NCBI GenBank assembly: GCA_048938855.1 | Contig: JBHLLT010000029.1 | Coordinates: 1 to 37,182, forward strand | DNA length: 37,182 bases | DNA from: Promethearchaeota archaeon | Lineage (GTDB): Archaea; Asgardarchaeota; Lokiarchaeia; Sigyniarchaeales; SOKP01 | Direction: 5' to 3' | Notes under the pieces: model-generated | The model's input: only the letters and a program-made list of their open reading frames with translations | The model's database searches: none | Told to the model about the DNA's origin: nothing | Shown here: positions 1-37,182 of the stretch, piece by piece | Layout: each line of letters opens with the position of its first letter | Numbering within the stretch: position 1 is the first letter of the stretch | Made by a program: the position numbers and the translations under genes

Positions 1-77
1 AATGTTAAAGTCAACACTCCAAATATAACTGGTATTGCTGCTAATAATCTTCGTACTATATATTTTAGCATACTCAT
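1..77 (-). CDS. ABC transporter permease, DppB/OppB family (N-terminus only, runs off window)
   Basis: Manual minus-strand translation from ATG at 77 gives MSMLKYIVRRLLAAIPVIFGVLTLT..., the typical DppB/OppB start; lies downstream of a family-5 substrate-binding protein. Not in the ORF track. Confidence 0.85.
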   Translation of the reverse strand, partial: MSMLKYIVRRLLAAIPVIFGVLTLT

Positions 78-121
78 ACTTTTTACATCTCTATATTTTT
101 ATTAAATTAAATATTAATACT

Positions 122-616
122 TTAAACTTCAATTTTTATTCCTTTTCTTATACGTAAATTATATTTTTCCTTAGCGATAGAAGCTAAGATTGCTGCTAAT
201 AAATTTATAGCAAATAGAGTAATGATGGTAAGATATCCATCAAGGCTAATAAAAAATTGACCAATAGCAGCGAAAACATTTCCAATTTGAATAAAAATGT
301 TAGTTTGTAAATCGTAAAATACAAAAAAATACCAAATCCATGATTCTAGCAGTATAAATGGAATAATCCAGATACTATTTCTAATCCCATATTCATAGAA
401 ATTTTCTCGAAATACCATAAGAAATATTATTCCAAAAAGAAGAATAAATGAGATAAATGAGTAAGGGCTAAATAATACTCTGTGTAAATATAAGATATTT
501 ACACCTAGTGTTTTAAAATAAACATTACTAATATATCCGAAAAATATAAAATGAACTAATAAAAGTGCTATTATGAAATTTGTTTGCCTTCCTAAGTCGA
601 TTTTTGAAAATTTCAT
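122..616 (-). CDS. Hypothetical membrane protein (about 4 TM helices)
   Basis: 164-aa ORF with four hydrophobic stretches and a basic C-terminal tail; between the substrate-binding and permease genes. Confidence 0.75.
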   Translation of the reverse strand: MKFSKIDLGRQTNFIIALLLVHFIFFGYISNVYFKTLGVNILYLHRVLFSPYSFISFILLFGIIFLMVFRENFYEYGIRNSIWIIPFILLESWIWYFFVFYDLQTNIFIQIGNVFAAIGQFFISLDGYLTIITLFAINLLAAILASIAKEKYNLRIRKGIKIEV

Positions 617-1074
617 ACTAAACTCTCCAAATCCTAATTTTTACTTTTCTTGCTGATATAATGACTAATAGAAAAGTTTAATCATTTAATAAGTATTTTG
701 TTAATATTCACCAATTGATTAAATAATCAAACACAACATTATTTTTAATATTTTCTTCGTAAAATTATTTTAGTCTATATTTTATATCTAATACAATATC
801 TTATAAATAAGAAAATTTTCTGAAATAAGATTCTAAAAAGTATTTTAATAACCACTAAGAATTTTCATTTAGTTTTCATAATTCAAATCCATAATATTTG
901 AAATTGGGGGATGGTTTACTTTATTTAATTTTTACCTGTATACTATGTTTCAAATTAGATGACACCAAAATTAAGGATTCATTGACATTTTTTCCTTTTT
1001 GCGAGAAGACTGAATTTTAATAATTATAAACCGTAAAACTGTATATGCTAAGATTATAGAAAATTATAAAAAAT

Positions 1075-1085
1075 AAAAAAAAAAA
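1075..1085 (-). terminator. Oligo-T terminator downstream of the substrate-binding protein gene
   Basis: Run of 11 A on + (11 T on -) about 40 nt after the stop at 1125; archaeal terminators are oligo-T tracts. Confidence 0.45.
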
Positions 1086-1124
1086 GAGTTAATTAGAGTT
1101 TTTTTCACTTTTTAGAAGTGATGT

Positions 1125-2879
1125 TTATGCGCGATAAGTTGGATACCAGTATAAGTTCCTCATAGTGTTATATGGGAAATTTTTCAAGGTAGCAGCATGT
1201 ACGTGGTAGAGCTTGTCATACATTAAAGGCATGTGGTAAAATTGCACATCAATAATATAACCTTGAAGTTGTTCGTAGTAGGCATATCTCGTAGCAGTAT
1301 CAGTTTCTGCAGCAGTCTTTGCTAGAAGATTCTGTAAATGATGATCATTTATTCTAGCCATGTTAGATGATGATGCATTGTTAACCAATGGATCAATCAT
1401 GTTAAAGGTTTCAAAATAATCAGGACCCCATCCAACAAAGTAGATGTGAAGTCTTTCGGGATGAAGTTGACCCATCCTAATAAATTGATCCCAAGTTAAT
1501 ATTTGGGGTACAACATCGACTCCAATTAAGTCCATATCTTCTGAGAATCGTTGGATAAGAAGTTCCATAAAGTGACTAGCTACATTATGTCGGAAATTCC
1601 ATTGATTATTTGAGAAGTTTCCTACAGCAGGTATAAATTGCGCTGATGTCCACTGAGCTTCATCACCACCTGGAGTGAATATATCACCTACTTGAGAGCC
1701 AACCTGCCAACCAACTCCATAACCCATAGATTGCATAAGCCCTCTAGCTTTTGGAATATCATAATTGGCCCCATGAGTTGAATAATTATGCGCTGGAAAA
1801 CCAGGAGGAACTAATGAACCTGCTCTCACAACGGTATCTTCTTCAATATCATGGACAAGATATGTATAGTTGAACGCGTACGAAATTGCCATTCTCCAGG
1901 TTCGATTTATGACTACAGAGTTAAATGCTATATACCAATAGAGAGAACCATTGATATAATCTGAAACTCCATCTCCAGTTACCGTAATATCTGGATCGTC
2001 AATGAAATCTTGCTTGAGGGAAGCAATACCTTGACCTAAGAAGTCAATATCTCCAGCTAGCATAGCATTATTGGCAGTGACAGCGTCTCTATAATATACA
2101 TAGACAATCTGGTCCCAATAAGCTCCAGTTCTCCAATATCTCTCCCATCGAGCAAATCGAATCTCTGAGTTAGGAATATACCTTATTAATTTGAAAGGTC
2201 CAGTTCCAATAAATAGATCACTTCCAAGATTTAACATTCTATATTTTGGAGTAGATGTATGACCAACGATATAGCTTGCAGTATAGGATAAAAGCCCTTC
2301 AGCAGGGGCAAATGGTCCGTTCAGAAAGAGTCTAACTGTTAATGGATCAGATGCTTTATGTGCATTCCACCAAACTCTGCTGGCCACGGTATCAAAGATT
2401 GCTGTTCCATTACCAAATTTGTAAAGTGATTGTGGAAAAGCCATAGTTGAGTTATCGGGTAATGTTCCTGTCGAATTACCAAAATAATTAATTCTCTCAA
2501 AAGTCCAAATAACATCTTCTCCACTTAATTTTTGACCATCATGGAAAAATACATCGTCTCTTAGTTTGAACTCAATTGTTTTTGCATTAGGCCAATACCA
2601 TGATTCAGCAAGTCTTCCAACAATTGGAAAGCTTGCGTTTGTCAAATCAGTTGCAAGTATTGGTTCGCCAACCTGATCAAGCATATCGTTTGATACACTA
2701 TCCCAAGCATCTAAAGGATCCATAGTAACAGGATTAGCTGTTCTAGCAACTTTAAGGACTTCTCCAGGGGTAGGAGGAACTACAACAGTTAGCATAGCCA
2801 AAATGACGTTTCCAACGCCAGATGCTGCTAAGACAACTGCTAAAATAATTATCGCTAAATTTTTCTTTTCCATTTCCAT
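1125..2879 (-). CDS. ABC transporter substrate-binding protein, family 5 (OppA/DppA-like)
   Basis: Motifs TMDP, GRLAESW, FKLRDDVFFHDG, GTGPFKL, GWGPDY; N-terminal hydrophobic anchor. Confidence 0.93.
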   Translation of the reverse strand: MEMEKKNLAIIILAVVLAASGVGNVILAMLTVVVPPTPGEVLKVARTANPVTMDPLDAWDSVSNDMLDQVGEPILATDLTNASFPIVGRLAESWYWPNAKTIEFKLRDDVFFHDGQKLSGEDVIWTFERINYFGNSTGTLPDNSTMAFPQSLYKFGNGTAIFDTVASRVWWNAHKASDPLTVRLFLNGPFAPAEGLLSYTASYIVGHTSTPKYRMLNLGSDLFIGTGPFKLIRYIPNSEIRFARWERYWRTGAYWDQIVYVYYRDAVTANNAMLAGDIDFLGQGIASLKQDFIDDPDITVTGDGVSDYINGSLYWYIAFNSVVINRTWRMAISYAFNYTYLVHDIEEDTVVRAGSLVPPGFPAHNYSTHGANYDIPKARGLMQSMGYGVGWQVGSQVGDIFTPGGDEAQWTSAQFIPAVGNFSNNQWNFRHNVASHFMELLIQRFSEDMDLIGVDVVPQILTWDQFIRMGQLHPERLHIYFVGWGPDYFETFNMIDPLVNNASSSNMARINDHHLQNLLAKTAAETDTATRYAYYEQLQGYIIDVQFYHMPLMYDKLYHVHAATLKNFPYNTMRNLYWYPTYRA

Positions 2880-3152
2880 ATTAAGATCACAATAAATTCT
2901 TAATTTTTTTTAGATTTTTTTTTAGATTAGTTGTTAAATATGTTTTTAAATTCGTAAACTTATAAGTTTTTCTTTTTTTTTTTGGTAATTTTTAGATTTG
3001 GTAAAAGATTAGGGGATCTTTATTTCATAAATTTAAATTTCAAACAATTTCAAATTAAAGAAAATTCTTAGCAATAGATCATATCTAATTAAAATCTCAA
3101 TTATAAAGTCTTAATTTGTTTGGAATGGGAAAGATAAAGGGAATTTTTTGTT

Positions 3153-4121
3153 TTAAAATCCAAATAATGCAGCTATATAACTAAAATAAAAAGCACAAAA
3201 TAAAATAATTAACAATATAAATCCCGCGATGATAATTCCTTTGTCTAAAAAGGCTTTTTCCGTGCTACGAGCAATTTCAGGCTTAGATGATGTTAAATAC
3301 ATATATCTCATAATTATATACAGTGCAATTGGGATTGTTAAAACAGAAAAATATTCGTAAAGAGTTGCACTTCCAGGTATTATACTCGATTCGAATAAAT
3401 TGAATTTTATTATTAAATAGAGGGAGTAGGTCATGAACAATGAGCCTGCGATTATCAAATGAAATTGATTTAATAAGGTTAAAGAATATTGATCATAAAC
3501 AGTTTTGTGTTCAATTGCTTTATCTTTTCCTAGCAACATCAAATCTCCCCTTCTTTTAGCTATACTAAGAAAAAGAGCAACTTCAAAGATGGCTAAAAAC
3601 AACCAAGCAGAGACAAATTCTTCAATTATTGCACATCCAGCTAATGCTCTCCACAAATATCCTGTAGATAAAATAATAATATCAATAAAAGCATATTTTT
3701 TTAACAGGTGATTATATAGTTGCCCTGTAATAATTATCATAACAATCATAAAAAGAAAACCCAAATTTGGGATAATAAAAATTAATAGAAAAATAGTTAT
3801 GCCTCCTAATAAGATCAAAAGAAATGCTGCTAAAAATAATGAAAGTTCTCCAGAAGCAAGAGGTTTTTTTCTAATTTTTTCAGGATGGGTTCTATCCTTT
3901 TTAATATCTGTAATATCATTTACTATATAATTAATTGAAGATGTACAACAGAGGATTATAAATCCAATCAATAAATTAAAATAAAGAGTTGTTTCAAAAA
4001 GTCTTTGACTAAAAAAAATTCCTACGAATACTAATACATTCTTGTAGTACTGGCGGATACGTAAGAGATGAAAAATACTTTTAATTTTACTTGGCATTAT
4101 TAACTTTTTTGAAAGACTCAT
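3153..4121 (-). CDS. UbiA-family prenyltransferase, decaprenyl-phosphate phosphoribosyltransferase-like
   Basis: RIRQYYKN, NDITDIKKDRTHPEK..KPLASG and LFLSIAKRR motifs resemble the DPPR-synthase branch of UbiA; polytopic membrane protein. Confidence 0.8.
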   Translation of the reverse strand: MSLSKKLIMPSKIKSIFHLLRIRQYYKNVLVFVGIFFSQRLFETTLYFNLLIGFIILCCTSSINYIVNDITDIKKDRTHPEKIRKKPLASGELSLFLAAFLLILLGGITIFLLIFIIPNLGFLFMIVMIIITGQLYNHLLKKYAFIDIIILSTGYLWRALAGCAIIEEFVSAWLFLAIFEVALFLSIAKRRGDLMLLGKDKAIEHKTVYDQYSLTLLNQFHLIIAGSLFMTYSLYLIIKFNLFESSIIPGSATLYEYFSVLTIPIALYIIMRYMYLTSSKPEIARSTEKAFLDKGIIIAGFILLIILFCAFYFSYIAALFGF

Positions 4122-4136
4122 TTATATTAAATTTTA

Positions 4137-6728
4137 TTAAGAGATGATGATTCTTTCTGGTTTGAATTTCTTCAAAATTTTAAATCCTAAACGACTAGAT
4201 AGGCTTGTTTCTGATTTCAACTGAAACAAAGCAGTACTATACTTAAAATTTATCATTTCAATTTCTTTGTAAGGAATCTCTATATTGTTTCCAAATATAT
4301 TTTTAAATAAAATAGAAATTTTATTGATATGTCCATCTTTAGATAAATCCTTCACATTGTTCTTAAAGTTGATATTAATTTTTTGAATATACCCGATTTC
4401 TAAATTATTTACGGGTTTTTTAAGATATAGGTATACTTGAAGATTTCTTATTGATAACCATTTTATGAGATTTATTTCTGATTCTCGAAAATTAAGACTT
4501 TTACTAATCGAAAAATAAATTTGTTTTGGTCTGATTATCAATTCATCAAGATTTAAACTTAGTGTTGATTCATGACTATAGATATCTGATATTTCTAATT
4601 GATAATTGGATAAGTCTGTTGTAGGGATGATGTTTAAACACCTAAAAATTCTTATTTCTCCTTTAATCTTTAAAAAAATTTCAAAATCTTTTAGATCTTT
4701 AATAAATGAGATTGAATTTGGTAGTTTAGTTTTACGAATAGGTTTATCTATTTTTTTATCATTCTTATCCAGGAAGATAAAAAGTCCCTCTTTATTTTCA
4801 TTGCTTAACTCAATATTAATTAGAGTTAACGGTTTATTATTCTGAAAGTAGTAAAGATCATTTAAATTAAATAGTGTAGAAGAATATAATGAAGAATTTA
4901 AAGAAATTGTTTGGTTTGTTTTTAAATCTATGATATTAAATTTTTCAGGGTCAGTAATATCATCAGAAAACTCAACATCTATTAGTTTACCAAGTATAAT
5001 TTCATCGTTAATTAAATTTCTAAAGATATAATCTTTTTGAAGATCAAATTGATAAAATTCTTTTCTATTAATATCTTCTAATAATTTAGGTATCTCATTA
5101 ATTTCAAAATAATTCTTGAATTTTTCAGTGGCTATTATTTTAAAGCTTTGTCGAGCTTTTTCAAACTTGATAGCATATTTCTTTTGATTAGATCTTTTCA
5201 AACAAATAAGTGGTAAAATTGCTTCATTGCCTGGTTTTAGCTTATTATCTAATATAGCGGCAATTCTGTAATAACTTGGAGGGTGAGAGTGAATAAAATT
5301 ACCCATAAGTGAAGCTCGTGAAGGTTTAATCATTGAATGATTCAAATATTTAGCTGTATTTAGATAATTTAAAAGCTGATTTTCTCTTGTTATTTTTTCT
5401 TCAGACAATAACATGGTATTTAATCCTATTTCTCTCCCTGTAGTATAAAAACTCTCTAAATTATAGAGAGCTTTAGTAAGTTCATTTGCATACCCTATCT
5501 CCTTTGTTTTTAAATCAGCTTTCCCTTCTAAAAACCTCACAAATATAAAGATAAAGAAGTAAATACCTAGATTCAAAAGAATAAAAAGGATCAATGGGAT
5601 CTGAGGATTTCCAAATGTATAGTCATAGAAAGTAGCCGGAATACCTAAGAACATTCTTACAATTAAATCTACAGATGTGATTACCGTCAAAATCAGGGTA
5701 TGTTTACCTTTAGTATGCGCTAACTCGTGAGCAACTATTCCTTTTAATTCATCTTTTGGAATTTCGTTTATACTTTCTGAAATAATTGCAATCCTTTTAT
5801 CAAAAACCGAACCGTATGCCATTGCATTTAAAATTGGATATTTTCCAAATCCTACTTTCACCTTACTTTTGATTCCAATATCATTCTTTATTTTATTTAC
5901 GATATTTAATACTTCTTCTTCTCTAATCCTATGAATTCCAAGTAGTTTATCTAAAATGAAACCTGATACGAAATAAATTACCCAATTAACAATAATCAAT
6001 AAAAAATATATATTTAAAAAGAAATCAAGAATTTTGATATCCTGCCAATTAATCGGCTGATTATTTATGAAGTTTAAAGGTGTAAATTGATTTATAAAAA
6101 CAACAGCTAGCCATGCTATTATATAGAGAAATAATGTTAAATATTCAGGACTCATGAATCGCCAAACAATTATATATTTTCTTCCAAAAAGAAGAAATCC
6201 TAAAATAAGAATTATCCAAAAGGAAAATGCAAAACTGGTGTTTATGTATATCGGTTCATTTAAGTAGTAAGAAAATAATCCAGCAATAAAGATAACATTG
6301 TAAGTTATTAAAGAAATAATTAATATTTTGTTTATTACAGGATAATCCTTAAGTTCATAGATCCCAATCCACAAATAAATAGAGAATGCCCCCATAATTG
6401 ATGTTAGAAAATCCTTAGATAAGAAAAAAATTAGAAAAAAGAAAAATAAAATAGCTATTATATCGCTCATTTCACTTCTTTTACCATTTTTAGCCCATTG
6501 ATAGAATTCTTCTATAGTTATTATATATAGGAAAAAAGTTATTATAAACGTCCAATCAAATAGAAGTGTTGAAAATTGATATTTGAAAAGAAGGAAATTT
6601 AAAAATAAAGAAACTCCTATTGTACAAACGGGATAAGAAATGAAGAGAAAATATCTAATATTTTTTTTCAAATAAAATACCTTTATTGCATTAATAATTA
6701 GTTTGTTTAAATCCACATAAAAATTCAA
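4137..6728 (-). CDS. M48-family (HtpX/Ste24-like) membrane zinc metalloprotease with N-terminal TM region and long C-terminal extension
   Basis: NAMAYG, ELKGIVAHELAH (HExxH), third ligand in RFLEGKAD, and SHPPSYYRI motif; exact start (TTG 6728) uncertain. Confidence 0.85.
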   Translation of the reverse strand: MNFYVDLNKLIINAIKVFYLKKNIRYFLFISYPVCTIGVSLFLNFLLFKYQFSTLLFDWTFIITFFLYIITIEEFYQWAKNGKRSEMSDIIAILFFFFLIFFLSKDFLTSIMGAFSIYLWIGIYELKDYPVINKILIISLITYNVIFIAGLFSYYLNEPIYINTSFAFSFWIILILGFLLFGRKYIIVWRFMSPEYLTLFLYIIAWLAVVFINQFTPLNFINNQPINWQDIKILDFFLNIYFLLIIVNWVIYFVSGFILDKLLGIHRIREEEVLNIVNKIKNDIGIKSKVKVGFGKYPILNAMAYGSVFDKRIAIISESINEIPKDELKGIVAHELAHTKGKHTLILTVITSVDLIVRMFLGIPATFYDYTFGNPQIPLILFILLNLGIYFFIFIFVRFLEGKADLKTKEIGYANELTKALYNLESFYTTGREIGLNTMLLSEEKITRENQLLNYLNTAKYLNHSMIKPSRASLMGNFIHSHPPSYYRIAAILDNKLKPGNEAILPLICLKRSNQKKYAIKFEKARQSFKIIATEKFKNYFEINEIPKLLEDINRKEFYQFDLQKDYIFRNLINDEIILGKLIDVEFSDDITDPEKFNIIDLKTNQTISLNSSLYSSTLFNLNDLYYFQNNKPLTLINIELSNENKEGLFIFLDKNDKKIDKPIRKTKLPNSISFIKDLKDFEIFLKIKGEIRIFRCLNIIPTTDLSNYQLEISDIYSHESTLSLNLDELIIRPKQIYFSISKSLNFRESEINLIKWLSIRNLQVYLYLKKPVNNLEIGYIQKININFKNNVKDLSKDGHINKISILFKNIFGNNIEIPYKEIEMINFKYSTALFQLKSETSLSSRLGFKILKKFKPERIIIS

Positions 6729-6736
6729 TTGTTATT

Positions 6737-8131
6737 CTATAAATTTGATTTTCTCATTTTTTTAATCTCAGACCAAAAATATTTTATTGTTAATACATAC
6801 CAAATTAAGAGTATTGGAATTAATAATAGAAAAGAGATTATTAGGTTAATTGGAATAATAACAATTCCAATGTCTATATCTTCAAAAGGAAGGTTCATTA
6901 CTACTGATTCAATGAATATGAGAAAAATTATCAAAAACACTAATAATACTATCATTAAGACTATAATTCCTCTAATCCTGGGGAATTTATATAAAATATA
7001 AATAGTTGGGATTAGAAAAGCGAAAAAAGCAATAATTAATACAATAATACTGTAATTTCCTAAAGAAAATTGCATGAGCAAGATAGAAAGTATGGAAAAA
7101 AAACCACATATAATTGAGATTGCATAAAAATTTTTCACTATTTCTGGTTCTCTTAAAGGGCCTTTTGCTAAAATCAACCTAGGCAAGGTTAATACTGCGT
7201 CTTTTTGATCTGAAGCTTTAATTCGATCATCTTGGAGCAGAATTATATCTTCTTTACTCTCTCTGATATCACTACTTTCAAAAAAACCCCGTACAGAATA
7301 AATATAATAGAAACTGTTGAATATATGGATAAGAAGGGCACAAAATGTAGCAACTTCTAAAGATCCAAATAACATAACACAAGCAATCATTGCACCCATA
7401 GCTAAGGTGCCTACGTCTCCAGGAAAGGTTTTAGCAGGATATCTATTAAAAATAAAAAATGCCATTATCACCGCAATAACGGGAATTGTAAATAACACAC
7501 CTTCAGCAGAATTCCATATTAAACTACAGATAAACAAGAAACAAATAGCAATCAAACAAGTCCCTGATCCTTCACCATTATAACCTTCCAACATATTTAC
7601 GGTATTTGCAAAAACTGCTACAATTATAGGTACTACGAATGGATAAATTATTGTTAATCTTGTTATATCAATAATTGGGATAGTTGGTGACTCTATAGTA
7701 ATAAAACCAAATAAATTCGCTAAAAAGATAATACTTCCCGAGAATATTGATAAAATTATTTTATACCTAGATCTCAATTTTTTTCTATCATCAAGATAAC
7801 CTATAGCTCCTGTTAATAAAACTGTAAGAAGAAAAATCAATGATTCATGGGAGAAAGAAGGAAAGAATACAATTAAGAAAATCATGCTAATACTAATCCC
7901 AATTACCATACTAATCCCGCCAGATTCGGCAATTTCTGGTTTTGCATTTTTATGGATATCAATACCAACATGTCCTTTTCTTTTCATAAATTTTATGAGA
8001 TAAGGTAGAACTAGATAAGTCACCAAAAATCCAGTGACAAATATAATTACTAAAAAGATTATTTCCATAAAACTCCAATTCAAATCAGTTAGAAGGTTCA
8101 TTAATAACCAAACAGTTTTATTATAAATCAA
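6737..8131 (-). CDS. aglH: UDP-GlcNAc:dolichol-phosphate GlcNAc-1-phosphotransferase (AglH/GPT, MraY-like family)
   Basis: GIDIHK..PEIAESGG, GYLDD, NTVNMLEGYNG and FNRYPAKTFPGDVGT motifs; the real start may be the ATG at 8101. Confidence 0.85.
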   Translation of the reverse strand: MIYNKTVWLLMNLLTDLNWSFMEIIFLVIIFVTGFLVTYLVLPYLIKFMKRKGHVGIDIHKNAKPEIAESGGISMVIGISISMIFLIVFFPSFSHESLIFLLTVLLTGAIGYLDDRKKLRSRYKIILSIFSGSIIFLANLFGFITIESPTIPIIDITRLTIIYPFVVPIIVAVFANTVNMLEGYNGEGSGTCLIAICFLFICSLIWNSAEGVLFTIPVIAVIMAFFIFNRYPAKTFPGDVGTLAMGAMIACVMLFGSLEVATFCALLIHIFNSFYYIYSVRGFFESSDIRESKEDIILLQDDRIKASDQKDAVLTLPRLILAKGPLREPEIVKNFYAISIICGFFSILSILLMQFSLGNYSIIVLIIAFFAFLIPTIYILYKFPRIRGIIVLMIVLLVFLIIFLIFIESVVMNLPFEDIDIGIVIIPINLIISFLLLIPILLIWYVLTIKYFWSEIKKMRKSNL

Positions 8132-8217
8132 AATTCTGATAAATTATAGATTGTATAGTTTAAAATACATTATTTATTAAATCTTTTATTTTTCTCTATT
8201 GAGGAATTAGAAATAGA

Positions 8218-8350
8218 TAGCCCGGCACGGATTCGAACCGTGTTCGCTATACGCCCCGTATCGAGATATATAGTCGCGGGGTTCAAGGCCCCAAATGCTT
8301 GGCCATTTTACTTAATACAAAAAAGATGTATTAATCTACACCACCGGGCT
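8218..8350 (-). tRNA. tRNA-Gln(UUG) with two 30-nt introns (8306-8335 at 15/16; 8243-8272 at 48/49)
   Basis: Removing both inserts gives a 73-nt cloverleaf: acceptor AGCCCGG/CCGGGCT (A1-U72, as in archaeal tRNA-Gln), D stem GTGT/GCAT, anticodon stem TGGGG/CCCCG with loop CCTTGAA, variable CGAC, T arm CACGG-TTCGAAT-CCGTG, discriminator A; CCA not encoded. Confidence 0.9.
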
Positions 8351-8391
8351 AATGTATTAATTGTGATATAGAGCTGTAATCTTTTCATTTT

Positions 8392-9021
8392 CTAATTTTT
8401 AATCTTAAATGGCTTAAGATCTTGATTTAAAAATTTTACATTTAATAAATCTTTATGCTTTTCTAGAAAGTCAATTTCTTTTTTTTCATCGCGGTATTTA
8501 TCTGGTAACATCTGTGGGATTGTATCAATGATAGGATACCAACGTTTGCATTTACTACAAAATAGTATACCTGTTTTTATTTCAATATCAAGCTTTATTT
8601 TATTGATAAAAAATAATTCAGGTAATATGGTGTCTATTTGATTGAACTTATGTTTTTCGACATATTCTTTGACTCTTGATTTAACTTCAGAATTCAAGAT
8701 TTCAAAGCATCTATTACCTAATTGGTTTTTTCCACATCCGAAAATATTTTCAAATTCTATCAAACTAGAGTATGTTAGGTTAAGATATTTTGTTAATTCT
8801 GTTTTTTGAATAATAATTTTATCTTTGATTAATAATTCATCATCCTCATGATCTATCTCAATTATTCCCTCATTTTTAATAATGGTAATATCTCGATTTA
8901 AATAATTATCAATAATTAATTGAAGCTCTTGTGGTTCATTTTCAAAAGAAAATATATATAGCTTTAACGGGAAAAATTTATCCATTGGACATGCTAAAAT
9001 GTCAAATAACCATGTTTTCAT
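8392..9021 (-). CDS. trm112: Trm112-family methyltransferase activator with large internal insertion
   Basis: N-terminal MKTWLFDILACPMDK and C-terminal EIKTGILFCSKCKRWYPIIDTIPQML halves of the Trm112 fold; ATG at 9021 preferred over TTG at 9042. Confidence 0.85.
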   Translation of the reverse strand: MKTWLFDILACPMDKFFPLKLYIFSFENEPQELQLIIDNYLNRDITIIKNEGIIEIDHEDDELLIKDKIIIQKTELTKYLNLTYSSLIEFENIFGCGKNQLGNRCFEILNSEVKSRVKEYVEKHKFNQIDTILPELFFINKIKLDIEIKTGILFCSKCKRWYPIIDTIPQMLPDKYRDEKKEIDFLEKHKDLLNVKFLNQDLKPFKIKN

Positions 9022-9045
9022 TAACTTTTCCACACAAAGCAATTA

Positions 9046-10923
9046 TTATAATAAGTAACTTCGGAATTGCTGAATCAATTTATCAATTGTTCTATCGATC
9101 TTCTTCTGTCTTTTTTTGAAGTCATCTGATAATTTTAAATATGCTGATCGTGATGGTAATCTTCCTCTTTTATACCGAGTTTCTAAGTGAGATAAACCAT
9201 CTTGAACGCTTGTTCTTTCCGCTTCTAAAACATCCAATTTTTTTATAATGTTATCAAAAATATCACTTGTTTCTGATAACATCTTCTTAAATGGAATAAT
9301 TTCTTCTTGAATAGTCTCTATCTTTGAGTTATTTTTTGTTACAACATTATTATAAGTTTTTTTTGAAACTTTTTTTCGCTTAGCTGATTCTTCAATTTGT
9401 CTAATTTCTAATAATAAAGCATTTTTTTCCTCGAAAAGAGAACAAAATTCTCTGATTTCATCGACTGGTATGTATTCTTTTTTCATAACCGAAGTATCTT
9501 TCTCCTTTTTTCTTGTTTTAACGACGACAACAAATAGTGAGACAATTGAAAGAAAAATTATAATAAAAACGATTGGTCTTAAAAGTAAATTAAAAATATC
9601 TATTGTAAATGTAAACTGTATCACATTATTTTCTCCAGGGGCGACAAAGTCAGAGCTATATTTTATCGATACCATTCCTTGAGAATTTTTAATACCTTCT
9701 GGAGGATCAGTAATATAATCTATTTTATAACAACCATCAACATTAATTGTAATTGTTAGTTCTTTACCTAAGTAATCATAATTTGTTGCTAAGAGATTAA
9801 TTTCAACAGAATCTTGAAGCCAATTAGTAGAAAGATGATTTTCATATGGTAAATAGTATTCAAGATCGAAATTAAAAGATGTATTAGGCAGCATCGTGAC
9901 ACGATTAGATGATAAATCAATTGTAACCCTTTTTTCATCTGATTCCGGGAGGGTAGTTGATGTTACACCTAAAATTTTACCAAGATAATCTGAGACATAT
10001 ACTCCATAAGCAGAAGAAGGTATATATAACATAATATAGCGAGATGATTGAAGCCCTAAATTTTGTATGAGAATACTATCCCGAACTCTTACTATCCCCC
10101 ACGGTGAAACGAAAATTTCACGAGAATTTGTTTGTATTTCTAATTTAGTACTAGCTGCATGCTTAAACCAAAGATTTAGATCTTTATAATCATCTATGTT
10201 TGCTAAAAAAGGTTCAATATAATCAACTCCAATTGTATCTTTTATCCTATCAAAGATATATTCCCTCGCGTTTAGAGTAGGATTATAATCACCCCAGTCA
10301 TCTGTTATATCTTCATCACCTTGAGCAAATTCTGGAAAAAAATAATAAGCTACTACTTCACCTAGAATCTTGTATGGTAGAATTGGGTAAATAATTCCTT
10401 GATAATTAACATAGTGTCCATCTTCAACAATATGTTCATTTGCTGAATCTCTTAAACTGTATTTAAATATAACTGTGCGAGATTGATGTGGTAAGAGTGG
10501 AGATTCTAAATAAATTATAAACATTTCATAGTTATCCATTACCATGTTTGGGCGCTCAATCAATAAAGTATTTTCTGCTTCTAGCGTTTTTTCATTAGCC
10601 CCCTCACTTTCAAAATGTATTACGTTATCTGAATGATCGAGGGGAATTCCAACTAGGATCGAACTAATTGGATTATTATTTCGATTTTTAACGGTTAATA
10701 TATCACGTACTTGTACTACACCATATAAATTTATATCTACTCGTCTATTTACGTAGGTTAGAACTATATTTTCGGCTCCTTCTTGATTCGCAGAATATTT
10801 AGGGTTTAATGATTGCTCTTGATTTGAATAATTAAAATTAGCTACGTTTGGTAGGAATAATAAATTTGTGGATATAAATAAAACAACTGTGAGAATAATA
10901 AGAATTCTTATTCTTTTTAACAT
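9046..10923 (-). CDS. Ribophorin I (Ost1/RPN1)-like oligosaccharyltransferase subunit
   Basis: Signal peptide; two beta-rich domains starting VNRRVDINLYGVVQVRD and REIFVSPWGIVRVRDSILIQN (compare RPN1 R.IEVSHWG); one TM helix; cytoplasmic coiled-coil tail. Confidence 0.82.
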   Translation of the reverse strand: MLKRIRILIILTVVLFISTNLLFLPNVANFNYSNQEQSLNPKYSANQEGAENIVLTYVNRRVDINLYGVVQVRDILTVKNRNNNPISSILVGIPLDHSDNVIHFESEGANEKTLEAENTLLIERPNMVMDNYEMFIIYLESPLLPHQSRTVIFKYSLRDSANEHIVEDGHYVNYQGIIYPILPYKILGEVVAYYFFPEFAQGDEDITDDWGDYNPTLNAREYIFDRIKDTIGVDYIEPFLANIDDYKDLNLWFKHAASTKLEIQTNSREIFVSPWGIVRVRDSILIQNLGLQSSRYIMLYIPSSAYGVYVSDYLGKILGVTSTTLPESDEKRVTIDLSSNRVTMLPNTSFNFDLEYYLPYENHLSTNWLQDSVEINLLATNYDYLGKELTITINVDGCYKIDYITDPPEGIKNSQGMVSIKYSSDFVAPGENNVIQFTFTIDIFNLLLRPIVFIIIFLSIVSLFVVVVKTRKKEKDTSVMKKEYIPVDEIREFCSLFEEKNALLLEIRQIEESAKRKKVSKKTYNNVVTKNNSKIETIQEEIIPFKKMLSETSDIFDNIIKKLDVLEAERTSVQDGLSHLETRYKRGRLPSRSAYLKLSDDFKKRQKKIDRTIDKLIQQFRSYLL

Positions 10924-11078
10924 AATTTTATAAATTGTCCTAAAAATTATCTAAAATTAATGAAAATAATTAATAAAAACTTATGAAATTTTTTTTTATG
11001 TGTTGAAATAAAATTTTAAATGTTTTCAGTTATTTATATAATAAGTCATTTTAAAAAATTCAATATTTGGTTTTAGCA

Positions 11079-11300
11079 ATGTCAACAAGAGGAACTGAGT
11101 CGAGACGAAAAAAAAGAAGAAGCGGATCTGCTCCCATGCCTATGGGAGGAGCAGGATTAATGAGATTTTTTCAAGATAGTTCAGTGGGGATAAAAGTAGG
11201 TCCAGTTATTCCAATAATTTTAGCTGTATCTCTGATTGTTATCGTAATATTAGCACGTACCCCTATTCTTGGTTGGATATTCACTCCAGGTGGAGGGTAA
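11079..11300 (+). CDS. sec61b: Preprotein translocase subunit Sec61beta
   Basis: Basic N-terminus, AGLMRFFQD..GIKVGP motif and a single C-terminal TM helix; ATG at 11079 preferred. Confidence 0.92.
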   Translation: MSTRGTESRRKKRRSGSAPMPMGGAGLMRFFQDSSVGIKVGPVIPIILAVSLIVIVILARTPILGWIFTPGGG

Positions 11301-11348
11301 TATTTTCTTCGTTATTTCTAAACAAATTTTTGTTATTCACTAGATAAA

Positions 11349-11642
11349 ATGAAAATTTCAGAATTTCAGAATTTAATTAAAGATCTTTACTATAAGCAGG
11401 ATAAAAATAGAGGAGTACAGGGTACATTTATTTGGTTGGTGGAGGAAATTGGTGAATTTGCTCGGATTTTAAGAAGTAAAGAAATTGATATCAAAAATGT
11501 TTCAGAAGAACTAGCAGATATAATTGCTTGGACAAACTCATTAGCAAATTTATTTGATATTGATCTAGAATCAGCAATTTCAAATAAATATCCTGATTTA
11601 TGTCTTAGATGTAATTCAAAACCATGTAAGTGTGACAAATAA
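11349..11642 (+). CDS. MazG-like nucleotide pyrophosphohydrolase
   Basis: WLVEEIGE...EELADIIAW motif; C-terminal CLRC..PCKC cluster typical of the archaeal subfamily. Confidence 0.88.
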   Translation: MKISEFQNLIKDLYYKQDKNRGVQGTFIWLVEEIGEFARILRSKEIDIKNVSEELADIIAWTNSLANLFDIDLESAISNKYPDLCLRCNSKPCKCDK

Positions 11643-11762
11643 TTTTTACCACATCAGTTTTAAATGAAAATTATCAAGAATCAATATAAATGTCACATTT
11701 CCAGATAAAAATATATTACTTACAAAAAAAAATAAATCCTTATCATCATTTTTGTGTTTGCA

Positions 11763-12866
11763 ATGAGCTTTTTTGGAAAAAGAATTTGGATTGACATCGA
11801 GCAGCCAAAAACCGCAATAATGTTTAAATCACTCTGGAAGATGTTTCAAAATGAAGGTGCAGAGTTACTAATTACTGCAAGAGATTATGATTCGACATAT
11901 CAAATTCTAGATAATTCTGATGTGATATATGCTAAAATAGGAAGACATGGTGGTAATAAATTAGAAAATAAGTTAGAAACTTATATAGATCGTTTAAAAC
12001 AACTTTTTCCCATAATAAAAAAATTCTCCCCGGATTATTTCGTTACTTTTTTATCAATTGAAGGGACTAGAATTGCTTATGGATTAAACATTCCTTCAAT
12101 CGCTATGAATGATGAACCTCGAAATAAACCTGTATGCAAGTTAATACATCCATTTATAGATAATGTTATCACACCCAAATGTATACCAAAAGAATTATAT
12201 ATTAATCTTTATGCTGATCCAGAAAAGATTATCAGATATAATGGTCTTGATGAAATTGCTTGGATTTCAGAATATTCTCCCAATCCCGAAATTCTAAAAG
12301 ATTTTAATATACAAAAAGGAAAATATGTATTAATAAGGACTGAGCCAACTCATGCTTCTTACTTAATCCAAAAGATTAGACCAGAAGAAACTCAAATAAA
12401 GGAATTTTTCCCACAAATTTTTAAAGAGTTTCCTAATTACAAATATTTTTTGTTGGTTCGTTCAAAAGAACAGGAAGAATTTCTCTCTAAAGGACTCAAA
12501 ACTCTTTCTAATAATAAAAATATAATTATAACTCACTATCTTCCAAATATTGTAGATTTTTGTTTCTATGGAGCATTAGTCATTAGCGGGGGTGGCACAA
12601 TTGTGAGAGAATCGAGTTTATTGAATGTGCCAAGTATAGAATTCTTCCCTGGGGAATCTGCGCCACAAGAAATGTTTTTAATAGAAAACGGATTTCCGCT
12701 TGAACATATCAGAGATTCAAACATTATATCTAATAAGGCTATTGAAATTCTTAGTCAGGGTCCTACAGCAGAAAGATTTAAGCTCAGTTCATTTAAACGG
12801 AAAATAAACCAATTTGAAAATCCTAATAAAATTTGTTTTAATTTTCTTAAGGAAAATTTGGAGTAA
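11763..12866 (+). CDS. DUF354-family predicted glycosyltransferase (GT-B fold)
   Basis: RIWIDI, ITARD, IGRHGG, YNGLDEIAW and ISGGGTIVRESSLLNVPSI motifs; ATG at 11763 preferred over GTG at 11754. Confidence 0.8.
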   Translation: MSFFGKRIWIDIEQPKTAIMFKSLWKMFQNEGAELLITARDYDSTYQILDNSDVIYAKIGRHGGNKLENKLETYIDRLKQLFPIIKKFSPDYFVTFLSIEGTRIAYGLNIPSIAMNDEPRNKPVCKLIHPFIDNVITPKCIPKELYINLYADPEKIIRYNGLDEIAWISEYSPNPEILKDFNIQKGKYVLIRTEPTHASYLIQKIRPEETQIKEFFPQIFKEFPNYKYFLLVRSKEQEEFLSKGLKTLSNNKNIIITHYLPNIVDFCFYGALVISGGGTIVRESSLLNVPSIEFFPGESAPQEMFLIENGFPLEHIRDSNIISNKAIEILSQGPTAERFKLSSFKRKINQFENPNKICFNFLKENLE

Positions 12867-12878
12867 ATGTAAAAATAC

Positions 12879-13991
12879 TTAAATTTGATTCAAAAATTGA
12901 TGATACACATTTTCAAGTTTTTTTCCAACTGCATTCCAAGTATATTTTTTTATAAAATTTTGAGCTTTTTCTATAAGATCCTTTCTTTTGAGATCGTCTT
13001 TCAATAATGATACTATTTCTATTGCTAAACGTGAAGGGTTTTTAGGGGGCACAAATATTGCATTATCCTGCAATACTTCTTTATAGGCATGAATTGAAGA
13101 ACAAATCACGGGAGTCCCACAAGCAATTGCTTCGATTGGAGTCAAACCAAAGCCTTCAGAAGCATAAGAATATGTTACAAAAATATCTCCCATTGAATAA
13201 TAGATGGGAATTTCTTCTTCTGCTACGAAACCCACAAAGTAAATATCTTTATATTTATATTGCCAATCTTTATAAATTTTCTCCATAGAAAAATCCGGCT
13301 TACCTCCAATCACCAAATTAAGGTTTGGGATTTCTTGTTTTGCTATTTGATAAGCTTTTATGATATCATGAACTCCTTTATATTTTGCTATACGGCCTAA
13401 ATATAATATTATCGGTCCTTCAATATTTAGCTTCGTTTTTAATTCTTGAGCTTTATTTGGAAGTGATTTGAATTTTTCTTCAATTGCAGAGTAAAGATTA
13501 AAAATGCGATTAACATTAGCATCGGGCATGTAATATTTAATCTGATTTTTTATCGATTCAGCACAGGTGGTGATAAATGTTGATTTGTTAATCGCGTATT
13601 TTATCAGTAGTTTTTCTAATGGTAATCTCGTAAATGTTGTTTCGAATGGACCTAAATCATGAATTGTTGTTATAAATTTTTTTTGTCTCGATAGAACTAT
13701 AGGTATTACCCCTTTAGGACCGTTAGCATGAATAATATCAAATTTATGCCTCTTAAGGTAATTTCTAGCGTACAAATTGAATTGAGGAAACCATAAAAAG
13801 CGTTTCCTTATAATATCGATTTGATATATATTAGGATCTGAAAAACTAAAGTTCCATTTAGCAGTAACCAATTTAACATTATGACCCTGTTCTTTTAAAT
13901 AATTGTAGATCCCCCTAAAGAATTTAGCTGCTCCATCTTGACTATCAGGAGCAAATGTTAAAGAAACAAGGCAAATATTTAATTTATCCAT
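12879..13991 (-). CDS. Glycosyltransferase family 4
   Basis: DIIHAN, ITTIHDL, YLGRIAKYKG and EGFGLTPIEAIACGTPVI (EX7E) motifs. Confidence 0.93.
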   Translation of the reverse strand: MDKLNICLVSLTFAPDSQDGAAKFFRGIYNYLKEQGHNVKLVTAKWNFSFSDPNIYQIDIIRKRFLWFPQFNLYARNYLKRHKFDIIHANGPKGVIPIVLSRQKKFITTIHDLGPFETTFTRLPLEKLLIKYAINKSTFITTCAESIKNQIKYYMPDANVNRIFNLYSAIEEKFKSLPNKAQELKTKLNIEGPIILYLGRIAKYKGVHDIIKAYQIAKQEIPNLNLVIGGKPDFSMEKIYKDWQYKYKDIYFVGFVAEEEIPIYYSMGDIFVTYSYASEGFGLTPIEAIACGTPVICSSIHAYKEVLQDNAIFVPPKNPSRLAIEIVSLLKDDLKRKDLIEKAQNFIKKYTWNAVGKKLENVYHQFLNQI

Positions 13992-14015
13992 TTTTGATAT
14001 TTTCTATATGTTAGA

Positions 14016-14993
14016 TTAAGTTAATTGTTCAAATGCGGTTTCAGTTACCAAGATAGTCTCTTCAATTTGGGCTACATAGACTCCTTTTTTTTCTGCTAGA
14101 ACATTATGAGCTTGTAATTTGCCCTGTTGTACTAATTCTTGTAACCCAAAAGCTACACCTAACCTGAATTCTTTTGCCAACCATCTTTCAGCAAATGGTA
14201 ATGTTTTGTAATTTTTATTAATAAATCCTAAGATTTGCTTAGAAGTTTTTCTGCGCAACGGTACTCTACCTGAATAAGGATTAATTTCATATATGTATGA
14301 GGATGGAGTGTTATGTACAGACCCTTCACCCGTACTGGCAAAAATTTCAATTGAAAAAACTTCCCCCACTTCCATCACATCTCCTCCTTGAGAGCCTAAT
14401 TCAGGTAACTGTTTTTTTCCATGAACCGTCCATCTTTCAATTTGATGCCCTCCTAATTCTCTAATTGGATTATATTTAAATCCTTTGACAATATCTTCAA
14501 TTTTTTTCCCTAAATCTTTGGTATTTGCTTTTGGTTTTACCATCATTTTTGCTGCATCAAAAGCAACCTCGGTAGCTTGAATAATGTTGTTAAGAGCATT
14601 ATCTTCATTAAAATTTACACTAAAAGCAGTATCAACGATAAATCCATCAACATGAACTCCTAAATCAATTTTAACTAGATCATCTTTCATGATCTCAGTT
14701 CCATCATCTTTTATAGGAGATGTATAATGAGCAGCAATGTTATTTATACATATGTTAACAGGAAAAGCACACATTCCACCAAATTCATTGATTTTTGTTT
14801 CAGTTTCAACTATTAAATCATATACATTTGCACCTATTTTGATTTTAGGCCTAATGTATTGCTTTACATCTTGAGCAATTTTCCCCGCTTTTCTAAGAGA
14901 TTCAATTTTATACTTTTCTTCCTCTTCTTTCTCTAAATCTTCCTTACTTTTTTCTTCTTGTATTTCAGATTTTATTTTTTGATTCTCATTCAT
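14016..14993 (-). CDS. map: Methionine aminopeptidase type II
   Basis: AFPVN..INNIAAHYT, KIDLGVHVDG.IVDTA, LGGHQI, EIFAS and LPFAERWL (type II insert) motifs. Confidence 0.96.
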   Translation of the reverse strand: MNENQKIKSEIQEEKSKEDLEKEEEEKYKIESLRKAGKIAQDVKQYIRPKIKIGANVYDLIVETETKINEFGGMCAFPVNICINNIAAHYTSPIKDDGTEIMKDDLVKIDLGVHVDGFIVDTAFSVNFNEDNALNNIIQATEVAFDAAKMMVKPKANTKDLGKKIEDIVKGFKYNPIRELGGHQIERWTVHGKKQLPELGSQGGDVMEVGEVFSIEIFASTGEGSVHNTPSSYIYEINPYSGRVPLRRKTSKQILGFINKNYKTLPFAERWLAKEFRLGVAFGLQELVQQGKLQAHNVLAEKKGVYVAQIEETILVTETAFEQLT

Positions 14994-15040
14994 TAAAATT
15001 ACTAATACGGATTTTGATAAAAATATTTTTTAAATAAGTA

Positions 15041-15062
15041 TTAACTTTATTAATAAAGTTAA
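15041..15062. promoter_or_regulatory. Perfect 22-bp palindrome in the map/roadblock divergent intergenic region
   Basis: TTAACTTTATTAATAAAGTTAA is its own reverse complement; function inferred. Confidence 0.55.
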
Positions 15063-15158
15063 CATTAAATTTAGATCAAAAATAAAAATAAAAATACTAT
15101 TATTATATTATTATCTTATTAGATCATTAACCCACTATTTATCGAAGTTGAAAAAGCT

Positions 15159-15530
15159 TTGAGCGAAAATATCAGCGAACTCATCGATCTTCTAAGGCGA
15201 ATGGAGGCCGTTAACTCAGACATTCAAGGTTCTGCAATAGTAAGTGTTCAAGGGCTTCCTATTTGTTCTGTTCTCGCTAGAGATGTTAATGATGGAATTG
15301 TGAGTGCTATGAGTGCAGCTATTCTTAGTGTTTCTGAACGTGCAGTAGAAGAACTTGCACGGGGAGATCTAAAAAGAATTCTAATTGAAGGGGTTGATGG
15401 AATAATAATTTTATCAAAAGCTGGAGAGAATGCAATTCTCTGTACTCTCGCAAAAAGTGATGCGTCACTAGGGATGGTTTTTTTAAATATCCAAAGCGTT
15501 TCTAAAAAAATAGCAGAATTACTAGATTAA
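15159..15530 (+). CDS. Roadblock/LC7 (MglB-like) domain protein
   Basis: SAIVSVQGLPI, SAMSAAILSVSER, ILIEGVDG and ASLGMVFL pattern; 123 aa, TTG start. Confidence 0.93.
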   Translation: MSENISELIDLLRRMEAVNSDIQGSAIVSVQGLPICSVLARDVNDGIVSAMSAAILSVSERAVEELARGDLKRILIEGVDGIIILSKAGENAILCTLAKSDASLGMVFLNIQSVSKKIAELLD

Positions 15531-15598
15531 CTTTTGATATAATTTATTACAATTAATATAAAATTTCTTATAATCCTTTTTGACCTAATAATCATAAA

Positions 15599-17002
15599 AT
15601 GATATCAAATCAACTTTTTATTGAATTCAAATCAGATTTATTAAAGATAAAAGATCGTAAGAAACTTGAAAAAGCTTACTATGAGAAACTCTCAAAATGC
15701 CTTAAGGCCGGCCAATTTAAAGCTTTTGAACTTTTAATTGATGCTTCAATTGATTTTAATATTTTTATAGAAATTAATAAACTCCACAATAGATTTGAGA
15801 TTATTTCTAAATTACTTCGCAATTGCGTCGATAAAATATCGACAGGTTACCAAACATCAGCATTAGGAGAGATAATAGATATTTTAAGGTTAAGTAATAA
15901 ATATAACCTTGTACATAAAGAAATTAAAGATTCAGAGAGAATTTTTCTTAAACAGTTTAAGGAAAAAAATAAACTCTTTTTAGAAAATTTAAATGATTTA
16001 TTCAACAAACCATCAGATTCATTTATTTTATTTGTTTGTACAAATATTCCACAAGATTTTTATAATTACTTTATAGAAAGTTCAATTTTTGATTTTCCAG
16101 ATCTTGATGGATTAATGGATTATATAAAGAATAGTTTTTTCAATCAATACACTGTCTATGGTCTCAATATTAGAAATTTAAGTTCAATTAAGAAATTTTT
16201 CCTTGACTTGAATAAATACTTAAGTGATAATTCAACTAAAGAGAATGAATTTATAGAAATCAACCTTATTTACAATTACCAATTATTTTATTATGGAATA
16301 GAAGAGGAACATAAACAATTAGTGGAAAAAGTACATCTTGTATCCCCAAAGAATGTTTTAGAAAACATGAGTGAAATATTAGACAAAAATAATTACAATT
16401 TTTATAACTTATCAATGGTTCTTATTGGTGGTTTAGGACCACAAGGTTTAGGCTTTACATATTCTACACCTAGGGGTGAAGTTATTGAAATTTGTTCAGA
16501 CCAAAGTGAGTCTGAAGCGATAATCATAAAATATAAGCAATATCTAAAAAATAAGTTTTTAATAAAGCTAGAAAAAGAATTAACAAATTATGGAATTGAT
16601 AATCGACTTAAAAATAATATTTTAGACTTTTTGTCTGATGTTCTTAATCAAAAGGAAATAATCCACTATTATAAAAAAGAGACTATAATAAAAAAGATCA
16701 AGGAATTTCTAGAGGAACTTGAGGTATTTAAGTTAGATCTTAGATCTAAACTTCAAGATATAATAAATAAGATATCTGCTGCAGTTACTATTATTCTAAG
16801 AAGGATAGAACTTCGGGATCAATATGTTACAAGAATGAACCTTGCAGCGGAAGGCAAGATAAAACCTGAAGACATCGCTAAGTTGACAAGTCTGAAAGGT
16901 AAATCTCATTATGATGTACTACGTGAAAGATTTTTCTTTCAACATATAGTTGATTGGTTTTATGAACTTTATAATACAAAAAAGTTAATAAATGAAAAAT
17001 AA
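15599..17002 (+). CDS. Hypothetical soluble protein
   Basis: 467-aa uninterrupted ORF, mostly helical-looking, with a Gly-rich island GGLGPQGLGFTYSTPRGEVIEICSD; no family recognised. Confidence 0.75.
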   Translation: MISNQLFIEFKSDLLKIKDRKKLEKAYYEKLSKCLKAGQFKAFELLIDASIDFNIFIEINKLHNRFEIISKLLRNCVDKISTGYQTSALGEIIDILRLSNKYNLVHKEIKDSERIFLKQFKEKNKLFLENLNDLFNKPSDSFILFVCTNIPQDFYNYFIESSIFDFPDLDGLMDYIKNSFFNQYTVYGLNIRNLSSIKKFFLDLNKYLSDNSTKENEFIEINLIYNYQLFYYGIEEEHKQLVEKVHLVSPKNVLENMSEILDKNNYNFYNLSMVLIGGLGPQGLGFTYSTPRGEVIEICSDQSESEAIIIKYKQYLKNKFLIKLEKELTNYGIDNRLKNNILDFLSDVLNQKEIIHYYKKETIIKKIKEFLEELEVFKLDLRSKLQDIINKISAAVTIILRRIELRDQYVTRMNLAAEGKIKPEDIAKLTSLKGKSHYDVLRERFFFQHIVDWFYELYNTKKLINEK

Positions 17003-17010
17003 ATATACGA

Positions 17011-18489
17011 TTACTTCCTTATTTCCTGAATTTGGTCAAATATATTATCAAATCTCTCTCGTATTGAACCATATAATCCTTCTTCTTCTGACACAACAGA
17101 GTTAATTGCTGTTTTTAGCCCATAATGACTTTCTGATATTAAAACCCGGATTGGTAATGTAAGGATATCATTTATTATCATTAGAAATTGTTGAATTATA
17201 TTTATTATTTGAGGTACTTTTTCACGAGTTCTGTCAACAGCTGAAGTTTCTGATGATATTAAACCATTCTCTCGTTCGGCTTTTAATTCTTCCCAAACAT
17301 TTTCTTTTAATTCAGAAAAATCAATTCCTAAATTCTGTAAAGCCATTTGTGCGCCTTCAAAGATATATGTTATAGTATCCTTGCCTGTAAATTCTTTAAC
17401 ATTTTCAACCATTTCAGCAGGAGCTAATCCATCCAAAAAGCTCACTAACAACTCATTATAGTCTCGAATAACATCTAGAGGAATAAATAAAAGAGTCATT
17501 TCTTTTAATTGTTTAAAAATATATCCAAATATCTTTGCTAACCATTCATTTTTGAGGAATTTTTCTAACAAACCACCATATTCATTTAAAAGATGAGTTC
17601 CGAGATAACCGATAATTCTAATCATATCATCTTCATAATTCCTAAAATAATCAAAGAAATGTTCAGGTTCCATGTTTAATTTATCTCTAATAATATCTGA
17701 AACTTTTTCTTTAATTGATTCTAATGGTTGGTCAAGATATTCTTCTAGTTTATCAATTGTTATGATATCTTGAATTTTATCTATTATATCAAGTTTAGTT
17801 TCCTGTAAAATTTCCTCTTCTTCGAGTGTGTCTTTAAAATAGCTTCTTATTATTTTTTTTTTTTGAATGTTAGATTCTAAAAGAGTTTTCCATTCTTTTA
17901 AATCATGAATTTTACAAATAAATTGTAAACAATCTCCTCCTTTTGTTATGCAAGCTTGTTCGATTATTTGAATTCTGTAATCACTACGTTTTATTTTTAA
18001 TATATAATTTGCAACACTTTCTAACATTCCACATAGCCCACATGCTAATCCTTCTGTTTCTTTAGTTTTTAAATTGCTAAATTTAAAATTATCTTCAAGA
18101 TTTTGTCCATACCCAGCACAAATTGGGCATTTATTAATTTTTAACACATAATCATTATACTTTGAATTCTGTTTAGGTATCTCTTCATATTTATAGTCAT
18201 CTAGCTCGGTTCCAAAAACTACAACCCAGAGAATTTCAAAGTAATCTAAAACTTTTTTAGGATTTCCAGGCATGAATTTAAAGATACTTGAATGACGTTC
18301 GCATGATTCTATTGCTGATCTTTTTCCAATCTCCCTAAGTATAATAAGACTCTCTTCTTCATTATTTGTAATTTCTTGTACTTCTTTAAGAATTTCTCTA
18401 TAAAGAAGTGTATAAAATAAAGCATTAGTAGACCTTCCAAATACTTTTGTAATTTTTTTCATTAACCATTGAAATGCTCCCAAGATCAT
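17011..18489 (-). CDS. V4R/Bet3-like domain protein with long helical C-terminal extension
   Basis: LREIGKRSA helix, KCPIC, CGLCGMLES and EQACITKGGDCLQF V4R signature; about 290 aa of helical tail. Confidence 0.75.
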   Translation of the reverse strand: MILGAFQWLMKKITKVFGRSTNALFYTLLYREILKEVQEITNNEEESLIILREIGKRSAIESCERHSSIFKFMPGNPKKVLDYFEILWVVVFGTELDDYKYEEIPKQNSKYNDYVLKINKCPICAGYGQNLEDNFKFSNLKTKETEGLACGLCGMLESVANYILKIKRSDYRIQIIEQACITKGGDCLQFICKIHDLKEWKTLLESNIQKKKIIRSYFKDTLEEEEILQETKLDIIDKIQDIITIDKLEEYLDQPLESIKEKVSDIIRDKLNMEPEHFFDYFRNYEDDMIRIIGYLGTHLLNEYGGLLEKFLKNEWLAKIFGYIFKQLKEMTLLFIPLDVIRDYNELLVSFLDGLAPAEMVENVKEFTGKDTITYIFEGAQMALQNLGIDFSELKENVWEELKAERENGLISSETSAVDRTREKVPQIINIIQQFLMIINDILTLPIRVLISESHYGLKTAINSVVSEEEGLYGSIRERFDNIFDQIQEIRK

Positions 18490-18998
18490 CCTCCTTTTTC
18501 CATTTTATATTTAAACAATTGGCTACATGATTTATTTCCATATGCTCGGGATTCAATTACCTCATATGGATTTAATAAAAGTTGTTTATTGCCAGACGTT
18601 TTTCTATTGATAAGATTTATTAATTCAGATACTAGCCCTAATAAAATTTCACAACCTGCAATTTCAATATCTTCATAATGATATTTGCATAACGCACAGT
18701 TATAATCTCGAACTTTAATGATTCCTTCAATTTCGTTGATTTCAATTGAAACTGTGCTACTTAATACTTTTTGATAGATAGTGGTTATAACATCCTTTAA
18801 ATTAGATAATGTAATTACATCTGTAGGTTTCCAATAATTAATATAAGTTTTTGCAATGTTTTGGCCCATTTTTCTTAATTTTTCTTTTGGATTTTTAATT
18901 CCATTTTTTTCCATTAATCGAGCCAAGTGAAAAACGGCATTCCGCATTTGATTCATCGTAGCCTCTGTTTCTATTAACTCTTTTCTTGAAAAATTCAT
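18486..18998 (-). CDS. V4R/TRAPP Bet3-like single-domain protein
   Basis: LRKMGQNIA helix, CALC, GCEILLGLV and ESRAYGNKSC; overlaps the next gene by ATGA. Confidence 0.72.
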   Translation of the reverse strand: MNFSRKELIETEATMNQMRNAVFHLARLMEKNGIKNPKEKLRKMGQNIAKTYINYWKPTDVITLSNLKDVITTIYQKVLSSTVSIEINEIEGIIKVRDYNCALCKYHYEDIEIAGCEILLGLVSELINLINRKTSGNKQLLLNPYEVIESRAYGNKSCSQLFKYKMEKGG

Positions 18999-19232
18999 TT
19001 TTCTATTTTGCCAACTGAAATTAAATTAAATATGAAAAAAATTTCATCAAATAAAAAATTTTTAGTATAATTAATTGATTATTTGTATGTTTAATTTCTA
19101 AAAAATTATTATTATGAATTGACTTTTTATTTAATTTGTCTTGATTCTAATGTGGACATAATACAAATCAAGTAAATAATAAAATAAATAAATTAAAACT
19201 CGCAATTTAACAAAATGTTAATTAAAAAGGAT

Positions 19233-19589
19233 TTACATATTATTAACTATTTCTCTAAGAACTTCTTCTCCAGCAGCACCAACCATCATACCGTTTCTAA
19301 CAAGTAGTTGCCCTTGAACCTCTATTGGGTGGTTTAAAAGCTCACCATTGTTGAAAAATAGAAGTGTAGGTATGGCGGTAACTCCGAATCTTTCGCCAAG
19401 AGGTCTGTTTTGATCAAGATCCTCTTTCAATAATTTAATTAATCCTTCATTTTTTAATTTTTCTAAGATTGGACTTAAAAATCTGCACGGTCCACACCAT
19501 GTTGTAAAAATATCAAGAATAACCTTCCCTTGCTTCATATCTTCTGTGATATCTAAGCCAAATTTCTTTAGTTCTTCAATACTCGTCAT
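19233..19589 (-). CDS. trxA: Thioredoxin
   Basis: WCGPC active site and GVTAIPTLLFF cis-Pro motif. Confidence 0.92.
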   Translation of the reverse strand: MTSIEELKKFGLDITEDMKQGKVILDIFTTWCGPCRFLSPILEKLKNEGLIKLLKEDLDQNRPLGERFGVTAIPTLLFFNNGELLNHPIEVQGQLLVRNGMMVGAAGEEVLREIVNNM

Positions 19590-19831
19590 ATCATCTCAGT
19601 TTTAAAATAATTTGCTTTATAGTATGTTTTTAAATTTTATTATAGGAATAAATATTTAATTGCTTTTATTAATTTCATTTGCATTTTAAAAACTTATCAT
19701 CTGTAATCTCAATAAACTTAAAATTATTTTAATCATCCAATTTTCAAATTAACAATTTTATATTAAAAAAAATAATTTTAAAATTAACAATAAGTTATAC
19801 TAAATAATATCAACAAAAAAGGTAATTTCAA

Positions 19832-20335
19832 ATGGCTACAATAGATTTTGATTTCAGAAACCAAATACTTGGTAATGACATTGGTACTACTTTGGCTTAT
19901 TGTTATCAATGTGCAACTTGTAGTGGTGCGTGTCCTGTAGCGCAGGTTACAGAAGGAAGATACAATCCAAGACGTTTAATTTTAGATGCTTTATTGGGAT
20001 TGAAAGAGAAAATTTTTGGGCCTAATAATGCATTTAACATTTGGGGTTGTACAGTATGTGATACTTGTGATGAAGTATGTCCTCAAAAGGTTGAATTGAC
20101 AGAGATTTTTACAATTCTTAAAAATATGAGCGTTGAGCGTGGCGAAGCTCCCAATCATTATACGGGGCAAGCATCGACAGTTTTGGAGCATGGGAAAGCA
20201 ATACCTATGCAACCCGCCATAGAAAGGCGACGTACACAATTAGGACTACCTGATATTATGAGTCCTGATGTTAATGAAGTGAAAAAATTGTTAGAAGCGA
20301 CAAAATTACCTGAAAAACTCCCTAAACCAGAATAA
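19832..20335 (+). CDS. hdrC: Heterodisulfide reductase subunit C-like 2x[4Fe-4S] protein
   Basis: CYQCATCSGACP, YNPRRLI and IWGCTVCDTCDEVCPQ motifs; C-terminal RRRTQLGLP. Confidence 0.9.
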   Translation: MATIDFDFRNQILGNDIGTTLAYCYQCATCSGACPVAQVTEGRYNPRRLILDALLGLKEKIFGPNNAFNIWGCTVCDTCDEVCPQKVELTEIFTILKNMSVERGEAPNHYTGQASTVLEHGKAIPMQPAIERRRTQLGLPDIMSPDVNEVKKLLEATKLPEKLPKPE

Positions 20336-20459
20336 CTTTTATTAATTTCTTTTTAGCTAATTTTTATTAATTTTCGTTAGAAATTTATACATATATTATT
20401 TTATTGAATTATAGCGAGAATTGAATGAATTTTTTTCTAAATAAATGAGGGAATATAAC

Positions 20460-21230
20460 ATGAGAAAACCGATAATTGGGGGGAATTGGAAGATGAATCG
20501 AGGAACCCCTAAAGAAGCAAAAGAAATGTTAGACAGTCTAATTCCACTTGTGAAAGACTTTAAATCCGTCGATATTGTAATTTGCGCTCCTTTTACAGTC
20601 CTAACTACTATGCATGATCTTTTAAAGGATACAAATATTAAGTTAGGAGCACAAAATATGTATTTTCAAGAGAAGGGAGCTTACACGGGAGAAATTTCAC
20701 CCTTTTTTCTAAAAAATATAGGAGTTGAATATGTTATTCTTGGTCATAGTGAACGGCGAGATATTTTTAATGAATCTGATGTCATGATAAATAAGAAACT
20801 TAAGATGGCTTTATCTATGGATTTAAGACCAATTGTTTGTATTGGTGAACACTTAGAAGAAAGAGAAACAGGGAAAACAATACAAATAATTGAAAATCAA
20901 TTTAATGAAACGTTTAAAAATCTTTCAAAGGAAGAAATGTTAAAATTAATAATAGCATATGAACCTATATGGGCAATAGGAACAGGAAAAACTGCAACTC
21001 CAGAGCAAGCAGAAGAGATTCATGCTTTTATAAGAGAACTCATAACTAAAAAATTTGGAGAAGAGACTGCTAATTTTATAAGAATACAATATGGTGGATC
21101 GATTAAACCAGATAATGCAGAAGGTTTGTTTAATAAAAAAAATATTGATGGTGGGTTGGTTGGAGGTGCTTCTCTTCAAGCAGATTCATTATTCCAAATA
21201 ATTGAAGTTGCTGGTTCGACATTCAAATAA
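20460..21230 (+). CDS. tpiA: Triosephosphate isomerase (bacterial/eukaryotic type)
   Basis: GNWKMN, GAYTGEIS, ILGHSERR, AYEPIWAIGTG, YGGS and LVGGASL motifs; ATG at 20460 with GAGG upstream. Confidence 0.97.
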   Translation: MRKPIIGGNWKMNRGTPKEAKEMLDSLIPLVKDFKSVDIVICAPFTVLTTMHDLLKDTNIKLGAQNMYFQEKGAYTGEISPFFLKNIGVEYVILGHSERRDIFNESDVMINKKLKMALSMDLRPIVCIGEHLEERETGKTIQIIENQFNETFKNLSKEEMLKLIIAYEPIWAIGTGKTATPEQAEEIHAFIRELITKKFGEETANFIRIQYGGSIKPDNAEGLFNKKNIDGGLVGGASLQADSLFQIIEVAGSTFK

Positions 21231-21311
21231 GCATCCTTTTAAATAAAGCAATTGTTATACTCTATCTCTAAAATCAATTGAATCTTTTTTTAAATTTAAT
21301 ATGAAAATATT

Positions 21312-22181
21312 TTACCCAAGGACTTTATTAAAGGCAGTAGTAAGTTTTCCAGGGAATTCCCCAAAATAACTCTGAGGATCGGCAAAAAGTAAATAAAAAT
21401 AGGGTTCAAACAAAACATCTTCGATTGTAGTACCAATATCTGATTTTATTATACAAACCTGAACAGATTCATCAGAAAAAAAAGATTGTCTATAAATCCA
21501 ATCCAAAGGAGCAATTTCAGGTATATATCCAATATGTCTTAAAATTTCAGATGCATTTTCCAATGAATATTTTTTACCATAAGAAATTATTGGAGAAAGA
21601 TCAAATGAAGTTATGCATATTCCCCATAAACCATAATCTCTCATTTCAATTAAGAAATCATTTGCCAAATGTTTTATTTCATTTCGGTTTTTCGATATCT
21701 TCTTTCTTGCCTTAGAATCTGTTAAAATGGCCTTAATCTTTTTTTCTTCATTTTCATAAATGGTATCTGCTGATTCAAGAGGAATTTTAGAGTTTATATA
21801 GTTATTATAAATTAGTTTTATCTTTTCCCGAACGGATTTATGCAACAAGAAAGTTTCAGTTTGAGCAGTAATTAAGACATCTCCATGATACTTTATCTTT
21901 TTTTCGTTAATATCATTTCGATCTGTATCTTTTTTAGGTTTAAATTCAAGTACTTCTATCTTTTTATCTATATTTCTAGCAAATTCAAACAGAGCAGAGA
22001 TTAAGCCAGCAGTTAGATCGAATTTTGATGAATCTTCCATCTGATCCTGAATATTAGATTTATCTTTGGAAAAGTCAAAAAATCTTAGAAAGACCTTTAT
22101 TCCTTCTGGAATAGGTTTAATAATTGAATTAAAATAAGGAAATCCAGTAGTAGAGATAACACTAAATTCATATATCGTCAT
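21312..22181 (-). CDS. Longin-like domain protein, possibly fused to a roadblock-like domain
   Basis: N-terminal IYEFSVISTTGFPYF...LTAGLISALFEFA pattern of Asgard longin-like proteins; second half has LWGICITSFDLSPIIS. Confidence 0.6.
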   Translation of the reverse strand: MTIYEFSVISTTGFPYFNSIIKPIPEGIKVFLRFFDFSKDKSNIQDQMEDSSKFDLTAGLISALFEFARNIDKKIEVLEFKPKKDTDRNDINEKKIKYHGDVLITAQTETFLLHKSVREKIKLIYNNYINSKIPLESADTIYENEEKKIKAILTDSKARKKISKNRNEIKHLANDFLIEMRDYGLWGICITSFDLSPIISYGKKYSLENASEILRHIGYIPEIAPLDWIYRQSFFSDESVQVCIIKSDIGTTIEDVLFEPYFYLLFADPQSYFGEFPGKLTTAFNKVLG

Positions 22182-22341
22182 TGATTTTTAAAACTATATG
22201 CTTATTTTAATTTGATTTACCGGTTTTCTACTTTATCATAATAGAATTAAATTTATAATAATATAATTAATTCTGAGTTAATAAATTAATAGTGAATTTA
22301 AACCTATTAAATAATTTAATTTGTCAACATCAATAATATTT

Positions 22342-25131
22342 TCAAATAATTATAATTGCTGGTTTACCAGGGAGGGCTTGAGTTGCTTTTTGCTCATTTG
22401 AGTCTTTTTCAAATTTTATTTCAACCAGGGAATTGAATTTTTTTTCTAAAATTGGCTTTATTTCATTAAAAAATTGGAATTCTTCTTCTGAAGATAATGA
22501 AAATTTTGAAAATTTACCAATGTTTTTGAGAATTTTACTAATGTATTGGCTTATCAATTTTCCATAGATCTTTAAATCATCATCACTCATTAAAATCCTC
22601 ATTATTTCTCCTTGATTCATAGTATCTTCTAGTAAAGACATAAATCTTCTATAAAATTTTGATTTCCAATAATCAGCTATAATTATATTAATCTTTTTCA
22701 ATGAATCTATTTTCATAGCTAATTTTATTTTATTAATATCATCAATGATATTATTGATTAGGTTCCACTTATGATTTGATTCTTTTGTAATTAAGTTCTT
22801 ATTATATATAGGCCATGGTGTTTTACTTACAAAACCATTTCTGCCCATAATTTCCCATGTTTCTTCAGTCATATGGGGTGCTATCGGATGAAGTAGTAAT
22901 ATTAATTTTTCCTTACATTCCCCAAATATTTCTCTGTTTATTCCTTCACTTTTATACTTATTTAACTCGGACGTAAATTGTATAATATTATTAACTGCGT
23001 TTCTTATTGATAAATTATCCAGATTCTTAGTAGTTTCTTTAATTGTTTTATTCAAAAAATACCTTATTAATGTATCTCGCACAGTAATGGAGGTTCTAGT
23101 TTCCTTAGGAGGTTCAGTTAATAACTGAAATGTACTTCTAATAAATCGAAAAGCATACTCTACACCTTCATCTGACCATTCTAATCCTGATTCTGGGCTA
23201 GCACCAAATAAAATGAAAAATCTTGCCGCATCAGCTCCATATTTGTCAATTATATCTCCTGGATTTACAGTATTCCCATAGCTTTTACTCATCTTTACGG
23301 ATTTAAGAATAAGCTCTTTACTTCCACATTTTCGACATTTCATATGATCCAAATCTGCTTTCATAAGGAAACTATTACAATTAATACAGAAGGGATGAGC
23401 TTTATTAATCATACCTTGAGTAAGTAAAGATTGAAAAGGTTCATCAAATTTGTGCAATCCTAAATCTCGAGCTACTTTTGTGAAAAAACGAGCATATATT
23501 AAGTGCATTACAGCATGCTCTACACCTCCAATATACTGATCAATATTCCCCCAGTAATTGACATTCGCACTTCTATATGGTATTGTTGATTTTATAGTTG
23601 GAGGATCGCAATATGCAAAGAAATACCAAGAGCTATCTATAAAAGTATCCATTGTATCAGTTTCTCTTTTTGCTTTACTTCCACATTTAGGGCATGTTGT
23701 GTTAATAAAACTTTCACTTGTTTCTAAAGGGTTACCAGTTCCAGTAAATTTAACATCTTTAGGTAAAATAACTGGTAAATTTTCATAAGGTACTGACACA
23801 ATTCCACATTGTTCACAATAAATTATTGGGATTGGACACCCCCAATAACGTTGACGTGAAATACCCCAATCTCTTAGTTTATAGTTTATAGTAGGATATC
23901 CTACATCAAGTTTATCCAACTTTTTAGTTATATGTTTAGCAGCCACTTTATTTTCAAGACCACTAAATTCTTCTGAGTTTACAAGTATTCCGTCACCCTC
24001 ATAGGCTCGAGTTATTTTTCTTACATCTAATTCATAATCGTGTGGTTGAATTACGATTTTTATGGGGATATTATACTCTTTTGCAAATTCAAAATCTCTC
24101 TGATCATGAGCAGGAACAGCCATGACTGCTCCAGCACCATACTCATAAATAACAAAATTACCAATAAAAATTGGGATTTCTTCATCATTTATTGGATTTA
24201 TTGCTTTTTTTCCAATGTACATCCCTTTTTTAACAATTTCAATATCAGTGCGCTCAAATTTATCTTGATGCATTACTTCGTCATATAATTTCTTGAAGTC
24301 ATCTTCATAATCAGTATTTCTTACCCATTCATGAATCCAAGGATGTTCTGGAGCGAATACCATAAATGTTACGCCATAAAGAGTATCAGGTCGAGTTGTA
24401 AAGATATCTATTGTTCTATCATCACCTTTAATAGGAAATTTTATAATTGTACCCTCTGATCTTCCGATCCAATTTCTTTGCATTAATTTCACTTTTTCAG
24501 GCCAATCAACGAGATTTAATCCCTCAAGCAGCTCTTCAGCATAATTTCTTATCTTTAGGAACCATTGTGTTAAAAACTTTTGATCAACTTTAGAATTGCA
24601 TCTCCAACATGTTCCACCCTGTGCTTGTTCGTTCGCTAAAACTGTTGAGCATATTGGACACCAATTGACATAACTTTCTTGCCTATATGCTAAGCCCCTT
24701 TCTAACATTTTTAAAAAAAACCATTGATCCCATTTATAAAAATTAGGATCGTGGCTAAATATTTCTCTTGTCCAATCATATGAAAGTCCAATTCTTTTTT
24801 GTTGATTTTTCATTGTTTTAATATTTTTATTAGTCCATAACTCTGGACTAGCTCCATGATCTATCGCCGCATTTTCAGCAGGCATACCAAAAGAATCATA
24901 ACCCATAGGATATAATACGTTAAAACCATTCATTCTCTTAAATCTAGCATAACAATCTCCGATAGTGTAATTCCTAAGATGTCCCATATGTAATTTACCA
25001 GAAGGATAAGGATACATCTCTAATACATAATATTTTTTCTTCTGTTTATCTTCTTTGACTTCAAATATTTTTTCTTTCTCCCACTTTTGTTGCCATTTCC
25101 TTTCTATTTTCTGGGGGTTATATTCAACCAT
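22342..25131 (-). CDS. leuS: Leucine--tRNA ligase (bacterial-type core, archaeal-type C-terminus)
   Basis: MYPYPSGKLHMGH, NWIGRSEG, FTTRPDT, GAVMAVPAHDQRD, DWGISRQRYWG and KMSKS motifs; ends in ALPGKPAIIII. Confidence 0.97.
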   Translation of the reverse strand: MVEYNPQKIERKWQQKWEKEKIFEVKEDKQKKKYYVLEMYPYPSGKLHMGHLRNYTIGDCYARFKRMNGFNVLYPMGYDSFGMPAENAAIDHGASPELWTNKNIKTMKNQQKRIGLSYDWTREIFSHDPNFYKWDQWFFLKMLERGLAYRQESYVNWCPICSTVLANEQAQGGTCWRCNSKVDQKFLTQWFLKIRNYAEELLEGLNLVDWPEKVKLMQRNWIGRSEGTIIKFPIKGDDRTIDIFTTRPDTLYGVTFMVFAPEHPWIHEWVRNTDYEDDFKKLYDEVMHQDKFERTDIEIVKKGMYIGKKAINPINDEEIPIFIGNFVIYEYGAGAVMAVPAHDQRDFEFAKEYNIPIKIVIQPHDYELDVRKITRAYEGDGILVNSEEFSGLENKVAAKHITKKLDKLDVGYPTINYKLRDWGISRQRYWGCPIPIIYCEQCGIVSVPYENLPVILPKDVKFTGTGNPLETSESFINTTCPKCGSKAKRETDTMDTFIDSSWYFFAYCDPPTIKSTIPYRSANVNYWGNIDQYIGGVEHAVMHLIYARFFTKVARDLGLHKFDEPFQSLLTQGMINKAHPFCINCNSFLMKADLDHMKCRKCGSKELILKSVKMSKSYGNTVNPGDIIDKYGADAARFFILFGASPESGLEWSDEGVEYAFRFIRSTFQLLTEPPKETRTSITVRDTLIRYFLNKTIKETTKNLDNLSIRNAVNNIIQFTSELNKYKSEGINREIFGECKEKLILLLHPIAPHMTEETWEIMGRNGFVSKTPWPIYNKNLITKESNHKWNLINNIIDDINKIKLAMKIDSLKKINIIIADYWKSKFYRRFMSLLEDTMNQGEIMRILMSDDDLKIYGKLISQYISKILKNIGKFSKFSLSSEEEFQFFNEIKPILEKKFNSLVEIKFEKDSNEQKATQALPGKPAIIII

Positions 25132-25306
25132 AAAACTATAGCACTTTTATTTAAATTGAGGGTATGTTCAATATTTAGTTTTTAAATAATTGATTTAATA
25201 AATTTTTTATGTAGTTACTTATAGAAGTTGAATCTTAATATTTCTTATATAGCATGAAGAGAGAAGATTATAAATTTTTTAAACTGAAGTAATAAAACTT
25301 AATTTT

Positions 25307-26329
25307 ATGAATATATTAGTGAAATTAGTGACCATCGAAAAAATTAGAGTATCTGTTGGAAGTGCTTCTGTTTTAGGTTTAGGAGTGTTGCCTCAATTTA
25401 AAAGCCCCCCAACTACATGTTATATTATGACATATAAGGAGGGTTCTTGTAATGCCAATTGTGGTTTTTGCCCACAAGCTCGATCATCAAAAGGTTCTAT
25501 CCAAAATCTTTCTCGAGTAAATTGGCCAATATTTAACTTTAAAGATTTTCTAACAAAATTAAAATATATGCCATTTTCAAAAAAATTTGATCGCATCTGT
25601 ATTCAAACCCTTAATTATGCAGAAAATTTCAATGATTTAATTGAAATTGTAACTCAAATTAAAACTTATACAGATATTCCAATATCAGTAGCTATTCCTC
25701 CATTCTCTAAAGACCAATTAAAAGAACTAAAATATAAAGGGATAGAGAGAGTCGGAATTGCATTAGATGGGGCAACACCTGATGTTTTTGATAATATTAA
25801 AGGTATGAATATTGGAGGCCCTTATAAGTGGGATGAACATATTCATAAGTTGCATGAAGCATTAGAAATCTTTTCTAAGGGATTTGTGAGTACACATATA
25901 ATAATTGGGTTAGGAGAAACAGAAAAACAAGTCATTGAGCTTATGGAAGAATTAAATAACATGGGAATTACAATTTCATTATTCGCTTTTACCCCTGTAA
26001 AAGGTACTAAATATGAAAATAAGCTCCAACCGGAAATATTAAGTTTTAGAAAACTACAACTAGCAAGATTTCTAATCATAAATGATAAGAGAAAATTGAA
26101 AGATTTTACGTTTAATATGAGAGAACAGTTAATAAATATTAATATCAGCAAAAATGATTTAAAAGATATTATTAATGATTCAAATGCTTTCTTAACTTCT
26201 GGATGTCCTGGATGTAATCGTCCATATTATACATCAAAACCATCAGGTCCGATTTATAACTATCCAAGAGTGTTAAAAGAAAAAGAAAAAATGGAAGTAT
26301 ATAATTTATTATTCGAATTTGTTAAATAA
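25307..26329 (+). CDS. lipS2: Radical SAM lipoyl synthase subunit LipS2-like
   Basis: CNANCGFC radical SAM motif plus C-terminal TSGCPGCNRP (TxGCPxCNRP); adjacent to a lipoate ligase. Confidence 0.82.
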   Translation: MNILVKLVTIEKIRVSVGSASVLGLGVLPQFKSPPTTCYIMTYKEGSCNANCGFCPQARSSKGSIQNLSRVNWPIFNFKDFLTKLKYMPFSKKFDRICIQTLNYAENFNDLIEIVTQIKTYTDIPISVAIPPFSKDQLKELKYKGIERVGIALDGATPDVFDNIKGMNIGGPYKWDEHIHKLHEALEIFSKGFVSTHIIIGLGETEKQVIELMEELNNMGITISLFAFTPVKGTKYENKLQPEILSFRKLQLARFLIINDKRKLKDFTFNMREQLININISKNDLKDIINDSNAFLTSGCPGCNRPYYTSKPSGPIYNYPRVLKEKEKMEVYNLLFEFVK

Positions 26330-26344
26330 AACCTTGTTTTTAAA

Positions 26345-27124
26345 ATGAAGACATGGAGATTTTTACCTCTAGAAGTGAATAATGGATATTGGAATATGGC
26401 GTTAGATGAAGCTATCTTACGAATGGCTATAAAGGGAAATTCTCCAAATACTTTGAGATTCTATAAATGGAAACCCTCAACAGCTAGTATTGGAAGGAAT
26501 CAGAGTTTATCAAATGAAATCAATTTCAAATTTGCACAAAAAAGTGGATTCACAGTAGTACGGCGTATTACTGGAGGTGGTGCAGTTTTTCATGATGAAA
26601 TCAGAGAAATTACTTACTCAATTGTCTGTCCTATTAAGTTTCTTGTAAATCTAGGTGCTAATAAAGTAATAGAACAATTTGAGATAATAACTCAAGGAAT
26701 TATTAAGGGTTTGAATATCTTTGGATTAAAAACAGAAAAAGATATTATTCACTGTCCTGCTCTCTTATTAGAGGGAAAAAAATTTTCTGGGAATGCACAA
26801 GTTAGAAAAAATGGTTTTATTCTTCAACACGGTACTATTTTATTAGATCTTGATCCTGAATTGATGTATTCTATATTGAAAGCACCTGAAAATGTAGGAG
26901 AATCACGGATGGTAAGATCAGTTCGCGCTAAGTGTATTGGTATTAAAAATCACATTTCAAATTTTCAAGAAACTAAACTTATTGTTTCATTAAAAAAAGG
27001 ATTCGAAAGTACATTAAGAATAAATTTAGAGGATGGAACTATTTCTGAAGTTGAGAATGTTTTAGCAGATAAATTAGTAATTGAAAAATACTCAAATTTG
27101 AATTGGTTAAATAAATATGAATAG
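26345..27124 (+). CDS. Lipoate/octanoate-protein ligase catalytic domain (LplA/LipM family)
   Basis: NMALDEA, SIGRNQ, VRRITGGGAVFHD, KKFSGNAQ and QHGTIL motifs; no C-terminal LplB domain. Confidence 0.92.
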   Translation: MKTWRFLPLEVNNGYWNMALDEAILRMAIKGNSPNTLRFYKWKPSTASIGRNQSLSNEINFKFAQKSGFTVVRRITGGGAVFHDEIREITYSIVCPIKFLVNLGANKVIEQFEIITQGIIKGLNIFGLKTEKDIIHCPALLLEGKKFSGNAQVRKNGFILQHGTILLDLDPELMYSILKAPENVGESRMVRSVRAKCIGIKNHISNFQETKLIVSLKKGFESTLRINLEDGTISEVENVLADKLVIEKYSNLNWLNKYE

Positions 27125-28172
27125 TAGTCAATTATTAGTAGAGAAATTAGAGGCTAATTCTGGATCATGGGAAGATTTTCCAAAAGTTTTGGAGTTAAAT
27201 TCAAGTGATTTGGATGTTCTTTTTACTTTAACTCAGAAGATTACACGGAAAAATTTTAACAATATTCTTAAAATATATAATCCAACCAAGAGATTTCCTG
27301 CCATTAGTATTACGGGAAGTAATTGTGCATTAGGATGTGAACATTGTAGTAAGAAATACTTGAAAGACATGAACCAAATTATAACTCCTGAAGAGCTTGA
27401 ACAATTTTTAATCAATCTATCTAATAAAAATGGGGTAGGGGCATTAATCTCAGGTGGGAGTATGATTGATGGTTCAGTACCATTATTAAAATTTTTAAAC
27501 ACTATAAAAAAAGTGAAGAAAGAAACTGATTTAATAATAAATACTCACACAGGATTATTAAAAGGAGAAACGGCAAAACGACTTGCTGAAGCAAATGTTG
27601 ATATAATATCTTTTGATATTAACATGGATGAGGAAGTAGTAAGAAATATTTATCATTTGGATATTGAATTAGATGAGTATAGAAGAGCAATAGAAACCTT
27701 AAAGAAATATAACTTAAATATAGTACCTCATATTTGCATTGGTTTATATTATGGAAAACTCAATAAAGAGTTAGAATCTATTAAGTTTATTAAAGAGACT
27801 AAAATCGATCCTTCTCTGATAGTAATCATTGTTTTAATACCCCCCAAGGACTCTAAAGTTAAATTTGAAACACCGAAACCTGAAGATATTGCTAAAGTTA
27901 TATCAATCACTAGAATTGCCTTTCCTAAAACAGAAATTTCATTGGGGTGTATGAGGCCAAGAGGAAAAATTAAGAGTCAAATTGAACAAGCTGCTATCAA
28001 AGCAGGAATCAATAGAATCGAAATTCCATCTAAAGAGACTTTGAGATGGTTAAAAAAATATAATCCAAAAATTCAACTCAAATTTTTTTCTGCTTGTTGC
28101 GCAATCCCTAATAAATTTGAAAAGTTTGCTAAAAGTAAAAATTCGGATATTAAAAGATATTTAAATATCTAA
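27117..28172 (+). CDS. lipS1: Radical SAM lipoyl synthase subunit LipS1-like
   Basis: SITGSNCALGCEHC, LISGG, LGCMRP and C-terminal ACC motifs. Confidence 0.82.
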   Translation: MNSSQLLVEKLEANSGSWEDFPKVLELNSSDLDVLFTLTQKITRKNFNNILKIYNPTKRFPAISITGSNCALGCEHCSKKYLKDMNQIITPEELEQFLINLSNKNGVGALISGGSMIDGSVPLLKFLNTIKKVKKETDLIINTHTGLLKGETAKRLAEANVDIISFDINMDEEVVRNIYHLDIELDEYRRAIETLKKYNLNIVPHICIGLYYGKLNKELESIKFIKETKIDPSLIVIIVLIPPKDSKVKFETPKPEDIAKVISITRIAFPKTEISLGCMRPRGKIKSQIEQAAIKAGINRIEIPSKETLRWLKKYNPKIQLKFFSACCAIPNKFEKFAKSKNSDIKRYLNI

Positions 28173-28184
28173 AACTGGTTTATA

Positions 28185-29597
28185 ATGAATCTTGTGAATG
28201 AAATTAAAATTTATGGATTGAAGGGAATTCCATTAATTAAAAAAGGAGATAGTATCTCTGAGATCACAATACACGCCTTAGAACAAAATAATTTAGCTTT
28301 AGAAGAAGGAGATATAATCGTTATTGCTCAATCAATCATTTCTAAAAGTAGTGGAAGAACACAGAATTTGAATAACATCATTCCAAGCGAGAAAGCTATT
28401 GAAGTTTACAAATCATTAAAGCAAAAGGCAAAAATTCATGGATTACCAGAAAAAGTACCGGAATTAGTGCAATTGATACTTGATGAGTCAAAGCAATTAG
28501 TTAAAAATGAACATGTTTTAATAACTGAAACTAAGCATGGGTTTATTTGTGCTGATGCTGGTATAGATAAGTCTAATACTGATGGCGAAGGTATTATAAC
28601 CCTGCTACCAGAGAATCCAGATCAAGATGCTGAAAGGATAAGAAAAGAATTAAAGAAAGAGACTGAAATGGACATTGCAGTAATAATATCTGATTCATTT
28701 GGTAGACCATTTAGAATAGGTGCAATTGGAATTGCTATTGGAGTATCAGGAATAAATCCAATTCGAGATATGCGGGGCAAAAAAGATTTATATGGATACG
28801 AACTTCAAACAACTATTATTGGACAGGTTGATAGCTTAGCAGCAGCAGCTCAATTGGTTATGGGAGAATCTGATGAAGGTATCCCGATAGTTTTAATAAG
28901 AGGATATAAATTTGACTTTAATGAGAAGACAACAATTAAAACTATTATAAGAAAAAAGGAAGATGATTTGTTTCTTGATGAAGAAGAAAAATATATTAAT
29001 AATCTTTTAAAAAATCGAAGGAGCTACAAATTAAATTATGAACCAGGAGATATTAAAAAAGAATGTATTGAAGAGTGTATTGATGTTGCTCGATGGGCTC
29101 CAAATGCCCATAATGCTCAACATTGGAGGTATATAATTTTTGAAAGAGATAAATTGCGTGAGAGTTTAATAGAGAAAATGAATAAAAAATTAATCGCTGA
29201 TTTAGAGAAAGACGGAAAATCAAAAGATTTCATTAAGGCGAAAATTGAAAAATCTAGAAAAAACTTCCTAAATGCCCCGATATTAATTTTATTATGCTTA
29301 GATACTTTAGATTTAGAAAAATATCCTGATCCAGAAAGAACACAGAATGAATTCATTTTAGGAATCCAAAGTATCAGTAGTTCAGCTACTTATTTACTTC
29401 TTGCATTCGAGATGAAAAAATTAGCAGCATGTTGGTATTGTGCACCACTATTTGCTAAAAATATAATAAAAAATCATTTAAAACTACCTGAATCATATAT
29501 TCCTATGGCATTTTTTACGGTTGGATATCCTATGAAACCAATAAAAGCTCCAAAACGTAAAGAGTTAAAGGAAATAATATACGAACTTAAAATTTAA
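28185..29597 (+). CDS. cofE: F420-0:gamma-glutamyl ligase fused to a nitroreductase domain (FbiB-like)
   Basis: N-terminal CofE motifs (CADAGIDKSN, IISDSFGRPFRIG, LVMGESDEGIP) followed in frame by nitroreductase motifs (RRSY, WAPNAHNAQHWRY, VGYP). Confidence 0.92.
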   Translation: MNLVNEIKIYGLKGIPLIKKGDSISEITIHALEQNNLALEEGDIIVIAQSIISKSSGRTQNLNNIIPSEKAIEVYKSLKQKAKIHGLPEKVPELVQLILDESKQLVKNEHVLITETKHGFICADAGIDKSNTDGEGIITLLPENPDQDAERIRKELKKETEMDIAVIISDSFGRPFRIGAIGIAIGVSGINPIRDMRGKKDLYGYELQTTIIGQVDSLAAAAQLVMGESDEGIPIVLIRGYKFDFNEKTTIKTIIRKKEDDLFLDEEEKYINNLLKNRRSYKLNYEPGDIKKECIEECIDVARWAPNAHNAQHWRYIIFERDKLRESLIEKMNKKLIADLEKDGKSKDFIKAKIEKSRKNFLNAPILILLCLDTLDLEKYPDPERTQNEFILGIQSISSSATYLLLAFEMKKLAACWYCAPLFAKNIIKNHLKLPESYIPMAFFTVGYPMKPIKAPKRKELKEIIYELKI

Positions 29598-29609
29598 AAG
29601 TTATATGTT

Positions 29610-30539
29610 ATGAGTGGAAATTATTATGTGTTGTTAGCCGGAGGCGTTGGAGCAGCAAAATTTATTGAAGGAATAGTTCAAGTTATTAAACCAGAATTGA
29701 TTAAAGTCATTGTAAATACCGGGGATGATATTGAGTTATTTGGTCTTAAAATTTGTCCCGATTTAGATATAATTATTTATACATTAGCAAATCTAGTTGA
29801 TAAAGAAAAAGGATGGGGTTATAAAAATGAATCTTTTAATTGTTTAAGCATTTTAAAAAAATATTATGATACTGGATGGTTTAATCTAGGAGATAAAGAT
29901 TTAGCTACTCATATATATCGAACTGACTTATATAGACAAGGTTATAATAAAGCAGAGATAACCAATTTAATATGTCAAAATTTAGGTATTAAATCTCATT
30001 TAATTCCTATGTCAAATGAAAATGTTGAGACTTTGATTACAACTCCAATTGGAACAATGCATTTTGAAGAATACTTTATTAAATATCGATGTAATCCTGA
30101 AATTCTCAACATTGAATTTAAGGGAATTGAAAAAGCACTTCCCGTTATAAATACAATAAAATATATTAAAAAAGCTAAGAAAATAATAATTTGTCCATCA
30201 AATCCTATTGTATCAATAGGAACTATTCTACAAGTAAAAGAGATTAAAGAAACTCTTTCTAAGTTTAAGGATAAGATTTTTGCAATTAGTCCAATTATAG
30301 AGGGTACCACTGTTAAGGGTCCTGCAGACAAAATGATGAAATTTTATGGTTTAGAAGTCTCTTGTAAAGGTGTAGCCCATTTCTATAAAGATTTTTTAGG
30401 CAATATGATAATTGATAATAAAGATAATGAATTAAAACAAAAAATTGAAAAATTGGGGATTAAGACTTATACATATGATACTTTAATGACAAATCTAAAG
30501 AAAAAAATAGATTTGGCTGATTTTATTCTAAACCTATAG
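29610..30539 (+). CDS. cofD: 2-phospho-L-lactate/phosphoenolpyruvate transferase CofD (FbiA)
   Basis: LAGGVGAAKF, VNTGDD, ICPDLD, WFNLGDKD, PSNPIVSI and KGPADKMM motifs. Confidence 0.96.
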   Translation: MSGNYYVLLAGGVGAAKFIEGIVQVIKPELIKVIVNTGDDIELFGLKICPDLDIIIYTLANLVDKEKGWGYKNESFNCLSILKKYYDTGWFNLGDKDLATHIYRTDLYRQGYNKAEITNLICQNLGIKSHLIPMSNENVETLITTPIGTMHFEEYFIKYRCNPEILNIEFKGIEKALPVINTIKYIKKAKKIIICPSNPIVSIGTILQVKEIKETLSKFKDKIFAISPIIEGTTVKGPADKMMKFYGLEVSCKGVAHFYKDFLGNMIIDNKDNELKQKIEKLGIKTYTYDTLMTNLKKKIDLADFILNL

Positions 30540-30559
30540 AAGAAAATCTCAGAAAATAC

Positions 30560-32026
30560 TTAAGCAGATTCAGAAGCTACTTCCTTCACTTCTTCTTCTA
30601 CAGGTGTTTGAGACTCTTCCTTTATTACATAATCCCCAACTGAAGTTAGAAGTTCTTTTATACGTCCCTCTTGCTGTAAACGAATTATCAAGTTTCTATG
30701 TTTGATGAATGAAATTAATTTTGAAATTACTGGGAATATTAACATTATGGGGGCAAGTAATATTATAATAACTTCAGGAGAATACATTACTACGCTTTCA
30801 GTAATTGCATCAGGTAATTGTAGTACTGTAGTTAAAAACCATCGTGGGTGAATAATTATGAAACTTATGATCATAAGTAAGCCAATACGATAAAGGAAAT
30901 TTAATAACGTAGAAGTAGCCAAATTTCGAGCTCTAGGGGCTGAAGAACTTGCAGTTAAAGTGTCTCTTGCTTCAGAATCTTCTCGGAAAAGGCGATCTAT
31001 ATACCTTCCAAGTCTTCTAGTTTTTGAGGCAGCAGTTACTAATTTTTTCTCCTCTTCCTCTAACTTTCTCCTTTCGATCATTTCCTTTACATATGAAAAT
31101 CGCATACCTGTTTTTGCAAAAAATTTTCCAACAACTAATCCCTCTTCTTGCTCTGATTCAATTTCCTTCCTTCTCTCTTTAGCTTCTTCTTTAATTTTAT
31201 CTATATTTGCGTTTATGAAATGTGACTCCCTTGCCAATATATTTAATTGGGCTTCTAATCGTTCACTTCTCTCAACAGAGGGTTTAGTAACTGTGATAGC
31301 GTAGTTAATTTGAAATGTAAGTTCTAGATAAATATATGATATTATTGCAAATAGAATAACTGGACTTACTAAAAACTGAAAAAGATTATCTATAGGAATT
31401 TGCCTTAAATTATCATCAAGAGGATCTGTTGCAGCCATTTGATAAATTTGTTGTATAAACTCAGGTCGATTTTCTGGTGGTAAATTTCCTATAAATAAAT
31501 CAATCATATCTCTTAGCCCCACTATCATTAAAGGGACAATAATCATAAGAACGATTGAACCAATCGCAATAAATGAATTTCTAGGATCACTTTTGAAAAA
31601 ACCTCTAATAGCATATATGACAGCGACAACGAATAGAACCTGAAAAATAAACAAATAAAGATCATTAAAAAGTACTCCTAATTCATCTAATATTAAATTG
31701 GGAATGTTATATAGCTCAGGTTGAGGGATAGAAAACCAATTACTTAAATATCCTTGAAAAAATCCCTCAACAAAGTTAAATAAACTACTATTAAATCCCC
31801 CACCAAAAATGAATGCTAAACCATAGGCGATAAGGAAAAAAAATCCATAAATAGCATATGAGAAAACATTTTTTAGTGCTCCTAAAAATGCAAAGAACAC
31901 AAATTCATTATCAGCTGTTACAACCACAGTATCAAAATGAAAGATTGAAGTAAGGAAGATAAGAAACAACCAAGCGAATAATAATAGATTAATTATTTTT
32001 AATGACAATATATATATTCGAGCCAT
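30560..32026 (-). CDS. Hypothetical polytopic membrane protein with a charged coiled-coil loop
   Basis: 488 aa with several TM segments flanking a long Glu/Lys/Arg-rich loop; 17 nt downstream of the DUF58 gene. Confidence 0.75.
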   Translation of the reverse strand: MARIYILSLKIINLLLFAWLFLIFLTSIFHFDTVVVTADNEFVFFAFLGALKNVFSYAIYGFFFLIAYGLAFIFGGGFNSSLFNFVEGFFQGYLSNWFSIPQPELYNIPNLILDELGVLFNDLYLFIFQVLFVVAVIYAIRGFFKSDPRNSFIAIGSIVLMIIVPLMIVGLRDMIDLFIGNLPPENRPEFIQQIYQMAATDPLDDNLRQIPIDNLFQFLVSPVILFAIISYIYLELTFQINYAITVTKPSVERSERLEAQLNILARESHFINANIDKIKEEAKERRKEIESEQEEGLVVGKFFAKTGMRFSYVKEMIERRKLEEEEKKLVTAASKTRRLGRYIDRLFREDSEARDTLTASSSAPRARNLATSTLLNFLYRIGLLMIISFIIIHPRWFLTTVLQLPDAITESVVMYSPEVIIILLAPIMLIFPVISKLISFIKHRNLIIRLQQEGRIKELLTSVGDYVIKEESQTPVEEEVKEVASESA

Positions 32027-32043
32027 ATCTTAAGATTCCTCCA

Positions 32044-33372
32044 TTAATATGCTTTTCCCTTCTTTTTTGCTTCCATATAATTACTTAAAACTTGATTCAT
32101 CATATCATCAGGTCCACAAGTTATAAGATTAATTCCCAAATTTCGAAGATTTTGCCTAATGGATAAAATATGTTCCATCATCTCTTCACTAATTGCTTCT
32201 GCTAGAGCCTTATCTGTTGAAGATAAATCTATTTCATGAATTTCAAACCATGGACTGAAAGGATTGATAATTATTATAGAATGATTGAATGGGATTAATT
32301 TTCTGACAGCTTGAGAAATATCCTTTGGATTTGCTTCTAAATCAGATATAATAAAAATTAAGCTGCGTTTTTGAAAGCGTTTTGTAAAATGATCCATGGC
32401 TTCTACGAACTTACATTTTCCCTGTGGTTTTATTCTTGCTACAAAATCTAAAACTTGATAAAAGTGGTCCTCTCCTGAATTTGGTCTTAAAAAATTCAAG
32501 TTTTTCTTATCTGAAAATGTAAAAATTCCAACATTATCCCTTCGTGTTAGAGCAACTTTAGTTAAAAGCATACAGGCTCTTATTGCATATTCAAATTTAG
32601 TATTTTCAATTGCTCCACCTGCCATCGTGTCAGATGAATCCACAATAATCATTACAGTTACATCTCTTTCACTTTCATATTCTTTAACTATTAAAGTCTG
32701 TGATCTAGCACTAGCTTTCCAGTCTATCAATCTAAATTGATCTCCAAAGACATATTTCCTCATTCCATAAAATTCTGATCCTAACCCTTTTTGTTTCGAT
32801 CTTTGTAAACCATAGTTTAATTGTAAAGACCGTTTTGAACCTAAAATTTCAATTCTTTTAATATCTTCGTATGGTGGATAAATAAGAATATCTGTAACAC
32901 TATCTGGTACGATACGTTCAACTGAATTAAATCCTAATCTGTCTTTTACAATTATTGATAAGGGTCCGAGAGCATATTCTCCTCTTACTTTTGGTTCAAG
33001 AACGTATGAAAATTTAATTAAATCCTTTGGTCCTATTCTAGTAGATATAAAATTCTCACCCAAGATTAACCTAAATAACTGTGGGTTATAATTATCTCTG
33101 ATTTCAATGAAATCAAAACTATTTCGACCGATGTTTTGAATAACTACCTTTACATGGACAAAATCATCTTTAAATACCTTTTCTTTCTCTAGTTCTCTAT
33201 GTACTTGTAATTCCTCTATATTCATTTTATAGTAGAAGATTGGTAAGCTAATAATGGCACTAAATAGTAGTAGAATTGCAAGGTAGATCAAGAAATAATT
33301 TACAAATGCAAATCCAGCTGTAAGAAAAAACACAGCAAATAAAATTAAACTTCTACCTTTACCTCCTAGAAT
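32044..33372 (-). CDS. DUF58 / vWA-domain protein (MoxR partner); probable ATT start at 33372 (ORF track uses GTG at 33333)
   Basis: EFYGMRKYVFGD..RLIDWKASAR, VKEYESE and MIDAS-like VDSSDTM motifs; frame stays open upstream to a TGA at 33379-33381. Confidence 0.88.
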   Translation of the reverse strand: MLGGKGRSLILFAVFFLTAGFAFVNYFLIYLAILLLFSAIISLPIFYYKMNIEELQVHRELEKEKVFKDDFVHVKVVIQNIGRNSFDFIEIRDNYNPQLFRLILGENFISTRIGPKDLIKFSYVLEPKVRGEYALGPLSIIVKDRLGFNSVERIVPDSVTDILIYPPYEDIKRIEILGSKRSLQLNYGLQRSKQKGLGSEFYGMRKYVFGDQFRLIDWKASARSQTLIVKEYESERDVTVMIIVDSSDTMAGGAIENTKFEYAIRACMLLTKVALTRRDNVGIFTFSDKKNLNFLRPNSGEDHFYQVLDFVARIKPQGKCKFVEAMDHFTKRFQKRSLIFIISDLEANPKDISQAVRKLIPFNHSIIIINPFSPWFEIHEIDLSSTDKALAEAISEEMMEHILSIRQNLRNLGINLITCGPDDMMNQVLSNYMEAKKKGKAY

Positions 33373-33440
33373 AAAATTTCACCTTGTCTAATATCTTTTC
33401 TTCTTTTTCTAATTTTTTACTCTACCATAAAAAAATTGGT

Positions 33441-34421
33441 TTAGATAGGGATGGGAATTTCCTCAACAATTGATTTAAGAACAGCTTTTGTATCAAGTCC
33501 TTCTAATTCTGCCTCAGGTTTTAAAAGAAGTCTATGATTTAATGCTGGGACTATTAATGCTCTTACATCATCGGGGGTTACATATGATCGACCGAGTATT
33601 GCTGCACGAGCTTTAGCACACTTCATAAGAGTCAAACTGGCTCTAGGACCGCATCCGAGAGCAATTTGTGGATGATTTCTAGTTTTCAAAATGAGATCGC
33701 GAACATATTTAAGAATTCGATCATCTATATAAACCAAATTCATAATTTTCTGAGCAGCAAGAATTTCATCTCCACTTGTGATTATATCAACTGATGGGGA
33801 TTCACCAGAAATTTGTCGTCGCATGATTTCTACTTCTTCATCTTGTTCAGGATAGTCTAGCCAGAGTTTAAATAAGAATCTATCGACTTGAGCTTCTGGG
33901 AGTGGATAAGTTCCTTCCATTTCTACGGGATTTTCTGTTGCAACCACGATAAACGGTTTTTCAAGCTGTAAAGTCTGACCCTCAATAGTTATTTGTCGTT
34001 CCGCCATAGCCTCAAGGAGTGCAGCCTGTGTCTTTGGAGCACTTCTGTTAATTTCATCAGCGAGTACCATGTTAGCAAAAAGTGGTCCTTTTTGAAGTAC
34101 AAATGCACCTTCATTCTGATCAAATATTTTTGTTCCTGTAATATCTGCTGGTAACAAATCAGGTGTGAATTGAACTCTTCGAAATGAAATACCAAGTGTT
34201 TTTGCAAATGTTTTTGCCATTACGGTTTTACCTAATCCAGGCACTCCTTCTAATAATACATGGCCATTAACGAGTAAAGCAATAAAGAGTTGTTGCAGAA
34301 TTTCACCATTCCCTACAATGACTCGACTTACTTCACTTAAAACTTCCTGAGCTATTTCTCTTATTGGGGCTACATCAATTTCTTCATGGTCATAATATTT
34401 TGCTTTATCTGGAGCTTCCAT
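33441..34421 (-). CDS. moxR: MoxR-family AAA+ ATPase
   Basis: GHVLLEGVPGLGKT, RVQFTPDLLPADITG, LADEINR and NPVEMEGTYPLPEAQVDRF motifs. Confidence 0.96.
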   Translation of the reverse strand: MEAPDKAKYYDHEEIDVAPIREIAQEVLSEVSRVIVGNGEILQQLFIALLVNGHVLLEGVPGLGKTVMAKTFAKTLGISFRRVQFTPDLLPADITGTKIFDQNEGAFVLQKGPLFANMVLADEINRSAPKTQAALLEAMAERQITIEGQTLQLEKPFIVVATENPVEMEGTYPLPEAQVDRFLFKLWLDYPEQDEEVEIMRRQISGESPSVDIITSGDEILAAQKIMNLVYIDDRILKYVRDLILKTRNHPQIALGCGPRASLTLMKCAKARAAILGRSYVTPDDVRALIVPALNHRLLLKPEAELEGLDTKAVLKSIVEEIPIPI

Positions 34422-34482
34422 TTATTTATAACCTCTATTTTTTTTATTTCCTTTTAATTTTTATTTGATATTGTAAAAATGA

Positions 34483-36261
34483 TTAAATATTATTAACTGC
34501 CCAATCCATCTCGAAAAATAATTCTTCGAAATCTTGTTCAGTTTTAACTTTATCCTTACCTTCTTTAATTGCTATTATTTTATCCATAAACTTGCTTAAT
34601 CTCCTCGTTTTTAATTTGGTAGTAGAAGGATCTTTTGCAAGTACCAAATCAATAACATTTTTGGTTGTAATTTTTGCTCCTCCCAACTGGCTATTTAATT
34701 TCCTTTCAAGCCTTCTATACAGCAGTTTTAATGCATCCTCATATTTCATTTTGTCTTTATATTCTTCTATCTTCTGGGCAAAAAAAGAAGATGTTCTAAA
34801 TCTTGCGATTTCTTCTTTCTTTTCCGCTTCTTCAGCTATTTTTTGTTCTTCCTTCTTCTTATCCTTCTTAGGGAGGTATTTCCTTAAAGTATAAAATGCT
34901 AAAAGAGGATAAATCCAAGCTGTAATTGGATTTGTTGATAAGTGGACAATATATTGCATGACATAACCAAATATCCCTGCTGATGAGAGATCTCTTGAAT
35001 ATTCTGGTCTTATATGCGCTTCATCAAATACCACTATCCACTCATCCTTATTTCTTCCCTCATTGACTTTTGTCAACCATTCAATTATATTTATACCAAA
35101 TTGCATATTATCATAAAGAGGATCATTTATTAGTTCATTATCAAATAGACTGGCATCGGCAGATACAAAAACTCGCTGTCTTCCCATATCATTTGCTAAA
35201 AATACCTGTTGTTCATAAACTCCAAGTGGAAAATTGGAAGGTAATGGAAATCCTAAATCAACTAAACTCATAAAACCCAAATTTAACGTATCTTCAGGTT
35301 CAGTATATCTCCCATCACCGTTTTTATCAATAAATGAGTAGCTAGATGAAGTACCTACAGAAGTCCAACCGAATGCACTTATAAAGGGACCTCCAACTGC
35401 GCAGGAAGCCACTGATAATACAACATTGCTGATACCTACTGTTGTAGGATGAGGAGCAAAATTCGTTATGACAGGAAATTCAGGTGTTGGATCATAAGAT
35501 AAGTTATCATGCAAAATCCCATCGGGAAATATTGTTAATGGAATGTTGATGGTTGGATCAAATAAACTTGATATCAAAATTTCCCATAATAATGTGCTCG
35601 TAGAACCATGGTCATGGCATATTAAAAGTGAATTAGTTCCTTTGAAAAATTTTATGAAATAAGGTATCTCAAAAATGGGATCATAATACTGATTTGGACC
35701 AAATAAAATCAGTAGAATAGATTCTTTATAATGACCATTAATCGTCGTATTTATTAATCTATCAGTAGCACTTAGACTTGATTGTACAGTCATCACATCA
35801 TATCCGTCATTTTCAATAGCTGTTTTAAAGTCTGAACCACCATTCCAACCTAGTTTATTATAAACTGAAAAATTTTGAGTATTTTTTCCTCCATCAATAA
35901 TGGAAGAAAGTAAAGGGATAAACACAAAAATAAAGATAATGACAAATAATGCTTGCTTATAAATCGAACCAGATTTAATTTTCTTTCGGGATTGTGATTG
36001 ACGCACTTTTATAGTTGTTGCATTTCTTAGAAATATAATAAGAAAAATACCACAAAAAATTGCTGCAAAATAGCATAATAGAGGTATATAGGTTATAAAA
36101 CCCCACCAAGCGGGTAAGGCACCTGGATTTTCTAATTGTATGTGAATAATGAAATCACTAATTATAATTCCAAAAATAACTAAGTATATTATTAAGAATG
36201 AGAACACTATTCCTTTTGAAATATTAATGCTCTTTTGAGAAGCTTTTTTTTGTTTCACCAT
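34483..36261 (-). CDS. Membrane-anchored DUF4350/GldG-like protein
   Basis: Three N-terminal TM helices, FSVYN..WNGGSDF, ADASLFDNELI..DNMQF, VVFDEAH, a further TM and a helical tail; position in a MoxR operon. Confidence 0.68.
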   Translation of the reverse strand: MVKQKKASQKSINISKGIVFSFLIIYLVIFGIIISDFIIHIQLENPGALPAWWGFITYIPLLCYFAAIFCGIFLIIFLRNATTIKVRQSQSRKKIKSGSIYKQALFVIIFIFVFIPLLSSIIDGGKNTQNFSVYNKLGWNGGSDFKTAIENDGYDVMTVQSSLSATDRLINTTINGHYKESILLILFGPNQYYDPIFEIPYFIKFFKGTNSLLICHDHGSTSTLLWEILISSLFDPTINIPLTIFPDGILHDNLSYDPTPEFPVITNFAPHPTTVGISNVVLSVASCAVGGPFISAFGWTSVGTSSSYSFIDKNGDGRYTEPEDTLNLGFMSLVDLGFPLPSNFPLGVYEQQVFLANDMGRQRVFVSADASLFDNELINDPLYDNMQFGINIIEWLTKVNEGRNKDEWIVVFDEAHIRPEYSRDLSSAGIFGYVMQYIVHLSTNPITAWIYPLLAFYTLRKYLPKKDKKKEEQKIAEEAEKKEEIARFRTSSFFAQKIEEYKDKMKYEDALKLLYRRLERKLNSQLGGAKITTKNVIDLVLAKDPSTTKLKTRRLSKFMDKIIAIKEGKDKVKTEQDFEELFFEMDWAVNNI

Positions 36262-36315
36262 TGTGATTACTTTTTAAAACCTTGAAATTATATCTAATTT
36301 TAATTCTAAATAAAC

Positions 36316-36693
36316 CTACAATTTAAATGTGAATGATTTCCCCGTTATTTCATTATATAGGTTAGTAAACAAATCAATTGTAAAGTTGAGTTCTTTAACC
36401 GTAGGTTCAACCCCACCATAGATTATATCTTCTATTTTTTTTATAAAGGGATACACATATTCTGGTTTTAATTTTTTTTCTAATTCATTTACACAAGCAA
36501 TAGCAAATTCACGAATTGTTTGATGAGCTCGTCGAGGTTTCTTAAATTTTATATTAATTAGATCATCATACACTAGATAAATATAAGCAATTGCTTCTTT
36601 GGGTCTATTTGTTTCAACAAGAATCTTCACATTATCAAACTTCTGCTTAATATTAATCTCTGGTTCTGGTTGTTTTTTTTTCTTTTTTGCCAT
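36316..36693 (-). CDS. Small DUF4129-like protein
   Basis: EAIAYIY...QTIREFA...IEDIIYG pattern; MoxR operon context. Confidence 0.65.
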   Translation of the reverse strand: MAKKKKKQPEPEINIKQKFDNVKILVETNRPKEAIAYIYLVYDDLINIKFKKPRRAHQTIREFAIACVNELEKKLKPEYVYPFIKKIEDIIYGGVEPTVKELNFTIDLFTNLYNEITGKSFTFKL

Positions 36694-36807
36694 TATTTTC
36701 TACCTATTTTTGTATTTTTTCGCATAATTTAATTATTAATTTATTTTGAATTTATAATTCTTTGTACTTATTTTAAAATTTTATAGTTGTTTTTTATTAT
36801 ATTTGTT

Positions 36808-37182
36808 TTAAATGTTTAAATTGAAATTATATCCTGTTAATTGGAAATAAATTGGTGAAAATAGTTCACATGTGTTATAAAATTCTTTTTCTGTAATTTT
36901 AAAGGGTTTTGCATATATTATTTCCTCAACTTTTTGAATAAATGGGTAAATTGATGATGGTGTTAATTTTAATTCTTTTACTGAAATAATCGCAAAATCT
37001 CGTATTGTCTCATTTTCTTTTCTTTTTCGATTGTATTTAGCATCAATTAAATCCATATAAATTGCATTAAATAAATATGATATAGATTCTTCTAATCTTC
37101 CTGAATCTTTAAGGATCTTGAGATTTTTAAATTTTGACTCAAGCGGTATATTAGCCACTCGAGATTCTTTTTCTTGTTTTTT
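36808..37182 (-). CDS. Probable C-terminal DUF4129-like domain of a gene extending beyond the window
   Basis: Frame open from the window end (KKQEKESR-VANIP...), so GTG at 37158 is probably internal; ETIRDFA...VEEIIYA pattern. Confidence 0.65.
   Translation of the reverse strand, partial: KKQEKESRVANIPLESKFKNLKILKDSGRLEESISYLFNAIYMDLIDAKYNRKRKENETIRDFAIISVKELKLTPSSIYPFIQKVEEIIYAKPFKITEKEFYNTCELFSPIYFQLTGYNFNLNI

Follow-up and report, generated by a model that had tools for sequence, protein, structure and literature searches.

A tRNA-Gln(UUG) gene with two 30-nt introns at non-canonical positions in a Loki-type Asgard archaeon

Multiple non-canonical introns with BHB or HBh' motifs were reportedly described in Thermoproteales and other Crenarchaeota by Marck and Grosjean in 2003 and by Sugahara in 2007 and 2008. 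In the Thermoproteales, knowledge of multi-intron genes with relaxed motifs goes back to 2003-2008, and the intron positions given in the same source are 20/21, 22/23, 25/26, 29/30, 30/31, 45/46, 53/54, 56/57, 59/60, "etc." (PMC4090602). The standard geometry consists of two 3-nt bulges across a 4-bp helix (PMC4090602; bioRxiv 10.64898/2026.10.13.758758). Among Asgard archaea, 92-95% of the tRNA genes of Atabeyarchaeia and Freyarchaeia contain introns, often several and often at non-canonical positions (Valentin-Alvarado et al. 2024, PMC11291895). A survey of 90 Asgard genomes by Goswami et al. 2026 described repeated intron gains as well as enrichment at BHB boundaries, reported that most genomes have two EndA paralogues, and found that tRNAscan-SE misses about 30% of inserts, mostly those in the D-arm (bioRxiv 10.64898/2026.10.13.758758). 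Asgard archaea carry an (alpha-beta)2 EndA with an L1 loop; the loop lysine confers broad specificity, and this two-paralogue, L1-loop enzyme type has been linked to cleavage of relaxed motifs (Kaneta et al. 2018, PMC5829648). The same work showed that a D-arm HBh' intron of Methanopyrus kandleri is processed in vivo (PMC5829648).

We analyzed a 37,182-nucleotide stretch of DNA, hereafter the window, from an assembly of 3.95 Mb in 93 contigs with 30% G+C and 97% completeness. Its positions 8350..8218, on the minus strand, very probably constitute a functional tRNA-Gln(UUG) gene with two 30-nt protein-spliced introns in a Loki-type Asgard host. The gene is a clean but ordinary example, Asgard multi-intron tRNA genes having already been published. 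It shares with them an Asgard host, at least two short introns per gene at D-arm and variable or T-arm sites (here two introns in one gene, at 15/16 and 48/49), omission by standard annotators, repeated gain or loss, and two EndA paralogues. The two Asgard studies (PMC11291895; bioRxiv 10.64898/2026.10.13.758758) centre on Atabeyarchaeia and Jordiarchaeia/Freyarchaeia, whereas this gene belongs to the Promethearchaeota (Loki-type), and Loki-type lineages are nowhere named in the preprint text (bioRxiv 10.64898/2026.10.13.758758). Intron length also differs, with a tight 30-nt mode in this genus against a census median of 22-23 nt (bioRxiv 10.64898/2026.10.13.758758). Like those of Thermoproteales and other Crenarchaeota, these introns are short, apparently protein-spliced, placed outside 37/38, of relaxed HBh'/hBH type and several to a gene (PMC4090602), and they are associated with an (alpha-beta)2 EndA carrying a specificity loop. 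The phylum is different, however, and neither 15/16 nor 48/49 is among the positions listed in PMC4090602. The intron of M. kandleri pre-tRNA-Glu(UUC) is similar in that it lies in the D-arm and has only the helix H, one closed bulge and h' (Kaneta et al. 2018, PMC5829648). Its removal was shown by RNA-seq and in vitro cleavage, whereas removal here is predicted from sequence; in addition, the M. kandleri enzyme has no L1 loop and is poor at cutting such substrates, whereas the alpha subunit encoded here has both loop and lysine (PMC5829648).

An earlier note on this DNA had proposed a tRNA-Gln gene split by two 30-nt introns, both non-canonical, at 15/16 and 48/49, with an empty 37/38 site. 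Our reading of the minus strand agrees with it: the 133 nt comprise an exon of 15 nt, an insert of 30, an exon of 33, a second insert of 30 and an exon of 25 (Table 1). AA closes each insert, and no insert is present at 37/38. The exons joined in silico gave the exact 73-nt cloverleaf that the note had predicted, which ARAGORN called tRNA-Gln(ttg), with a perfect 7-bp acceptor stem starting from A1-U72, A73, a 9-nt D-loop, the anticodon loop CCUUGAA, a 4-nt variable loop and a standard T-arm. CCA is not encoded. The open reading frames that overlap the tRNA region are all trivial (26-43 aa). One base upstream of A1, a 10-nt leader (ATTAATACAT, 8352-8361, minus strand) repeats the first 10 nt of intron 1. 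The matching leader is at most loosely similar in relatives (UCUAAUACAUU in G011, UUUAAUACAAU in G003) and unrelated in others; the exact copy is thus specific to this genome, and it may be a product of chance in AT-rich DNA.

Table 1. Features of the tRNA-Gln(UUG) locus; positions are those of the window unless a locus label is given
Feature	Position	Strand	Description
Trm112-like gene (PF03966), 216 aa	8392-9042	-	upstream neighbour of tRNA-Gln
Exon 1	8336..8350	-	tRNA positions 1-15: acceptor 5' strand, U8, G9, D-stem 5' strand, A14, G15
Proposed central helix H1, exon strand G10 U11 G12 U13	8338..8341	-	faces intron 1 nt 25-28, 8308..8311
Intron 1	8306..8335	-	30 nt, after position 15 (D-loop, 15/16)
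Exon 2	8273..8305	-	tRNA positions 16-48: remaining D-arm, anticodon arm, 4-nt variable loop
Anticodon UUG	8286..8284	-	within exon 2; C33 at 8287
Proposed central helix H2, exon strand C42 G43 C44 G45	8275..8278	-	faces intron 2 nt 25-28, 8245..8248
Intron 2	8243..8272	-	30 nt, 48/49: between position 48 and first T-stem base
Exon 3	8218..8242	-	tRNA positions 49-73: T-arm, acceptor 3' strand, discriminator A73
Family-4 glycosyltransferase (GT4) gene (PF00953)	6737-8131	-	downstream neighbour of tRNA-Gln
Relatives with T-loop intron	L013:1458-1619 (G001); L015:542-673 (G005); L019-L022; L024		

The strongest evidence comes from comparison across the genus, in which the inserts behave as introns. 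Forty related genomes were searched at the DNA level, and the gene was present in 23 of the 24 that belong to the same genus; the order Trm112-like gene, tRNA, GT4 gene, all on one strand, is kept in 23 same-genus genomes. We aligned 23 genus genes, namely the window's own and 22 syntenic relatives; the syntenic copy of G020 is cut off by a contig end and was left out. Twelve of the 23, the gene of the window's genome (G000) and eleven others, carry both inserts only. The remaining genes have both inserts and a third in the T-loop (one gene, G001), insert 1 and the T-loop insert (two, G005 and G013), insert 1 only (three, G012, G006 and G009), the T-loop insert only (four, G024, G002, G019 and G004), or no insert at all (one, G018, L023:186-258). 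Intron 1 is thus precisely absent in five same-genus genomes (G024, G002, G019, G004 and G018) and intron 2 in ten. Genes that lack an insert read straight through GUGUAG|UGGCC or GAC|CACGG, the very junctions at which the inserts had been proposed to be introns, and the insert boundaries are therefore fixed to the nucleotide with no need for RNA data. A non-syntenic tRNA-Gln(UUG) from another family (G027) is also insert-free. It shares the junctions with the G018 gene; ARAGORN identifies both as tRNA-Gln(ttg), and their scores with the Rfam tRNA model are 56-60 bits. Exact removal of the inserts from the window's gene thus restores a canonical cloverleaf that exists uninterrupted in relatives. 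The third intron of the relatives is 29 nt long and follows UUCGAA; in G001, all three introns lie within one 162-nt gene.

Introns come and go within the genus. We mapped their presence and absence onto a tree built by a quick maximum-likelihood search from 480 columns of the two flanking proteins in 24 species. G027 was unsuitable as an outgroup, its tRNA-Gln locus not being syntenic; the tree was therefore midpoint-rooted, and it gives minimum change counts only. The fewest state changes were three for insert 1, two for insert 2 and five for the T-loop insert, which adds up to at least 10 changes at the three sites of this locus among 24 species.

The exons and the intron hairpins are under selection. 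Among the 13 two-insert genes, mean identity is 98.7% for the exons and 86% and 76% for introns 1 and 2, respectively, and exon 1 is identical in all 13; the flanking proteins are only 52-81% identical across the genus. The hairpins show compensatory changes in the 23-sequence alignment with specified structure, with changes on both sides in six of the eight pairs of the intron 1 hairpin (h'1) and in three of the seven pairs of the intron 2 hairpin (h'2). Paired cells amounted to 95% in the specified structure versus 28-47% with slid partners, and none of 500 shuffles reached the observed covariation. Constraint on the exons is thus of the tRNA type, and that on the inserts acts on shape, not on sequence.

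Short introns outside the canonical site are the rule in this genome. We placed 17 introns of 25-37 nt in class I tRNA genes using a simple script that allows one intron per class I gene and is reliable for such one-intron genes only; rows for class II, two-intron and tRNA-Ala(CGC) genes were misplaced and were ignored. Only four of the 17 are at 37/38, the others being found at 22/23 to 25/26, in the D-loop, at 28/29 in the anticodon stem, at 44/45 and at 48/49; many end in AA, and six are exactly 30 nt long. The equal length of the two Gln introns, which had been singled out in the earlier note, is therefore real but not special, as tRNA introns across the genome have a modal length of 30 nt. 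The same 30-nt build recurs at a dozen other tRNA sites. One of them is tRNA-Asp(GUC) (G000:C49:257373-257477, plus strand), which has a 30-nt intron at 48/49 after the exon sequence GCGAC, with four of four central pairs and a 9-bp hairpin. By hand count, Gln intron 2 and the tRNA-Asp intron are identical at 18 of 30 positions, mostly at the ends that are forced by GCGAC. A blastn-short search for other genomic copies of either Gln intron gave one notable match, an exact 18-mer in AT-rich intergenic DNA of contig C58, which has no tRNA or gene context and was judged to be due to chance.

The genome encodes a predicted machinery for removing such introns. Both Pfam domains of EndA were confirmed in each of two homologues. 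One of them, of 197 aa (G000:C93, L026:1453-2046), best resembles the catalytic alpha subunit of Aeropyrum pernix EndA (3P1Z_B, E 4.5e-34). Its catalytic triad of Tyr, His and Lys is intact, the His falling in the column that is mutated to Ala in 3AJV_B, and its N-terminal specificity loop contains a lysine that aligns with A. pernix K44. In the other, of 202 aa (G000:C34, L027:1210-1818), Ser replaces the catalytic His of the Methanocaldococcus jannaschii EndA, as expected of a structural beta subunit, which we predict it to be. RtcB is also encoded. The gene content thus includes a predicted relaxed-motif endonuclease and an RNA ligase, in keeping with the claim of the note that this lineage splices relaxed motifs. 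Its assignment of the DNA to an Asgard lineage also holds. The closest public relatives of the EndA alpha gene, at 75-92% identity, are mostly MAGs of Promethearchaeota or Promethearchaeia (Loki-type), some others being named Hermod-, Hod-, Thor- or Odinarchaeota or "uncultured archaeon."

The two introns are built alike, from one bulge nucleotide, a hairpin of 23 nt, four exon-facing nucleotides and two bulge nucleotides (AA), for a total of 30. The hairpin described in the note for each insert is perfect in intron 1 (8 bp, 7-nt loop). In intron 2 it is present but imperfect, with 7 bp and a 9-nt loop, made of four pairs, an A.C mismatch and two pairs; in this genome it is weakened by the A.C mismatch and two G.U pairs. 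The bulges, AG|A and AA|U for intron 1 and AC|U and AA|C for intron 2, and the four-position central helices with one G.A each are all where the note had them. In H1, exon bases G10 to U13 face intron nucleotides 28 to 25 (A, A, U, G), giving G.A, U-A, G.U and U.G; all 18 genes that carry intron 1 pair U11, G12 and U13, and three of them pair G10. In H2, C42 to G45 face G, C, G and A, giving three G-C pairs that are invariant in 13 of 13 genes and one G.A, G45 being paired in one of 13. Formation of H2 opens two anticodon-stem pairs. The introns belong to the relaxed class only, because the strict hBHBh' form, which has a 4-bp central helix, two 3-nt bulges and both outer helices, is absent: in each intron H consists of three pairs and a G.A, and no outer helix h forms (0 bp). 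In the relaxed HBh' form, (H, h') equals (3, 8) for intron 1 and (3, 4) for intron 2.

The HBh' conformer is the most likely substrate in our reading of the alignments, and it is not the one predicted by free-energy folding. H1 and H2 have a probability of 0 in RNAfold, which keeps the two hairpins and the anticodon, T and acceptor stems; RNAalifold forms neither of them, shifts the base register of intron 2 by 2 nt and leaves the anticodon stem intact. The inserts might accordingly be spliced by an EndA, alone or with a helper, that reads the hairpin and the adjacent bulge instead of the HBh' geometry, with the second cut placed by distance or by another conformer, for example one that pairs C44, G45 and C48 with intron 2 nt 28-26. 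This mode of recognition would be compatible with the G.A in the central helix of 15 of 18 and 12 of 13 genes and with the permissiveness of the relaxed class in the published census (bioRxiv 10.64898/2026.10.13.758758, section 2.4). At least three of four central pairs are also frequent by chance, occurring in 17% of random 30-nt segments of the genome and at 7-10 of 64 alternative insertion sites. On its own the central helix is thus weak evidence, but its combination with an abutting intron helix is more than chance: at least three central pairs with an intron helix of at least 4 bp occur in 0.44% of random segments, and with one of at least 8 bp in 0.016%. In addition, the cuts fixed by comparison with G018 and G027 lie exactly four positions apart across the proposed helix in both introns, as the BHB rule requires. 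The variation on the intron strand of H1 (G or A opposite U13, C or U opposite G12, A or G opposite U11) always preserves pairing, and some relatives have four of four pairs (G012 and G009 for intron 1, G003 for intron 2). We consider recognition without HBh' unlikely and retain the HBh' conformer, because the RNAalifold register would bury the 5' cut inside a continuous helix and because the fixed junctions have the four-position offset.

Two further explanations bear on whether both inserts leave a working tRNA. Insert 1 might be the only one removed, insert 2 being kept as a long extra arm in a class-II-like tRNA-Gln. Insert 2 does adjoin the variable loop, its hairpin base can stack on the variable region, and ARAGORN accepted the 103-nt product as a long-arm tRNA, although it miscalled it as Ser. 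Class II extra arms, however, lie between positions 45 and 48 and are constant within an isoacceptor family, whereas insert 2 follows position 48 and is precisely absent from ten same-genus genes with otherwise identical exons; a class II long variable arm was rejected for these reasons. Moreover, we know of no class-I tRNA-Gln with a 34-nt variable region, the 3' end AGCGAA of intron 2 is conserved in 12 of 13 genes, where the splice motif needs it, and the same build recurs in tRNA-Asp, at 48/49, and at sites in the D-stem and the anticodon stem, where an insert cannot be retained. Retention of insert 2 is thus very improbable. We give even less credit to a decaying pseudogene accompanied by a working tRNA-Gln in the unassembled part of the genome. 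In favour of this alternative, the assembly is a draft of 93 contigs at 97% completeness, and tRNA-Gln(CUG), which is present in relatives, was not found in it. The gene also has C33, and U33 is near-universal in tRNA, making C33 unusual for a working elongator tRNA. Nevertheless, C33 is common to 13 of the 23 genus genes, including the intron-free one of G018, the other 10 having U33; relatives' tRNA-Gln(CUG) varies between C and U at this position, and both tRNA-Glu(UUC) genes of the genome (G000:C35:285-391 and G000:C31:5009-5110) have C33 in the loop CCUUCAC, so that this feature is not confined to glutamine tRNAs. The nearly invariant exons between diverged flanking proteins, and the conservation of the locus with both introns and compensatory hairpin changes in 13 species, also speak against decay. 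An intact second tRNA-Gln(UUG) would have counted against the gene according to the earlier note. Exon searches with mismatches and searches with acceptor ends and with the relatives' CUG gene found no second tRNA-Gln, UUG or CUG, in the 97%-complete assembly, and in long ORFs 81% of the Gln codons are CAA, which together argue strongly against a pseudogene.

With a functional two-intron gene as the preferred reading, we infer a route from transcription to ligation as follows. The gene would be transcribed as a 133-nt body with both introns. Four intron nucleotides would pair with the sixth to third exon bases upstream of the 5' cut to form the helix H. The 5' cut would then fall in the 3-nt bulge closed by H and h', and the 3' cut four positions away across H, in an unclosed stretch. 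The two-subunit EndA would make all four cuts, its alpha subunit carrying the Crenarchaea/Asgard L1 loop with the lysine and its beta subunit lacking the catalytic His, and RtcB would join the exons. As H1 would occupy the 5' strand of the D-stem and H2 part of the anticodon stem, we propose that the full cloverleaf forms only after both introns are removed.

The note had also suggested that standard scans could miss or miscall this gene, and they do both. The unspliced gene was not called by ARAGORN, had no match in Rfam at gathering thresholds and was missed by an Infernal tRNA search of the whole genome; Rfam searches of the region at E values up to 10 gave chance-level matches only (STnc340, mascRNA and snoRNAs). 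Half-spliced forms with one insert removed were miscalled Ser(tga) or Glu(ttc) by ARAGORN. The core of a group I or group II ribozyme comprises hundreds of nucleotides; a self-splicing intron of either group was ruled out, the inserts being 30 nt each and matching no Rfam family above the gathering score. ARAGORN with introns allowed gave many wrong anticodons and intron calls across the genome, such as a "Gln ctg" at C79:158443 that is actually tRNA-Pro(UGG), and its intron-mode output was therefore not used for intron positions. A structure-based tRNA scan recovered the tRNA-Gln gene and several others missed by Infernal, raising the number of tRNA genes from 30, about half of which are 98-112 nt long, to 34. 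With Infernal, ARAGORN and the structure-based scan of the genome, none was seen for His, Tyr, Cys, Trp, Asn, Gln(CUG) and several others, and further multi-intron or T-arm-interrupted tRNA genes are probably hidden in the genome. Two regions of 162 and 173 nt with matching acceptor ends and T-arms (G000:C31:13493-13654 and G000:C81:46295-46467, both on the plus strand) look like class II tRNA genes with several introns.

This gene leaves knowledge of archaeal tRNA splicing unchanged, its design, the enzyme type and the detection problem all being published. Its main value lies in annotation: the only detectable glutamine tRNA gene of the genome is invisible to ARAGORN and Rfam/Infernal. Because such genes escape these tools, the tRNA sets of Loki-type MAGs will look incomplete unless multi-intron searches are made. 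The locus also represents a compact natural experiment, with zero, one, two or three introns at three fixed sites in one genus, in which intron presence and absence fixes the junctions from DNA and shows repeated gain or loss. One might speculate, although we regard this as rather doubtful, that the 30-nt hairpin introns of the genus form a single population in active turnover, entering and leaving whatever RNA offers an HBh' site. If tRNA and mRNA introns did share one source and one machinery, the lineage would be a natural system for EndA-type intron gain, which could then be watched in the closest prokaryotic relatives of eukaryotes.
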